From assembly GCA_963737065.1 (NCBI GenBank), contig CAVTRC010000001.1, positions 416,001 through 480,000 on the forward strand: 64,000 nucleotides of DNA, given 5' to 3'. Position 1 is the stretch's first letter. Every line of letters begins with the position of its first letter. The notes below the pieces were generated by a model. It had not been told where the DNA came from and ran no database searches. It saw only the letters and a list, made by a program, of their open reading frames with translations. The position numbers and the translations under genes are program-made. This DNA comes from Candidatus Eremiobacteria bacterium. GTDB lineage: Bacteria > Vulcanimicrobiota > Vulcanimicrobiia > Vulcanimicrobiales > Vulcanimicrobiaceae. Below are positions 1 through 64,000 of the stretch, piece by piece.

Positions 1-86
1 GACCACAGCTGCACGTCCGAGCGCTGCTCGGAAAGCGCGTGAGCGAGGCCCCGTACTGCACTGGCGCGGCGCAAGGCGTCACTCAT
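1..86 (-). CDS. Possible 5' end of a gene running off the window (MSDALRRASAVRGLAHALSEQRSDVQLW...)
   Basis: ATG at 86 on the minus strand, open frame to the window edge; no recognisable motif. Confidence 0.3.
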   Translation of the reverse strand, partial: MSDALRRASAVRGLAHALSEQRSDVQLW

Positions 87-479
87 ATTGTGCTTTTCGA
101 CGGCTTCCGGAATGAACGCCACCCTCCCCTCAGCGGTCGTGGTTCACCGTGTCCGGCGTAACGAGCCTACCATGACACGCCGCCTCCAGAGGCGCTGTGA
201 CACGATTCGCAGTCGCCCGCATAACATTTCCGCGAGCGACGCGTAGTCGAACGCCGCGACGCTTTCGCACCGCGCGCCCTCCCGCAACCGGTGCTTGCGC
301 TGTCCTCGCCGTTGTACCTGCCGTGCATGGGCGTGCAGCACTCTGCCGCCGTAGCGCCTCACCGAAAGCGCACGTGCACGTTGGCGCGCGACACGCGACG
401 ATCGAGCAAGCGGCCAGCGCACCCCTCGCGAAGAATCGCGTGCATCGCAGGACGAACCGCCTGAAGGGAGCTGACGCGT

Positions 480-725
480 ATGGAATTCAGTCGAGCGCTG
501 AGTTTCTCGGCAGACATCCGGCCGCTGTTCACCGATGTAGACGTGAGCCATATGGAGGCAGCCGGACTCGACCTCACGTCACGCGATAGCGTTGCCGCGC
601 AAGCTGCGGCGATTCTCTCGAGCGTGAGTTCAGGCGAGATGCCTCCGCCGGACACCGGCCGCACGTGGACGAAAGAGATGTGCGACACGTTCGAAGCGTG
701 GATGAACCAAGGTTGCCCGCCATAG
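480..725 (+). CDS. Small conserved-looking hypothetical protein (SFxxDIRPLF...GEMPP...W...F..W...G..P)
   Basis: 81-aa ORF, GGGAG upstream, same strand and 22 bp from the ferritin-like gene. Confidence 0.75.
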   Translation: MEFSRALSFSADIRPLFTDVDVSHMEAAGLDLTSRDSVAAQAAAILSSVSSGEMPPPDTGRTWTKEMCDTFEAWMNQGCPP

Positions 726-747
726 ATTTGATGCAAGGAGTACCACC

Positions 748-1311
748 GTGACGTCCGTTAAACAACCGTTCCTCTCCGATATCACAGAACTTCGCCGCCG
801 CGCGAAAGAACAAATCGAGCGCGGGCCCGTGACGCAAAACTACGAAGGCGACGTACAGCATGCTATCGATCTGCTCCAAACGGCATTGGCGACGGAAATC
901 GTTTGCGTTCTTCGCTACACGATGCATTACGTTGCAGCGGTCGGTATTGACAGCGACAGCGTAAAAGAAGAGTTCGCCGAACACGCGCGCGACGAGCGCA
1001 AGCACATGGAAGCCATCGCCGACCGTATCAATCAACTGGGCGGCACACCGAACCTCGATCCGGAAGGCCTCGCCACCCGCTCCGCCACCGAGTACGGAAA
1101 CGCGCAGAACCTGGTCGACATGATCAAAGAAAACTTGGTCGCTGAACGAATCGCCTGCGAACACTATCGCGAGTTGGTGCGCTATTTCGGTGAAAAGGAT
1201 CCGACGACGCGCGTCATGCTCGAAGGCATTCTCGCGCAAGAGGAAGACCACGCAAACGATATGCACGACCTTCTCGTCGCGCACGAAGGACGGCCGTTCC
1301 TCAAAAACTAG
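748..1311 (+). CDS. Bacterioferritin/Dps-like ferritin-fold protein
   Basis: LATEIVCVLRY, DERKH, ENLVAERIA and EEDH diiron-type ExxH motifs; AAGGAG RBS. Confidence 0.9.
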   Translation: MTSVKQPFLSDITELRRRAKEQIERGPVTQNYEGDVQHAIDLLQTALATEIVCVLRYTMHYVAAVGIDSDSVKEEFAEHARDERKHMEAIADRINQLGGTPNLDPEGLATRSATEYGNAQNLVDMIKENLVAERIACEHYRELVRYFGEKDPTTRVMLEGILAQEEDHANDMHDLLVAHEGRPFLKN

Positions 1312-1535
1312 CCGCAAAACCAACACCAAATTCGCGAGTGTGAGCGCGAACCTAACGCGCGCACACTCGCTTCGTGGGCTTCGCATTCGCAAGACATTGA
1401 TATTCGCGAAAGGAGCGCTGCGAGCGCGGCCAAACAATCCACTACGCGCCTTCGCACTATGCGAATAGGCGTCATTTGCAGAAGCGGTTACGTATCGCTT
1501 GCTTCTGCTTTCTCGCTAGTGAGGTGAACCGCTTA

Positions 1536-3386
1536 ATGCCAAAACGTATACGACCGCTAGCGATCGTTGCACTCCTCGCACTCGCAGCGTGTCAAGGCGG
1601 AGGCAACGTATCGAGCATTCCATCGGCCGGTGGAACGTCTCCTGAATCAATGCCCGGAAATGCGCCGGCCGGCAGCGCATCGGCTCAAACGTACAAAGTT
1701 CCTGAAACGGCGCCGCAAGGTATGCGGCTCTACATTCATCTTCCGTTGCGCAACGGCGCGGAACTCGACAAACTCATCCAACAGCAGAGCAGTAAAGATT
1801 CACCGCTCTATCATCACTGGTTGACTCCAGCGCAATTCCGCTCGGAGTTCGGACCGACACAAGCAAGTCTGGATTCGGCCGCAACTGCGTTGCGCGCTCA
1901 GGGCTTCAAAACGACGATCACGTCGCAAGCCGTTATCGCCGATGCTCCGCAAGGCGTTGTTGAACGCACGTTCGGCGTGTCACTCGCGCCGAAGACGTTC
2001 GTCGACGCCGTCACGCGCAAGCGCGTTACGACGCTCAACGCAAGCCGCGCTCCGGTCATGCCTGCGGCGCTCACGAAGCTCGGCGCGCAAGTTGTCGGTT
2101 TGAACAATCTCGCGGCACCGCGATCGAACGCGTTCCTCGTCAACAAAAATCCGCTGCCGGCCAATCGCTATAGTCCGGTCGGCGGATATTTCTACGACGA
2201 CCTCAAACAGGCGTACGATTATCCGTCGTACTTCGTTGCACGAGGCACGGGCGCAAAAGTCGCAATTATCGGCGTGAGCGATTTCAACAACAGCGACCTG
2301 AACCTGTACTTCGGTCACGAAGGGCTACCGACGCCGACGTACATCCGGCGGCCGGTCGACGGCGGCCCCGCTCCGTGCGGCGGCGTCGGCGACGGTAATT
2401 GCGATGAAATTTCACTCGACGTTCAGCAAGCCGGCGGCTCCGCACCCGGTGCGACGTTCTACTATTACGGCGCGCCGACGCCGTCGTATGCGTCGTTCCT
2501 CGACATGTGGACGGCAATCGTCGACGACAACATCGCCGACGTCGTCAGCTCGTCGTGGACGGCAGGCTGTGAACGGTACTTTACGCCCGCGTACAACAAC
2601 GGCGTAAATTACGAGTCTATTCTTACGCCGTTCCACGACATCTGGCGTCAAGGCAACGCGCAGGGGATCTCGTTCCTCAACGCTTCGGGCGATTTCGGCG
2701 CCACCGACTGCACGAATGTCGCAGGTACCGCGACAGTCTACGGTGTCCAAGCCTGGGCCTCGGATCCCGACGTGACTGCGGTAGGCGGGACGAATCTCGT
2801 GACGTCATATCACCCGGGTTCGCTGCGCTCGACCTACGTAAGCGAGAATGAATATCCCGATCCGATCGACCCGGCGTTCGAAGGCGGAGTTTCCGGCTTC
2901 ATCTGGGCATCCGGTGGCGGCAAGAGCATATTCTACAGAAAGCCACTCTACCAGTACCTCGTCAACACCGGTTCATCGACCCGCACGATTCCTGATATCT
3001 CGATGCACATGGGCGGATGTCCGGGGATCGCAATACAACCCTGCGGCCCCGATCGCTCCTTCGACTGGACCGTGATCGACGGTCAATTCTACGGCTTCAT
3101 CGGCACCAGTGCATCGACGCCGGAATTCGCCGGACTGCAAGCGATCCAGGATGGAATCTATCACAACCGCGCAGGAAACGTGAACTATCTCATCTACTTC
3201 CTCGGCGCGTTGGGGACGACCGGCAACGGCCCGGTGTACCACAACAACATCCCGGGCTACAACGGTTATCCTTCGCATAGGGGCTACAATTTGGTGGTCG
3301 GCAACGGTACGCCGTACGCCAGAGAGTATGCGCTGCTTCCGTTCGCCCCGCTCGCGGGCGACCCGCAGACGCCTTCAAATCCGTAA
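1536..3386 (+). CDS. S53 (sedolisin/kumamolisin) family peptidase, lipoprotein
   Basis: LAAC lipobox, activation prodomain, EISLDVQ, ASGDFG and GTSAS motifs; GAGGTG RBS before ATG 1536. Confidence 0.9.
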   Translation: MPKRIRPLAIVALLALAACQGGGNVSSIPSAGGTSPESMPGNAPAGSASAQTYKVPETAPQGMRLYIHLPLRNGAELDKLIQQQSSKDSPLYHHWLTPAQFRSEFGPTQASLDSAATALRAQGFKTTITSQAVIADAPQGVVERTFGVSLAPKTFVDAVTRKRVTTLNASRAPVMPAALTKLGAQVVGLNNLAAPRSNAFLVNKNPLPANRYSPVGGYFYDDLKQAYDYPSYFVARGTGAKVAIIGVSDFNNSDLNLYFGHEGLPTPTYIRRPVDGGPAPCGGVGDGNCDEISLDVQQAGGSAPGATFYYYGAPTPSYASFLDMWTAIVDDNIADVVSSSWTAGCERYFTPAYNNGVNYESILTPFHDIWRQGNAQGISFLNASGDFGATDCTNVAGTATVYGVQAWASDPDVTAVGGTNLVTSYHPGSLRSTYVSENEYPDPIDPAFEGGVSGFIWASGGGKSIFYRKPLYQYLVNTGSSTRTIPDISMHMGGCPGIAIQPCGPDRSFDWTVIDGQFYGFIGTSASTPEFAGLQAIQDGIYHNRAGNVNYLIYFLGALGTTGNGPVYHNNIPGYNGYPSHRGYNLVVGNGTPYAREYALLPFAPLAGDPQTPSNP

Positions 3387-3409
3387 TCCGAACGCGACAA
3401 CCGCATACG

Positions 3410-3437
3410 AACGGCGCTCGAGAAATCGAGCGCCGTT
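3410..3437. terminator. Hairpin between convergent genes (likely bidirectional terminator)
   Basis: AACGGCGCTCGA-gaaa-TCGAGCGCCGTT perfect stem. Confidence 0.7.
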
Positions 3438-3451
3438 TCGCGTAATCGTTG

Positions 3452-4138
3452 TTACAAGCGACCAGTAGTTGCGACTCCGTGCTGTTCCCGCGCGGCCCAC
3501 GCGCCGAACGTCGCGAGAAACGCGACGAAGAGCACGAGGCCGCCGCCGATCCACATGACGGCCGCTGCATTACTCTGATCTCCGAGCGCTGCAGCGGTAC
3601 CCATCACGCTCGCATAGTGCGGATACAAGACGTGCCGCGCCCCGCCTAACGCAAAGGCGAGCAGTGCGGCTTGCGGGAGCGCAACGAACAAATACAGCAA
3701 TCGCGCCGGATACGGCAGCGGACGCAGAGGCGGCGGGCCGAACACCGGCAGCCAAAACAGGATGCCTGCCCCAAGATACAGCGCGTGCTCGGCGACGTGT
3801 GCCCATGTGTGCTCGAGTGCCAACTCGTACAGTCCGGAAAAGTGCGTGGCCCACATCGTCGCGACGAAGAGCAGGAGCGCCGGAACGGGGTGTGCGAACG
3901 CGTGCATCCACTGCGTAGCGCGAACGGTGCGCGCGACAAACGCCTTCGGTACTATTGCGGTAAATGTTTGAAACGGCCGCGACGCGACGAGCGCGGGCGC
4001 AATCAGAAAAACCAGCGCGAGATGCTGCACCATGTGCCACGCGAACGACCCGTCCGCCCGCGCGTCCATCGCTGGCGAAAGCGTGAGCACGAGCGCGCCG
4101 GCAGCCGTCACGTAACAGAGCAACCCGGTGACGCTCAT
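3452..4138 (-). CDS. ctaG: Cytochrome c oxidase assembly protein (Caa3_CtaG family)
   Basis: HMVQH, WATH, HVAEH and ILFW motifs; ATGA overlap with the qcrB stop. Confidence 0.85.
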   Translation of the reverse strand: MSVTGLLCYVTAAGALVLTLSPAMDARADGSFAWHMVQHLALVFLIAPALVASRPFQTFTAIVPKAFVARTVRATQWMHAFAHPVPALLLFVATMWATHFSGLYELALEHTWAHVAEHALYLGAGILFWLPVFGPPPLRPLPYPARLLYLFVALPQAALLAFALGGARHVLYPHYASVMGTAAALGDQSNAAAVMWIGGGLVLFVAFLATFGAWAAREQHGVATTGRL

Positions 4139-5502
4139 CCGATCGTTTCCTCGTCGAATCCGCCCTCGGCATTGCGGCGAAGGCGTACGCGCGGCGCTTT
4201 GTGCACGCCGGCGCGCACGCGCAGTTCGACGCAGATGCAATATGCGAGCACGAACGCGACGATCGGCGCAATCAAGCAAAAGATCTGATAGAAGCGCGTA
4301 ATCGTCGTGATCGGCTCTTGCACGTAGCGCGCCTGCACGTCACCGCTTCCGGCAAGCATCAGGCCGAGACAGAACACGAACACGGCAGCACCGACCGCGG
4401 TGCGAACCGGAACGTTACGCGGCAGGTCTAGCAGATGATGCGAGCGGCGGTCGTTTCGCCATCCCGCCTCGATCCACGGCCACGCAGCCACAAAGATGAA
4501 GAGCACGCCCGGCAGCAACACCGCCATCCAAAACGGCGACGGAATCATGTGACCGAAGAAATGAAACGCCACCGGCGGTCCGACGCGAAGCGCGCCGTCA
4601 AGCCACCCGACATACCAATCGGGTTGCGCCGGACTGACAACTTCCCACGGCTCATACGGTCCCCACACCCAGATAGGATTGATCTGCACGACCGCACCGA
4701 GCGCAAAGACGATCGCAATGATCGCAGCAAAGAGCGCGAGCGACTTCGTCGCGTAATTCGGAAAGAGCGGCGAACCGACGACGTTGTTCTCTCGACGGCC
4801 CGGACCGGGAAACTGCGTGTGCTTTTGGCGCCATAGAACTGCCAGATGGAGGGCGATCAGCGCCGCTAGCGCGGCCGGAATGATGTATACGTGTGTAACG
4901 AACAGCCGAGGCAGCATAACGGCCGAATTCGGGAAGACGCCGCCGACGAGTAGCGACGACGCCCACGCGCCGATGAACGGGATCGAGAGCAGAATCGATA
5001 CGGCGATCCGTAAGCCGGTGCCGCTCAGCAAATCGTCCGGCATCGAATACCCGGCGAATCCCTCGAACATCGCGAGCATCAGCATCCCGAGGCCGATCAG
5101 CCAATTGATCTCACGCGGTTTGCGAAACGCGCCCGTGAAGAACACGCGTCCCATGTGCACGATGATGCCGGCGACGAAGATCAACGCCGCCCAGTGATGA
5201 ACTTGCCGAATCAATAGACCGCCGTTGATCTCAAAGCTGAGCTTCAACGTTGAATCGTACGCGTGCGAAACCTGCGTACCGTCGAGCAGCGAGTACGGCC
5301 CGTGATACGTCAGCTTCGACGCATTCGGATCGAAAAAGAACGCGAGAAACGTCCCGGTCGCGATCAGCACGGCGAAGGTGTACATGTTGATTTCGCCGAG
5401 CATGAAGGACCAGTGATCGGGAAACGCTTTGCGCAGCGCATGGCTTACGAAGTGCGCGGTTCCAAGGCGGTCGTCAACCCAATCCAGTAAGGAACGAACC
5501 AT
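4135..5502 (-). CDS. qcrB: Cytochrome bc complex cytochrome b subunit (actinobacterial QcrB-like)
   Basis: FPDHWSFMLGE, HHWAA, HMGRVFFTGAFRKPRE, QPDWY (PEWY-equivalent). Confidence 0.95.
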   Translation of the reverse strand: MVRSLLDWVDDRLGTAHFVSHALRKAFPDHWSFMLGEINMYTFAVLIATGTFLAFFFDPNASKLTYHGPYSLLDGTQVSHAYDSTLKLSFEINGGLLIRQVHHWAALIFVAGIIVHMGRVFFTGAFRKPREINWLIGLGMLMLAMFEGFAGYSMPDDLLSGTGLRIAVSILLSIPFIGAWASSLLVGGVFPNSAVMLPRLFVTHVYIIPAALAALIALHLAVLWRQKHTQFPGPGRRENNVVGSPLFPNYATKSLALFAAIIAIVFALGAVVQINPIWVWGPYEPWEVVSPAQPDWYVGWLDGALRVGPPVAFHFFGHMIPSPFWMAVLLPGVLFIFVAAWPWIEAGWRNDRRSHHLLDLPRNVPVRTAVGAAVFVFCLGLMLAGSGDVQARYVQEPITTITRFYQIFCLIAPIVAFVLAYCICVELRVRAGVHKAPRVRLRRNAEGGFDEETIG

Positions 5503-5558
5503 TCAACTCGCCTCGGCGGATTGGCCGAAGGCCAACCGCAACGGGTTAATGCGAAGCA

Positions 5559-6368
5559 TTAGCCCTGTTGCCAGAAGCCCGGGCCGACCGGTTCTGGGTA
5601 ATCGCCGCTCGCGCGTACGAAACCATCCGCGGCCACTTCAATCGGCAGACGCGGAAGCGCGTGATCCGCCGGTCCCGACACGACCGCGCCGTCGTTCACG
5701 ACATCGAACACCGATTGATGGCACGGACACATCAGCTGCTTCGCCGTCGCGCGGTAGAGCGCAACGGGACAACCGGCATGCGTGCAAACTTTCGAGTACG
5801 CGACATAGCCGTCAGCAGCGCCGCCGACATCATCCCCGACGCGAATGAGCACCGTCTGCGACTGCGCATCGCCGATCGCACCCTCGGGGAAAACGGTGAC
5901 GACGGAATCGACGTTCAGGTCGGTCGCCTTGACGAACGAGCCGTCCTCGCGTTGCAGTCGCGTGCCTTTGCGCCATTTCGTATGGAACGCGGCATCGCCG
6001 AACGCCGGCCCGAGCGAACGAATCGGAACGATGAGCGCGGCACCGAAAAATCCGAGCGCGGTGTACAGCATGCGCGTGAGAAACCGCTTGCGCGTTGCAT
6101 CGATGATGCCGCTCGTTGCCTCGACGTCCTCAGCGGCGCGATCCCGCGCGCTCGACGGATAGTCGTCGCGCTCGTCCTCGACGTGCTCGTCGGGAAGAAT
6201 CCAAAACGCCCATCCGACGCCGGCGGCGCACAACCCCGCCGCGCAGAGCGCGAACGACAAGCCTTCATAGACGCGGTCGCCGCCGGTCGCATACGCGGCG
6301 ATGAACAACGCTGCGCCGAGCATCGCGAGCAGCAGCGCCGCTGCGATGACGCGATCTTTCACGATCAT
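5559..6368 (-). CDS. qcrA: Rieske iron-sulfur subunit (QcrA-like, three N-terminal hydrophobic segments)
   Basis: CTHAGC and CPCHQS Rieske motifs; ATG 6368 overlaps the ctaE stop. Confidence 0.93.
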   Translation of the reverse strand: MIVKDRVIAAALLLAMLGAALFIAAYATGGDRVYEGLSFALCAAGLCAAGVGWAFWILPDEHVEDERDDYPSSARDRAAEDVEATSGIIDATRKRFLTRMLYTALGFFGAALIVPIRSLGPAFGDAAFHTKWRKGTRLQREDGSFVKATDLNVDSVVTVFPEGAIGDAQSQTVLIRVGDDVGGAADGYVAYSKVCTHAGCPVALYRATAKQLMCPCHQSVFDVVNDGAVVSGPADHALPRLPIEVAADGFVRASGDYPEPVGPGFWQQG

Positions 6369-6958
6369 TGAATCAAGTAGATACTCGCCCAGATGCCGAC
6401 CCAGACGATAAAGACGAAGTGCCAGTAGTACGTCATCGCTTCGGCGCCTTCGCGGTGATACGCGCGCAACGCGCCGCTCCGCATGCCGATAAGCAACGCA
6501 AGCAGAATCCCGACGCCGACCGTAACGTGCAGCAGATGGAAGCCGGTCATCGCGTAGTAAATCGAGCCGTAAGCGTTCGAAGCGACGGTAAACGTGTTGC
6601 CGAAGTACCCGTGGATCGAGAGCGCGATGAACGCGACGGCCGCGATAACGGCTGTTGCGGTCCACCATCGCGCCGCCGTCGTGCGTCGCTTGTCCATGGC
6701 TTTTGTGGCGAACACCATCACGATGCTTGCGATCAGGAGCAGCGCGGTCCCGACGGCCGATTCCACAACGTCGAGGTGCACGCCGGGCGGCGGCCATGTC
6801 GCGCGATTCGCGCGTAGATCGAAGTACGACGCGAAGAGCGCGGCAAAAAACATCAGTTCTGAAGCAAGAAAGAGCACGGTCCCAAAGACGAGCGGATGCG
6901 CGCGTACCGGCAACGGTCGGTGACGAAGGTTATCGTCAACAGAACTCGACACACCCAA
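6365..6958 (-). CDS. ctaE: Cytochrome c oxidase subunit III
   Basis: FLASELMFF, TGFHLLHV, YWHFV; start may be GTG 6952. Confidence 0.93.
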   Translation of the reverse strand: MGVSSSVDDNLRHRPLPVRAHPLVFGTVLFLASELMFFAALFASYFDLRANRATWPPPGVHLDVVESAVGTALLLIASIVMVFATKAMDKRRTTAARWWTATAVIAAVAFIALSIHGYFGNTFTVASNAYGSIYYAMTGFHLLHVTVGVGILLALLIGMRSGALRAYHREGAEAMTYYWHFVFIVWVGIWASIYLIQ

Positions 6959-7004
6959 TGCTACCCGCGCGTGCGATGCTTTATGCGCGGGTAAAAGCGC
7001 GGAT

Positions 7005-7655
7005 GTGTGGTGGTTGACTCATCCTACGACTGCGCAAGCCGGCATGATGCAGCAAACGTGGCTCGTTTCCGTATGCGCGGGCGCGGTCGTCGGGATTTAC
7101 GTCTACGCCGCGATCCTATGGTGTATGTTCGCATACCGGCGTGGCCGCCACGACGCCAAGGATTTCACCGGCAATCCTCCGCTCGAAATCACGTACACGA
7201 TCATCCCGCTGATCATCGTGATCGGATTGTTTCTCGTGACGTTCCACGATGAGGTGCCCGTCGATCATGTCTCCGCAAAGCCACAGAACCGCGTCGACGT
7301 CACGGCGTTCCGATGGTCGTGGCGCTTCGGCTATAACGGTGACCGGGTGACGTCGACCGGCACGCCGCAATCACCGCCGACGCTCTATCTGCCCGTCGAC
7401 CGAACCACCGAAATCGACCTCTCCAGCGCGGACGTCAATCACTCGTTTTGGGTTCCCGCGTTCCTCTTTAAGCGAGACGCGATTCCGGGAATGACGAATG
7501 TCTTCGATGTCACGCCGAGCCGCACGGGAACGTATCTTTCGCGCTGCGCCCAATTCTGTGGCCTCGACCACGCCGTCATGACGTTCACCGTCGACGTCGT
7601 TGCAGACGACGCGTATGACCGCTACATCGCTTCGAATGGAGCGGTCAAGCCGTGA
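7005..7655 (+). CDS. ctaC: Cytochrome c oxidase subunit II (CuA), no fused heme c
   Basis: LEITYT, DVNHSFWVP, CAQFCGLDHAVM. Confidence 0.93.
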   Translation: MWWLTHPTTAQAGMMQQTWLVSVCAGAVVGIYVYAAILWCMFAYRRGRHDAKDFTGNPPLEITYTIIPLIIVIGLFLVTFHDEVPVDHVSAKPQNRVDVTAFRWSWRFGYNGDRVTSTGTPQSPPTLYLPVDRTTEIDLSSADVNHSFWVPAFLFKRDAIPGMTNVFDVTPSRTGTYLSRCAQFCGLDHAVMTFTVDVVADDAYDRYIASNGAVKP

Positions 7656-9232
7656 TCGACTGGCTGACCGCGACCGATCACAAGAAGATCGGCATCATGT
7701 ACATCTTCGCGACGATGACGTTTTTCGTCGCCGCCGGCATTCTGGCGATGATGATTCGGGCGCAACTTGCTCGGCCCGATAATACGCTGCTCTCGCCGCA
7801 CCTCTACAATCAGGTCTTCACTCTGCACGGAACCGCGATGATTTTCTTCGTCATCGCACCGTTCGCTCTCGGCTTGGCGAACTTCATCGTACCGTTGCAG
7901 ATCGGCGCGCCCGACATGGCGTTTCCACGCTTGAACGCGACGTCGCTCTGGCTCTTCGTGATTGGCGGCATCGTGATGTTCGCCGGGTTTGCGACGTACG
8001 GCGGCGCGAGCGCAAACGGTTGGACGAACTACGCGCCGCTCTCGGAGATCAGCCAAGGCACGGGCGCAGGCAACGACTTCTGGACGATCGGCGTGCTTCT
8101 GGCGAGCGTCTCGACCATTCTCACCGCAGTGAACTTGACGACGACCGTCTTCTTACTGCGCGCACCCGGCATGACGATGTGGCGCGTGCCGATCTTCACG
8201 TGGGAAATCATCGCGACGGCGCTCTTGATCCTGATGGCGTTTCCGTCGCTCACCGCCGTGCTCTTCATGGTGTTGATCGACCGCCACCTCGGCGGACATT
8301 TCTTCGACCCCGCCTACGGCGGCAATCCGGTCCTTTACCAGCACCTCTTCTGGTTCTTCGGCCATCCGGAAGTTTACGTGATGGTCTTGCCGTACTTCGG
8401 CATCGTCACGGAAGTCATCGCAACGTTCTCGCATAAGCCGGTCTTCGGTTACGTGGGGCTCGTGATTTCCGCGTTTGCGATCGCCGGTCTCTCGATGGGC
8501 GTCTGGGCGCATCACATGTTCACGACGGGCGCCGTCAGCAATCCGTTTTTCTCGATGGTGTCGTTCCTGATTGCCGTGCCGACCGGAGTTAAGTTCGTGA
8601 ATTGGATCGGCACGATGTGGAAAGGCTCGCTCGAGTTCACGACCTCGATGCTCTTTGCGCTCGGTTTTCTTTTCAATTTCTTGCTCGGCGGCATTACGGG
8701 CGTCATGATCGCGTCGCCGCCGATCGATTATCAAGTGCACGACTCGTATTTCATCGTGCATCACTTCCACTACACGCTCGGCGGCGGCAGCATGTTCGCA
8801 CTCTTCGCGGGCCTCTTTTTCTGGTTCCCGAAGATCTTCGGCGTACGGCTGAATGAAACGCTCGGGAAGTGGTTCTTTGCGTTGATGTTCATCGGCTTTA
8901 ACTTGACGTTCATCCCGATGGCGTTCATGGGCCTCGAAGGCATGGCGCGGCGCGTCTACACCTATCCGAACATCGAACACCTCGCGCTGCTCAACGGGCT
9001 CGCCACCGCGGGCGGATTGATCATGGCGATCGGCGTCGTGCTCTTCTTCGTCAATGTTTTCATCTCGGCGTTCGCCGACGTGCCCGTTCCCGCGAATCCA
9101 TGGGGCGGCTTCACACTCGAGTGGCTCACGTCCTCACCACCACCCGAGCATAACTTCGAAACGCTCCCCCCGATCAACAGCCGCCGCCCCGCCTGGGACG
9201 CCGCGGGTCATCCTGAGCCCGTCGAAGGATGA
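7652..9232 (+). CDS. ctaD: Cytochrome c oxidase subunit I (A1-type)
   Basis: DHKKIG, DMAFPRLN, WFFGHPEVY, WAHHMF, HFHY. Confidence 0.97.
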   Translation: MIDWLTATDHKKIGIMYIFATMTFFVAAGILAMMIRAQLARPDNTLLSPHLYNQVFTLHGTAMIFFVIAPFALGLANFIVPLQIGAPDMAFPRLNATSLWLFVIGGIVMFAGFATYGGASANGWTNYAPLSEISQGTGAGNDFWTIGVLLASVSTILTAVNLTTTVFLLRAPGMTMWRVPIFTWEIIATALLILMAFPSLTAVLFMVLIDRHLGGHFFDPAYGGNPVLYQHLFWFFGHPEVYVMVLPYFGIVTEVIATFSHKPVFGYVGLVISAFAIAGLSMGVWAHHMFTTGAVSNPFFSMVSFLIAVPTGVKFVNWIGTMWKGSLEFTTSMLFALGFLFNFLLGGITGVMIASPPIDYQVHDSYFIVHHFHYTLGGGSMFALFAGLFFWFPKIFGVRLNETLGKWFFALMFIGFNLTFIPMAFMGLEGMARRVYTYPNIEHLALLNGLATAGGLIMAIGVVLFFVNVFISAFADVPVPANPWGGFTLEWLTSSPPPEHNFETLPPINSRRPAWDAAGHPEPVEG

Positions 9233-9615
9233 AAACGTTCGTCGGGCTCTTTCTCTCGTCGACGGCGTTTGGACTCGCGATCGTCATCGCGTACTGGTTC
9301 ATCGCGCACGAAGAGACGACCGGTTCGGTCTTACTCGGCATCATGACGGCCGCGCTCGCGTTTGCGGCAACATACGCGATGGTCGCCGAACGCAACGCAA
9401 ACCTCGATGGCGACGGCCAAGACCTCTCGCCGCAGAACAGCGCCGGCGAAGACTTGGGCATTTACACGATGCACAGCGCGTACCCGTTGTTAGTGGCCGT
9501 TTCGTCGCTCTTCACGCTCGTCGGCATACTGTATTCACCGTTGCTCGCGTTCGTCGCCATCGTCGCGCTCGTGCTCTGTCTGTGGCGCCTCGGCGCCGAA
9601 AGCGCGAGAATCTAA
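9229..9615 (+). CDS. ctaF: Cytochrome c oxidase subunit IV (actinobacterial CtaF-like)
   Basis: Small hydrophobic protein with YW...E.TG and GEDLG..T.HSAYP; coupled to ctaD. Confidence 0.75.
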   Translation: MKTFVGLFLSSTAFGLAIVIAYWFIAHEETTGSVLLGIMTAALAFAATYAMVAERNANLDGDGQDLSPQNSAGEDLGIYTMHSAYPLLVAVSSLFTLVGILYSPLLAFVAIVALVLCLWRLGAESARI

Positions 9616-9804
9616 TCGAAAATCGTCGAAAGCCCAAGCACGCGCGCCGGTGAGCGCGGATCGCTCCGGGAAACGACTTTCATGCCCCGCTGCTGGTCGT
9701 GTGGTCGGAACGAGACGATATGGAACCGGGTGGCCGAAAATCCGATCGACGCTGCTGAACTTGGAAAGTGCTTCGCGGACGTCGCGTCGTAACAGACAGT
9801 CGCC

Positions 9805-10314
9805 ATGGAATCTCGCATCCCACCCGCCGTAGAAGCCTTGAATATCCCGCATCCCGCGCTCGTCGTATGGCTGCGTCACGTCGGTTGAACGTTTTTTGGT
9901 GAACCGCTTGCGCAGTTGCGCGAGCTCGAGGACGAATTCGAACGAGAGGGCATCGCCGTGCGCTTCGTGGTGATCGGCGATATGACAAAGACACGCCGGT
10001 ATTGCGACCCATACGGAATGTCGTCGCGCTGCATTCCCGATCCCAACAAAGAAACGTACGCGGCGATGGGCTTCGGTCAGTACAACCTGTTACGGCTCTT
10101 CAGCGATCACGCGCTCAAGGAACGGCATAGAGAAAATCGCGCGGCAGGCTTTCATCAAAGCTGGGCCGCAACGCGGTTGCGGGACAGCGCGCAGCTTCCC
10201 GGCGCGGCGATCATCGACAAACAGGGAACGATCGCGTGGCGTCACGCCGGCGCGCATCCCGGCGATCTTCCGTCGATGCGCGAAATGCTCGAAATCGCGC
10301 GCGCGGCAACCTAA
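9805..10314 (+). CDS. AhpC/TSA-like (peroxiredoxin-like, SelL-related) redox protein with probable selenocysteine at TGA 9886-9888
   Basis: MESRIPP...WLRHVG*TFFGEPLAQL is in frame with ORF 9916..10314, which has DPNKETYAAMG and QLPGAAIID family motifs. Confidence 0.75.
9906..9925 (+). other. Putative bacterial SECIS hairpin
   Basis: GCTTGCGC-AGTT-GCGCGAGC; G-containing loop about 25 nt after the in-frame TGA. Confidence 0.6.
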
Positions 10315-10363
10315 AATGATATTTTGTCGCCTTCGATGAAATATTGCTCGCGGAGGGCGAGCG

Positions 10364-11385
10364 ATGGAAGTTTCCGTTCGAACCGAGACGTGGGCATTTC
10401 GATACCCTTTTCGCATTACCGGATATGAGTGGACCGATCAGGAGCTCGTCGTCGCCGAAGTGGCGGACGGCGACCGGCGCGGTCGCGGTGAGGCTCTCGG
10501 CGTTTATTATAAGCAAGAGACGGCGTCACGCCTGAGTGCGGAAATCGTTGCGGCGGCGCAACGCGCGACGAACGTCGCGGAATTGACCGCCATTACTGCG
10601 TACTTGCCGCCGGGCGGCGCGAAAAACGCATTGGACTGTGCGCTATGGGAGTTGCGATCCTTGCAAGAAGCAATGCCCGTTTGGCGCCTCGCAGGCTTTG
10701 CGTCGGCTCCGCGCCCCGTTCAAACGACCTGCACGGTCGGCGCCGGTACACCGGAGGAAATGTCCGCGCGCGCTCGCGACTTTGCGACCGCTACCGCGCT
10801 GAAGCTAAAACTCGTCGGCGATGGAGCCGATGCGGAGCGCGTGCGCGCGGTTCGTACGCAACGCCCCGACGCGTGGATCGGCGTCGATGGGAATCAAGGC
10901 TTCACGCTGCAGACGCTCCACGAGCTGCTCCCGACACTGATCGCGTGTAACATTAACTTCTGGAACAGCCGTTTCCGATCGGTCGCGATGAAGATTTGGA
11001 TGACGTGGAGTCGCCCATTCCCATTGCCGCCGACGAGAGCGTGCAATCGTTGACGGATATCGAGCGGCTTGTCGGCCGGTTCGATACGATCAATATTAAG
11101 CTCGACAAGTGCGGTGGTCTCACCGACGCCCTGCGCATGCAGCAACGCGCGCGCGAGCTCGGGCTCAACGTCATGGTTGGATGCATGGGCGGCACGTCGC
11201 TTTCGATGGCTCCGGGGTTTATCGTCGCGCAACGCTGTGACGTGGTCGATCTCGACGGACCGCTCCTTCTCAAATCGGATCGTACGCCGTCGGCCACGTA
11301 CCGAGACGGCTGCATCGAGTGCCCTGAAGACGTTTGGGGATTTTCTACGTCGCTTGCCGCGCAGGAAACGCAGAGGTCAACATGA
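10364..11385 (+). pseudogene. L-Ala-D/L-Glu dipeptide epimerase (enolase superfamily), frameshifted near 10955-10960
   Basis: KLKL and VDGNQG in the first frame; LEQP, ADES, NIKLDKCGG and DLDG in the second frame. Confidence 0.8.
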
Positions 11386-12464
11386 TCGGAGTCTCGATCG
11401 TGTTTGCCGCAGCGCTCAGCACCATGCAAACGGCAGCGATTGCCTCCATCGTGCGTGGAGCCATGGCGACGCAACACCTCACCGGCGTCGAGGTAGGCGT
11501 GGGACGCAACGGCACGTTGCTCTACTCCGGCGGCTTCGGATTACGAAATCGCGCAGCGAACCTTCCCGTCACCGCGGACACCGTCTTTGAGATCGGCTCG
11601 ATTACGAAGCAATTCACTGCGGCCGGCGTGATGCTGTTCGTGCAGCGCGGACGTGTCAGCCTCGATGCGCCGATCGCGCGCTATCTGCCGGACGTTCCGC
11701 ACGCGAAACAGATCACCGTGCGCGAGCTGCTCGACCAAACGTCGGGCCTCGACGACTATCTCGAGAATAAAGCGCTCTACGCGTCCCTCCTCGCGGCAAC
11801 CGTGAAACCGCATCGCATTTCGTACTACGTCCAGCTGGTCGCAAACCGCCCGCTGCAATTCCGTCCGGGTACGAAGTGGGCATACAGCAACACCAATTAT
11901 GCGATCCTCGGCATGCTCGCCGCGAAGATTTCAGGACGATCGTACGAGGCGTACCTGCGGTCCGCGATTCTCAATCCGCTCGATCTGCGAGCGACGGAAT
12001 ATATGGCGACTGCGCCGCCGGCCGGTGCCAACACCTCACAAGGCTATGACTACGTAAAGAAGCACTACGTCAGAGTGCCGCCCTATGACATGTCATGGGC
12101 GAACGCAGCCGGCGCGCTTGCATCCAATGCCGGCAACGTCGTCCGCTGGGACGGCGCGTTCTTCGCCGGCAAGGTGTTGAATCGAAGCAGCGTACAAACG
12201 GCAATTACGCCGCCGGCCGGCATTCCCGTGCTTCCCGGAAAAGACAAACGAAACAACATCGCACAAGGCTACGCATTCGGATGGATGGCCGGTCAAGACG
12301 AGGGCCGTCGCGTCGTCTGGCACAACGGCGGAACGATCGGCGCGCGCGCCATGAATCTCGTCTTCCCATCCGACGGCCTCGAGATCATCGTGTTAACGAA
12401 TCAGTCAACCGCCGACCCCGAAGCAATCGCACTAAAAATCTCGCGCCTACTCTACGACCGCTAA
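11382..12464 (+). CDS. Serine hydrolase (beta-lactamase/D-peptidase-like)
   Basis: SITK, YSN and HNG motifs; ATGA overlap with the epimerase. Confidence 0.9.
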   Translation: MIGVSIVFAAALSTMQTAAIASIVRGAMATQHLTGVEVGVGRNGTLLYSGGFGLRNRAANLPVTADTVFEIGSITKQFTAAGVMLFVQRGRVSLDAPIARYLPDVPHAKQITVRELLDQTSGLDDYLENKALYASLLAATVKPHRISYYVQLVANRPLQFRPGTKWAYSNTNYAILGMLAAKISGRSYEAYLRSAILNPLDLRATEYMATAPPAGANTSQGYDYVKKHYVRVPPYDMSWANAAGALASNAGNVVRWDGAFFAGKVLNRSSVQTAITPPAGIPVLPGKDKRNNIAQGYAFGWMAGQDEGRRVVWHNGGTIGARAMNLVFPSDGLEIIVLTNQSTADPEAIALKISRLLYDR

Positions 12465-12482
12465 CGTCCGTACGGCGTCCGC

Positions 12483-14102
12483 TTAACGCTGCAGCCGCCA
12501 CCGCGCGACGTTCCACAACGGTGACGCGGGCGACGGATCGACGCCTTGCAGCGCATCGATGCGGACCACGACTTGACCTTGTTGCCACAGCGGAATCAAC
12601 GGCACTTCGTCAACGACCCGACGCTGAATGACGATCGATTCGCGCCGCCGTTGGCTCCAATCATAGTTTGCGATCGACTCGGCATCCGCTTCCGTCGTTT
12701 GCGGATCGCAGAAACGCGAAAGATTGAATCCGTTCGGCGGCATTTGATCGCACCCGAAAAACCAGCTCATGTCCGGATCCGTTTGCGGGATCAGCTGTAC
12801 GAACGCCATTTCAAATCTGCCTGAAAGCAACGGTCCGCCGTCGTTAGCCGGCGCGGTGAACATCTGAGTCGCGTAGCCGCGCAGCGTCAGTTTCACGCCG
12901 AGTGCGCGCAGAGCTTGTTGCAAGAGCACGCCGAAGTCTGTGCCCTCCGTCTCTTGCAAGTCGTACGTGTAAAGCAGCTCGAAAGGTACGCCGTCGTGAT
13001 AGCGCAGACCGGCCGCTCCTCCGCGCCAGCCCGCCGCATCGAGCAGCGCTTTTGCGCGCGAGAGATCGAACGGCAACGGCCGCACCGAAGCATCGTACGC
13101 AGCACCGAATAAACCGCCTGCGGCATCGTCGTGAGATTGAATGCCACGCGTGGCGGCATGCACGATGCGCGCATAGTCGACGCCTTGCGCAAGCGCGCGC
13201 CGTACGCGCGGGTCGGACAATCGCGCGCTTGCGACGTTGAAAATCAGTAAGACGGCACCCCCGGTACGTTTCTTGACTGCGCTCACGCCGGGAATCGGAC
13301 GAAAGTCATGCGCGTATTGCGCCACCGTCGGGAAGGCAGCGTCCAGCTCGCCCGTGTGCAATTCATCGTACATCGTTGTCACGCTTGGAACGGTTTTCAA
13401 CATGAGATGCGCGATCGATGGCGCTCCGCCGAAATACGTTGGATTGGCCGCGAACCGAATGTAATCGCCGCGCGACCATTGCTCCACGCGATACGGGCCA
13501 CTGCCGATCGGCATCGTATTGAATGCGCCGTGGTTGATGTCTGGGTGCGCCTTCAGCACGTGCTTCGGCAAAACCGGGTAGTTCGTATCCGGCGCAAAGA
13601 AGTCGGAAAGCACGGGCGAGAACCGGCGTTTTAAGCGCACGCGAACGGTATAGGCGTCGGGCGCCGTGACCGTCGCGATGCGATCGTAGCCCGTGCGCGA
13701 CGGCACGTTGGTCGACGGATTCATGATCAGATCGTACGTGTAGACGACGTCCGAGGAAGTGAGCGGCTTCCCGTCTTGCCAGCGCACGCCGTGACGCAGA
13801 TGGTACGTCACCGTTTCTCCATCCGGAGAAATGCCGCGGTTGCCGGCCGATGGAATCGCTTGGGCCAAATCAGGTTGCAAACGCCCACGCGCGTCGACCG
13901 TCAACAAGTATGAGAAAATGAGCGGACCAATCGTGCCCGAGACTGACCCCTCTTCGAGGAGCGGATTGAGCGAGTGCGCTTCGCCGAGTACGCCGATGGT
14001 AAGCGAAGAAGCGTCGGCGTGGCGCGTTCCGTCCTTCGTGCAGCCGGCAGCCACAAGCGCTGCTATCAGTGTTGCGGCGCAAAAGATGATATTTTGGCGC
14101 AC
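12483..14102 (-). CDS. Peptide ABC transporter substrate-binding lipoprotein (family 5)
   Basis: AAGC lipobox, YHLRHGVRWQDG, GSGPY. Confidence 0.9.
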   Translation of the reverse strand: MRQNIIFCAATLIAALVAAGCTKDGTRHADASSLTIGVLGEAHSLNPLLEEGSVSGTIGPLIFSYLLTVDARGRLQPDLAQAIPSAGNRGISPDGETVTYHLRHGVRWQDGKPLTSSDVVYTYDLIMNPSTNVPSRTGYDRIATVTAPDAYTVRVRLKRRFSPVLSDFFAPDTNYPVLPKHVLKAHPDINHGAFNTMPIGSGPYRVEQWSRGDYIRFAANPTYFGGAPSIAHLMLKTVPSVTTMYDELHTGELDAAFPTVAQYAHDFRPIPGVSAVKKRTGGAVLLIFNVASARLSDPRVRRALAQGVDYARIVHAATRGIQSHDDAAGGLFGAAYDASVRPLPFDLSRAKALLDAAGWRGGAAGLRYHDGVPFELLYTYDLQETEGTDFGVLLQQALRALGVKLTLRGYATQMFTAPANDGGPLLSGRFEMAFVQLIPQTDPDMSWFFGCDQMPPNGFNLSRFCDPQTTEADAESIANYDWSQRRRESIVIQRRVVDEVPLIPLWQQGQVVVRIDALQGVDPSPASPLWNVARWRLQR

Positions 14103-14154
14103 AAAGCAAAATACTGCTCAAGCACCGGACGGTCCTGTACCACGGGAGGCAGCG

Positions 14155-15621
14155 TTGCGCATTTTCACCGCCGGCCTCGTCACGGAGACGAATACCTTTT
14201 CACCGATTCCCACGGGGCGAGCAGCGTTCACCCACAACGGCATCGTCGCCGACGACCAGCCCTCCGAATTTGCGTCGATGATCGCTTGGCGCGAGTCGGC
14301 GCGGGGCGAAGGACACGAGATCGCTGAGAGCATTGCGGCGGTCGCGGAACCGGCGGGCAAAACGGTTCGCGCCGTCTACGAAGAGCTACGCGATCGCATC
14401 CTGCGCGATCTCCGGGCCGCGTTGCCGGTCGACGCAGTGCTGCTGTATCTTCACGGCGCGATGGTAGCCGACGGTTACGACGACTGCGAAGGCGACCTCT
14501 TGCAATGCGTCCGGCAAATTACCGGCACGGGTACGATCGTCGGCGCCGAGCTCGACCTGCACTCGCACGTGACCGACGCGATGACGAGCGCTGCAGACCT
14601 CATCATCGCATACAAGGAATATCCCCACGTCGATATCGTGGCCCGTGCCCGCGACCTCTACCGCTTATGCACGCTCGCCGCAGACGGCCGCATCACCCCG
14701 GTGACCTGCGTCTACGATTGCCGCACGAACGGGCTTTTTCCGACGACGCGCGAACCGCTGCGCAGCTTCGTCGACGACATGTTCGCCCGTGAAGGCAACG
14801 ACGTGCTTTCGCTTTCATTGATCCACGGATTTCCGTACGGAGACGTCGCGGGTGCCGGCACGAAGGTGCTCGCGATCTCGAACGGCGATCCGCAGTTGGC
14901 GTTGCGCGTTTCGACCGAATTCGGCGAACGATTCTGCGCGCTCCGTGAAGACGCGGCGTTGCGGGCGTTGCCGTTCGACGAGGCGGTCCGGATCGCGTGC
15001 GCGCAGACGGACGGACGAGTCGTGATAGCCGACATGGCGGACAACGCGGGCGGCGGTGCGCCGGGCGACAGTACCTTTATCCTTGAGGCGCTGCTGAGCA
15101 ATGGAGCGACGAACGCCGTAACGGGCACATATTACGATCCGATCGCCGTTGATTTGTGTTTTGAGGCGGGCATCGGCGCGTCGTTTCCGCTACGAATCGG
15201 TGGCAAACTCGGGCCGGCGTCCGGCGCACCGGTCGATCTCACCGTTACGGTGCGTGCGCTTGCGGAAGAACACGCGCAAGATGCAATGGACGATTCCGGC
15301 GTCGTGCCGCTCGGACGCAGCGCGTGGGTTCACGCTCGAGGTATCGATCTCGTGCTCGCTTCGATCCGCTCGCAAGTCTTCTCGCCTGCAGCGTTTACGA
15401 ATCTCGGCATCAACCTCCACGCCGCAAAGATCATCGTGGTGAAATCCACGCACCATTTCTACGGTAAGTTTGCGCCGCTCGCGTCTCGCGTGCTATATGC
15501 GAGCAGTCCCGGTGCACTCAGCATCGATTTCGAAACAATCCCGTACGTAAAACGCGATCTCGAATACTGGCCGCGCAACAAAAGGACTTCCCAGCGCGAC
15601 CGCCTGATACGCGCTCAATGA
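14155..15621 (+). CDS. M81 family metallopeptidase (MlrC-like)
   Basis: ETNTFSP, LHGAM, DLH, YPHVD, DNAGGG; GGGAGG before TTG 14155. Confidence 0.9.
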   Translation: MRIFTAGLVTETNTFSPIPTGRAAFTHNGIVADDQPSEFASMIAWRESARGEGHEIAESIAAVAEPAGKTVRAVYEELRDRILRDLRAALPVDAVLLYLHGAMVADGYDDCEGDLLQCVRQITGTGTIVGAELDLHSHVTDAMTSAADLIIAYKEYPHVDIVARARDLYRLCTLAADGRITPVTCVYDCRTNGLFPTTREPLRSFVDDMFAREGNDVLSLSLIHGFPYGDVAGAGTKVLAISNGDPQLALRVSTEFGERFCALREDAALRALPFDEAVRIACAQTDGRVVIADMADNAGGGAPGDSTFILEALLSNGATNAVTGTYYDPIAVDLCFEAGIGASFPLRIGGKLGPASGAPVDLTVTVRALAEEHAQDAMDDSGVVPLGRSAWVHARGIDLVLASIRSQVFSPAAFTNLGINLHAAKIIVVKSTHHFYGKFAPLASRVLYASSPGALSIDFETIPYVKRDLEYWPRNKRTSQRDRLIRAQ

Positions 15622-16169
15622 AAGACGCACCGGTTCCCGACGTCGGCACGATCCTCAAACGCCTGCGCGAGCGTAATCGGGTTACCGTTCGGGACGTTGC
15701 GGACGCGACGGGCCTTTCGGCGTCGTTCATTCGCGCCTTGGAGCGCGGAGAAACCGACATTTCGCTCGGCCGGGCTGCGCGGCTCGCGAAGTTTTTTGAT
15801 TACGATCTTGGCTCGTTTCTCGGTTTCAGCGCGCAGAGTTCGCGGCCGACGTTTATGGGTCCGGAAACGCGCAAGAAAGTCAACCGCGGACGCGGCATCG
15901 ACTATGAAACGATCCATCTGCCGGGGGTCGACCTCGACTTCATCGCGCTGCTCCTCGCACCGCGCAGCAAGTTCAAGAACGAGCTCGCGCACGAGGGTAT
16001 CGACGTGGTGTACGTGATCGATGGTGAGGTCGTCGTCGTCGTCAACGGCATCGATTATCCGATGAGCGCGGGCCAGTGTTGTGTGTTTGCCGCCGGCTAT
16101 CCGCACTCGCTGCGCAACGACTCGGCGCGCCAAGCGCGCGCAATTTCGCTCACGACGGGGCGGATGTAA
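15618..16169 (+). CDS. XRE-family HTH-cupin transcriptional regulator
   Basis: N-terminal HTH (SFIRALERGE), C-terminal cupin (HEG...PHSLRN). Confidence 0.88.
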   Translation: MKDAPVPDVGTILKRLRERNRVTVRDVADATGLSASFIRALERGETDISLGRAARLAKFFDYDLGSFLGFSAQSSRPTFMGPETRKKVNRGRGIDYETIHLPGVDLDFIALLLAPRSKFKNELAHEGIDVVYVIDGEVVVVVNGIDYPMSAGQCCVFAAGYPHSLRNDSARQARAISLTTGRM

Positions 16170-17917
16170 TGGGAAATTTCGAACGCGACGTCGTGGCCGC
16201 GCTCGAACGCTATCGCGTCGCCGGACTGGGTTGCGCGCTCATTTCGGATGGATGCGAGCTGCTCTGCCGCGGTTTCGGCACCCGCAGCACCGATCGCAGT
16301 GCGGCCGTTGACGCCGATACGCTCTTCGCGATCGGTTCGGTCTCGAAATCGTTCACATGCGCGGCCACCGCGATGCTCGTTGATGAAGGCGCAGTTGATT
16401 GGGATACGCGCGTCATCGATCGTTTGCCGTCGTTCCGGCTCTTCGACCCGTACGTAACGCGCGAAATGACGATTCGCGATTTGCTCGTCCACCGCAGCGG
16501 TCTCGCGCGCGGTGATTTCATGTGGTACAAAAGCGCATATAACGTCGACGAAGTGTTGCATCGCGCGCGATACCTCGAACCGAGCTGGGCGTTTCGCACG
16601 ACGTTCGGGTATCAAAACATTATGTACGTCGCCGCCGGCGAAGTCATTCGTGCGGCGAGCGGTCTCTCATGGGACGCGTTCATCGATCGCCGCCTTCTCC
16701 AACCGCTCGGCATGACGCGCAGCCGTTCGCATCCACAGTACATCGAAGACATGACGAATGTCGCGACGCCGCACGCTGAACTCGACGACACACTGCGCCC
16801 CATTGCGCACGACTCCGGAACGAACTCCAACGCGGCCGGTTCGATCTATTCCAGCGCGCGCGACATGCTGCGATGGTTGCGTTTGCACCTCGGTGACGGC
16901 ACGGTCGACGGCCGCCGGCTTCTGACATCGGGATCGATGGACGCATTGCATACGCCGCAAATGCTCATTGCGTATGCGTCGCCGTGGAGCGAGATGTTTC
17001 CCGATGCAACGTTCTTGAGCTACGGATACGGGTGGTTTCTCTTCTCCTATCGCGGCCAGACCGTCATCACGCATAGCGGCAACATCGACGGCATGACCGC
17101 CGTTGCGTGCGTCGTTCCCGCTATCGGTTTTGGTTTCGTGGCGCTTGCGAATGCGGACGGGAGCGCATTGCCGCAAGCGCTCGTCTACCGCGCGCTCGAC
17201 GATGCACTGGGCGGCGGCTCCACGAACTGGCTCGTGCGATTCAAGAACCAGCATGACGACGCGCACGAACGTCTCGCTTTCATGCTGAACGACCGGAAAA
17301 ATTCAACGATCGCGGGAACGCGCCCATCGCGTCCGTTCGCTGCGTACGCGGGCGTCTACGAAGATGCTTTCTACGGTACCGCAACCGTGAGCGAGAACGG
17401 CGATGCGCTTGCCCTCGAGTTCATCGGCCTCAACGGCCGGCTCGAACACCTACACTTCGACGCGTTCGTATTGCAACCGGAAAACGAGCTCTTTGCAAAG
17501 TATCAGCCAAGCGTGCGATTCGATCTCGACGACTTCGGCGAACCCTCGGCGTTAACGGTCAGCATCCTCGGCGCACTCGAACTCCATCTCAAGCGCAATC
17601 GCAACACGTTGCAGCCGGGAGCTGCAACAATCGATTCGGCACCGATGCTCGGGCGCTATACCTCTCGCGTTACGGCGGCGTCCATCGCGATCGAAGCGCT
17701 CGATGCGTCGCTAAAGATCACATTACCGGGGGCGCTTGCGGGAGCTACGTCGGCAGAGCGGGTGCTTACGCTCGTTCCGACGAGCACGAGCTCGGCAGCC
17801 ATTACCGGAACGCCGCTTACGGTAACGCTTCACGACCTCCACGACGGCCGATTCAGTTCGCTCGAAATAAAGATGAAACACCAAATGCCGTTCGTGTTTC
17901 GTCGCAGTTCCGATTGA
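16169..17917 (+). CDS. Serine hydrolase with C-terminal DUF3471-like domain
   Basis: SVSK, YQN and HSG motifs; [11 protein letters not shown]. Confidence 0.88.
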
Positions 17918-17963
17918 CGACATTTCACCCGCACGCGAAGTAATTCGGTGGTACAACGGACTC

Positions 17964-18416
17964 GTGCAGCAGCCGACCCGCCGGGAAGTCCTTCGCGCGA
18001 TCGCCGCGTCCGGCGCGGCCTTTGCCGTCGCACCGGCGCACGTTTGCGCCGCGCTCAACGAAGGGAAGTCTCGACTCGTGATTGCGTGCCTCATCCGCTA
18101 CCAAATCGATCCGTTTCAGCTCGACGCGTTCGCCCAATATGCCGCGAATTGGGCGAAGAGCATTCCTCGCTGTGGAGGCCATCTGATCGGCTACTTCCTT
18201 CCGTACGAGGGAACCAACGATGTCGCGTGGGGCATCATCGGATTCCAGTCGCTGAGCGACTACGAGCGCTACCGCGAGCGGCTGCGCGGCGATGCCGAAG
18301 CGATGGCAAATTTCGAGTTCGCGAAGTCCAAGCGGCTCATTCTGCGCGACGAGCGCAACTTCGTTCGCCTGGCCCCCGGCACGTTTGACCTCCCCGCGCA
18401 GTTAAAGACTATGTGA
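17964..18416 (+). CDS. NIPSNAP family protein with possible Tat signal
   Basis: [25 protein letters not shown]-terminal TRREVL. Confidence 0.82.
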
Positions 18417-20617
18417 GTTTCTTTGTCCGCAAAGACGCCCGCTGGGCCGAATGCCGGGACCCCTCACCGGCGGGCGCAGTCGCGACGCGCCTGCGCGGTC
18501 ATGCGGTCGTTTTTGCAGTCCTCGCGATCAGCGTATTGCTCTGGTACGCCGGCAATACGGCGATCGGCCTGGTCAGCGTTGCAAAAACCGACGGCGTCGT
18601 CACAACGCCCGGCATCACGACGACGATAGCGATCGCGCGCGATCGCCGCGGCGTCCCGCACATCCACGCCGCGACAGAGCACGATCTGTTCTTCGCGCAA
18701 GGATTTACCGAAGCGTCGGACCGTCTGTTCCAAATGGACTTGGCGCGGCGGTATGCGTACGGCCGGCTCAGCGAACTCTTTGGCTCACGTGCGCTTGGGT
18801 TGGACCAAGCAATGCGCGCGGTCGACGTCGCCGGGATTGCACGGCGTCAGTGGAGTTCGGCCGACGCCACAACGCGCGCTGCACTCTTGGCGTTTAGTGC
18901 AGGCGTGAATGAAGCAATCGACGCACAACCGTTGCCCGTTGAATTTCGTCTCTTGCTGTACCGCCCGCAACGGTGGACGCCGTACGATTCCATCGCGATC
19001 GCGACGATGGCTGCCCTCGAACTCAGCGACTCATGGCACGACATCCTCGCGCGCGACGACGCGTGGAGGCGAACCGACCCAGCATGCTATTCCGAACTCA
19101 TTCCACTTTCGGACCCGCGCTACGACGTCACCGTGGACGGAGACACCGACCCCTCTCCTCGACCGGCGAACAGATGCACGAATGAACCATCGATCGCATT
19201 TCGCGGCGCGCCGCGAATCGGAAGCAACGCGTGGGCAGCAGCCGGTTCCCGTGCGCTTGACGGCCACGCACTGCTCGCAAATGATCCGCACGTCGATGTC
19301 TCCATTCCGGCGATCTGGTACGTTATGGATCTGCGCGCGCCGGGGTTCCATGCCGCGGGCGCAACGCTGCCCGGTTTGCCGGGCATCGTGCTGGGACACA
19401 ACGAGCGCATCGCGTGGGGCGCAACCAATGCGCAAGCCGCAACGACGGTCTTATATCGCGGAACGTCTTCTCCGCGCGCGCACGGCGTTGCCGAGTGCTT
19501 TCACGTGCGCTTCTCGCGTGACGTCTGTAGAACGTACTATCGAAACGCAACGGAGTTCTACGTCTCCACCGGCGCTTCGTCGACGATCGCGGTTCGCTGG
19601 CCGGTCTATTGGCAACGGCGCGGCAGCATCACGACGGTGCTCGCGCTCGATCGAGCAAACTCCATTCGAGACGCAATGCACGTGCTCGCCTCGTACCGCG
19701 GGTCGCCGGAAAACTTCCTTGTCGCCGGCCGGGGCGGCGCAATCGCCTATCACCTCGCCGGCCTCATCCCGCTCGACGGAGCGTGGGGACGCCACGCGCA
19801 CCCGCTGTCGTTGCTGCGTACGCCGGTAAAGCTCGTAAATTTTGGCGATCTTCCGCATCGCGATCCCTCGCGCAATGCGATCCTCATCAGCGCGAACAAT
19901 AGAATGTACGGCGAGCATTATCCGCTTCGCCTATCGGCCGCGTTCGAACCGCCGTACCGCGCGTGGCGCATTGCAGCGCTCCTCCACGCGCGCGACAAGT
20001 ACGACGTTTCGTATTTTCGCATGATGCAAAACGATACATTTTCACCGATCGACGCAGAGATCGCTCGCGACCTGCGCGCTGCACAGCTGCGCCGCTGGAA
20101 CGGCCGCTTTGATCCCGAGTCGCGCCTCGCCTCAGCAGCGTACGCCGTCCGAACCGACCTCGAATCACAAACGGGATCGCTCGCGCTGTTGATGCAGCGG
20201 CTGCGCGATCCGGCGCAACGGCAGAGCGTGCAGTTTTCCGTCGACTCGACGTTCTACGGCCCCGCCGCCCGCGGGCCGTGGTCGGTGCAAGGTGCGGTGG
20301 ACGTCGAGCACCCGCTATCGCCGATGTGGTACGGCTTTTTGCGCGGGCGTCCGCTGCCGGGGAACGGCGACGAATATACGATACACGTGCAAGAAACAGG
20401 ATTTGCTCAAGGCTTTCGCGCCGTGTGGAACGCCGGCGATTGGGATGCCGGCGGCATCTCGATTCCGACCGGCGAGTCGGGCGAACCGGGCTCGCCCTAC
20501 TACGACGACGAAGCCGGCGCCTGGATCCGCGGCGAACTGCTTACGCTTCCGTTCTCCGATACGGCAGTCGCGCGAAATACCGTGCATGTATTGCGGCTGC
20601 AGGGTCCAATCCGGTGA
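18413..20617 (+). CDS. Penicillin acylase family (Ntn-hydrolase) protein
   Basis: [37 protein letters not shown]. Confidence 0.9.
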
Positions 20618-20619
20618 CA

Positions 20620-21633
20620 ATGCTTCTGCTCGGAATCGAGACGTCGTGCGACGATACCGCGACGGCGGTCGTGCGCGACGGCCGTTCGGTGCTTTCGAGC
20701 GTCTCGACGAATCAGGATGAATTCCACGCGAAATACGGTGGCATCGTGCCCGAGATCGCGAGCCGCCAGCACGTTGCGCTCCTCTCGGCGGCCGTAGCCG
20801 ATGCGGTCGAACGCGCGAACTTTACGCTCGACGACTTGGACGGGATCGCCGTAACGCGCGGACCCGGCTTGATCGGCAGTCTCGTCGTCGGCGTCGCGGC
20901 GGCGAAAGCGCTCGCGTTTGCGCTCGACAAACCGCTCTACGGCGTCAATCATCTGCACGGACACATCTTCGCGGCGTTTCTCGATCGTGACGAACCGATT
21001 CCATTTCCGTTTCTCGCCCTGCTCGTTTCCGGAGGCCACTCGCAACTCGTTGATGTCCGTTCACCGATCGACATGCGCATCATTGGCCGCACTCGCGATG
21101 ATGCGGCGGGTGAAGCGTACGATAAAACGGCGCGGCTTCTCGGTCTGTCTTATCCCGGCGGACCGCAACTCGACCGGCTTGCGCGCGAAGGTAACCCGAA
21201 AGCACATCCGTTCCCGCGTCACCGTCCCGATCCGGGAAGCCTCGATCTTTCGTTCTCGGGCCTCAAAACATCGGTTCGCTATTTTCTCGAATCCGACGAA
21301 GGCCGACGGGCAAAACCCGAAGACGTCGCCGCATCGTTTCAAGCGGCGGTTGTCGATGTGCTCCTCGCGCGCGTTTCGCGCGCATTTGAAGACGGCGCGT
21401 ACAACGCGCTCGTGATCTCGGGCGGCGTCGCGGCGAATTCGGCGCTGCAAGAGGCGATCCGGTCGTGGAGCAAACGCAACAGCATCGCGGCCTTCATTCC
21501 GCCGCCGAAATACTGCACCGACAATGCGGCGATGATTGCCGCCGCGGCATATCATCAGCGAGAGGTCGTTGAAGTGGACGCGCTTACACTCTCGGCCGAT
21601 CCCAATCTGCCCTTTGAAATTCGCGCCGCTTAG
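20620..21633 (+). CDS. tsaD: tRNA N6-adenosine threonylcarbamoyltransferase
   Basis: LGIETSCDDT, HLHGH, VSGGH, DDAAGEAYDK, CTDNAAMI. Confidence 0.97.
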   Translation: MLLLGIETSCDDTATAVVRDGRSVLSSVSTNQDEFHAKYGGIVPEIASRQHVALLSAAVADAVERANFTLDDLDGIAVTRGPGLIGSLVVGVAAAKALAFALDKPLYGVNHLHGHIFAAFLDRDEPIPFPFLALLVSGGHSQLVDVRSPIDMRIIGRTRDDAAGEAYDKTARLLGLSYPGGPQLDRLAREGNPKAHPFPRHRPDPGSLDLSFSGLKTSVRYFLESDEGRRAKPEDVAASFQAAVVDVLLARVSRAFEDGAYNALVISGGVAANSALQEAIRSWSKRNSIAAFIPPPKYCTDNAAMIAAAAYHQREVVEVDALTLSADPNLPFEIRAA

Positions 21634-21668
21634 CAACCCTTTTCGCGCAACGTGGTATATCTACAGTC

Positions 21669-22142
21669 ATGATGACGCTACGCCCCGCTTTGATCGCACT
21701 CGCCGCAGCGGCTGTTCCGTTGCTTGCTTTCGCGCAGACGAGCCTGCCGCAGTCGACGCAAGATCGTCAGCAAATTCAAAACTTGCAGTTTCAGGCGAAT
21801 CTGCCGGGAACGAGTGCGGCGGAGCGCACGCAAATCGAGCGTCAGATCAGCCAATTGCAGTACCAAATCAACACGCGCGCGCCGGTGCAGCCGATGCCCA
21901 CGCTGACGCCGTCGTGGAACGGCGGACCGCTATTCAGCGGCGGAAATCTTCCGCAGCTGACCGCGAACCCAACCTTCGCGCCGCTCTCGCCGACGATTTA
22001 CGGCTCGTGCGATTCCGACCGCGCGGTCATCTCGTATTTGACGCAACAGATTTCGCTGCCGACGACGACCCGGCAGGAACGTCTCTACGATCAAAGCCAG
22101 AGCGCGGAACTCCAAAAAGATTTGCGCGCGAAGGGTTGCTAG
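21669..22142 (+). CDS. Secreted Gln-rich hypothetical protein
   Basis: Signal peptide ending in AFA; internal helical repeat. Confidence 0.7.
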   Translation: MMTLRPALIALAAAAVPLLAFAQTSLPQSTQDRQQIQNLQFQANLPGTSAAERTQIERQISQLQYQINTRAPVQPMPTLTPSWNGGPLFSGGNLPQLTANPTFAPLSPTIYGSCDSDRAVISYLTQQISLPTTTRQERLYDQSQSAELQKDLRAKGC

Positions 22143-22144
22143 TC

Positions 22145-22173
22145 TTGACGCCGCCAAACGCTCGTGATAGCCT
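22145..22173 (+). promoter_or_regulatory. Sigma70-type promoter for the leader peptide/met operon
   Basis: TTGACG-N17-TAGCCT with extended TGn; ATG 7 nt downstream. Confidence 0.75.
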
Positions 22174-22180
22174 TTGCGCA

Positions 22181-22264
22181 ATGTTTACTGACGTCGCGAT
22201 GATGTGCCCGATGTGCTGCATGCAAATGCGCGCGGCGCGGGCCGTCGTGGAGCGAACCGTGTAG
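22181..22264 (+). CDS. Met/Cys-rich leader peptide MFTDVAMMCPMCCMQMRAARAVVERTV
   Basis: 8 of codons 7-16 are Met or Cys; lies directly upstream of methionine biosynthesis genes. Confidence 0.8.
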   Translation: MFTDVAMMCPMCCMQMRAARAVVERTV

Positions 22265-22284
22265 TACGCGGGATCGAATCGCAA

Positions 22285-22325
22285 ACGACGCCCCTCGCCG
22301 CAATGGCGAGGGGCGTCGTCGTTTC
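22285..22325 (+). terminator. Attenuator terminator hairpin
   Basis: ACGACGCCCCTCGCC-gcaat-GGCGAGGGGCGTCGT followed by a pyrimidine-rich tract (weak U-run). Confidence 0.75.
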
Positions 22326-22362
22326 ACTCCTCGCTTTCCCGTCTCAAAAGGAGGCATGAGGA

Positions 22363-24813
22363 ATGGTATCCACCGCGGGCATCGCGTTGCTCGGCTGCGG
22401 TACGGTCGGTGCATGCGTCGCCGAGCGTTTACTCTACGAGCGCGATGTGATCGAACGCCGCAGCGGCGTGCACTATGAACTGCGCGCAATTGCAATCCGC
22501 GACGCGACGAGAACACGGATCGAGTCGATCGACACGCGACTCTTCACGACCGATCCGCGTGCAATCGTCGAAGATTCACGCGTCGATATCGTGATCGAGT
22601 GTATCGGCGGCACGGCACAGGCGTGTGAACTCATCGAGATCGCGCTGGAACGCGGCCGGTCCGTCGTGACGGCGAACAAGGATGTGCTCGCGACGCAGGG
22701 TCCACGCCTGCAGGCTCTCGCAGCGGCGCGCGGTGCGGGTCTGCGTTACGAAGCCGCGGCGTGCGGCGCGATTCCCGTCGTACGCATGCTTTATGACGCG
22801 CTCGCAGGCGATCGTATCGACGCGCTTGCCGGCGTCGTGAACGGGACGTGCAACGCAATTCTCTCGGAGATGGACGCCGGCTCGGAATTCGCTGAAGCCG
22901 TCGCCGCGGCGCAAGCGCGTGGCTATGCCGAAGCGGACCCATCGAACGATATCGACGGCGTGGACGCCGCGCACAAGCTCGCGGTATTGATGCAGCTCGC
23001 GTTCGGTCTGGCGGTCATCTCGCCGCGCATTCGCCACACCGGGATCGCCGGCGTAACAAAACGCGAAATCGCGCGCGCGCAAGCGCTCGGCTATCGTATT
23101 CGCTTGATTGCCGCAGCAGCACGCTGCGACGACGGCGCGTTCGCCGGCGTCGCGCCGTTGCTCGTCCCGCGCGATCACCCGTTCGCAACGCTCAGCGGAC
23201 CGGAAAATATCGTCCGCGTCGCCGCCCGCGATGCCGGTCCGCTCACTATGCGCGGGCGCGGTGCCGGCGGACCGGCAACCGCGTCGGCGATCCTCGGCGA
23301 CGTCGTTTCGTCGCTGCGCGCGCTCGGCGAGCGTCGCGACGTTGCACGTCAGCTGCGTGCGCTTGAACCGGCGCTCGACGTTGCCCCGATCTTCACCGGT
23401 CTTCCGCGTCATCCGGAACTCCCACGCTACGCGTTGTGGGATGACACACTACTTGATGCTCCCGTCTCGCACGCTCAAGCGTGCGTTGTTATGACGGGGA
23501 AAGGAACACGGCACTCAATGAGCATTACGCTCGAAACGGACCACCCGCAATCGTTCGATACCGTCGCGGTGCACGGCGGTCACAACGGCGATCCGGCGAC
23601 GAAATCGCGCGCCGTTCCGATCTATCAAACGACCTCCTATCTGTTCGATTCAACGGAACACGCGGGCAAGCTCTTCGCACTGGAAGAGTTCGGCAACATC
23701 TATACGCGCATCAACAATCCGACCACCGACGTATTCGAACAACGCGTTGCGGCGCTCGAACGCGGTGCGGGTGCGCTCGCGGTCTCCAGCGGACAAGCCG
23801 CCGTCGTGTATTCGATCCTCAATCTCGCGAAGAACGGCGACCATCTCGTCAGCAGCGCATCCCTGTACGGCGGAACCTATAACGCGTTCACGCACACGCT
23901 CAAACGCTTCGGCATCGAGGTCAGCCTCGTCGACTTCAACGATCCCCATAGCGTCGAAGCGGCAATTCGTCCGAATACGAAAGCGCTCTTCGCGGAAACG
24001 ATCGGCAACCCGAAGATCGACGTGCTCGATGTGGAACTCTATGCCGAACTCGCGCACCGCCATGGTCTTCCGCTGATCGTCGACAACACGCTCGCAACAC
24101 CATACCTGTTGCGTCCGATCGAACACGGCGCCGATATCGTCGTACATTCGGCGACGAAATTCATCGGCGGGCACGGTACCGCGATCGGCGGCGTAATCGT
24201 CGACGGCGGGACGTTCGACTGGACCATCAATCCGCGCTTCGCCGAGTTCATCGAGCCCGATCCGTCGTACCACGGATTGCAATACGCCGCCGCGTTCGGT
24301 AATATCGCCTACATCGTCAAAGCGCGCGTTCAACTCCTGCGCAACATCGGCGCCGCGCTCTCTCCGTTCAACGCATGGCTTCTCTTGCAAGGCATCGAAA
24401 CGCTCGGTCTGCGCGTAGAACGTCACAGCAGTAACGCGCTCGCCGTCGCCGAGTTCCTCTCGCAGCACCCTCGAGTGACAAGCGTCGCATATCCGGGTTT
24501 GCCGGGTGATCCCGCACACGAACGCGCGCGTAAATATCTGCCGAACGGCGCCGGAGCCATCGTGACGTTTAGCGTTGAGGGCGGCGAGCGTGAAGCAAAA
24601 AGCGTCATCGATCGCCTCAGGCTCTTCTCTCTACTCGCAAACGTCGGTGATGCAAAGTCGCTCGTCATTCACCCTGCGAGCACGACGCATCAGCAACTGA
24701 GCGACGCCGAACGCCTGCAGAGCGGCGTCGACGCATCGACGGTCCGGCTCTCGGTCGGCATCGAGGACATCAACGATATCATCGCCGACTTGCGTCAAGC
24801 GCTGGCGGACTAA
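22363..24813 (+). CDS. hom: Homoserine dehydrogenase, continuing in frame into MetY
   Basis: [30 protein letters not shown]; no stop before the MetY domain; GGAGG RBS. Confidence 0.85.
23518..24813 (+). CDS. metY: O-acetylhomoserine aminocarboxypropyltransferase (sulfhydrylase)
   Basis: [32 protein letters not shown]; own GAAAGGA RBS before ATG 23518. Confidence 0.9.
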
Positions 24814-24816
24814 CCG

Positions 24817-25764
24817 TTGCGCGAGCTGACGATCGGCATCGGATCGCTTCGGCTGCACGATGGCACGCTGCTGCACGACGTGCAGCAGCGTGTGACGATG
24901 TATGGCTCTCCATCTGCCGCTCGCGACAACATCGTGCTCGTCAATCACGCACTGACCGGTTCGAGCCGGGCGGCGGAGTGGTGGCCCGGCATCGTCGGCG
25001 AAGGTGCGCTCTTCGACCCGTCCGGCTGGTGTATCATCGGCATCAACGTACTCGGCAGTTGCTACGGCTCGACGTGGACGCCGCGCGTCACCGTTGCAGA
25101 CATCGTGTGCGCGCAAGCGCGCGTTCTCGATGAACTCGGGATCGAGTCGGCCGCCTTTGCCGTCGGTGGATCGCTCGGCGGCATGCAGGCACTGCAATGG
25201 GCGCTCGATTTTCCCGGCCGCATCAAAAACGCGATCGTCATCGGCGCGCACGACCATCACAGTGCAATGGGAATCGCGCTCAACGCGATTCAACGTGAAT
25301 GTCTTCAACTCGATCCGGTTCGCGGTTTACGTACGGCCCGCAAACTCGCAATGCTGACCTATAAATCCGAGGAACTCTTGAACGCCCGCCACGGCCGTAA
25401 CCCGGATCGCAACGATCGGTCGCGTTTCGACGTCGAAGGGTACCTGGATTTGCAAGCGGCGCGCTTCATCGGACGGATGGACGCCCGCACCTACACTACA
25501 TTGACGCACGCCATGGATTCATTCGACGTCCGCAGACGATCGCTCCATGGACCGCGCGTCACGTTCGTCGGAATCAGTTCCGACTGGCTGTTCCGCCCGC
25601 ACGACGTGCGTGCAGCGGCCGAAAAATTCGGTGCTGACTATATCGAGCTAGAGACGGACCACGGGCACGATGCGTTTCTCGCCGAATCGGGCCGCCTCGC
25701 CGAGCTCCTCCGGCCGGCGATTCATATTCGCAAAAGCGCCGGAACGAGCGTTATCGCGCCGTAA
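24817..25764 (+). CDS. metX: Homoserine O-acetyltransferase
   Basis: HALTG, NVLGSCYGS, GGSLGGMQ, SDWLF, GHDAFL. Confidence 0.92.
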   Translation: MRELTIGIGSLRLHDGTLLHDVQQRVTMYGSPSAARDNIVLVNHALTGSSRAAEWWPGIVGEGALFDPSGWCIIGINVLGSCYGSTWTPRVTVADIVCAQARVLDELGIESAAFAVGGSLGGMQALQWALDFPGRIKNAIVIGAHDHHSAMGIALNAIQRECLQLDPVRGLRTARKLAMLTYKSEELLNARHGRNPDRNDRSRFDVEGYLDLQAARFIGRMDARTYTTLTHAMDSFDVRRRSLHGPRVTFVGISSDWLFRPHDVRAAAEKFGADYIELETDHGHDAFLAESGRLAELLRPAIHIRKSAGTSVIAP

Positions 25765-27059
25765 GCGAGGCCGAGAAGCGAAACGGCGGCCATCACCGTG
25801 CCGCCTGCAATATTCGCGACCGGACCGTTCGCGAGCGACCCCATGATCGGGCGATCGTTAGCGAGCAGTATGACGAACGCCAAGGCCGGCGCCATCAACA
25901 CCGTGGCCGCCACGTTCGCAAGCAGCGCAAGCATCAACAGCGGCGCATGCGGCCACAAGACGACTGCGGCGGCGATCACGAGCGACGCGCCCATAACGCC
26001 GTAGAACACCGTTGCTTCCCGCACGCTGCGATTCAAACTCTTGCCGCCACCGACAACTTCTCCGGCGGCATACGCAGTGCTCGCCGAAATCGTAACCGCG
26101 GCCGTGATGCCCGCTTCGATCATACCGAGCGCGAAGAGCGTGGCGAAATGCTTCCCAAGCACCGGCATCAGTGCCGCGGCAAAGTCGGCACTCGTTTGCA
26201 GCGTCGACGTCCCACGCGACAATAGCACCGAGCCGACCACGATCGCGGCGATTGCGACGACCGCCGCGACGAGTGCGCCCGCCGCGGTGTCGAACCGCGC
26301 GTGCCACAAGTCGGAGCGAGCGAGGCCCTTGTCGACGACCGCGCTCTGTTGAAAGAAAATCATCCACGGCGTCACGGTCGCGCCGACGTTCGCGAGGATC
26401 AGTGTCACAAACGTTGCATCGAACGGACGGCTGCTCGCAAGCGAGACGTTGAAGATGTTGGCGAAGGCTTGCGCATGCGGCTGGGCCGCAAAAGCGACCG
26501 GGATAAACACGAGATTGAACGCTGCGAGCGCCATCGCGAAACGCTCCCACGTGAAGTAGCGCCGCGCGGCAAACGCACCGATCACAACCACGCACGAGCA
26601 GATGACCGCGACGAGCGCCGGAACACCGAGGAACGCGGCGCCCGAACAGATCGCAACGAACTCCGCAACGAGTGTGAGGACGTTCCCGAATGCGAGATCA
26701 GCTAACGCAAAATACCCCCACCCTCTGCCGAAGCGCTCGAATATCAGCTCCGCGTGACCGCGTCCCGTTGCTATGCCTATCCGAATCGTGGCCTCTTGTA
26801 CGACATACGCCATCACAAATGTGAGCAGAACGAGCGGCGCAAAAAAACGCAAGCCGTAGAGTGACCCGGTCGTGACGTACGAGAGCATACTCGGTCCGTC
26901 GTTCTCACCGAGCATGGTCAACATGCCGGGACCTACGAGCAGAGCGAGCAGCAACCACTTGCGTCCGCTGCTGCGCGCGTGATGCACGCGGAACCGATCG
27001 CGCTCGCGCAGCGCTTGTTCGCGCGCCTGTCCTTCCAGTGCAATGGACGACGTCGTCAT
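25722..27059 (-). CDS. NRAMP-like divalent metal transporter
   Basis: GPG..TM.GENDG, VQE...R.G..TG.G, GATVTPWMIFFQQS. Confidence 0.85.
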   Translation of the reverse strand: MTTSSIALEGQAREQALRERDRFRVHHARSSGRKWLLLALLVGPGMLTMLGENDGPSMLSYVTTGSLYGLRFFAPLVLLTFVMAYVVQEATIRIGIATGRGHAELIFERFGRGWGYFALADLAFGNVLTLVAEFVAICSGAAFLGVPALVAVICSCVVVIGAFAARRYFTWERFAMALAAFNLVFIPVAFAAQPHAQAFANIFNVSLASSRPFDATFVTLILANVGATVTPWMIFFQQSAVVDKGLARSDLWHARFDTAAGALVAAVVAIAAIVVGSVLLSRGTSTLQTSADFAAALMPVLGKHFATLFALGMIEAGITAAVTISASTAYAAGEVVGGGKSLNRSVREATVFYGVMGASLVIAAAVVLWPHAPLLMLALLANVAATVLMAPALAFVILLANDRPIMGSLANGPVANIAGGTVMAAVSLLGLAYGAITLVPALLRI

Positions 27060-27194
27060 GAGCTAGCTATGCTCTTTCCCAATCTTCAGGCGCATGCCAA
27101 CACGCCGGCAAGGAAGCATTTTACGGCTCGCTTCACCCTGTTTTGCTCGCGTCTCGCTGGGTAGGTGGCAGCAATGAATTCGTAACGAGGGAGA

Positions 27195-28112
27195 ATGATG
27201 TTCGTACACAACAAGAAGTTGCAATACACCGTGCACGTCGACTCGGCGGACCCGAAGTTCGCAAAGATGTGCCTGGAACAATTCGGCGGACCGAACGGTG
27301 AACTAGCCGCAGCAATGCGGTATTTTACGCAGGGGTGGGCGGAAAGCGATGTGCCACGCCGCGATATGCTGCTCGATATCGCAACAGAAGAGCTCTCGCA
27401 CCTCGAGATGATTGGGCAACTCATCACGGGCTTACTCAAGGGTGCTCGCGGCGCCGGCGCGATGATCGATGAAGTCGAAGGCTCTTACTTACAGGATCTC
27501 ATGAACGGCAAACACGACGAATACACGCAGCTGGCGTGGGATTCGGCAATGCCGCTACTGACCGGCGGGTCGGGGCTACGCCTGACGGATTCCATGGGCG
27601 CTCCGTGGACTGCGGCGTACATCGATACGATCGGACACCCGCTCTGCGATTTGCGCTCGGACATCGCCGCCGAAGCGCGCGCGAAAGCGGTCTACGATCG
27701 GCTCATCAAACTGTGCCCCGATGCCGGCGCGCGCGACGCTCTGACATTCTTGATGACGCGCGAAGTTGCGCATCAAAAAATGTTCGAATCCGCGCTCGCG
27801 GCAATCGCGAACAACTTTCCCTCGTCGAACGTCCCGCCCGACGAGCGTTTCACGCACGCGTATTTCGACGAATCGAAAGACGGCGAGAGCAGCAGTGCGG
27901 GCTACAACATGGTCAACGCGCAGGGGCTGTGGCAGTTCGACTTGAGCAAGCCCCATGTCGGCGGCAGCGAGCCGGATCTGCCGGACCCCAAACCATCGGT
28001 GATGAGCTCGATGGGTTCGACAAAACCGCAGCCGGTGAGCGATCAGACCAGTCGCACGACGAAGGCGCAGATTTTGGGCGAAGAACCCGCCACACCCGCA
28101 GCGCGAAAGTAG
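27195..28112 (+). CDS. Manganese catalase
   Basis: EQFGGPNGEL, DIATEELSHLE, DIAAEARA, REVAHQ. Confidence 0.93.
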   Translation: MMFVHNKKLQYTVHVDSADPKFAKMCLEQFGGPNGELAAAMRYFTQGWAESDVPRRDMLLDIATEELSHLEMIGQLITGLLKGARGAGAMIDEVEGSYLQDLMNGKHDEYTQLAWDSAMPLLTGGSGLRLTDSMGAPWTAAYIDTIGHPLCDLRSDIAAEARAKAVYDRLIKLCPDAGARDALTFLMTREVAHQKMFESALAAIANNFPSSNVPPDERFTHAYFDESKDGESSSAGYNMVNAQGLWQFDLSKPHVGGSEPDLPDPKPSVMSSMGSTKPQPVSDQTSRTTKAQILGEEPATPAARK

Positions 28113-28144
28113 CTGGTTCCGTTCCGAGTACCAAACTGACGCCA

Positions 28145-28177
28145 GGGCGGCGCGAGCGCCACGCGCTCGCGCCGCCC
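28145..28177 (+). terminator. GC-rich hairpin after Mn catalase
   Basis: GGGCGGCGCGAGCG-ccacg-CGCTCGCGCCGCCC; no U-tract. Confidence 0.5.
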
Positions 28178-28235
28178 GCTATGCGGTCATAAACCGGTGA
28201 ATCCCTACTCGGTGAAGCGGCGTTTTGAGCCGAGT

Positions 28236-28712
28236 ATGAGCACGACAGATCGTCCGCCGCTGCCGCCGTTCACGCATGAAACGGCCGTTCAGAAAGTGCG
28301 CATGGCCGAGAACGCCTGGAACACGCGCGAGCCCGAGCGCGTGGCGCTCGCATATACGCAGGACAGTCTCTGGCGCAACCGCTCGGAGTTTTTCGAAGGA
28401 CGCGAAGCGATTGTCACGTTTCTTCGCCGTAAATGGGCGAAAGAATTAGACTATCGGCTCATCAAAGATTTATGGGCATTTGAAGAAAACCGGATCGCCG
28501 TGCGCTTTCAATACGAATACCATGACGCCGAAAGCAACTGGTTTCGCGCATACGGAAACGAGCAGTGGGAGTTCGACGAACATGGATTGATGCGCCGGCG
28601 CGAGGCAAGCATCAACGATGTGGCGATTCTAGCGTCGGATCGCCGCTTCGTATGGGAGCCGATCGGCCCACGTCCGGACGATTATCCGGGTCTGAATCAG
28701 CAGCCGTTTTAA
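28236..28712 (+). CDS. NTF2-like DUF1348 family protein
   Basis: [31 protein letters not shown]. Confidence 0.9.
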
Positions 28713-28809
28713 GCGCGCGACGCGGCGCTTTCGGCAATCGCAAAGAACTTTTCATCACGAGAAAGGAGAGACGACGATCTCGCCTCTCCTCGCACGGGGA
28801 CGTCTTTCG

Positions 28810-30009
28810 TCAGTCGTCGGTGACGTTCACCTTGACGATTTCACCTGCGGTATTCGTCGGCTGCCCGAAGCCTTTGTTGGAGATGTAGAGCGTGTTATGG
28901 TCGTCGAACGTCATCGCGGTCGGGAAACTTAGCCCGAGGATGATCTCGTGCCACGAGCCGTCGGGTTCGAGCCGCACGACCCTTCCGCTGTTCGCGACGG
29001 ATGGTATGGGCGCGAAAAAGCCCGTGAAGGCTTCCAAGGCGTAGATCCGCCCGTGATGCACCGCGACGCCGGTAACTGCGGTAAGTCCAGAGGCGATTTC
29101 GGAGAGCGCGCCTCGCGTCGTCAAATGAAAAACCTTGGCGCGATATCGAGAGCCGGGGTCAAACGTGTTGAGATTTCCGAGCACGAAGCCATCGCGGGAC
29201 AACGCGAGCGATGTGGGAACGATATGTCCTTGCGTGGCCGAAACGTCGACGAGCCGTCTGATGCGACCTTCCCGCGTGACGACATCGACTTCTCCGTGAT
29301 TCGGCTCAACCGCATAAAACGCGTCGCAGAATACTTGAAAACTGTACCACGTGCCATCGGGCTCAAAATCGCCGGGATTTTCATGAGCCGTGGGATGTTC
29401 CATGATAAATTTGCTCAAGTTGACGATCGGCGTAGCCGTGCCGTCGCGACTGATACGATCGATGCTATTGTACGTGCCGATCAAACCATGCGAACATCCG
29501 GCGGCCGCGGTGAGCGCATAGAGCGTGCCGTGCAAGAACGCGACGTCCGCAACGCCGCTGACATAACTGCCGGATGCTGCCGCCGTCTGATTCGACGGAA
29601 GACCGTGAGCGACTGTTGCGCGCACACCGGTCGCCACTTCTATCGACGAAATGCGCCCCGTGAATCCTCCAAGATACGGTCCAATGGGAGCCGGAACTTG
29701 CTCGCACTTGCCGACGGTGCTCCGATAGCCGCCGAGACCGCCTTCGGCAACGTAGAGGCGGCCGTCCGGGCCAAACTTGATTCCACGCGGATTTTCAAGC
29801 CCCGTCGCAACGACGGTATGCGCCACAAGCGGCTGCGGCACTTCCCTAATCCCGGTGTCGGCCGCCGGAATAGCGCGCGTCTCGCCTGCTGGAATTACGC
29901 TTGTAGTGCGTCCGTTCTGTCCGCCGCCGGAGCACGCGGTAATGCCGACAATACAAAAAGCGCACGGCACCGCCCAAAAACGGAGCGTGCGAACGATATG
30001 CGTTTTCAT
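28810..30009 (-). CDS. ScyD/ScyE-like beta-propeller lipoprotein
   Basis: TAC lipobox, GLENPRGIKFGPDGRLYVAE.G, VPT and GLSFPT repeats. Confidence 0.8.
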   Translation of the reverse strand: MKTHIVRTLRFWAVPCAFCIVGITACSGGGQNGRTTSVIPAGETRAIPAADTGIREVPQPLVAHTVVATGLENPRGIKFGPDGRLYVAEGGLGGYRSTVGKCEQVPAPIGPYLGGFTGRISSIEVATGVRATVAHGLPSNQTAAASGSYVSGVADVAFLHGTLYALTAAAGCSHGLIGTYNSIDRISRDGTATPIVNLSKFIMEHPTAHENPGDFEPDGTWYSFQVFCDAFYAVEPNHGEVDVVTREGRIRRLVDVSATQGHIVPTSLALSRDGFVLGNLNTFDPGSRYRAKVFHLTTRGALSEIASGLTAVTGVAVHHGRIYALEAFTGFFAPIPSVANSGRVVRLEPDGSWHEIILGLSFPTAMTFDDHNTLYISNKGFGQPTNTAGEIVKVNVTDD

Positions 30010-30263
30010 TAGGACACCTCGAAGTAGCAACTTCAGTAACGAATCAGCGCAGCACCTTAAGCAATGCATCGCACACTATGTCCGGGAGCGACAAATTGCC
30101 CGCTCTACATGCGATAACGATCCGCACCGGAATGGTACCAAAGTGTCTCGAACCGTAACCAGGACCTAAAAAGTCATTCCGCAGCCAGGTTTTGCGCATG
30201 CGAAATTCATCGTTCAAAGTTGCGCGTTTAGGCCAGCAAGCCGGCGTACGAATCGGGAGCGAG

Positions 30264-31238
30264 ATGAAACTTCACAATCGCACCACGCATCCGGAAGACC
30301 TTGAACAATGTCTAGCTTTACTTCGAGATCGCTTCTTATATAGTGAAGCCGAACTCCGTCACTTGCGGACGATGTGGTTCACGCTGCTCACGCGCGACAT
30401 CGGCCGTTCGGGAGTGGTTTTTGACGAAGCAGAACCTCGACGCATTCTCGCCTTCGGCATATCCGCGCCCCTTAGACAGACGCGGTTCGCGAAGGTTTTA
30501 CGCGACGGAGCCCCGTTCATTGCTAGAATGTTGCTGCGCGAATGGTTATCCGATCAGAAGCCGTTTCTTGATGAGCGCGAATACGCTTGCGCGAACGCGT
30601 CCGACGGCCTTAGCGTATTTGTCTTGCATAACGGCATATCCGACGTCGTGGGCGTCCTCGATATACCGCGCGTGTTGTCAAAACTCTCTGATGGTTTCAT
30701 TGCTTACCACACCGGCTGCCAGCTACAAGCGGTGGCGCACGAATCGTTCGGCATGCCTCGAGAGTTTGCCATCGACCTTGGCCAGACGTTCGTTGAGTAT
30801 GCTGCGGAGAGCCGTCGGGAACTCGCAGATTGCCCGGTCGACCGAGATCCCTTGATTACCATCATGACGCGCGAGCAGGCTGCGGCGCATCCGGGGAATC
30901 TCGCGCTGAACGCGCTTTTTCTTCGATTTAATCCGCCAAAATTTTCTTTGAAGGCGAACGAGCGTCGCCTGCTTCAGTTTGCAGTCGATGGTGAGAGCGA
31001 CCTTAGGATTGCTGACCTCCTTAAGATCGCCCCTCGTACTCTGAAAAAACGTTGGGCGGACATCTACCAGATCATGGAACCCGCAACCGGCGTGCGCAGC
31101 GGTGAGTTGAGCGGACATCGTGGTGCCGAAGCTCGTCGACACATTCTGCGGTACATCAGAGAACATCCGGAAGAACTTCATGCGTACGCTACTTTCGGAG
31201 CGCTGCATCATGGCGCGGAAATAAGCCTTAGCAGGTAG
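30264..31238 (+). CDS. Hypothetical protein with C-terminal LuxR-like HTH
   Basis: ERRLL..A..G.SD..IA..L.I...T.KKRW..IY; GGGAG RBS. Confidence 0.7.
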   Translation: MKLHNRTTHPEDLEQCLALLRDRFLYSEAELRHLRTMWFTLLTRDIGRSGVVFDEAEPRRILAFGISAPLRQTRFAKVLRDGAPFIARMLLREWLSDQKPFLDEREYACANASDGLSVFVLHNGISDVVGVLDIPRVLSKLSDGFIAYHTGCQLQAVAHESFGMPREFAIDLGQTFVEYAAESRRELADCPVDRDPLITIMTREQAAAHPGNLALNALFLRFNPPKFSLKANERRLLQFAVDGESDLRIADLLKIAPRTLKKRWADIYQIMEPATGVRSGELSGHRGAEARRHILRYIREHPEELHAYATFGALHHGAEISLSR

Positions 31239-31259
31239 CAAACATTCTGGCTCGCGGGC

Positions 31260-32672
31260 TTAAGGAGCAGCCGTTTTCGACGCGCGACGCCGGCGCCACT
31301 GCGCCACGGCATAGACGGCCGCGCCGACGGCAAGCAGCACGACCGTCAGTCCAACGATCTTGATGACCGCAAGCGGTTTGTTCGGTTCGTCTGCGGACGG
31401 AATCGTTGAGAATACAATTGCGAAAATTGTCGTCATCAACCCGACGATCGATGCGAGCACGACGGATGTATGCCCGCCGGGGATCGATACGCCGACCGCG
31501 GGCTCGCGCACTTTGATCGCGGACGAGAAGATAAAGAGAAACGGCACCATCGTGACGAGCACCGTCATGCTGACGAGCACGTCGTACGCGCCGTGGACGC
31601 TCGTGCCGCCTTGTCCGACAACGATCACGAGCACTGCAAGAACGAATTGCGTCAGCAGCGACACGACCGGCGAACCGTACTTCGGGTGCATTTTTCCGAA
31701 CGCGCTCGGCAGATATGCATCAAGCCCTGCGACGAACGGCAAGCGCGCCACCGAACCGAGCCATGCGCCGACGCTGCCCATGCAACTGATCGCGACGAGT
31801 ACCGCGGCGGCGGGCGTCAGAATCGACCAGCCGGCGCGCGACGCGATGTGTTCGATCGCCTGCACGACACCGTATTGGCTGTTGACTGAATCAGCGTTTA
31901 CCGCGACGAGCACGGCGATCGTACCGAGGATGTAGATGCCGCCGATGAACGGCGCGCCGATTGCGATGCCGAGCGGAATCGTGCGGCGCGGATTACGGAT
32001 CTCGCCGGCGATCAACGAGATCGACTCAGGGCCGGTCCATGCGAATGCGATCGTCGACCAGAAAATCAAGTCTTTCACGCCCGCGGTCGGGCGTATTGAG
32101 TGCACGTTTATCGGTGTCGCCGACCCGAATCGATTCCACGCGTAGATGCCCACGCCGATGAGTAGCAGCGTCACGCTCCAACGCGCGACCGCGCCGACGT
32201 TGTTCAACCACTTCTCGACGTCGAGGCCAAAAATGTTGAGCACCGTACCGATCGCGAGACCGCCGATCGAACACAGCATAAAGAAGCTCGCCGACGTGCG
32301 CAGACCCACACCACCGGGTGAAATATACAGCGCGTTTCCGACCATGAAGTACAACAGTGCCGGGAAATACGGAAGATTGGTCGTCCAATAGCTCCAGCCG
32401 GTCATGAACCCGCTGAACGACCCGAAAGCGTGCTTGCTCCACATGTAGAGCCCGCCTTCTTCCGGATACACGGAATTCAAATAGATAACCGCAATCGCGA
32501 GCGGCACGAACATCGCGAAGCAGCCGATGATCCAGACGGTGACGGAACTCGCGCCGGCTGCTGCAGCGGTCGCACACCATTGCAGATTCGAGCCGGTAAT
32601 AACGAAGAACAACACAACGTCGAGCAGTCCGAGACTGCGTTTGAGATGCACCGTTTCAACCGGCGATGCCAT
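31260..32672 (-). CDS. APC family amino acid permease
   Basis: Polytopic; YPEEGGLY.W, GPES...AGEIRNPRRTIP. Confidence 0.9.
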   Translation of the reverse strand: MASPVETVHLKRSLGLLDVVLFFVITGSNLQWCATAAAAGASSVTVWIIGCFAMFVPLAIAVIYLNSVYPEEGGLYMWSKHAFGSFSGFMTGWSYWTTNLPYFPALLYFMVGNALYISPGGVGLRTSASFFMLCSIGGLAIGTVLNIFGLDVEKWLNNVGAVARWSVTLLLIGVGIYAWNRFGSATPINVHSIRPTAGVKDLIFWSTIAFAWTGPESISLIAGEIRNPRRTIPLGIAIGAPFIGGIYILGTIAVLVAVNADSVNSQYGVVQAIEHIASRAGWSILTPAAAVLVAISCMGSVGAWLGSVARLPFVAGLDAYLPSAFGKMHPKYGSPVVSLLTQFVLAVLVIVVGQGGTSVHGAYDVLVSMTVLVTMVPFLFIFSSAIKVREPAVGVSIPGGHTSVVLASIVGLMTTIFAIVFSTIPSADEPNKPLAVIKIVGLTVVLLAVGAAVYAVAQWRRRRASKTAAP

Positions 32673-32722
32673 GCAAAAGGGCGGGTTCTCACCCGCCCCC
32701 GCATTATCCGTCTATCGTTACG

Positions 32723-33193
32723 TTATTCGATTACGGTTGCATAGAAGTTGTCGCCGGTCCAGTAGCCGTACGCGACGATCTGACGTCCGACGGCAACTCT
32801 ACCGGTCTGCATACGGTCGAGTGCCGGTTGATCGTTGATGACAACCGTCTTCGTCGCTTGCTGAATCGTGACGAGATGACCTTTTACCGCCGTGATCGTT
32901 CCGACAACGCGTGCGCGATGCGGCCCGACGGCATAACTTGGGCATTTTCCGTTCGACGTCCACGTGCCGTTCGACCAGTCGCCGCAGATTGGATCGCCGT
33001 ATTGATTGTTCGGCCCCATCGCAGCAGTGTCGTCGAGGTCCGCGTTCGGATCCTTATCGACCGTCGTCGTGGTTGTCGTCGTTGTTTGCTGCGTCGTGGT
33101 TCCTTGCGTGTCTTGATTTTGCGTTTGCGCCATCGCGACCGCCCCGGTTGAGAGTGCGAGCAGCGCTGCAAGCGCGAGGCTAACATATTTCAT
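32723..33193 (-). CDS. Secreted hypothetical protein with Thr-rich N-terminus
   Basis: Signal peptide ending in AMA, poly-Thr, Cys pair, beta-rich C-terminus. Confidence 0.7.
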   Translation of the reverse strand: MKYVSLALAALLALSTGAVAMAQTQNQDTQGTTTQQTTTTTTTTVDKDPNADLDDTAAMGPNNQYGDPICGDWSNGTWTSNGKCPSYAVGPHRARVVGTITAVKGHLVTIQQATKTVVINDQPALDRMQTGRVAVGRQIVAYGYWTGDNFYATVIE

Positions 33194-33254
33194 GTCACCC
33201 AATGTACCCGCAGATCATACCCGACTTAGCGTTGCACCCGCTCGCTTGCACGAC

Positions 33255-34376
33255 TTAACGCTCGTAAAGCCGACGCCGCACGGCTGCTTGCACGACTTCA
33301 TGTTCCAGCGGATGCAGCCGCGCGAACACCGCCCGTCCGTCCTCTTCCGGGCTTACGCGCATCGGACGCCGAGCGAGGACGGGACCGCGGTCCGCTTCGA
33401 GCGTCACTACGTGCATCGTTGCGCCGACCCAAGCGCTTCCGGCGCTAAGGGCATCGCGTACTGCGCGTGCGCCGCGAAACGCCGGGATTTCGCACCCGTC
33501 CGGCATGCCGACGACGTCACGGCTGGAATCGAGCGGTAAAAACGCGGGATGAATGTTGAGCAACGCGGGAAACGCGGTGACAAAACGGGCGTCGAGCAGA
33601 TGCATCCAGCCGAGCAGCAACACGAGTTCGGGTTCGGAGCTCGACACGCGACTCAGCAACATCGCATCGTAGCGGCCGCGTGACTGTTGCGCCCGATCCC
33701 ACACGACGCTTTGCGCTGAAATGCCGGCGCGTTCGGCCCGCTGCAGGACGTATGCATCGGCGCGATTGCTGACAACGGCGCGCAGATCGAGTGGTAATCC
33801 TGCGCGGACGCTGTCGATTACCGACTGCGCGTTCGTGCCGCTTCCGGATGCAAGAATGACGGTTCGCGGCGGCCGTCCTACGAATTGCATCGGATCGAAT
33901 TGTTCCGCGATCCGTGCCCGCGTCTGCCGTTGATAGTACGCGATGAGCCGCTCCGCGCCGACGGCCGCGATCACGGCACGCGCATAACCGCGTGCGCGAA
34001 GTTCGCACAGCGCAACGGCGAGCAATGCTGGGCCGACCGCGCTTCCGCGTTCGCTTCCGACAACGCCGAACGGGCCAAAAACGCCGGCGCCGTGTGCCGC
34101 CGCGACACCGCGCAGCCACGCGAAGCGCAGTCCCCGTGCGTCGAACGTGGCGAAACCGATCGGCGTGCCGTCGCGTGTTGCGACGACGTTCGAACCTGCA
34201 TTCGCTTCGCTGCTCCAGGTGCCGCCGAACGCATCATCAATCCACGCAAGAACGCGATCGGAAGCGCCGTGATGAACGTTCAGCGTGACGCCGATCGTAT
34301 CGAGCGTCCGCTGCTCGTGCGCGACTCGCTGCGCGCCATAACGTTCGTCGAGCTCGACGACGAGGTTGGCAAACAC
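33255..34376 (-). CDS. purN: GNAT acetyltransferase-like domain fused to phosphoribosylglycinamide formyltransferase
   Basis: GPFGV...RGSAVG GNAT motif A; ASGSGTN, NIHP, GATMHVV...DRGP; downstream of purM. Confidence 0.82.
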   Translation of the reverse strand: MFANLVVELDERYGAQRVAHEQRTLDTIGVTLNVHHGASDRVLAWIDDAFGGTWSSEANAGSNVVATRDGTPIGFATFDARGLRFAWLRGVAAAHGAGVFGPFGVVGSERGSAVGPALLAVALCELRARGYARAVIAAVGAERLIAYYQRQTRARIAEQFDPMQFVGRPPRTVILASGSGTNAQSVIDSVRAGLPLDLRAVVSNRADAYVLQRAERAGISAQSVVWDRAQQSRGRYDAMLLSRVSSSEPELVLLLGWMHLLDARFVTAFPALLNIHPAFLPLDSSRDVVGMPDGCEIPAFRGARAVRDALSAGSAWVGATMHVVTLEADRGPVLARRPMRVSPEEDGRAVFARLHPLEHEVVQAAVRRRLYER

Positions 34377-34385
34377 GTATCGCGG

Positions 34386-35423
34386 TTACGTCCCCGAGCG
34401 ATGCACGACGACGTGCGGCTCGTCGTCGCGGCGCGACTCGATTCGCCCGACGATGCGCGCGGGCGGAGCGGCCTGCAGTGCTTTTTCCGCATCGGCATGC
34501 GGCACCACGAGCGTGTAGCCTATGCCCATGTTTAGCGTGCGATACGCTTCGTCATCGCGCAACGAGCCGCGGCGCACGAGCTCGGCCATGATCGGCGGCA
34601 CCGTCCAACGCGTCTGGTCGAAGACGGCTTTTACGCCTGCGGGCAGCGTGCGGGGAACGTTCTCGAGCAATCCGCCACCGGTAATGTGCGCCATCGTTTT
34701 GACCCGCGCAACATGCTCGATCGCGCGCACCGCGTCGTAATACGACGGATGTTCGGCGAGCAAGGCATCAGCGTATGTCGTTCCGTCGAACGTTGCGTTC
34801 CACTCATCGCGTGGAATGAGGGCGCGCGCGAGCGAGTACCCGTTGGTATGCAAGCCGACCGCCGGTAAACCGACGATCGCATCGCCGGCTTCAACCGTCT
34901 CCGGTTTCGGCACGTCGTTTACGTCGACGATACCGACGATCGTACCCGCTAGATCGAAATGTCCGGGCGCGTAGAGGCCCGGCATCTCAGCCGTTTCACC
35001 GCCGAGCAACGCGCAGTCGTGCGCGCGACACGCGTTCGCGCATCCTTCGACAACGGCGGCAGCGACCGCCGGATCCAATTTTCCGGCGGCGAAGTAATCG
35101 AGGAAAAACATCGGCGTCGCATTGACGACCAAGATGTCGTTCACACAATGATTGACGAGGTCGCGTCCTACGCCGCCGTACCGGTGGAGCTCCGCGGCGA
35201 TCAAAATCTTCGTGCCGACACCGTCCGCGGAGGCTACGAGCGCGCGATCGCCGCCGCCCGGTAAGCGAAAGATGCCGCCAAACCCACCGATCGCGTCGAG
35301 CTGATCCGGATGACGCCACGAACCGAGCACGGATTTGTACCGCGCGACTGCTTCGTTCCCGGCGCCAATATCGACGCCGGCGCGCGCATACGCGTCCTGG
35401 GTCCGACTTTCGTCGCTCACCAC
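34386..35423 (-). CDS. purM: Phosphoribosylformylglycinamidine cyclo-ligase (AIR synthetase)
   Basis: YARAGVDI, DGVGTK, GGETAEMPG, HITGGG, NMGIG. Confidence 0.96.
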   Translation of the reverse strand: MVSDESRTQDAYARAGVDIGAGNEAVARYKSVLGSWRHPDQLDAIGGFGGIFRLPGGGDRALVASADGVGTKILIAAELHRYGGVGRDLVNHCVNDILVVNATPMFFLDYFAAGKLDPAVAAAVVEGCANACRAHDCALLGGETAEMPGLYAPGHFDLAGTIVGIVDVNDVPKPETVEAGDAIVGLPAVGLHTNGYSLARALIPRDEWNATFDGTTYADALLAEHPSYYDAVRAIEHVARVKTMAHITGGGLLENVPRTLPAGVKAVFDQTRWTVPPIMAELVRRGSLRDDEAYRTLNMGIGYTLVVPHADAEKALQAAPPARIVGRIESRRDDEPHVVVHRSGT

Positions 35424-35517
35424 CGCACCTGCGAAGGGCGAACAGAGCGTAGCAGACGAAAGTAGGAGACGTTTCTTAGCATCCGATCCACTAGTTCACC
35501 CAACTGAAAGGTAGCCC

Positions 35518-37041
35518 ATGCAAGTCCGTATCGCACACGATGCGCCGGCCACCGTGCGCACCGGCGCGCTGGTCGTTCCCGTATTTTCCGGATCAGAATT
35601 GACCGGCCCGGCGAAAGCCGTCGATGCCGCGCTCAACGGTGCAATCGCCGACGTTCTTTCGTCGGGTGAGATGAAAGGCAAACTCGCCGAGCTCGCATAC
35701 CTTCACGCGAAGGATCAACCGTTCCACCGCGTGCTCGTCGTTGGACTCGGTGAATCGGACAAGTTCGAACCGTTCATGCTTGCGCGTTATGCGGGAACCG
35801 CCGTTCGCTACCTCGGACGCCGGAAGATCACCGAAATTGCAATCGCGCTGCCGGAAGCGGCAAGAGCCGATGCGACGGCCGCCGCGTCATTCATCGCGGA
35901 GGGTTCAATTTCCGGATCGTTCGACACGTCGATTTATCAAGGCGATGAAGACAAACGCAATGCGATCGAGACGGTGACGATTCTTGCGGGCGATGCCGAT
36001 GTGGGCGCGCTCGAGGCCGGCTGTAATCGCGGCACGATTCTCGGCGAAGCCGTAAACTTCGCGCGCACGCTTGCCGTAACACCGGCAAACGACATGACGC
36101 CGACGATTCTTGCGGATGAAGCGACGAAAGCTGCCGGCGAAAGCGGCCTCGAGGTCGAAGTCTTCGACGAAACGCGGGCGCGCGGCGAAGGAATGGGGTC
36201 GTTCCTTTCCGTCGCTCAAGGCAGCGCGCAGCCGCCGAAATTCATCGTGCTTCGCTATAGCGGCGATCCGGGCAACAAAGAACTGATCGCGCTCGTCGGC
36301 AAAGGCATTACGTTCGACACCGGCGGTATTTCGCTGAAGCCGCCGGAGCGTATGGAAGAGATGAAATACGACATGTCGGGTGGCGCGGGCGTCATTGCGG
36401 CGATGCGCGCGATCGGCAAACTCAAGCCGAAGATCAACGTTGTCGGCCTCGTTCCCGCGACGGAAAACATGCCCGGCGGAAAAGCGACGAAGCCGGGCGA
36501 CATCGTGAAAGCGATGAACGGTAAAACGATCGAAGTGATCAACACCGATGCGGAAGGCCGCTTGATTCTTGCGGATGCGCTCTGCTACGCGAACAAACTG
36601 GGCGCAACGAAGATGATCGACTGCGCGACGTTGACCGGCGCATGCGTGATCGCGCTCGGGCATGCCGCAAGCGCCGCCGTAACGAACGACGACGCCTTCG
36701 TCGAACAGTTCCTCAACGTTGCAAAGTCGACCGGCGAGCGGTACTGGCACATGCCGATGTACGAAGATTACGGCAACGCGATGAAGAGCGACATCGCGGA
36801 TTTGAAAAATACCGGCGGTCGCGCTGCCGGCACGCTTACCGCCGCGGCATTCTTGAAGTCGTTCGTGGCCGAAACGCCGTGGATTCACCTCGACATTGCA
36901 GGGACCGCGTACCTCGACAACGAGTTCGCGTGGCAAGCAAAAGGCCCGACCGGCACACCGGTCCGCGCGCTCGTCTCCTACGTCGAAACGCTCGCGGGCT
37001 CACCGGTGATTCACGCAAACGGCGTGAAGGCAACCGTTTGA
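35518..37041 (+). CDS. pepA: Leucyl aminopeptidase (M17)
   Basis: GKGITFDTGG, MKYDM, NTDAEGRL, HLDIAG. Confidence 0.96.
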   Translation: MQVRIAHDAPATVRTGALVVPVFSGSELTGPAKAVDAALNGAIADVLSSGEMKGKLAELAYLHAKDQPFHRVLVVGLGESDKFEPFMLARYAGTAVRYLGRRKITEIAIALPEAARADATAAASFIAEGSISGSFDTSIYQGDEDKRNAIETVTILAGDADVGALEAGCNRGTILGEAVNFARTLAVTPANDMTPTILADEATKAAGESGLEVEVFDETRARGEGMGSFLSVAQGSAQPPKFIVLRYSGDPGNKELIALVGKGITFDTGGISLKPPERMEEMKYDMSGGAGVIAAMRAIGKLKPKINVVGLVPATENMPGGKATKPGDIVKAMNGKTIEVINTDAEGRLILADALCYANKLGATKMIDCATLTGACVIALGHAASAAVTNDDAFVEQFLNVAKSTGERYWHMPMYEDYGNAMKSDIADLKNTGGRAAGTLTAAAFLKSFVAETPWIHLDIAGTAYLDNEFAWQAKGPTGTPVRALVSYVETLAGSPVIHANGVKATV

Positions 37042-37061
37042 ACTAACGTGTCAGCGTAGCT

Positions 37062-38315
37062 TTGTCGAAGGACGAACCGACACCAGGGCCCGGGCGACTC
37101 CGGGCCCTTTTTCGCAATCGCGAATTCGTTGCGTACTTCATCGCGCGGCAAAGCGGATGGTTTGCAACGTCGGTCGCGGACGTGACCATCGGATGGCAAG
37201 TCTTTGCGATACGCCACCGCGCGCTTGATCTCGGTCTCGTCGGGTTGATTGCGTTCGTTCCACAGCTTCTGCTTGCGCTTCCGGCAGGCATACTGGCGGA
37301 TCGCGTTGACCGCAGACTGCTCGGCGTCGTCGTCAACGTCGTCAACTTCGTCTGCTCTCTTATCTACATCGCGCTCGCGGACGCGCATGCGGCGTCGATT
37401 ACGGCGTGGTTCTCCGTACTCGCAGTGCAATCGATAGCTTTCGCCGTCGGCGCGCCCGCGCAACGGTCGATCCTCGCACAGATCGTTCAAGGCGAGCGCT
37501 TCTTGCGCGCCTCCGCGCTCACGTCGTCGGCTGCGCAACTGATCACAATCGCCGGACCCGCAGTCGCCGGGCTGCTCATTGCCGTCGACGTGCCGTTTGC
37601 GTTCGCCGCTGCCGCTGTTGCGCAACTCATCACGGCAATTTCGTACGCAATGCTGACGCCTCGACCGCCCGAGCCGAGCGCGCACGCCGGCGTTTCGCCG
37701 CTGAGCGGCGCACTCGACGGCGCGCGCTACATCTTTGCGAATAGCGTCGTGCTCGGCGCTATCTCACTCGATCTCTTTGCCGTATTGTTCGGCGGCGCAA
37801 CCGCGCTGCTGCCGGTCTTCGCGACGCAGATTCTCCACGTCGGCGCATTCGGCTTCGGACTCCTGCGCGCGGCGCCCGCGATCGGCGCGGCCTGCACGGC
37901 GATCATCATCGCTCGACGGCCGCTTCGCCGTCACGCCGGGCGGTGGCTCTTCGCGTGCGTCGCGGGCTTCGGCGTTTTCACGATCGTCTTCGGGCTCTCG
38001 CGTTCGTTCTGGCTCTCGTTCGCCGCGCTCGCGCTCGCCGACGCGTGCGACATGGTAAGCGTGACGATTCGAACCGCGCTCGTGCAACTGCGCACGCCGG
38101 ACATCATGCGCGGGCGCGTCTCCGCCGTCGAAAACATCTTCATCGGTGCATCGAACGAACTCGGCGCGTTCGAATCCGGCGGAGTGGCATCCCTGATCGG
38201 CGCCGCGCCGAGCGTTGTTCTCGGCGGTGCCGGAACGTTGATCGTCATCGCGCTATGGACGCTGCTGTTTCCGTCGTTACGCCGATTCGATCGCTTGACG
38301 GACGAACGAGAGTGA
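37062..38315 (+). CDS. MFS transporter
   Basis: G.LADRVDRR motif A, LDLFAVLFGG, ASNELGAFESG. Confidence 0.9.
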   Translation: MSKDEPTPGPGRLRALFRNREFVAYFIARQSGWFATSVADVTIGWQVFAIRHRALDLGLVGLIAFVPQLLLALPAGILADRVDRRLLGVVVNVVNFVCSLIYIALADAHAASITAWFSVLAVQSIAFAVGAPAQRSILAQIVQGERFLRASALTSSAAQLITIAGPAVAGLLIAVDVPFAFAAAAVAQLITAISYAMLTPRPPEPSAHAGVSPLSGALDGARYIFANSVVLGAISLDLFAVLFGGATALLPVFATQILHVGAFGFGLLRAAPAIGAACTAIIIARRPLRRHAGRWLFACVAGFGVFTIVFGLSRSFWLSFAALALADACDMVSVTIRTALVQLRTPDIMRGRVSAVENIFIGASNELGAFESGGVASLIGAAPSVVLGGAGTLIVIALWTLLFPSLRRFDRLTDERE

Positions 38316-38331
38316 CGGCGAATCGAACGCC

Positions 38332-39174
38332 ATGAACATTTTACGTGCGCTCGCGGCTTTCGTTACGGCAACCGTCGCGAGCACGCTCGTGCTCGCTTTT
38401 TCGCCCGTATCAGCGCAAACGAATGCGGTCGTTTCCGTTCTCTATGCCGGCTCGCTCGTGACACCGATGGAGGGTCCGATCAAGTCTGCATTGGCTGCGA
38501 AGGGAATCGACGTTCAAGGCCAGGGCGCGGGGAGCAAACAGCTCGCGAATTTTATCGCGTCCGGAATCAAGAACCCGGACGTGTTTATTAGCGTCGATCC
38601 AAAGCTCGTCTCAGGCCTGGGATCGAAGGTTGCACACGCGGAGACGTTTGCGGCAACGCGCCTTGGTATCGGGTGGTCCGATACATCGAAGTATGCGGCA
38701 CTTTTTCGAAGCGTCGCCTCCGGTAAGACGAGCGTGCTCATTGCATTGCAAACCCCGGGATTGAAGATCGGCCGCACCGATCCAAAACTCGACCCGAAAG
38801 GCACATACACCGTTGAAGCGATGAAACTGCTCGCCGGCGCGGACGAAGAGGAAAAAATATTCGGGCCTGATGAGAACAGCATGCAGACGTTTCCCGAAGA
38901 GGACTTGCTTGCGCGAATCGACGTCGGTGAAGCGGACGTAGGCTTCTTTTACAAAACCGAAGCCGTTGCGCGAGGCCTTCACTTCGTACCCTTGCCGGGC
39001 GCCGCAGCAATGAGCGACAAGATCACGTACACGATCGCAGTGATGAAGGCCGCGCCGCATCCGGATCAAGCCAAGGCATTCGAAGATTTCATCGTCAACG
39101 GAGAAGGCAAGACGATCCTGCAAAAGGCGGGCGTCGACTACTTCACCACACCGCGCTCGGTATCGCCGATTTGA
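38332..39174 (+). CDS. Molybdate/tungstate-type (WtpA/ModA-like) substrate-binding protein
   Basis: YAGSL, PDVFIS.D, RTDPKLDPKG, FFYKTEA. Confidence 0.78.
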   Translation: MNILRALAAFVTATVASTLVLAFSPVSAQTNAVVSVLYAGSLVTPMEGPIKSALAAKGIDVQGQGAGSKQLANFIASGIKNPDVFISVDPKLVSGLGSKVAHAETFAATRLGIGWSDTSKYAALFRSVASGKTSVLIALQTPGLKIGRTDPKLDPKGTYTVEAMKLLAGADEEEKIFGPDENSMQTFPEEDLLARIDVGEADVGFFYKTEAVARGLHFVPLPGAAAMSDKITYTIAVMKAAPHPDQAKAFEDFIVNGEGKTILQKAGVDYFTTPRSVSPI

Positions 39175-39205
39175 CGTAACGGCTAAATAGTTGTACGCTA
39201 CAACT
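39171..39205 (+). promoter_or_regulatory. Sigma70 promoter overlapped by a palindromic operator (probable MarR site)
   Basis: TTGACG(39171)-N17-TACGCT(39194); AGTTGTA-cgc-TACAACT at 39189-39205. Confidence 0.7.
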
Positions 39206-39206
39206 G

Positions 39207-39665
39207 TTGAAAGGGACAACTAGTAGAACGTCCTCCCCGGCGGACGCCGCGGCGTTCGAGGACGAAATCGTCGCGCTGATCCGTGCGCTCGGGCTGCATC
39301 GTCCCGATCGCACGCCATGTGGTCAGCCCGTGTCTGTTGCAGAGGCACAAGCGTTGCACGAACTCGCACGCGAGCCGAGTCTATCGCAGAACGTACTGGC
39401 CTCCAGAATGCATCTGGAGAAGAGCACGATCAGCCGCATTGCAAGTGCGTTAGAGAAATGCGGCTGGCTCGCGCGGACGCGTGACGAGGACGACTCACGG
39501 GTATTGCGTCTGCGACTTACACCACTCGGGTCGCGCGTCGCTCGAAACTTGGCGAGGTCGCGCGCCGAAAAATTCGCTCGCGTTTTTCATTCGCTGCCAC
39601 GCGATCGCCGTACAGCGGTCATCGAATCGCTCGCTCTTCTCTCGGAGGCGTTAGATGCGGACTAG
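39207..39665 (+). CDS. MarR family transcriptional regulator
   Basis: LEKSTISR...LE..GW..R..D..D.R...L.LT..G. Confidence 0.9.
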   Translation: MKGTTSRTSSPADAAAFEDEIVALIRALGLHRPDRTPCGQPVSVAEAQALHELAREPSLSQNVLASRMHLEKSTISRIASALEKCGWLARTRDEDDSRVLRLRLTPLGSRVARNLARSRAEKFARVFHSLPRDRRTAVIESLALLSEALDAD

Positions 39666-40134
39666 AATCGGTTTCATTGTGACGCTTGCGCTTCTTACGG
39701 CGCCGGCTTCAGCGGACACCGCCGCACAACATCACGCGACGGTCATGTCGCACGGAGCGCAGGTAATGCCGTTCGATCGGAAGGCGGCCATGCATATGTT
39801 CACGCCGACCTCGCGCGGTGGCACGCTCGAACTCATGGTTCACAGCATGAATGCAACGCAAATCACGATCGTCCGCGCTCACCTACGCTCGGAAGCGGCG
39901 AAGTTCGCGGTTGGGGACTATTCCGACCCGGCATACATTCACGGGAAATCAATGCCGGGACTCAAGGGTATGGAGCAGAACGTCATCGCCGTTCGCTATT
40001 CCGATACGTCGATGGGCGGACGAATCGTGTTTTGGGGTTCGGACCGGCAAGCGATCGAGAGCGTCCATAAATGGCTCGCGGCGCAGCGCGCCGACCACGG
40101 CACCACGCACCGCGAGTGCAACATGAAGATGTGA
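39655..40134 (+). CDS. Secreted His/Met-rich hypothetical protein
   Basis: Signal peptide; VMPFD...H.F, IHG..MPG, HKWL.AQ..DHG. Confidence 0.75.
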   Translation: MRTRIGFIVTLALLTAPASADTAAQHHATVMSHGAQVMPFDRKAAMHMFTPTSRGGTLELMVHSMNATQITIVRAHLRSEAAKFAVGDYSDPAYIHGKSMPGLKGMEQNVIAVRYSDTSMGGRIVFWGSDRQAIESVHKWLAAQRADHGTTHRECNMKM

Positions 40135-40140
40135 GCGTCG

Positions 40141-40180
40141 AAAGACGAAAATCCGCGAATATCGCGGATTTTCGTTTTTT
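40141..40180. terminator. Bidirectional intrinsic terminator
   Basis: ACGAAAATCCGCGA-ata-TCGCGGATTTTCGT followed by T-run; between convergent genes. Confidence 0.85.
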
Positions 40181-40196
40181 ACGCAAATTACACTGA

Positions 40197-40742
40197 TTAC
40201 GGATACGTCGGCGACTCAATCGGCTCTTCGACTTCTTCTCTCCAAGTGGTCATGGGACCGTCAACGGTGACGAGCTGCAAGAGCTGCCAAAGGCTGCCGG
40301 TATTTTGCGTGTCGTCTCTAATCGATTTATCGTCTAAGCCGACATCGCTCGACCGTTCGGGTGCCGCAGTAACGTACTCGCCCGACGCCGCGTTTTGAAT
40401 CGTTACGTAGCTTTTCCCGATACCGGTCTGCCCTGCATCTGCGAGGGTCCATCGCGTGCGCCGGCCGTCATCCTCTTCCGCGAACGCCGGTTGTTTCGAA
40501 TCTCCGTTTTGCGCGCAGAGATACGTTTCGCGCCACGTGTTCGTGTTCATCAGGGATAGCGTGTAATTGCCCTCCGCTTGAGGAACGATGTGCCACGTTG
40601 TCAACATTCGCTCTGCGTGCATGGAATGCGCGTGCAAGTTCACGCCGCCTTGCTGCGCCGCCTGTCCTCCGAGGAATCGCACTGTTCCGGCGTCATCGCT
40701 CGCCGCTACGATGTTGAAGAACCCGTTTAACGTATATGGCAT
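40197..40742 (-). CDS. Hypothetical protein, possible beta-trefoil (ricin/fascin-like) fold
   Basis: Three roughly 45-50-aa segments each ending near a Trp; GGGAG RBS. Confidence 0.6.
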   Translation of the reverse strand: MPYTLNGFFNIVAASDDAGTVRFLGGQAAQQGGVNLHAHSMHAERMLTTWHIVPQAEGNYTLSLMNTNTWRETYLCAQNGDSKQPAFAEEDDGRRTRWTLADAGQTGIGKSYVTIQNAASGEYVTAAPERSSDVGLDDKSIRDDTQNTGSLWQLLQLVTVDGPMTTWREEVEEPIESPTYP

Positions 40743-40890
40743 GTTCGTCTCCCAAATCGAGATGCATGGTTGTACCCGCTAGTTGCGAGTGGACAGCGCA
40801 GCTCACGGCTGCTTCTACGACCGGCAATTCGCAGGCCGGATGCCCGTCTGCCAGCCTATCGTGCTCGTGCCGCCGTCCTGAATCGGCGTC

Positions 40891-42117
40891 CTAGAATGCA
40901 CCGAGACCGGCCGGTGAACCGAGGCCCGTGTAGACGCTGAACGGCACCTTCGCGACACGATGCAGCGAGGAACGATGTGCGTAAAGATACGATGTCGTTT
41001 GGCCGTTACCAGCGAGCGCATACGCCGAAGCAACGATCGGTGCGCCGACACTCGTGCCTCCGGCGACGAGCCATCCGCCGGCTAGTGCATCAAACATCGA
41101 TACGCCGGATTGCGGATCGGCAACCGCGCCCACGTCAACGCTTGACTTCGTCGCGCATGCCGTCACGCCGGCCTGCCACGACGGGCGCGGCTCGTACGCA
41201 CTGCAGCCATGTCCGGTCCAATACCACGACCGTTGTACGAACGCCGTGCCGCTCTTCTGCAAAATCGTTCCGCCGACCGATGTCACGTACGGCGACACCG
41301 CCGGATACGAAGGATACTTCTGATCGCCGGACGCGGCGGTGATCGCAACACCCGCATGATCGAAGTTCGCGTCGTAGCTTCGTTCGCCGCTCCACTCGCG
41401 TGCATAATAACTGTTGCTTACGACGCGCGCGCCTCTTGCGACGGCCGTGTCCACCGCGCTTGCGAGATCGGCGACCGTCGCCGACTTCGCTTCGACCAGC
41501 AGAATCGAACAACGCGGACAGATCGCGGAAACCATCTCGACATCGATTGCTTCTTCTTCGGACCATCCCATGTTGAACGACGGGTACGCGGTGCCGCCGT
41601 GTTCGTCGATCTTCCGGAAGCATCCATTGAAGCTCGTGCATTGCCCGAGGCCGAACGTCGTGCGGTAGATCGCGAGATCCGCTTCGATCGCCGGGTCGTC
41701 GTACGCGTCAACGATCGCGACCGTCGTGGAAGCTCCTTCGCGCAATCCGTAGGCGCTCTGCAAATCGAGTGGATGGAAACCGGGAACGAGCGACTCGGGC
41801 AAACGTCCATCCAAAATTGCGCCCGCGTTTACGTTGAGCGCCACGCTGCAACTGACGGTGGCTTCGGCGATGGCCGGAATGCACGCGAGCACGTTCGATC
41901 CGGGAAGCGCCGCGGCGCTGTCACCCGGGAGGGCGGCGGCGCTGTCGCCACCGGGCAGTTCGTACGTTCCGTCACCTCCCGGCAATGCAGCGGCACTGTC
42001 CTGCGCCGAAGGACCATGCGGTACCGGCAACGGTGAAACGACCGGAGCTGATCCACCATTGCCGGAACAGCCGGAAATCAACGCAGCCGCAATCCACGGA
42101 ACAAGCGTTCGTCGCAT
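40891..42117 (-). CDS. S53/S8-like peptidase lipoprotein
   Basis: SGC lipobox, AIVDAYD, EEAIDVEM, ASGD, GGTSVGAP. Confidence 0.85.
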   Translation of the reverse strand: MRRTLVPWIAAALISGCSGNGGSAPVVSPLPVPHGPSAQDSAAALPGGDGTYELPGGDSAAALPGDSAAALPGSNVLACIPAIAEATVSCSVALNVNAGAILDGRLPESLVPGFHPLDLQSAYGLREGASTTVAIVDAYDDPAIEADLAIYRTTFGLGQCTSFNGCFRKIDEHGGTAYPSFNMGWSEEEAIDVEMVSAICPRCSILLVEAKSATVADLASAVDTAVARGARVVSNSYYAREWSGERSYDANFDHAGVAITAASGDQKYPSYPAVSPYVTSVGGTILQKSGTAFVQRSWYWTGHGCSAYEPRPSWQAGVTACATKSSVDVGAVADPQSGVSMFDALAGGWLVAGGTSVGAPIVASAYALAGNGQTTSYLYAHRSSLHRVAKVPFSVYTGLGSPAGLGAF

Positions 42118-42125
42118 ACGTTCGG

Positions 42126-44681
42126 CTAAGTCCGTACCCAGCCCGACTTCATTGCTAACGCCACCGCCTCACGCCGGCCACTACATTCCAATTTCCGGCA
42201 GATCGAACGGACGTGTGTGTCGATCGTGTGCGTGCTGCGGCCGCTCTTTGAAGCGATCTCTTTCGAACTGGCGCCGGCGGCCAGAAGCAACAGAATTTCG
42301 CGCTCAACCGGCGTCAGTACGGCATAGCCGCCGCCGGACATATCTTGCGGAAACGGTAACTTTGCGAGAAGGCGCGCCAACCCACCGAAGTGCACCGATC
42401 GAAGGCGCTCCAGCGCGGCGGCGATCTCCGCCGGCTCAGCCTGTCCGAGTGCGCGGCGATAGTACGCGCGCACCGCGTGAATGAGTGCCTGAAGGCGCCC
42501 CTTGCGCTGAACTGCGGCTTCGGCCTCGGCGATGAAACGATGCGCCGCGGATGAGTGGCCGCGTACGAGTTCGACGAGGGCAAGAACGAGCAGCGTACGC
42601 ACAGTGCGGTGCCGGCTATGCCGCGAGGCGGCCAGCGCCTCTTGCGCTCGCGCCATCGCTTCGTGCGTCTCCTCGCTCAACCCGCATGACGCCGCATAGA
42701 GTGAAATCTCCGCGCATCGGTATGCGCGCCGCGTGTTGCCGGTAACGGCCGGTTCACTGCCCGCGAGGATGGCATGCGCCTCGGTAAAATCGCCGTTCCA
42801 TGCCGCTCGCAACGCGCGCGACGGCAACAGCGTCTCGGCAACCGTGTGCGGCAACAACCCATCCGTGCGCGCAATCTCTTTCTCCAAGCGTTCGATCGCG
42901 AGATCGTCGCCGCGGCTCGTTTCGATGTCGATCGATGCAAGCAATCCGTACATACGCGTCTGCACGCCGCCGCTCTTACGCGCCGCTTCGATCAGCCGGT
43001 CGAGCAGCGCGAGGCTTTCGATCGGATCGTCTTCGTCATCGTAGGTGATCGTGTAGAGCACGCTGTACGCGCGAGCGACGACGTCGAAGAGCCCGCATGT
43101 TTGCGCGAGATCGATCGCGAGATTGGCATAGTTCCACGCGTTTCCGCGATCCGGAAGCATGTGATGCACGTACGCGGCTTGTTGGTAGAACCGCGCCCGT
43201 GACGCATCGGAGACACTCGCGTCGATCGATGCAACCGCTTGTGCCACCACGTCCACCGCGCGTTCGAGCAAACCGGCGCGGGCGAGCGCGCTCGCATACG
43301 TGCCGAGGAGTGAAACGCGGCGTGCCGGCGCGATGCTCGTGTCGGCTGCGTACGGTGCCAGAAACGCAACCGCATCGCGGTCGTGACGGATCAGTTCGAT
43401 CGCGTAGCGGTCGACGATCGAGAGACGAATCTCCGCATCGTTTGCTCGCGTAATGGCATCTACGAAGTCGCGTTCCGCCGCATCGAAATGTCCGCGCCCG
43501 GAGAGCGACATCGCTTTGACGGCAAGAACGCGCGCATCGCTAAGCTGCGCGTGTTCGACCAGAGCGACCGCATTCGAAATCGCTTCTGCTTCCCCGCGCT
43601 CGTACACCTCGACGCCGCGCTCAGCCAGCAGCCGCGCAACCGATTCACGGTCCTGCGCGAGCGTGTAGAGGGCGAGCGCGCGCGCCGTCTCATCGCGACG
43701 CTCGAGGATTGACGCTCCGCGAAGATGCGCGCTAGACGCGCGATCGGCGCCGGCACGGCGCAATTCGGAATCCAAGAAGTCGCGAAAGAGATCGTGATAC
43801 CGGAAAACGCCGGGCACTACTTCGCTGATGAACGACGCCTCGCGACGCAGTTCCGCGAACACCGCGCTCGAGCCGCCGAGATCGGCGACCATTGAAGCAT
43901 CGAACGATGAAAACACCGAGGTGTCGAGGAGTAAGGACTGCTGCTCGGGTGTGAGCCCCGAATAGACTTGCTCCGCGAGATACCGGTAGACCATCTCACG
44001 AGCACCGGCCGTGGCCGCACGAAGATCCGTTGCGTACGTACGCGTGCGAACCGCGATGGAAAGGGCAACGGGCCAACCGGCGGTCAATTCACGCAGCGCT
44101 GCGACCTCGTCTCCCGCGATTCCGCCTTCCGCATCGTCGGCAGCGGCGAGGGCCTCGTCTTCGGTAAAACGCAGATCGTCCTCGCCGACGGGGACGTCGA
44201 TCGTTCCGTATCCGAGCCACGACGCAACCGGAAGACCGGCATCCGAGCGCGTCGCGATGATCCAGTTGATGCGCGCCGTCGTGCGTTCGATAAGCGCAAC
44301 GATCAGCTCGACGACACGCGGATCGACAGCCGCATGATGGAGGTCATCGATGACCACCGTGGCGACGACACGGCGCAGATGCTCGCCGAACCACTCAGTA
44401 AGCGTTGAAATCGGTGCTTCTTCGCGAATGATACGCGACTGAATCTGCGGGAATGCCGAAACGGCGCTTGGCGCGACGGTTTCGATCGAACGCGCAAGGC
44501 CGTGAGAGAATGCCAGCAGCGTCGCATCTTCGCGCGGCACGTCATACCGCACCGCGTCGATGCGCGACGTAGCGAGAAAATCGCGAAGCGCCACGGTCTT
44601 TCCGAACCCGGCCGGCGCCACGATTAACGTGACCGGAAAACGAGCAGCGCGCGCGAGCCGCTCGTTGACGCGCGAACGCAT
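42126..44681 (-). CDS. MalT-like ATP-binding LuxR family regulator (start uncertain, 44681 or 44705)
   Basis: APAGFGKT P-loop, IDDLH, TAGWP, FRYHDLFRDFL, C-terminal LuxR HTH. Confidence 0.88.
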   Translation of the reverse strand: MRSRVNERLARAARFPVTLIVAPAGFGKTVALRDFLATSRIDAVRYDVPREDATLLAFSHGLARSIETVAPSAVSAFPQIQSRIIREEAPISTLTEWFGEHLRRVVATVVIDDLHHAAVDPRVVELIVALIERTTARINWIIATRSDAGLPVASWLGYGTIDVPVGEDDLRFTEDEALAAADDAEGGIAGDEVAALRELTAGWPVALSIAVRTRTYATDLRAATAGAREMVYRYLAEQVYSGLTPEQQSLLLDTSVFSSFDASMVADLGGSSAVFAELRREASFISEVVPGVFRYHDLFRDFLDSELRRAGADRASSAHLRGASILERRDETARALALYTLAQDRESVARLLAERGVEVYERGEAEAISNAVALVEHAQLSDARVLAVKAMSLSGRGHFDAAERDFVDAITRANDAEIRLSIVDRYAIELIRHDRDAVAFLAPYAADTSIAPARRVSLLGTYASALARAGLLERAVDVVAQAVASIDASVSDASRARFYQQAAYVHHMLPDRGNAWNYANLAIDLAQTCGLFDVVARAYSVLYTITYDDEDDPIESLALLDRLIEAARKSGGVQTRMYGLLASIDIETSRGDDLAIERLEKEIARTDGLLPHTVAETLLPSRALRAAWNGDFTEAHAILAGSEPAVTGNTRRAYRCAEISLYAASCGLSEETHEAMARAQEALAASRHSRHRTVRTLLVLALVELVRGHSSAAHRFIAEAEAAVQRKGRLQALIHAVRAYYRRALGQAEPAEIAAALERLRSVHFGGLARLLAKLPFPQDMSGGGYAVLTPVEREILLLLAAGASSKEIASKSGRSTHTIDTHVRSICRKLECSGRREAVALAMKSGWVRT

Positions 44682-44802
44682 CAATCCCGCAACTGCGATG
44701 GCCAACCCCCTGTCGCCGTGAGTACCCGCCTTGCTTCTACCCGCATTCCATGAAAGCAACAACCGGGTCGCGGAGCGAAGCACGCCACCGTACGATTGCG
44801 CC

Positions 44803-45633
44803 ATGGACACCGATTACGAACGGGTGGCAAAAGCCATCGATTTTCTCATCGAGCACCGGCACGACCAGCCCTCGCTCGACGACGTCGCTCGCGATGCTGG
44901 TTTGAGTCCGTTCCACTTTCAACGGCTTTTCCGCCGTTATGCCGGTGTGACGCCGAAACAATTTCTGGCCGCCCTAACGCTCGAATCCGCGAAGGCGCTC
45001 TTGGACCGAAACGCAAGCGTACTCGATGCGGCACTCGACGTCGGTCTCTCCAGTCCGGCGCGTCTGCACGATCACTTCGTCTCGATCGACGCGATGTCGC
45101 CCGGCGAATATAAGTCGGGAGGGACGGCACTACACGTAACGTACGGCGTGGCGCAGACGCCGTTCGGTTCGATGCTCGCCGCGACGACCACGCGCGGCGT
45201 CGCAATGCTCGAATTCGTCGAAGCCGGATTCACGTTCGATGCGGCACGAACGGCATTACCGAATGCAATCTTCACGCACGATGATGCCGTTGCAGAATCA
45301 ATCGCCGCACGCGCTTTCGGCGATGAGACCCGGCCACTTCATCTCCACGTACGCGGAACGAATTTTCAGCTACGCGTGTGGAGCGCACTGCTCAAGGTGC
45401 GTCCCGGCGCGGTGAAAACGTATGCGGACGTTGCGCGCGACATCGGCGAACCCAACGGTGCGCGCGCGGTCGGTAGTGCGCTCGGCGCCAATCCCGTCGC
45501 GGTCCTCATCCCGTGTCACCGTGTTATCGCGAGCACCGGTATCGTCGGAAATTACAAATGGGGTGCGGAAAAGAAACGCGCGCTGCTCGCGTGGGAGTCA
45601 GCGCGCGAATCGAGAAGCGCCACGGTGCACTAA
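44803..45633 (+). CDS. AraC HTH + methylated-DNA-protein-cysteine methyltransferase (Ada-like)
   Basis: SPFHFQRLF, GTNFQ..VW, ARAVG, IPCHRV. Confidence 0.92.
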   Translation: MDTDYERVAKAIDFLIEHRHDQPSLDDVARDAGLSPFHFQRLFRRYAGVTPKQFLAALTLESAKALLDRNASVLDAALDVGLSSPARLHDHFVSIDAMSPGEYKSGGTALHVTYGVAQTPFGSMLAATTTRGVAMLEFVEAGFTFDAARTALPNAIFTHDDAVAESIAARAFGDETRPLHLHVRGTNFQLRVWSALLKVRPGAVKTYADVARDIGEPNGARAVGSALGANPVAVLIPCHRVIASTGIVGNYKWGAEKKRALLAWESARESRSATVH

Positions 45634-45869
45634 GTATTGTCGCGAACGCTCCGTTTTGCGTTATCGACGCCTTCTTTGATGCGTTCTTTCGCCTCGTCGG
45701 CGCCGGAGGCAAGCTTCTCTTCCGGCGTCATTGCGTTGCCTGAAGTTTCGCGACGCTCGCGCTCCGCTTCGGCGGCGGAATGATGCATGGCGCCCGCGGC
45801 GCTATCGCGTACGTCCTGTACGCCTTTCTTGACTTCGTCCGTGATGCTGTGGCCGTTTTCGGTACTCAT
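45630..45869 (-). CDS. Small hydrophilic LEA/CsbD-like stress protein
   Basis: 79 aa, highly charged and helical; GGGTAC motif 10 nt upstream. Confidence 0.65.
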   Translation of the reverse strand: MSTENGHSITDEVKKGVQDVRDSAAGAMHHSAAEAERERRETSGNAMTPEEKLASGADEAKERIKEGVDNAKRSVRDNT

Positions 45870-45915
45870 GCTCAAAGGAGTACCCGCGTGGTTGCAGCCC
45901 GAAACGAGCGGAGTT

Positions 45916-46746
45916 ATGGTCGCGTCCAATATCGCCAAGGACGACGCACGCCCGTACGAGCCTGCGAAGGGCCCGGCGCTGCGTCGCATCACCGCGGGGG
46001 CCATCAAGCGGCGTAAGGGGACCGCGGTCGTTCCAATGATCACCGCATATGATACGCCGTTTGCAAGTTTTGCCGAGGAGGCGGGAATCGACTGGATTCT
46101 TTGTGGCGACAGCCTCGGTAACGTCGTACTCGGCTACGACGAAACGACCGCGGTGACGATGGACCAAATGATCCATCACACCGCTGCGGTCGCGCGCGGG
46201 ACCGCGCGCGCACACATCGTCGCGGACATGCCGTTCGGCTCGTATCAGGTCAGTAATGAAGAAGCGGTGCGTAATGCGATTCGTTTCGTGAAAGAAGCCG
46301 GTGTGCAGTCGGTAAAACTCGAGGGCGGCGTGCACGAAGCGGATCGCGTGCGTGCTATTGCTCGCACCGGCATTCCCGTCGTGGGACACATCGGCGTAAC
46401 GCCGCAGACCGCCGGTCTGGGTCCGGGCTACCGCAAGCGAACGCACCGCGATCGGCTTCTGCAAGATGCGCTCGCGATCGAAGGAGCCGGCGCGTACGCG
46501 ATCGTGCTTGAAGTCGTCGACTTCGACATCGCACGCGAGTTGACGGAGCGCTTGTCGATTCTCACGATCGGAATCGGTTCCGGCAACGCATGCGACGCGC
46601 AGGTGCTCGTACTGCACGATCTGCTCGGGATGTACCCGCATTCGCCGCCGTTCGCAAGACGGTTCGCAGAGATCGGCGCGCAATCGATCGCCGCGTTGCG
46701 CGATTATGCGACAGCGGTTCGCGAACGAAGCTTTCCCGAAACGTAA
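45916..46746 (+). CDS. panB: 3-methyl-2-oxobutanoate hydroxymethyltransferase
   Basis: MITAYD, GDSLG, ADMPF, VKLEGG, GHIG.TPQ. Confidence 0.96.
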   Translation: MVASNIAKDDARPYEPAKGPALRRITAGAIKRRKGTAVVPMITAYDTPFASFAEEAGIDWILCGDSLGNVVLGYDETTAVTMDQMIHHTAAVARGTARAHIVADMPFGSYQVSNEEAVRNAIRFVKEAGVQSVKLEGGVHEADRVRAIARTGIPVVGHIGVTPQTAGLGPGYRKRTHRDRLLQDALAIEGAGAYAIVLEVVDFDIARELTERLSILTIGIGSGNACDAQVLVLHDLLGMYPHSPPFARRFAEIGAQSIAALRDYATAVRERSFPET

Positions 46747-46764
46747 ACCTCCGCACGCGCGCGG

Positions 46765-48399
46765 CTAGCGTGCGTCCCAATCTTCGGGATGAACGGGAAT
46801 CTGCAGCATGTTGCGTTGTAAACCGGTGACGCGGCGATTGACGCCGTCGAAGTACACTTCGTAGTAGAGCGGAATCACCGGCGCGTCGTCGTGGATCAGC
46901 TGTTGGATGTCGTTGAAGTCACGATCGCGTTGCGCTTCATCCGGCGTGCGCGCTTGGTCGTCGAATAACGCCTCGAAGCGTTTTGAACAGTAAAACGAAT
47001 GGTTCGAGCCGCCCGGCACGGCTTGGACGCAACGCAGGTTTAACGACTGTTCGGGGTCGCCGCCGCCGACCCATGACTCAGTTGCGATCGCCGCTTTTCC
47101 GTTACGCAAGAGTCCGGTAAAACTGAACCACGTACGCGTGGGGTTCGTTTTGACGGTGAAATGCATTCCGGCCGCCGCAAGCTCAGATTGCACGAGCGTT
47201 GCGATTCGTACGGCGATCGGGTTCTCGGCATCCGCTCCGATCACGCCGGAGAGCGCATCATGATCTTTCGCCCACCCGCCCTCACCAGAGCGCCAGCCCG
47301 ATGCGCTCAACTCGCGTTGCGCGGCGCGAATGTCGTGAGGATACGGTTGAATGGCGGGAGCACTCCACGAGACGATCGGAGGCGGCAGAAACGATCCGGC
47401 GTTCGGATATTGATGATGCCAGATGTTTGCGAGCTGATTGACATCGACGGCATACGCGATAGCGCGGCGGACGTAGACGTCATTCGTCGGCGACGCCTGC
47501 GTCTGGAGATATAAGAATCCGGTCGCGTTCTCCGGCGTGCGTACGATGCGTACGTTTGGAAGGCGTTCGGCTTGCTCCACGTTATCCGGCGTCAGGCGTC
47601 CGACGTCGGTCGCGCCGGACTGCAGCGCGACGAAATTGGAATTGAGGTTCGGAACGATCTGCAGCACGATCTGCTTCAACTTCGGTTTCGGGAAAAAATA
47701 CTCGTTCGGTTCCAAAACGATGCGATCGCCACGGTTCCACGTCGTCACCCGGAACGGCCCGGTCCCGAACGGCGCATTTTCCCACGGCGTACCGACGACT
47801 TTGGTATCGGCAAAGACGTGTTTCGGCAAAATCCCGTACGGATAATCCGACTGCGCGAAGAGCACGCGTACCGCCGCGTTCCACGGTTCACGCAGCCGGA
47901 TAACAACGGTGTGGAGATCCGGCGTTTGGAGTGATACGATCCGTCGATACGATTCCACCGACGTCGCGCGATTGCGCGGATCGAAGATCGCGCGATAGGT
48001 GAACGCGACGTCCGCCGACGTCAGCAGCGCACCGTCCGCGAAACGGACATTGGGGCGTAAATGGTAGGTGATGCGCGTACTATCCGCCGAGATGTCACCG
48101 TTTGTTCGCGATGGCACGCGCGTTACGAGAATCGGCACGACGCGATTGCGTGCATCGAGCCCGACGAGGGTTTGGCAGAAGAGCGCCTCGAGCCATATAT
48201 CGTCCTGATCGAGCGTAATGAACGGCGAGAGCGACGCGGGGTCGCCCGCAAACGCGATGCGCAGCACATGACGCTCGCGCGGAATCCCACCACGCGAACA
48301 CCTTGCGAATGCTGCTACAGCAAGCGCCATCAACACCCAGCGAAGGATGAGTCCGGTCCGCCGAGTCATTCCACTCGTATTCGGCGCGCCGGATTGCAT
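46765..48399 (-). CDS. Peptide ABC transporter substrate-binding protein (family 5)
   Basis: YHLRPNVRFADG, GTGPF; paralog of 12483..14102. Confidence 0.88.
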   Translation of the reverse strand: MQSGAPNTSGMTRRTGLILRWVLMALAVAAFARCSRGGIPRERHVLRIAFAGDPASLSPFITLDQDDIWLEALFCQTLVGLDARNRVVPILVTRVPSRTNGDISADSTRITYHLRPNVRFADGALLTSADVAFTYRAIFDPRNRATSVESYRRIVSLQTPDLHTVVIRLREPWNAAVRVLFAQSDYPYGILPKHVFADTKVVGTPWENAPFGTGPFRVTTWNRGDRIVLEPNEYFFPKPKLKQIVLQIVPNLNSNFVALQSGATDVGRLTPDNVEQAERLPNVRIVRTPENATGFLYLQTQASPTNDVYVRRAIAYAVDVNQLANIWHHQYPNAGSFLPPPIVSWSAPAIQPYPHDIRAAQRELSASGWRSGEGGWAKDHDALSGVIGADAENPIAVRIATLVQSELAAAGMHFTVKTNPTRTWFSFTGLLRNGKAAIATESWVGGGDPEQSLNLRCVQAVPGGSNHSFYCSKRFEALFDDQARTPDEAQRDRDFNDIQQLIHDDAPVIPLYYEVYFDGVNRRVTGLQRNMLQIPVHPEDWDAR

Positions 48400-48495
48400 G
48401 CATGCAGGAGCGCGCCGGCTAGAACGCCGGCGCGCCGACTAACGAGCTGAGGACTCGTTAGTTGTAGGAGGCACCCTACAGCTTTTCACTCGTTA

Positions 48496-48612
48496 CTATG
48501 AGGAGAGTGCCGGCTTCCGTCGTTGGCGCGTGCACGTACGGCGTGATGCGTACGGACGCGAGCGAGCAACCGGGACGACGCCCATCGGTGCTGCGGCAGC
48601 GGCCTTTCTCAT
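48496..48612 (-). CDS. Putative 38-aa basic small protein MRKAAAAAPMGVVPVARSRPYASRRTCTRQRRKPALSS
   Basis: AGGAGG 8 nt before ATG; followed by two hairpins. Confidence 0.4.
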   Translation of the reverse strand: MRKAAAAAPMGVVPVARSRPYASRRTCTRQRRKPALSS

Positions 48613-48737
48613 GCGGTGTACCTCCTGCATTAACAATAGGCCGCGCACACGTCGCGCCGACATACTCAAAACCGGGTAGGACGCGATTGGACAGCTCTAA
48701 CGGGCGCTAGGCGAGCTTCGAAACTCCGAGAAAGACG

Positions 48738-50306
48738 TTATCTCGCATCACCGTCCTGCAAGATCCGCATCGCTGCATTGCGTCCGTTGATCGCAATGAC
48801 GCTCCCGCCGGGATGCGTGCAAGCGCCGCAGAGATAGACGCCGTCCATCGGCGTCCGGTAGTGCAATCGGTTGCTCCACATGTATTGCGGACGGCAATCG
48901 CCCTGGAAAATGTGCCCGCCGGTTAGACCGACCTTCGCCTCGATATCCGGTGGGCCCATGACTTGCGCGTCGATGACGACATCGGGAAAGTTCGAGCAAA
49001 ACCGTCCGATCGACGCGAACGCCGTTTCTTTAGCGCGCTCGCGATGCGCGTCCCACGTGCCGTCCGCAAATTTATACGGCACGTACTGCACGAACGCGCT
49101 CATCGTATGCGTTCCCGCCGGCGCGACACCGTCGTCAAAAACGCTCTGAAAGTACATCTCGGCCCATACCCGCTCCGCCAAGCGGCCTGCCTTCGCAGCT
49201 GCGAAGCCGTCCGCCCACTGCGCTTTCGTCAGCGGCGCGTTGATCTGACTATAGTGATGCGGCTGCAGGGCTCCGGGACGCGCGGTAAAGTTCGGAAGCT
49301 CGCGAAGCCACATGTTGATCTTTAGCGTGCAGCCTTCGATCGGAATCGCTTCGACGTGCGCTCGCCACGCGGGATCGGCGTCGACGCACAATCGCAGCGT
49401 AACGCGCGGATCGGCATTCGAAACGACGACCGGCGCGTCGACGCGATCGCCGCTTTCAAGCACGACGCCTTGGCCGGGAACGATCTGCGCCACCGGTGTG
49501 TTGAGCGCGATTTCGGCGCCCGCTTCTCGCGCTGCGTCGGCGAGATAAAACGACACCATCCCCATGCCGCCTTTGACGTATCCCCACGTGCCGGGCAATC
49601 CGTCGAGCCTTCCACTCGAATGATGAAATCGTATCGAAGCCGTGCCCGCCTCGAATGGGCTCGCGTTGGTCCCGATGACGCCCTGGCCCATCAGCGCGAG
49701 TTGCAGGCGCTCGTCTTCGAGATAGCGCTCGACGAACTCGGCCATCGACCACTCGAAGAGCAATGCGCGCGCATGTGCGTCGTTCCCGATGCGCGTTTCC
49801 AGCTCGTCGCGCGTCGGAGGTTCGCCGATCCACATGTCACGTTCGTCGGGCGGACGAATCGCATCACGCAAACGACGCACGACGGCCGACATTTCGTGAA
49901 AGCCGTCGACGTCGCGCGGCGATAGATGCGCGATTTCGCGCGCGCATAGCTCGTCGTCTTCGTACAGTTGCACGCTGCTGCCATCTTCAAACGGAACGAA
50001 CAATCCGTTCGATGCCGGATGGCAGACGAAACCGCGCGCCGGCAGATCGAGCTCCCGCACGACGAGCGGATGGAGCAGCCCGTTCACGTACGCACATGGG
50101 GACATCCGTACGCCGGGAAACGGCTCTTCGATCGTGCAGGCGCCGCCGACGCGCTCGCGAGCCTCGAGCACGAGGACACGCTTGCCGGCACGCGCCAAAT
50201 ACGCGGCGCAGGCAAGGCCATTGTGGCCGGCACCGACGACAACGACATCCCGCCGTTGTACGCGCTTAACGGACGTAGCTACCGCCGTTGAGGTCGACCG
50301 TCGCAC
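48738..50306 (-). CDS. Phytoene-desaturase-family FAD-dependent oxidoreductase
   Basis: VVGAGHNGL, GGHIFQG, YLCGACTHPGG. Confidence 0.9.
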   Translation of the reverse strand: MRRSTSTAVATSVKRVQRRDVVVVGAGHNGLACAAYLARAGKRVLVLEARERVGGACTIEEPFPGVRMSPCAYVNGLLHPLVVRELDLPARGFVCHPASNGLFVPFEDGSSVQLYEDDELCAREIAHLSPRDVDGFHEMSAVVRRLRDAIRPPDERDMWIGEPPTRDELETRIGNDAHARALLFEWSMAEFVERYLEDERLQLALMGQGVIGTNASPFEAGTASIRFHHSSGRLDGLPGTWGYVKGGMGMVSFYLADAAREAGAEIALNTPVAQIVPGQGVVLESGDRVDAPVVVSNADPRVTLRLCVDADPAWRAHVEAIPIEGCTLKINMWLRELPNFTARPGALQPHHYSQINAPLTKAQWADGFAAAKAGRLAERVWAEMYFQSVFDDGVAPAGTHTMSAFVQYVPYKFADGTWDAHRERAKETAFASIGRFCSNFPDVVIDAQVMGPPDIEAKVGLTGGHIFQGDCRPQYMWSNRLHYRTPMDGVYLCGACTHPGGSVIAINGRNAAMRILQDGDAR

Positions 50307-51006
50307 CGTTCGCGTAGTTGCCTCTCTCGGATGCGAAGAATGCGATCACATCACCGATCTCTTCTGCCGTACCGATGTAACCGAGCGGCACTTCCGCCTC
50401 CAACTCCGCGCGCCGCTGCGGAACCTCGAGATCCGCGGCTGCCATATCGGTTTCGATAAAACCCGGCGCAATCGAGATCGCGCTGATGCCATACTTCCCG
50501 CACGAACGGGCAATCGATTTCGTGAGATTGACGAGAGCTGCTTTACTGGCGCCGTAATCGGCGAAATTCAACTCGCCGCGATGCGCGGCGCGCGACGTGA
50601 CGTTGATAATCTTGCCACGACCCTGGGCGCGCATATGCTGAAGCGCGAGATAGGTCAGGTCCGCCGTGCCGAAGAGATTGATTGCAAACGTTCGCTCCCA
50701 GCCGCGCCGCCACGCATCGAAGTCGTTGTCGAAGAACGGATTCTCGGAAAAAACGGCGCCGTTGTTGACGAGCACGTCGATGCGTCCGTACGACGAAATG
50801 CACGACTCGATCACCGCCGGCAAACGTGCGTGCTGCGCGAGATCGCAGTGAACCGCGCGCGCACGCGAGCCTAATTCCTCCGCCAACACGTTGGCTTCCG
50901 CCGCCTTCGTGGCATACGTGAAGATGATTTCGTGTCCGTCCCGATGGAGCGCGCGAACGGCGGCGGCTCCGATCCCGCGCGATCCGCCCGTTAAAAGAAC
51001 GACCAC
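50266..51006 (-). CDS. SDR family oxidoreductase
   Basis: TGGSRGIG, YGASK, PGFIETDM. Confidence 0.9.
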   Translation of the reverse strand: MVVLLTGGSRGIGAAAVRALHRDGHEIIFTYATKAAEANVLAEELGSRARAVHCDLAQHARLPAVIESCISSYGRIDVLVNNGAVFSENPFFDNDFDAWRRGWERTFAINLFGTADLTYLALQHMRAQGRGKIINVTSRAAHRGELNFADYGASKAALVNLTKSIARSCGKYGISAISIAPGFIETDMAAADLEVPQRRAELEAEVPLGYIGTAEEIGDVIAFFASERGNYANGATVDLNGGSYVR

Positions 51007-51014
51007 GCGGCGCG

Positions 51015-52385
51015 TTAGCCGGCGAGGTCGCGCGGCTCGTACCCGCGCGGAACGTTCGGATAGACGCCGGTGAGACAGCCGAGGCACATTTCGTCACGTT
51101 TACGCCCCGTCGCGGCAATGAGTCCGTCGAGGCTGAGATACCCTAGCGAATCCGCGCCGGTCTTCAATCGGATCTCTTCCACGGTATAATTCGCCGCGAT
51201 CAGTTCGTCGTACGTTGCCATGTCTACGCCGAGATAGCACGGATGCTTGATCGGTGGCGACGTGATGCGCAAATGCACTTCTTTCGCGCCCGCATCACGA
51301 AGCAGCGTCACGATGCGCGGGGTCGTCGTCCCGCGAACGATGGAGTCGTCGACGACGACGACGCGTTGACCGCGCAGGTTCTCGATGACCGGATTGAACT
51401 TCAACTGCACGCCGCGGGAACGCATGTTTTGATCCGGACTGATGAACGTGCGTCCGATGTAGCGGTTCTTGATCAGCCCCTCGATGTAGGGCAAGCCGCT
51501 CTCGGCGGCATATCCGATGCCGCCCGGCACCGCGGAGTCGGGAATGGCCATCACGACGTCCGCGTCGACCGGATGCTGTTTGGCAAGTTCACGACCCATC
51601 GCGTAGCGCGCCATGTAGATCGACCGCCCATTGAGCGTCGAATCCGGGCGCGCGAAGTAGATGTATTCGAACATGCACATCGCCGGACGCGCATCTTCTT
51701 TCACAACGCGATGCGATTCGAGGCCGTTCGGTGTAATGCGAATGACTTCGCCCGGTTCAACTTCGCGCATGTATTGCGCGCCGATTGTCGGCAATGCGCA
51801 CGATTCGGACGCGACCGCGTAGCCGCCGTCGGGAAAGGAACCGATGCACAGCGGGCGCACGCCCCACGGATCGCGGAAGGCGAACAGTTCGTCTTTCGTG
51901 CACAGCACGATCGAATACGCACCCCTCGCGACGCCGAGAACGTGCTTGATCCGGTCGAGCATCGTGCCGGGAGCCTCGACGATCGCCTTCGCCATGACTT
52001 CGGAGTCGGAGGTCGCTTGCAGCGTCGTCGACGGTGAAAGCGCTTCGCGCAGCTGATCCGTATTCGTCAGATTGCCGTTATGCGCGAACGCGAAATCGCC
52101 GATTTCCGTCGATTCGAGCAACGGTTGCGCGTTCACGACGACCGAAGATCCCGTCGTCGAGTAGCGCGTGTGCCCAACCGCGATATATCCGGAGAGCTGC
52201 CGCAGCAGCTCCTCGTCGAAAATGGCTCCGATCAGGCCCATATCTTTGTGCGAACGGATCGTCCCGCCGTCGGCCGCCGCGATACCCGCGGATTCTTGCC
52301 CCCGGTGTTGAAGCGCGTAAAGGCCGAAATACGCCAGTCGCGCAGCGTCGCGTCCCGGCGCGATGATCCCCGTAATACCGCACAT
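51015..52385 (-). CDS. purF: Amidophosphoribosyltransferase
   Basis: MCG N-terminus, LQHRGQES, VDDSIVRGTT. Confidence 0.97.
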   Translation of the reverse strand: MCGITGIIAPGRDAARLAYFGLYALQHRGQESAGIAAADGGTIRSHKDMGLIGAIFDEELLRQLSGYIAVGHTRYSTTGSSVVVNAQPLLESTEIGDFAFAHNGNLTNTDQLREALSPSTTLQATSDSEVMAKAIVEAPGTMLDRIKHVLGVARGAYSIVLCTKDELFAFRDPWGVRPLCIGSFPDGGYAVASESCALPTIGAQYMREVEPGEVIRITPNGLESHRVVKEDARPAMCMFEYIYFARPDSTLNGRSIYMARYAMGRELAKQHPVDADVVMAIPDSAVPGGIGYAAESGLPYIEGLIKNRYIGRTFISPDQNMRSRGVQLKFNPVIENLRGQRVVVVDDSIVRGTTTPRIVTLLRDAGAKEVHLRITSPPIKHPCYLGVDMATYDELIAANYTVEEIRLKTGADSLGYLSLDGLIAATGRKRDEMCLGCLTGVYPNVPRGYEPRDLAG

Positions 52386-52445
52386 GATCCCCAGCGCTAA
52401 TTCAACACACGAACGGGTGTTCCAGCTTGGATAAGAGGCGGCTCC

Positions 52446-53117
52446 TTAGTCGTTTGAACGCCGCCCGCCGCCGCCGGTGAGTTGAAGGATCGCAAGGAAG
52501 ATATTGATCGCGTCGAGATAGATCGAAACCGCCATCTGAACCGGCGTCAGCCCGTCTCCGCCGGCGCGCAAACGTGCAAAGTCGATCAGCACGAGCCCCG
52601 TAAAGATGACTAAAATCGCCCACGAGTACGCGGTCGGCGAAATGATGTGCACGAAGAACGAGATGATGCCGATCACGACGAGCGCAAGCAGCGCGATGAA
52701 AAAGATCCCTTGGAAGCGTCGTAGATCGAGCCCGGTGGCATACACGACTGCGCCGAGCGCAAACATGCCGAGTCCCGTCGTTAGCGCCGCATTGAATACG
52801 ACTTCGTTGCCGGCGGTATGCGCGTAATATCCGACGATCGGCGAGAGAAAGATGCCCTCGAGGAACGTGAACGCGTAGAACATGACGAGCGCGAGCGGGC
52901 CGTTCTGGCGCACGAATTGCATGACGAGCAACAGAATGAACGACGCGAAGAATGCGATCCGGCTTACGCCGAAGCCGACGTTGGGAAACAGGTACACGCC
53001 GAGCGCCGTGAGGCACATGCCGAGCGCCGTGATGCCAAGCACTTGCCCGAGCAGCGATTGCGTCGCGACCGCGGGACTTCCGCGATAAGACGGGTTGGGC
53101 TGAAATCGATAAGCCAT
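52446..53117 (-). CDS. Bax inhibitor-1/YccA family membrane protein
   Basis: About 7 TM segments; SIYLDAINIF. Confidence 0.9.
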   Translation of the reverse strand: MAYRFQPNPSYRGSPAVATQSLLGQVLGITALGMCLTALGVYLFPNVGFGVSRIAFFASFILLLVMQFVRQNGPLALVMFYAFTFLEGIFLSPIVGYYAHTAGNEVVFNAALTTGLGMFALGAVVYATGLDLRRFQGIFFIALLALVVIGIISFFVHIISPTAYSWAILVIFTGLVLIDFARLRAGGDGLTPVQMAVSIYLDAINIFLAILQLTGGGGRRSND

Positions 53118-53170
53118 TGCTTTAGATACTAACCTCCGCGCATCTCGAGAGTTACACGAACCGCCGCATC

Positions 53171-53199
53171 TTGCATATCGAACGTATGTTCGGTATAGT
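53171..53199 (+). promoter_or_regulatory. Sigma70 promoter with LexA SOS box
   Basis: TTGCAT-N17-TATAGT; CGAAC-GTAT-GTTCG at 53179-53192. Confidence 0.85.
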
Positions 53200-53206
53200 G
53201 AAGACC

Positions 53207-54091
53207 ATGCGCGGCGTGGGCGTTATCGAGCAAACGGCAAAGAGCGTAATAAACGCCGTCCCCGGCATGCCCTTCAAGTGGTCGATCAATCCGTACCGCG
53301 GCTGCTATCATCAGTGCCGTTTCTGCTACGCGCGCCGCACGCACACGTTTCTCGAGGAAGACGGCAGGCGCGAATGGGGCACGCGCATTTACGTCAAGAT
53401 CAATGCGCCGGCCGTCGTCCGGTCCGAGCTTTCAAAGCGGTCGTGGAAACACGAAGACGTCGCGATCGGGACGGCGACCGACCCATACCAGCCGCTGGAA
53501 GGCCGTTACCGTATCACACGCAGGATCCTCGAAGCGCTGCGCGACTACGACACTCCGGCGAGCCTTATCACGCGCTCGCCGCTCATCGTGCGCGATATTG
53601 ATGTTCTGCAATCACTCGCTCGCGGCGCCGGCGCGCACGTTTCCGTGAGCGTCGCAACGATGGACGAGCGTCTCGCGCGCGAGATCGAACCGACGGTTGC
53701 GCCGCCGCGTCAACGCGTGCGCGCAGTGACCATGCTCGCGGAGGCTGGTATCGACGTCAGCGTTGCGCTTGCACCCGTACTGCCCGGTATAACGGACGCG
53801 CAAGAACAACTCGACGCGGTCGTACGCGCCGCGCGTGAGGCCGGTGCGCATCGCATTTGGCACAACACACTCAATCTTCACGACGTGACGCGCGACGAGT
53901 TTTTCGACTATTTGAAAGAGCATCGCCCGCAATTGATTCCACGGTACGCCGATCTTTATCGCGGCAAATACGCGCCGCGCGCGATTTCCGAAGCGATCGG
54001 CGCGCGCGTCCACGCAGCGTACGAAACAGCACCGCTGCGTCACATCGAACGCATTGCCGCTCGCATCCCCGCGCAACTGAGCTTGATCTAG
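53207..54091 (+). CDS. Radical SAM protein, SplB/Rv2578c-like DNA-repair family
   Basis: INPYRGCYHQCRFCYAR, TDPYQP.E, QLSLI C-terminus. Confidence 0.9.
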   Translation: MRGVGVIEQTAKSVINAVPGMPFKWSINPYRGCYHQCRFCYARRTHTFLEEDGRREWGTRIYVKINAPAVVRSELSKRSWKHEDVAIGTATDPYQPLEGRYRITRRILEALRDYDTPASLITRSPLIVRDIDVLQSLARGAGAHVSVSVATMDERLAREIEPTVAPPRQRVRAVTMLAEAGIDVSVALAPVLPGITDAQEQLDAVVRAAREAGAHRIWHNTLNLHDVTRDEFFDYLKEHRPQLIPRYADLYRGKYAPRAISEAIGARVHAAYETAPLRHIERIAARIPAQLSLI

Positions 54092-54628
54092 CTAATCGCT
54101 GAGGTCATCGATTTGAAAGACGACGGCGTCGACCTCGGTCACCACCTCAGACGTCTCGGCCGGCTCCATCGGCGAAGCGCCGTCGGCGGCCGTGACCGCG
54201 TCAAAGACCGCTGCCGTCACCAAACCGTACGCAACGTGAGGAATGATGTCGGAGAGCCAGCCGCCGACTCCCCACGTGCGCGGGTCCGTTGCACCGAGGC
54301 GGGTCGCGGGGCCTTCACTCGCAAGCATCGCTGCGGCGCCGAGTGCGAATCCGGATAAGATCAGCGGAACGCGCGGAACGCGCGGACGAATGACGCCGTA
54401 CAACGCGCCGATGCCCACTCCGACGGCGTATCCACTGAGTGCGCCTAATGCGGACGCACGGTTGTCATTCTCGATCGGAATCCCCGCTCGTTGGGACAGT
54501 CGCTTCACCGTCTCTGCGGGCACGTCACTGGAATCGCGCGCACGTAATGCGATATCGGCATAGCTGCTAACGTCGAGCGCCATCGTTCCGACCGCGCCGG
54601 CAATGGCACCGTGTATCATCGTGCTCAT
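54092..54628 (-). CDS. Hypothetical membrane protein
   Basis: GA.AGAVGT.AL...SY.D, W.SDIIPH.AYG. Confidence 0.75.
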   Translation of the reverse strand: MSTMIHGAIAGAVGTMALDVSSYADIALRARDSSDVPAETVKRLSQRAGIPIENDNRASALGALSGYAVGVGIGALYGVIRPRVPRVPLILSGFALGAAAMLASEGPATRLGATDPRTWGVGGWLSDIIPHVAYGLVTAAVFDAVTAADGASPMEPAETSEVVTEVDAVVFQIDDLSD

Positions 54629-54707
54629 GGGGCCATCCTACCCGGGATTCACCCGCCCGCCTTCCACCCTCGGCACGACGCTCATCCATCGATAAGCGGG
54701 AACGGAC

Positions 54708-55979
54708 CTACGCTACTGCTGCGATGTCGGTTCGATAGCTCAACTCGGTGGTGTTGAGGCGTTTCGCTAACACCTTCACCGCATCGTATGCACCGGTGCG
54801 CGCGTCGGCAAGCGTTTCGCCGAGCGCCGTCACGGTCAGCACCCGTCCGCCGGCCGTTTCCACGGTACCGTCAACGAGCGAACTGCCGCCCCAAAAAGCT
54901 TGCGCACCGCGCGGCAGCGAAATATCGGCGTTCAATCGGTGAAGCGGTGTATTGCTCCGCGGATAGTCGTTCGTTGCGAGCACGATCCCGACGCAACTCT
55001 GCGTCGAAAGCGTCGCAAGCGTCAGGTCCATCGCTTCCTCGGCGCACGACTTCAGAAGCCCGGCAAAATCGCCGTTGATGCGCGGCATCAACACTTGCGT
55101 TTCGGGATCCCCGAATCGCGCGTTGAACTCGATGACATACGGCCCCTGTTCGGTCCACATGAGGCCGCAATAAAGTACGCCGATGTACCGTTCGCCTTCG
55201 GCGAGCAAGCCGCGCAGCACCGGCGCAAGAATGCGTTCGCGAACTTGATCGTCCATGTCTTCGGGAAATTGATACGGCGGCGAATACGCGCCCATACCGC
55301 CCGTGTTTGGACCGGTGTCGCCGTCACCCGCGCGCTTGTAATCGCAGGCAGCGGCCATGGGCACCATCGCGCGGCCGTCTGCGAGTGCAAAGACGCTCAA
55401 TTCGCGTCCGCTCAGCCGTTCTTCCAGGAGCACGTCGCTGCCGCCGCCGGGAATTTTGTTGTTCGTGTACCAGTCGGTGAGGACGGTACGCGCTTGCGCG
55501 ACACGATCGCAGACGACGACGCCTTTACCGGCGGCCAACCCATCTGCTTTCAGTACCACACCGTCGCCCGTCCACTCATCGAGCGACTTCATCGCGCTCG
55601 CAAGCGAATGCGCGACCGCCGCGCGGGCGGTCGGCACGCCATGCCGTTCCATGAATCGCTTCGCGAACACTTTGCTCGACTCGAGGCGCCCGCCGGAACG
55701 ATTCGGACCGAAGACCGCTATGCCGGCATCGCGGAGCCGGTCACCCACACCCGCTGCGATCGCAACTTCCGGACCCAACACGGCGAGATCGATGTTCTCC
55801 GCTTGCGCGCGTTCGACAATCGATATTCCGTCGGTTACCGGAATATTCCAATTCGTTGCGCGCGATGCTGTGCCGGCGTTTCCGGGCACCGCAAAGAGTC
55901 CATCGATGGAGGGCGATTGCGCGATCTTCCACGACAGCGCGTCTTCGCGCGCGCCGTTGCCGACGACGAGAACGCGCAC
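54708..55979 (-). CDS. purD: Phosphoribosylamine-glycine ligase
   Basis: KADGLAAGKGV, GPNTGGMGAY, EFNARFGDPE. Confidence 0.97.
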   Translation of the reverse strand: MRVLVVGNGAREDALSWKIAQSPSIDGLFAVPGNAGTASRATNWNIPVTDGISIVERAQAENIDLAVLGPEVAIAAGVGDRLRDAGIAVFGPNRSGGRLESSKVFAKRFMERHGVPTARAAVAHSLASAMKSLDEWTGDGVVLKADGLAAGKGVVVCDRVAQARTVLTDWYTNNKIPGGGSDVLLEERLSGRELSVFALADGRAMVPMAAACDYKRAGDGDTGPNTGGMGAYSPPYQFPEDMDDQVRERILAPVLRGLLAEGERYIGVLYCGLMWTEQGPYVIEFNARFGDPETQVLMPRINGDFAGLLKSCAEEAMDLTLATLSTQSCVGIVLATNDYPRSNTPLHRLNADISLPRGAQAFWGGSSLVDGTVETAGGRVLTVTALGETLADARTGAYDAVKVLAKRLNTTELSYRTDIAAVA

Positions 55980-55980
55980 G

Positions 55981-57525
55981 TTACTCCCACTCCACGGTTG
56001 CGGGCGGCTTCGAGGTAATGTCATAGGCGACGCGATTCACGCCTTGTACTTCGTTCACGATGCGCGTCGAAATTTTCTCGAGCAACGGATGCGGGAGGCG
56101 CGCCCAATCAGCCGTCATTCCATCTTCGCTCGTAATCGCCCGCACGGCGACGAGATTCGCGTACGTACGCCCGTCTCCCATCACGCCGACGCTGCGAACC
56201 GGAGTCAGCACGGCAAAATACTGCCACGGATGCGGCTGCAGTTCACACGCGTTGTCGATTTCTTCCCGTACGATCGCATCGGCGTCGCGCACGATCTCGA
56301 GGCGCTCGTCGGTAATGTCGCCGATAATCCGTACCGCGAGTCCCGGTCCCGGAAACGGCTGACGCTGCACGATATGTTGCGGTAAACCGAGAACGCGCCC
56401 GAGCGAACGTACTTCATCTTTGAAGAGCGAACGCAACGGCTCGATGAGCGCGAAGTTCATCTGCTCGGGCAAGCCGCCGACATTGTGGTGCGATTTTATC
56501 TTGTGTCCCGCTTTACTCTGCGGCGTCTTCGACTCGATGACATCGGGATAGAGCGTACCCTGCACGAGATACTTGACGCCCGGAATCTTGGCCGCTTCTT
56601 CTTCGAAGACGGCAATGAACTCATGCCCGATGATGATGCGTTTGCGCTCGGGATCCTCAACGCCGGCCAGTTTATCGAGAAACCGTTTGCGCGCGTCGAC
56701 CGCAATGACGTTGAGATGCAGCACGTCGCGGAACGCCTGTAGAACGGACTGCCCTTCACCTTTGCGCAATAGCCCGTGATCGACGAAGATACATGTCAGC
56801 TGTTCGCCGATTGCGCGTGACACGAGCGTCGCCGCGACCGCGGAATCAACGCCGCCCGAAAGCGCGCAAATCACCTTGTCGCCGCCGACGTTCGCGCGAA
56901 TCTCACCGACGAGCGCATCGACGACGTTTTCCATCCGCCACGTTGCATCGAGCCCCGCAACGCCGTGCAGGAAGTTCTCGAGAATCCGCGTTCCGGCGTC
57001 CGTGTGCGAGACTTCGGGATGGAACTGCACACCGTAGATCTTACGTTTGCGATCGCCCATCGCTGCAACGTTGCAACGCGGCGTCGATCCGAGTTCGATG
57101 AACCCGTCGGGAAGCTTCACGACCGAATCGCCATGCGACATCCAAACGCGCGACGCGTGCGGCACACCTTCCCAGAATCGTTCGTCGGAATGCTGCGTCG
57201 TCAGGGTTGCGGGACCGTATTCGGCGTGGTGCAGCTTCACGAGCTGCGCGCCGAGATGGCGTGCGAGGAGCTGCATGCCGTAACAAATGCCGAGGATCGG
57301 CACTCCGCTCTCCCAGATTACTGGATCGAGATCGGGTGCGTCGGGGACGAGCGTGCTTTCGGGGCCACCCGAAAGAATCAGCGCAGCCGGATTACGCGGC
57401 GCGAGTGCCGACCATGCAATATCGAATGGAACGATTTCGCAATAGACACCGAGTTCGCGCGTGCGACGCGCAATCAGCTGACTGTATTGCGCGCCGAAGT
57501 CCAGGATGAAAACGGTCGCGGGCAT
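55981..57525 (-). CDS. guaA: GMP synthase
   Basis: LDFGAQY, GICYG, SGGVDS, KSHHNVGG, KPPATVEWE. Confidence 0.98.
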   Translation of the reverse strand: MPATVFILDFGAQYSQLIARRTRELGVYCEIVPFDIAWSALAPRNPAALILSGGPESTLVPDAPDLDPVIWESGVPILGICYGMQLLARHLGAQLVKLHHAEYGPATLTTQHSDERFWEGVPHASRVWMSHGDSVVKLPDGFIELGSTPRCNVAAMGDRKRKIYGVQFHPEVSHTDAGTRILENFLHGVAGLDATWRMENVVDALVGEIRANVGGDKVICALSGGVDSAVAATLVSRAIGEQLTCIFVDHGLLRKGEGQSVLQAFRDVLHLNVIAVDARKRFLDKLAGVEDPERKRIIIGHEFIAVFEEEAAKIPGVKYLVQGTLYPDVIESKTPQSKAGHKIKSHHNVGGLPEQMNFALIEPLRSLFKDEVRSLGRVLGLPQHIVQRQPFPGPGLAVRIIGDITDERLEIVRDADAIVREEIDNACELQPHPWQYFAVLTPVRSVGVMGDGRTYANLVAVRAITSEDGMTADWARLPHPLLEKISTRIVNEVQGVNRVAYDITSKPPATVEWE

Positions 57526-57596
57526 CGAGCCGCGTCATTCGTCCCGCTATCGGCGCGCTCTTCTTAAACGCAACGTTGGCCGGCCGCGCTGATGTG

Positions 57597-58136
57597 CTAA
57601 GCGGAAGTCTGTGCCGCCTTGATGGCTGCGTTGTAGTCCGGCTCGCTCGTGAGTTCCGGAACGAGTTGCACGTATTTCACCCGCTTGTCGGCGCCGATGA
57701 CGATGATCGCGCGCGCCAGCAGTCCGGTCTCTTTGATTCGGACACCGTAATCGTAGCCGAAGCGATGATCGCGATAGTCGGAGAGCATCTCGAGTTTTAC
57801 ATCGCCCTCGGCTCCGCACCAGCGCGCTTGCGCGAACGGCAAATCCATGCTCACCACATAGGCTCGAACGTTTTCGCCCAACTCGCCGAGGCGCGTGTTG
57901 AACGTATGCGATTCGGTCGAGCACACGCTCGTATCGAGCGACGGCACGATAATGAGCATCGCGGCGCGCGTGCCGCGATCGGTGAGGTCGTCGAGCGTCT
58001 TCACCGAAAGATCTGCCGCGCTCAAATGCACTTCAGGCGCGGGGTCTCCGGGTTTGAGTTCGGGCCCAACGAGCGTCAACGGATTGCCGCGTGCGGTCAA
58101 CTTTCCGGTACGTTCTTGTAACGTCTGCGTTGCCAT
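57597..58136 (-). CDS. tpx: Thiol peroxidase
   Basis: PSLDTSVC, DLPFAQARWC, EPDY; GGGAGG RBS. Confidence 0.95.
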   Translation of the reverse strand: MATQTLQERTGKLTARGNPLTLVGPELKPGDPAPEVHLSAADLSVKTLDDLTDRGTRAAMLIIVPSLDTSVCSTESHTFNTRLGELGENVRAYVVSMDLPFAQARWCGAEGDVKLEMLSDYRDHRFGYDYGVRIKETGLLARAIIVIGADKRVKYVQLVPELTSEPDYNAAIKAAQTSA

Positions 58137-58161
58137 AATTACCTCCCGCACGCAAGAACAC

Positions 58162-58539
58162 AAAGAAACCCGCAAAGTTGCGGGCCTCTTTTCGGCTTTC
58201 CATTCATTCCCGGACCTTCGTGCCGGGAATTTTCTTCGTGCTTCTCAACGACGACAGAAAGAAACCCGCAAAGTTGCGGGCCTCTTTTCGGCTTTGCTAT
58301 TCATTCCCGGACCTTCGTACCGGGAATGAACTTCTGTCTAGGCGAGAAGCCCCGAAGCGTGCTATGGCACGTAAGGTGCTTCTCAACGACGACAAAAAGA
58401 AACCCGCAAACGCTGCGGGTCTCTTTCGGCTTTGCTATTCATTCCCGGACCTTCGTGCCGGGAATTTCTTCTGTCTAGGCGAGAAGCACCGAAGCGTGCT
58501 ATGGCACGTGAGGTGCTTCTCAACGACGACAGAAGGAAA
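58162..58539 (-). repeat. Three tandem copies of a multi-hairpin unit, each ending in a terminator on the minus strand
   Basis: Anchor GAAACCCGCA at 58165, 58261 and 58399 (periods 96 and 138). Confidence 0.9.
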
Positions 58540-58866
58540 TTAGCGGTACGAAGGACGCGATTGGAAGCAATCGCGGCAATATACCGGCTTATCGCCGCGC
58601 GGTTGGAACGGGACTTCCGCCACGCCGCCGCATTGGCTGCACGTCGCGCGGAACATCTCCCGCTGGCCGCCGCCACCGCCGCCGCCGAAGCCGCTGCGGT
58701 TTCCACCTTGGCGACCGCCGCCAGACGCTTTGCGCGCAGCGCGGCAATCCGGACAACGGTTCGGCTTGTTGGCAAAGCCCTTCATGGCGAAGAACTCTTG
58801 CTCGCCTGAGGAAAACGTGAACTGACGTGAACAATCGACGCAGTTCAGATACTCATCTTGGTACAT
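58540..58866 (-). CDS. Zinc-ribbon (zf-trcl-like) + CxxC-x17-CxxC domain protein
   Basis: CVDC..F.F..GEQ.FF..KG...P.RCPDCR; Gly linker; CSQC...VPF.P...KPVYCRDC. Confidence 0.9.
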   Translation of the reverse strand: MYQDEYLNCVDCSRQFTFSSGEQEFFAMKGFANKPNRCPDCRAARKASGGGRQGGNRSGFGGGGGGGQREMFRATCSQCGGVAEVPFQPRGDKPVYCRDCFQSRPSYR

Positions 58867-58964
58867 GCTTAAACGAGGACTCCTCGATTACTTAGTGCTC
58901 ATTGTTCCGGGAATCGACTCGTTTAGCCCAACGTGGGAACCAGACCGCGAAACCTAGACGCCTC

Positions 58965-58993
58965 AATCTACCATGCCCGGCGCGAAACGGCAA
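58965..58993 (-). promoter_or_regulatory. Sigma70 promoter giving a roughly 90-nt 5' UTR for the zinc-ribbon gene
   Basis: TTGCCG-N17-TAGATT with TGn on the minus strand. Confidence 0.65.
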
Positions 58994-59055
58994 CCATCAG
59001 AGAACCGAAAGCAGGCAGCCGAGCCGAAACCACCTCCGACCGACCTGATCGACGA

Positions 59056-60447
59056 TTACGCATGGATCAGATCGCTGACGCGCCGGCAACCCATCTGAAG
59101 AACTCCGCCGTACGGCGCAAGCGGTCGAGGCGGGCATCGTCCCCTGTACAAGAGGCGTTCGCCTGCCGTCATCCGGTCAAGCCACGCAAACGCAGCATCG
59201 GTCTGGTGCTCGGCGGCAAGAGTGCCCGCAAAAGAAATCAATGTCAGCGGGTCGGATACGACGCGCTCGCGCCGCACGATCGACCGGGCGTGCTCGAGAT
59301 CCGACTGTCCGGTTCGCTCGTCGCCTCGCCGTATTTCGAGATAACTGAGGAGTGCGTATGCGCCTAACGCGTCGTTTGGATGCGCTCGCACGAGCAGTCG
59401 TGCATCGGCCGCCGAACGGGACGGGGCAGTCACGGCTTCGCTTAGTGCCCGCACGAATCTCGCGTACGCGTCATCCGGCGCCAATTCTAATGACTCCGAC
59501 GCGATGGCGTCGGCGCGTTGGTAATCGCGCCTGAGATATGCCAGGAGCGCCAAGTTGTCGCCGGGCTCGGACCACGCGGAGTTCTGCGCTTGCGCAGCTT
59601 CGAACTGTGCGCGTGCTTCGTGCGCTCTTCCTCGTGCGAAGAGGAACGCGCCGTACCACGTCCGTGCCTCCACGGATTGTGGATCGAGCGCGACGGCCTT
59701 ACGGAACTCTGCTTCCGCGCGCAGTGGATCGCCGAACTCAACGTCGGCCTGTGCCAGCGCCGCGTGGCCGTCGGCAATCGAATCATCGAGCGCGATTGCG
59801 CGGCGCGCTTCGATAAGGGCGGTTCTCGCGTCAACGGATGCCTGTACCGGATCGCTTTCGCGCAGTGCGAGGCTGATGAGCGCATAGGCGAGTCCCGCAT
59901 GCGCAGCGGCATTGCCGGGTGCACGATGGAGCGCGCTGCGAAACTCGGCGATGCTCTTCTCTACGTCGTCCGTGCTCTTCGCGAGGAACCACGTCGTGTA
60001 CGCGCGCTGGACCAATATCGACTCGGCAGTCGAATCGTGCCGGATTTGAGATGCGGCGAAAATGACGACGAATGCGAGAGCGACCGCCCCGAGAGCGAAT
60101 GGTGCTTTTGGCAAGGGGTGAACGTTATTTACCGTGGCATCCGAAGTTACGGGAATCACCAAGCGGTAACCGCGCCGCGGAACCGTCTCGATTCGAACGG
60201 TGGCGTCGGCATCTTCAAACGCGCGCCGCAACCGAAAGATTACATGGATAAGGTTGCCCTCTTCAACCGGCGCATCGCCCCATACGGCTTCGATCAACCG
60301 TTGCTTCGACACGACGGCGTTCGGCGTGCGGAGCAAAACCTCCAATACGTCGATCGCTTTAGGGGGAAGCGCAATGATACGGCCATCACAGCGCAGCACG
60401 CGCTCGTTCACGCTCAGCAGGTAACGCGAAAACGCGATGGCGTCCAC
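59056..60447 (-). CDS. Winged-helix (OmpR/CadC-like) + TM + TPR regulator; probable frameshift near the C-terminus
   Basis: LPPKA..VL..L, VEEGNL, IETVPRRGYR; TPR repeats. Confidence 0.85.
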   Translation of the reverse strand: MDAIAFSRYLLSVNERVLRCDGRIIALPPKAIDVLEVLLRTPNAVVSKQRLIEAVWGDAPVEEGNLIHVIFRLRRAFEDADATVRIETVPRRGYRLVIPVTSDATVNNVHPLPKAPFALGAVALAFVVIFAASQIRHDSTAESILVQRAYTTWFLAKSTDDVEKSIAEFRSALHRAPGNAAAHAGLAYALISLALRESDPVQASVDARTALIEARRAIALDDSIADGHAALAQADVEFGDPLRAEAEFRKAVALDPQSVEARTWYGAFLFARGRAHEARAQFEAAQAQNSAWSEPGDNLALLAYLRRDYQRADAIASESLELAPDDAYARFVRALSEAVTAPSRSAADARLLVRAHPNDALGAYALLSYLEIRRGDERTGQSDLEHARSIVRRERVVSDPLTLISFAGTLAAEHQTDAAFAWLDRMTAGERLLYRGRCPPRPLAPYGGVLQMGCRRVSDLIHA

Positions 60448-60535
60448 GTAGCACCTCCATACCGCGACGCTGCGCTAAGGATTTCGTCAGAGTTTGTTCA
60501 TGACATTTCGTCGCGCATGTCGGCAAAATAGTGGC

Positions 60536-61198
60536 ATGCGTGTGCCCTTCATGATTCTCGCGTTGAGCGCCGTACTCGCCGGCTGCGGAGGCGGCGGAAC
60601 GACGACACCGAATCCGCGTTCGACCATTACGCCGCCGTCCACCGGCACACCGGGTCCGACGCCGGCGGCGGTGGTCTATCAGCCGCTCAGCGTCGGCGAC
60701 CAATGGACCTACGCCTGTGGGCTTCGCGGCCAACCGAGCACGTTTACTATTACGCATAGCGTCACGTCTACCGTGACGGTCAATGGCCAACTCACCTACG
60801 CGTTCGCGCTGCAGATTCCGTCGTCGCCGTCGCAGATCGCGACTGAAACGATGCTGCTTGCAAACGATACGCAAGGCAATCTGATCCTCTACGGTTACCT
60901 CGGCGACAACGGCGCGGTTCAAGCGATCGCGCCGACGGTCATCGCGCCGCAGAATCCGGTCGCGGGCACAAACTATAACTACCCCGCACCGGACGGATCG
61001 ATAATAACGCGCGTGTTTGAAACGTTTACGGCGACGAACCCGACGCCGTATGGAGGCGTGTATCCGCGCGTCGCCGTGTACGACGAAAGCGGTGGAACTC
61101 ACAATTACGGTTACGCGCCCGGCGTAGGAATAGCCGAAGAAGATCACGGACCGAATCTCGAATACGATTGCCTCATCTCGGGACTCGTCTTGAAATAA
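60536..61198 (+). CDS. Hypothetical lipoprotein
   Basis: LAGC lipobox, Pro/Thr linker, YQPLSVGDQWTY...YAPGVG. Confidence 0.75.
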   Translation: MRVPFMILALSAVLAGCGGGGTTTPNPRSTITPPSTGTPGPTPAAVVYQPLSVGDQWTYACGLRGQPSTFTITHSVTSTVTVNGQLTYAFALQIPSSPSQIATETMLLANDTQGNLILYGYLGDNGAVQAIAPTVIAPQNPVAGTNYNYPAPDGSIITRVFETFTATNPTPYGGVYPRVAVYDESGGTHNYGYAPGVGIAEEDHGPNLEYDCLISGLVLK

Positions 61199-61204
61199 GC
61201 ACGC

Positions 61205-62464
61205 ATGAAAATTCATCCGAGATTCTTGCTTGTTAGCGCACTTCTGCTTTCCGCGTGCGATAGCGGGAACACGAATGTCCCGGCGTCCACGGCAGCACCC
61301 GCGTCAACGCCCACGCCGCCCGGCGAGCGGTTCGACGAGACCATAAATCGCGCGTATATTGACAACTGGGGTGTCGAGCTCGGCGTTTACGAAAACGGTG
61401 AACCGTATTACGTTCACGGATACGGACTTCGCGATCGAGGTCTTCCCGATTCATTCTACGGGCCCGGCGTATGGAAGATTCCTCAGCCCGACGTCGTCTT
61501 GAACCTTCCTCGCGGAAGATTTGCGCCAGATGCCGGTACAATCTTCGACATCGGTTCGATCAGTAAAGAATTCACCGCAGCTGCGATTTTGTTGCTACAA
61601 CAAGACGGCAAACTTTCGGTCAACGATTCCGTTGCGCGCTATTTCCCGAGCCTTCCGGGCGCCTCGCAGCTGACCCTCGTGAACCTGCTGCAGCATTCGA
61701 GCGGCTACGTGGACTACAACAACTTCTTTGGGTACCCGGACTTCTCGCCGGCATACGAAGCGTTCATGCAAAGCGGCCAGGCGAACTACCAGCCCATCGT
61801 CGACCGTTTATCTGCATTTCCGCTGCAATTCGCGCCGGGATCACAATACTCGTACAGCAACACGAACTACCTGCTGCTCGGAATGATCGTGGCGCGCGTG
61901 AGCGGAGAGCCGCTCGCGCAGTTTTTAGAGCAGCGGATATTTCGTCCGCTCGGGATGGCGAGCACGCATCAGGGATATCCCTCGCAAGGCACGACGGATT
62001 TCGCGCTCGGGTACTACGACAACAACGGCGTTGAACAACGCACGTATCAGTGGAACCTCGCCTGGCTTGCAGGACCCGGCGGAATCACCTCCACCGTTAC
62101 CGATCTCGAGAAGTGGGACGAGGCCGCTCGTCGCCCGGGGCTGCTTACCTCGGCATCCCTTGCGCAGATGTTTGCTCCAGGACCGTACCCGCAGTCGTAC
62201 GGCACGTACGCGTTCGGCTGGATCGTTGCAACGCTGGCTGGCCATTCATACATCTGGCACGATGGCGCCATCGGCGGGTTCGTTTCCATGAACGCGACGT
62301 TTCCGAACGATCGCGTCGATATCATCGTGCTCGTGAACAATGCAGCCGCCGAAGATCCGTACGACGTGATTCCCGCGCTTTTCGACGCAGCGTCACCCGC
62401 TTCGACCAACAACGCAGAGCCTACGTTAAGATCTCTTTCAGCCGGTCCGCATCGCGTGCCCTGA
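61205..62464 (+). CDS. Serine hydrolase lipoprotein
   Basis: LSAC lipobox; SISK, YSN, HDG. Confidence 0.88.
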   Translation: MKIHPRFLLVSALLLSACDSGNTNVPASTAAPASTPTPPGERFDETINRAYIDNWGVELGVYENGEPYYVHGYGLRDRGLPDSFYGPGVWKIPQPDVVLNLPRGRFAPDAGTIFDIGSISKEFTAAAILLLQQDGKLSVNDSVARYFPSLPGASQLTLVNLLQHSSGYVDYNNFFGYPDFSPAYEAFMQSGQANYQPIVDRLSAFPLQFAPGSQYSYSNTNYLLLGMIVARVSGEPLAQFLEQRIFRPLGMASTHQGYPSQGTTDFALGYYDNNGVEQRTYQWNLAWLAGPGGITSTVTDLEKWDEAARRPGLLTSASLAQMFAPGPYPQSYGTYAFGWIVATLAGHSYIWHDGAIGGFVSMNATFPNDRVDIIVLVNNAAAEDPYDVIPALFDAASPASTNNAEPTLRSLSAGPHRVP

Positions 62465-63557
62465 CGAGTTCCATCGCGATGCGTTCGCCTACGGATACGT
62501 CGCGGCCCCAGCGATAGGCGGAGTACGGCGTGTATCGCGTCCCGGGTGAGCCGGGTATGCGCAGCGAGACGTCGTAGCAGACGAAATCCTTGGGCGGCCC
62601 GGCGACGATGACGCATTGCAGTGCGAATGGACCGATGACGCCGGGCAGATGTGCTTCGCGCGCGGCCTTGACGAAGCGTTCGCCCATCTCAAACGCTTTT
62701 TCCAACATCGATTCGGTCAGCGTCGCAGCGATATGGCCGGCTTCTTCCAAGCGCATCGGCACGCTTCGCAGCGCGTCAAGCACGGCGGGCGGAACGTTGC
62801 GAAAGCCTTCGAGGTTCGTTTGCCGTCGCGTATCGGTTCCCATCAACTCGAGTTCGCCGAACATCGGCGAATAGAAAAAATTTAAGTTGATCGATGGGCC
62901 GAGCAGATATTCTTCGATGACTGCTTCGCTTAAGCCGGCCGGGGTCAACATCCCCGCTTCGATCAGCCGGGTCGCGGTCGCGCGATACTCCTGCATCGAC
63001 GATGCGAGAAAGAACATGCGCTCGAAACTCACCTTCGCGTGCGGCGCCTTCACCATGACCAACCGATCGATGTCGTCCGGTGAGGCAAACTGTTTAGGAT
63101 AGCGGATATCTGCACGGTGCATCAGCGCATATTGATTCGCCGCCTCATCGCGTTCTTCAGCACGCAATAGGAAACGATTGCCGAAAAATGGTACGCGCAT
63201 ACCGCGTTCGATTTCGTCATAGCTGTGCTTCTGATGCAAGTACACTTCGAACGACCGGTTTGGAACGAACACGACGTTCGCCTCGCGCAACCGTTGCTGC
63301 ACATCATCGCGCAGTATATCGGGAAATTCATGCAATTCGATCACGTCGTCAACGCATCCGCGCGGCACCGGCGATTCTTTGCGACGAAAGTGCTCCGTAT
63401 ACGTGCGTTCACGTCGGTTTGCCGTAATAACGAGATTCCGCACGCCCTGCGCGCGCGCTCCATAGGCGACTTCGAGCGCCGAATGACTTCCGATCGAAGC
63501 GAGCGTCAAGCGCGAGCGGTCGTACGACGCGAGCGCTTCAGAGACGTAGTCGAGCAC
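62421..63557 (-). CDS. purP: Archaeal-type PurP-like FAICAR synthetase (ATP-grasp, DUF1246/DUF1297)
   Basis: SIGSHSAL, FVPNRSF, FGNR..LR.EER, GH......ES.LEK, PGVIGPFALQ, DVS.R. Confidence 0.82.
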   Translation of the reverse strand: MLDYVSEALASYDRSRLTLASIGSHSALEVAYGARAQGVRNLVITANRRERTYTEHFRRKESPVPRGCVDDVIELHEFPDILRDDVQQRLREANVVFVPNRSFEVYLHQKHSYDEIERGMRVPFFGNRFLLRAEERDEAANQYALMHRADIRYPKQFASPDDIDRLVMVKAPHAKVSFERMFFLASSMQEYRATATRLIEAGMLTPAGLSEAVIEEYLLGPSINLNFFYSPMFGELELMGTDTRRQTNLEGFRNVPPAVLDALRSVPMRLEEAGHIAATLTESMLEKAFEMGERFVKAAREAHLPGVIGPFALQCVIVAGPPKDFVCYDVSLRIPGSPGTRYTPYSAYRWGRDVSVGERIAMELVRARDADRLKEILT

Positions 63558-63566
63558 GAGGCGGGG

Positions 63567-64000
63567 TTACTCTCCAACACGTACCTTTCCCGCCAGTTTT
63601 CGCCAGACAACCACGGTGTACACAATGACGATCGCCATGCCGACGACCGCGACGCCGAGCGCGCTTGCAAGTGCAACCGCGGACGGCGAAACGGTGAATA
63701 TCGAGAGACTATTGCGGCCGTCGGGAAACCCGCGGACGAGATTCGGGTACATCGTCGCCGCCGCAACGCCGAGCAATAGCGCGATGAAGGCCGATGACGC
63801 GATGAAGGTTGCAAGCTCGGTGCGCCGTCTCGCGAGGAATACGACCGAGACGAACGCTGCGGCGGCAAGAACCCCGAGCGCGTCGATCCACGGATTGAAG
63901 AGCGCATCGGGACGGATGACGAACGTTCCAACCGTTACGGCAATAAAGAGTACGAGCGTCATCGCCCAAAGGCGCGGCAGCGTTGCGCGCGCACGTTCGG
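63567..64000 (-). CDS. cydB: Cytochrome bd oxidase subunit II, 3' part (partial)
   Basis: AF.ASS, MYPNL...SLSI, IVIVYT.VVWRKLAGKV C-terminus. Confidence 0.75.
   Translation of the reverse strand, partial: ERARATLPRLWAMTLVLFIAVTVGTFVIRPDALFNPWIDALGVLAAAAFVSVVFLARRRTELATFIASSAFIALLLGVAAATMYPNLVRGFPDGRNSLSIFTVSPSAVALASALGVAVVGMAIVIVYTVVVWRKLAGKVRVGE

Follow-up and report, generated by a model that had tools for sequence, protein, structure and literature searches.

The window, by which we mean the whole 64,000-nt stretch of DNA that was analysed, carries a methionine operon preceded by a compact leader (Table 1) and belongs to the genome of an uncultured soil bacterium of the Eremiobacterota, family Baltobacteraceae. 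The Eremiobacterota are a widespread phylum of soil and peat, nearly all of whose members are uncultured. A preliminary description of this locus had listed hom, metY and metX downstream of the leader; the genes are indeed there, but hom and metY are not separate, being fused as one ORF for which NCBIfam returns both homoserine dehydrogenase and homocysteine synthase/OAH sulfhydrylase.

The TTGACG-N17-TAGCCT promoter, the ATG at 22181 and the 27-codon ORF whose codons 7-16 include 5 Met and 3 Cys that were described at the head of the leader are all borne out by the sequence. The promoter agrees with the consensus at 8 of 12 positions, with a 17-nt spacer between its hexamers and 7 nt from the end of the -10 hexamer to the ATG, and a generic promoter scan did not call it upstream of the leader ORF. 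In the extended -10, the T, G, T, A and last T are invariant across a 12-genome alignment (A1). The density of Met and Cys codons in the leader ORF is unique in this organism: among the 26,829 ATG ORFs of 10-60 aa in the whole 3.08-Mb genome it alone has 8 Met/Cys per 10-codon window, and the three runners-up have 6. Besides the hom leader, the genome yielded no further leaderless short ORF (sORF) with a similar promoter and no further copy of the anti-Shine-Dalgarno (anti-SD) motif.

Table 1. Positions of the leader elements and operon genes in the window.
Feature	Position	Strand	Remarks
-35 hexamer TTGACG	22145..22150	+	TTGAC unchanged across 12-genome alignment A1
Extended -10, TGaTAGCCT	22165..22173	+	TG at 22165-22166, TAGCCT hexamer at 22168-22173
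Putatively leaderless leader ORF, 27 codons + stop, MFTDVAMMCPMCCMQMRAARAVVERTV	22181..22264	+	5 Met + 3 Cys within codons 7-16
Candidate regulatory codon block, codons 7-16 (MMCPMCCMQM)	22199..22228	+	22199-22223 doubles as segment 1, partner of segment 2
Segment 2	22232..22248	+	3' strand of 1:2 hairpin and 5' strand of antiterminator
Segment 3	22285..22301	+	5' arm of terminator (22285-22299) and 3' strand of antiterminator
Segment 4, terminator 3' arm	22305..22319	+	Perfect 15-bp stem with 22285-22299
Weak U-tract CGTTTCACT	22320..22328	+	4 T in 9 nt
Segment 5, conserved CTCCTCGCTTTCCCGTC, predicted anti-SD; may also pair with segment 4	22327..22343	+	
Segment 6, hom Shine-Dalgarno AGGAGG	22349..22354	+	
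hom-metY, homoserine dehydrogenase fused in frame to O-acetylhomoserine sulfhydrylase, 816 aa	22363..24813	+	Pfam PF03447, PF00742, PF01053
metX, homoserine O-acetyltransferase	24817..25764	+	NCBIfam NF001209 and TIGR01392, E ~1e-74, scores below curated cut-offs; Pfam alpha/beta hydrolase fold

Conservation and coding signature of the leader ORF

Two samples of relatives were compared with the window. For the first, which is the source of alignment A1, 20 upstream regions were fetched by way of hom; a Met/Cys-rich sORF stands at the matching position in 11 of them, as in the window, while one region is cut within the sORF by a contig end and eight are without it. The second used an exact 24-nt downstream motif as the query, and 80 of at least 99 loci were fetched. 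Promoter, ATG, a sORF of 20-29 codons and a terminator hairpin are present together in 71 of these 80 loci, as they are in the window. Those 71 loci and the window form the set of 72 used below, which comprises 70 distinct sORFs and sequences. Comparison with relatives, proposed in the preliminary description as a check, thus finds the Met/Cys sORF conserved in both samples, with stems that covary (see below).

The leaderless geometry noted in the window is likewise conserved. The sORF begins with ATG in all 72 loci, and in 65 of them this ATG lies 7 nt past the -10 hexamer, which leaves no space for a Shine-Dalgarno (SD) sequence ahead of the sORF. The TGn of an extended -10 is found in 71 of 72 loci, though the search did not demand it, and the spacer is 17 nt in 56 loci and 18 nt in 16, where the regular expression permitted 16-19. 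The reading frame also bears the marks of a coding sequence: the 336 internal ATG triplets of the 70 distinct sORFs fall 285 in frame as against 42 and 9 in the other two frames, and alignment gaps in the 5' half of the sORF are multiples of 3.

Of the residues in the 70 sORFs, 17.6% are Met and 7.1% Cys; in four proteins encoded in the window the shares are 1.7% and 0.9%. Every sORF contains Met codons (2-7, median 4), whereas Cys codons vary from 0 to 4 (median 1) and are absent from five of the 70. Because Met codons are universal and Cys codons variable, Met appears to be the primary signal, and the dual sensing of Met and Cys proposed in the preliminary description fits the genus but does not stand as a defining property of the element. 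Downstream of the terminator, the motif CGCTTTCCC of segment 5 is identical in 70 of 70 sequences, but it belonged to the search pattern; A1, gathered independently via hom, shows it without variation as well.

Genes downstream of the 72 loci were assigned by eye from their N-termini: 65 are hom, five others were confirmed by NCBIfam, and one is cut by a contig end. At locus L128 only 6 residues of the downstream gene precede the contig end, and it stands outside the gene classes. The leader ahead of cysH has 4 Cys and 2 Met. Of the four ahead of ssuA-family genes, three have an MCC motif and one (L054) a single MC; of the two ahead of cystathionine gamma-synthase/lyase-like genes, one has 5 Met and no Cys and the other 3 Met and 1 Cys. 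As far as these sequences indicate, leader codon content follows the function of the regulated gene, being richer in Cys before cysH and the ssuA-like genes and rich in Met before the cystathionine-synthase-like genes.

Mutually exclusive helices and their covariation

At -93 kcal/mol (z = -5.5), the fold of the leader is matched in stability by none of 200 shuffles. The 15-bp stem described earlier is an exact reverse complement (22285-22299 with 22305-22319, 5-nt loop), and this 3:4 hairpin has a folding energy of -34.5 kcal/mol. The complementarity described between 22232-22248 and 22285-22301 is confirmed at 15 of 17 positions, and the 2:3 region folds at -40.0 kcal/mol. A further hairpin within the sORF and the pairing of the hom SD had been overlooked. 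The former, 1:2, joins 22199-22223 to 22228-22248 at -32.6 kcal/mol; the 5:6 hairpin that encloses the SD and the 4:5 hairpin reach -12.5 and -12.8 kcal/mol. Since 1:2, 2:3 and 3:4 have strands in common, they are mutually exclusive.

Covariation is evident in each of these three helices. Across the 70 sequences, 81-95% of terminator cells are paired and 13 of the 15 pairs have compensatory changes; such changes are also present in the 1:2 helices, where pairing reaches 81-82%. The antiterminator, which had been proposed from the window sequence, gains support at both scales of comparison. In the 12 sequences of A1 it is 79.5% paired as against 35-58% in slid controls, and 4 of its 9 outer pairs have changed in a compensatory way (GC to UA, CG to UA, UA to CG); in the 70 sequences it is 70% paired as against 33-56%, with compensatory changes at 10 of 19 pairs. 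The latter amount to 50 compensatory cells compared with 26.3 +/- 4.6 in shuffles, a value equalled by none of 500 shuffles. For all of these helices, the covariation reflects few independent events in some three to five clades of one family, and the shuffles keep that relatedness in. The antiterminator register was taken from the window and fits other clades partly, helix 2 being 53% paired in alignment A2. Duplexes of segment 2 with segment 3 average -24.0 kcal/mol for native pairs, -20 kcal/mol across clades and -16.3 kcal/mol when segment 2 is shuffled.

In folds of truncated transcripts, cut before the terminator 3' arm and with the stalled ribosome masked, the 5' arm is paired to upstream sequence over 6-17 nt in every one of the 72 loci; in the window, it is segment 2 that pairs with segment 3. 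Without a ribosome, equilibrium folds of the truncated transcripts still contain 2:3 in 62 of the 72 loci, so that 1:2 and 2:3 would have to be chosen between kinetically.

Further downstream, formation of the terminator leaves no base of the SD's GGAGG unpaired in 65 of 72 loci, and with antitermination at least 4 nt of the SD stay paired in 25 of 72. When its 5' arm is unavailable, the 3' arm of the terminator can pair with CCUCGC of the anti-SD over at least 6 nt in 62 of 72 loci. This 4:5 pairing is found in 89% of cells as against 57-73% in slid controls, and it lacks covariation (1 compensatory cell, equalled by shuffles). At locus L115 the anti-SD/SD hairpin is retained although the sORF and terminator are deleted, which makes the hairpin independent of the attenuator.

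Proposed attenuation by a translating ribosome and the alternatives

We consider it probable that the element is a ribosome-mediated (leader-peptide) transcription attenuator of hom-metY-metX that responds to how far elongator tRNA-Met and, within this genus, also tRNA-Cys are charged. The transcript would begin at ATG 22181 or one base earlier, so that the 27-codon ORF would be translated as a leaderless mRNA. With ample Met and Cys, the ribosome would pass codons 7-16 and mask segment 2 while RNA polymerase makes segments 3 and 4; with segment 2 masked, the 15-bp hairpin would form and transcription would end, and in transcripts that read through, the SD would be held paired by the conserved CCUCGCUUUCC. 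A shortage of Met-tRNA or Cys-tRNA would stall the ribosome within the Met/Cys block, which is segment 1, opening the 1:2 hairpin and freeing segment 2 for segment 3. The resulting 2:3 antiterminator would pre-empt the terminator, and the operon would be transcribed.

Some points count against this attenuator model, among them the small number of covariation events, the partial fit of the antiterminator register in other clades, the promoter that the scan did not call and the 2:3 helix that folds without a ribosome. If stalling took place at codons 14 and 16, the last for Met, the ribosome would cover part of segment 2 itself. Met shortage should also lower fMet-tRNA and with it initiation on the leaderless sORF, which would favour termination. 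The MetY direct-sulfhydrylation route does not use Cys as a substrate, and we have counted this, too, against the model's Cys codons. Measured as an intrinsic terminator of the classical kind, the hairpin has a perfect 15-bp stem, 13 of whose 15 pairs have changed in a compensatory way among relatives, but a U-tract of 4 T in 9 nt, already judged weak in the preliminary description; a generic terminator scan does not call it because only 4 of the 9 bases past the stem are T.

That weak U-tract, together with the 26 of 72 loci in which at most 4 T follow the stem and the missing call by the scan, would suit a leaderless Met/Cys sORF that acts mainly on translation or via Rho and not by intrinsic termination, the hairpin being a structural module and no efficient terminator. 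Ribosome position would then set either the sequestration of the hom SD, as at the mycobacterial poly-Cys sORFs, or the access of Rho. The complete pairing of GGAGG in 65 of 72 loci with the hairpin formed is consistent with such control, as are the ability of a freed 3' arm to pair with the anti-SD CCUCGC (at least 6 nt in 62 of 72) and the mycobacterial precedent, which is translational in the available part of its source (10.1101/834739). However, 46 of 72 loci have at least 5 T directly after a GC-rich stem of 10-19 bp, the form of a standard intrinsic terminator; the 4:5 pairing does not covary; the antiterminated state leaves at least 4 nt of the SD paired in 25 of 72 loci; and the anti-SD/SD hairpin of L115 persists without sORF and terminator. 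On balance we regard a mainly translational or Rho-dependent output, the two variants taken jointly, as unlikely, although it is compatible with a transcriptional output and both may work together.

It would be decidedly more surprising if the leader were a metabolite- or protein-binding RNA, whether an unrecognised SAM/Met riboswitch or the target of an RNA-binding regulator, in which the sORF is untranslated and structure alone accounts for its ATG and TGY triplets. Segments 1 and 2 are strongly structured, with AUG/UGC-rich strands that pair with GCGGCG/GCAU, and CCTCGCTTTCCC does not vary and shows no covariation, which would suit a site contacted by a protein or the ribosome. Such an RNA would not account for the frame-specific ATG triplets (285 as against 42 and 9), for an ORF that is intact in 72 loci and stops after 20-29 codons with indels in multiples of 3, for an ATG set 7 nt behind an extended -10, or for a Met/Cys ratio that shifts with downstream gene function; nor is there an Rfam match, and neither a multi-helix junction nor a conserved unpaired pocket is evident, only alternating hairpins. 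The hairpin lies 143 nt past the stop codon of the upstream gene (21669-22142), for which the scan gave no other obvious terminator, as would be expected if it simply terminated that gene and the sORF were a chance ORF. By contrast, the unit stays together in 71 of 80 loci, ahead of hom or of cysH, ssuA-like and CGS-like genes, a promoter invariably separates the hairpin from the upstream gene, the leader ORF tops the genome's 26,829 short ORFs in Met/Cys density, and the antiterminator covaries, so that a chance ORF is effectively refuted by conservation.

Returning to the attenuator model, we offer one extension of it tentatively. All six of the segments consist of repeats that alternate between SD-like (GGCGAGGGG, GGAGG) and anti-SD-like (CCCCTCGCC, CCTCGCTTTCC) sequence, and it is conceivable, though in our estimate rather doubtful, that they form a 'domino' switch in which one stall flips 1:2/3:4/5:6 into 2:3/4:5 and so controls both transcription and translation, the scaffold being that of a Baltobacteraceae sulfur 'ribulon'. 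The OFF state may then have the terminator formed and the SD sequestered, and the ON state may have the anti-SD captured by the freed 3' arm of the terminator and the SD open. The alternation of repeats would, on such a reading, explain why the segments are conserved in sequence instead of covarying.

Relation to known regulators and significance

SAM riboswitches and Met T-boxes are the usual RNA sensors of met genes. The preliminary description had named an Rfam match to either as an explanation to be looked for, and none accounts for the structure: the whole window has no match at gathering thresholds, and 22050-22450 has no match to a SAM class or a T-box at E up to 10. Sub-threshold matches in the leader to 6C, 23S-methyl, sbcD and a Burkholderia sRNA were rejected as chance, driven by the GC hairpin. 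SAM-I, SAM-IV and T-box models (RF00162, RF00634, RF00230) have no matches in the whole 95%-complete genome, whereas control genomes were matched. The leader shares with these sensors its place 5' of met biosynthesis genes and an output that in them, too, is often a terminator/antiterminator choice. It would differ in that the proposed sensor is a translating ribosome and not a ligand pocket or a tRNA-binding RNA; like a T-box, it would read the charging of Met-tRNA and not SAM.

In its architecture the leader resembles the classical attenuators (trpL, hisL, thrL, leuL, pheL and ilvL of Proteobacteria; trp and ilvB/leu of Actinobacteria), with which it has in common a short ORF rich in codons for the regulated amino acid and four overlapping segments whose pairings 1:2, 2:3 and 3:4 give a hairpin, an antiterminator and a terminator, respectively, directly in front of a biosynthetic operon. 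By contrast with these, it would sense methionine (and cysteine), its sORF appears leaderless and not SD-led, its regulatory codons are interspersed and not in a straight run, an extra anti-SD/SD hairpin follows the terminator, and no Rfam leader family matches it. Our literature search found no described classical attenuator that senses methionine: Seliverstov 2005 (PMC1262725) reports no attenuation of methionine operons in Actinobacteria, and PMC4833913 makes no mention of methionine, cysteine or leaderless ORFs.

The mycobacterial polycysteine leaderless sORFs, as far as the available part of Canestrari et al. (bioRxiv 10.1101/834739) describes them, also place a leaderless sORF as the first cistron, use Cys codons as the sensor, precede sulfur-metabolism genes, unite several loci under one logic (the 'ribulon') and sequester the SD. 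In that account it is the Cys tract that base-pairs with the SD region, and regulation acts on translation without a terminator. In the present leader, by contrast, the partner of the Met/Cys block is segment 2, part of a terminator/antiterminator switch, and the SD has an anti-SD of its own (22327-22343). Where that source has a run of Cys, the window has 3 Cys, including a single CC pair, among 5 Met, so that Met is dominant. The geometry here fits a leaderless start of the mycobacterial kind (7 nt in 65 of 72 loci), as known from sequence alone; the two belong to different phyla and share no sequence relationship.

Also similar in codon content is the metL leader of Streptomyces lividans (MSTTSDRTPATEATTTPGARCMCRRMCAF) upstream of metNIQ, a leaderless short ORF with a CMCRRMC motif that its authors read as a Met-dependent attenuator (Droste et al. 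2021, PMC8079986). By its description in the accessible text of that paper, this interleaved Cys/Met motif is comparable to MCPMCCM here. The same text presents metL as an RNA-seq-based prediction in one species, before transporter and not biosynthesis genes, states that a typical Rho-independent terminator is missing, and does not include an antiterminator or covariation analysis among its reported results. The preliminary description had taken its element to be of a kind not yet described. This does not hold for a leaderless Met/Cys leader as such, given metL, and appears to hold for a Met-sensing attenuator with terminator and antiterminator. The kind is thus already known, from classical attenuation, the mycobacterial poly-Cys leaderless sORFs and the predicted Streptomyces metL, while its methionine-sensing form with a terminator/antiterminator switch appears undescribed so far.

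Methionine is the textbook exception among amino-acid pathways in that, to our knowledge, it has no leader-peptide attenuation. Known control of met genes runs via SAM (MetJ, SAM riboswitches), T-boxes or protein regulators. If our attenuator model is true, ribosome stalling at AUG codons would be usable as a methionine sensor, even though initiation needs Met-tRNA and the sORF is leaderless, and the idea of a leaderless sensory sORF would reach from Actinobacteria to Eremiobacterota. Were the more doubtful six-segment extension also true, one scaffold would have been re-coded with varied Met:Cys ratios before hom-metYX, a cystathionine-synthase-like gene, cysH and ssuA; the Baltobacteraceae ribulon would then replace SAM riboswitches and T-boxes and be the first well-founded methionine-sensing classical attenuator. 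The leader offers a ready regulatory marker for sulfur-amino-acid genes in Eremiobacterota genomes, and its Met- and Cys-weighted versions on one RNA scaffold are a natural series for relating codon content to attenuator specificity. For the host itself, the leader most likely allows the genes of methionine synthesis to be switched on only under a shortage of methionine (or cysteine).

Anatomy of the hom leader and its coding signature

The promoter, the Met/Cys-rich ORF, the 15-bp stem and the antiterminator complementarity that the preliminary description had placed ahead of hom-metY-metX are all present as proposed (see table). Over its 185 nt the leader has a folding energy of -93 kcal/mol (z = -5.5), which none of 200 shuffles equalled or beat. 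The 3.08-Mb genome contains 26,829 short ORFs opening with ATG; the leader's short ORF (sORF) alone among them holds 8 Met/Cys in ten codons, the runners-up being three ORFs with 6, and the hom leader is present in this genome as a single copy. Generic scans made no call for the promoter, which matches the consensus at 8 of 12 positions, or for the terminator hairpin, whose stem is followed by too few T; the U-tract is weak in this genome, as the preliminary description had noted.

Features of the hom leader and flanking frames in the window
Feature	Position	Strand	Detail
Upstream 157-aa ORF	21669-22142	+	stop codon 3 nt short of -35; no Pfam family at E up to 0.001
-35 hexamer TTGACG	22145-22150	+	followed by 17-nt spacer
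-10 hexamer TAGCCT	22168-22173		extended -10, TG at 22165-22166
Leader sORF MFTDVAMMCPMCCMQMRAARAVVERTV*	22181-22264		ATG 22181, seven bases past -10
Segment 1 (Met/Cys codons) : segment 2	22199-22223 : 22228-22248		-32.6 kcal/mol
Antiterminator complementarity	22232-22248 : 22285-22301		15 of 17 positions
Segment 2 : segment 3	22228-22248 : 22285-22301		fold of the region, -40.0 kcal/mol
Segment 3 : segment 4	22285-22301 : 22305-22319		-34.5 kcal/mol
Terminator stem	22285-22299 / 22305-22319		perfect 15 bp, 5-nt loop, -34.5 kcal/mol
hom-metY open frame	22363-24813		816 aa; junction near 23480-23510

Across 72 loci collected through a 24-nt motif covering the hom Shine-Dalgarno sequence (SD) and its complement (anti-SD), the sORF starts with ATG in all cases and 7 nt past the -10 hexamer in 65; a TGn extended -10 occurs in 71, though the search did not demand one. 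This geometry puts the transcript start at the ATG or one base before it and leaves an SD no room, so that the sORF is predicted to be leaderless. Internal ATG triplets number 285 in frame versus 42 and 9 in the other frames, and, in the 70-sequence alignment, the 5' half has gaps whose lengths are divisible by three. Start codon aside, the 70 sORFs carry 2-7 Met (median 4) and 0-4 Cys (median 1, none in five); Met and Cys account for 17.6% and 7.1% of residues, compared with 1.7% and 0.9% in four window proteins. The peptides diverge between clades except for the Met/Cys block and an Ala-Ala encoded by GCGGCG, and it is the codons, rather than the peptide, that seem to matter.

Downstream, homoserine dehydrogenase and O-acetylhomoserine sulfhydrylase are joined in a single open frame, with metX next. 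The two are separate matches in the related genomes G001, G002 and G005; one TGA inside the Hom-MetY protein matches in G003 and G004; and in same-genus G004 (locus L003) hom stops at TGA, with metY beginning 21 nt downstream behind its own ribosome-binding site, GGAAAGGA. Because relatives keep the genes apart and the window's fused frame retains both the internal ribosome-binding site and the metY ATG, the fusion would reflect either an assembly error or a stop codon or frame lost recently.

Alternative structures and their covariation

The four segments overlap in the manner of trp-type attenuators, 1:2 forming a hairpin, 2:3 the predicted antiterminator and 3:4 the predicted terminator. 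In the 70-sequence, motif-collected alignment, pairing reaches 81-95% in the terminator, where 13 of 15 pairs show compensatory changes, and 81-82% in the 1:2 helices, which carry such changes too. The antiterminator put forward in the preliminary description has compensatory pairs both there and in a 12-genome alignment collected through hom. In the latter it is 79.5% paired, versus 35-58% with the partner slid, and four of nine outer pairs have changed on both sides; in place of CGTCGT/ACGACG, for instance, two genomes of the genus have CGTCATG/CATGACG and another clade has TTTGC/GCAAA. Among the 70 sequences it is 70% paired (versus 33-56%), with 10 of 19 pairs compensatory; compensatory cells number 50, compared with 26.3 +/- 4.6 after shuffling, and one sub-helix is just 53% paired, because its register varies between clades. 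The clades contributing to this covariation are few and all belong to one family. Native 2:3 duplexes average -24.0 kcal/mol, cross-clade duplexes about -20 and those with shuffled segment 2 -16.3.

In folds of transcripts cut ahead of the terminator 3' arm, the 5' arm paired upstream in 72 of 72 loci when a ribosome stalled in the Met/Cys block was masked, and in 62 of 72 unmasked. Since 2:3 forms in those 62 unmasked folds, the modelled choice between 1:2 and 2:3 must be kinetic. The largest clade of the 70-sequence alignment places the sORF stop codon within segment 2 (GTCGTGAAGC pairs with GCTTCAC), as classical attenuators do.

Past the terminator, an invariant stretch, CCTCGCTTTCCC(A/G)TC, pairs with the SD (-12.5 kcal/mol in the window), and 65 of 72 loci have every base of GGAGG paired while the terminator stands. 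The terminator 3' arm (GCGAGGGG) can alternatively pair with CCTCGC of this stretch (-12.8 kcal/mol), over at least 6 nt in 62 of 72 loci; 89% of cells are paired versus 57-73% in slid controls, with no covariation among the related loci. This alternative pairing suggests a relay whereby antitermination would also free the ribosome-binding site. Against such a relay, the SD is still mostly paired in the antiterminated state in 25 of 72 loci, and locus L115, which lacks an attenuator, retains the SD hairpin.

Distribution, sister leaders and competing sensors

Two independent routes were used to sample relatives, one by matches to the Hom-MetY protein and the other by the conserved 24-nt motif. 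Among 20 upstream stretches found by protein, 11, in addition to the window, have a Met/Cys-rich sORF at equal distance from hom; one contig (G002) ends within the sORF. The sORF is absent from eight: G015, G016, G020 and G023 of the same family, three sister-family genomes and a second hom copy in G009. At L043, L044, L045 and L047-L049 (G016, G023, G020, G026-G028), where no Met-rich sORF lies upstream of hom, another conserved stretch, TTGTCGCTCACTCA(A/C)CCAGC(G/A)CAC..., reads as an N-terminal Hom extension (…VLLTQPAHW…), and the promoter and 5' UTR ahead of it are different ones.

The motif found 99 stretches in a species-level genome collection, of which 80 were fetched; 71, plus the window, combine promoter, ATG, 20-29-codon sORF and terminator hairpin. 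The other nine include two truncated by contig ends, three with an sORF whose -10 fell outside the search regex (L054, L073, L104), one broken sORF (L113), two lacking the attenuator (L094, L115) and a chance match in a Thiobacillus bin (L121). L115 has its promoter fused straight onto the CCTCGCTTTCCC motif, with neither sORF nor terminator, and in L094 hom sits after the 3' end of another gene with the motif ahead of the SD retained; both look like natural 'constitutive' deletion controls. By the record titles of matching public contigs, carriers belong to Candidatus Eremiobacterota (Vulcanimicrobiota), family Baltobacteraceae, several to Candidatus Cybelea. L062, L070 and L080, from MAGs labelled Babeliales, Acidoferrum and Acidiferrales, have leaders of Eremiobacterota type and hom genes that are almost the same as in Baltobacteraceae bins, and are probably mis-binned contigs. 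Among 401 sampled genomes of the phylum, 90 (one flagged unpublished), from 21 of 116 genera, contain the exact pattern, which will miss diverged copies; all 90 lie within a single family: 89 of 296 genomes of the carrier family versus 0 of 104 across 20 others. The reversed pattern gave 0 matches.

In other Baltobacteraceae genomes this leader scaffold stands ahead of further sulfur genes, and two genomes hold two copies each (L056 with L069; L087 with L124). Before cysH (L084) the sORF, MSSLLGTMCRCCRNCSTGGPANSAMT, is Cys-weighted. Among four leaders preceding SsuA-family sulfonate-binding proteins (L054, L058, L104, L108), three sORFs contain MCC and L054 a lone Met-Cys pair, that of L108 being Cys-weighted; sORFs before cystathionine gamma-synthase/lyase-like genes are Met-weighted (L069, 5 Met and 0 Cys; L125, 3 Met and 1 Cys). 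In these small numbers, sORF codon content appears to track the pathway of the regulated gene, matching what amino-acid sensing predicts. Of the RNA sensors that would have explained the structure otherwise, SAM-I (RF00162), SAM-IV (RF00634) and T-box (RF00230) gave no match in the window's genome (G000, 95% complete), while control genomes matched.

Precedents and interpretation

The hom leader shares its four-segment logic with classical attenuators, and its predicted leaderless sensory sORF and sulfur theme with the mycobacterial poly-Cys sORFs, which act translationally by pairing the Cys tract directly with the SD, without a terminator (10.1101/834739). For Actinobacteria, Seliverstov et al. 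2005 report Cys leader peptides and, for methionine operons, 'no conserved RNA regulatory structures' (PMC1262725). The nearest precedent was predicted in Streptomyces lividans: a leaderless 'metL' carrying a CMCRRMC motif, which lies upstream of metNIQ and, according to its authors, is missing a typical terminator (PMC8079986). Literature openly available in full text held no further description of a Met leader-peptide attenuator and none of a leader peptide in Eremiobacterota.

This leader is a genuine cis-regulatory element, conserved among relatives, and its best reading is a leader-peptide attenuator of hom-metY-metX that is leaderless and built on Met codons (plus Cys codons). The main weaknesses of the attenuator reading include the poor U-tract in the window's genome and covariation confined to few clades. 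This kind of system is already known; what is new is the amino acid it would sense, the phylum, and the joint presence of a leaderless sORF, a full terminator/antiterminator and a paired SD.
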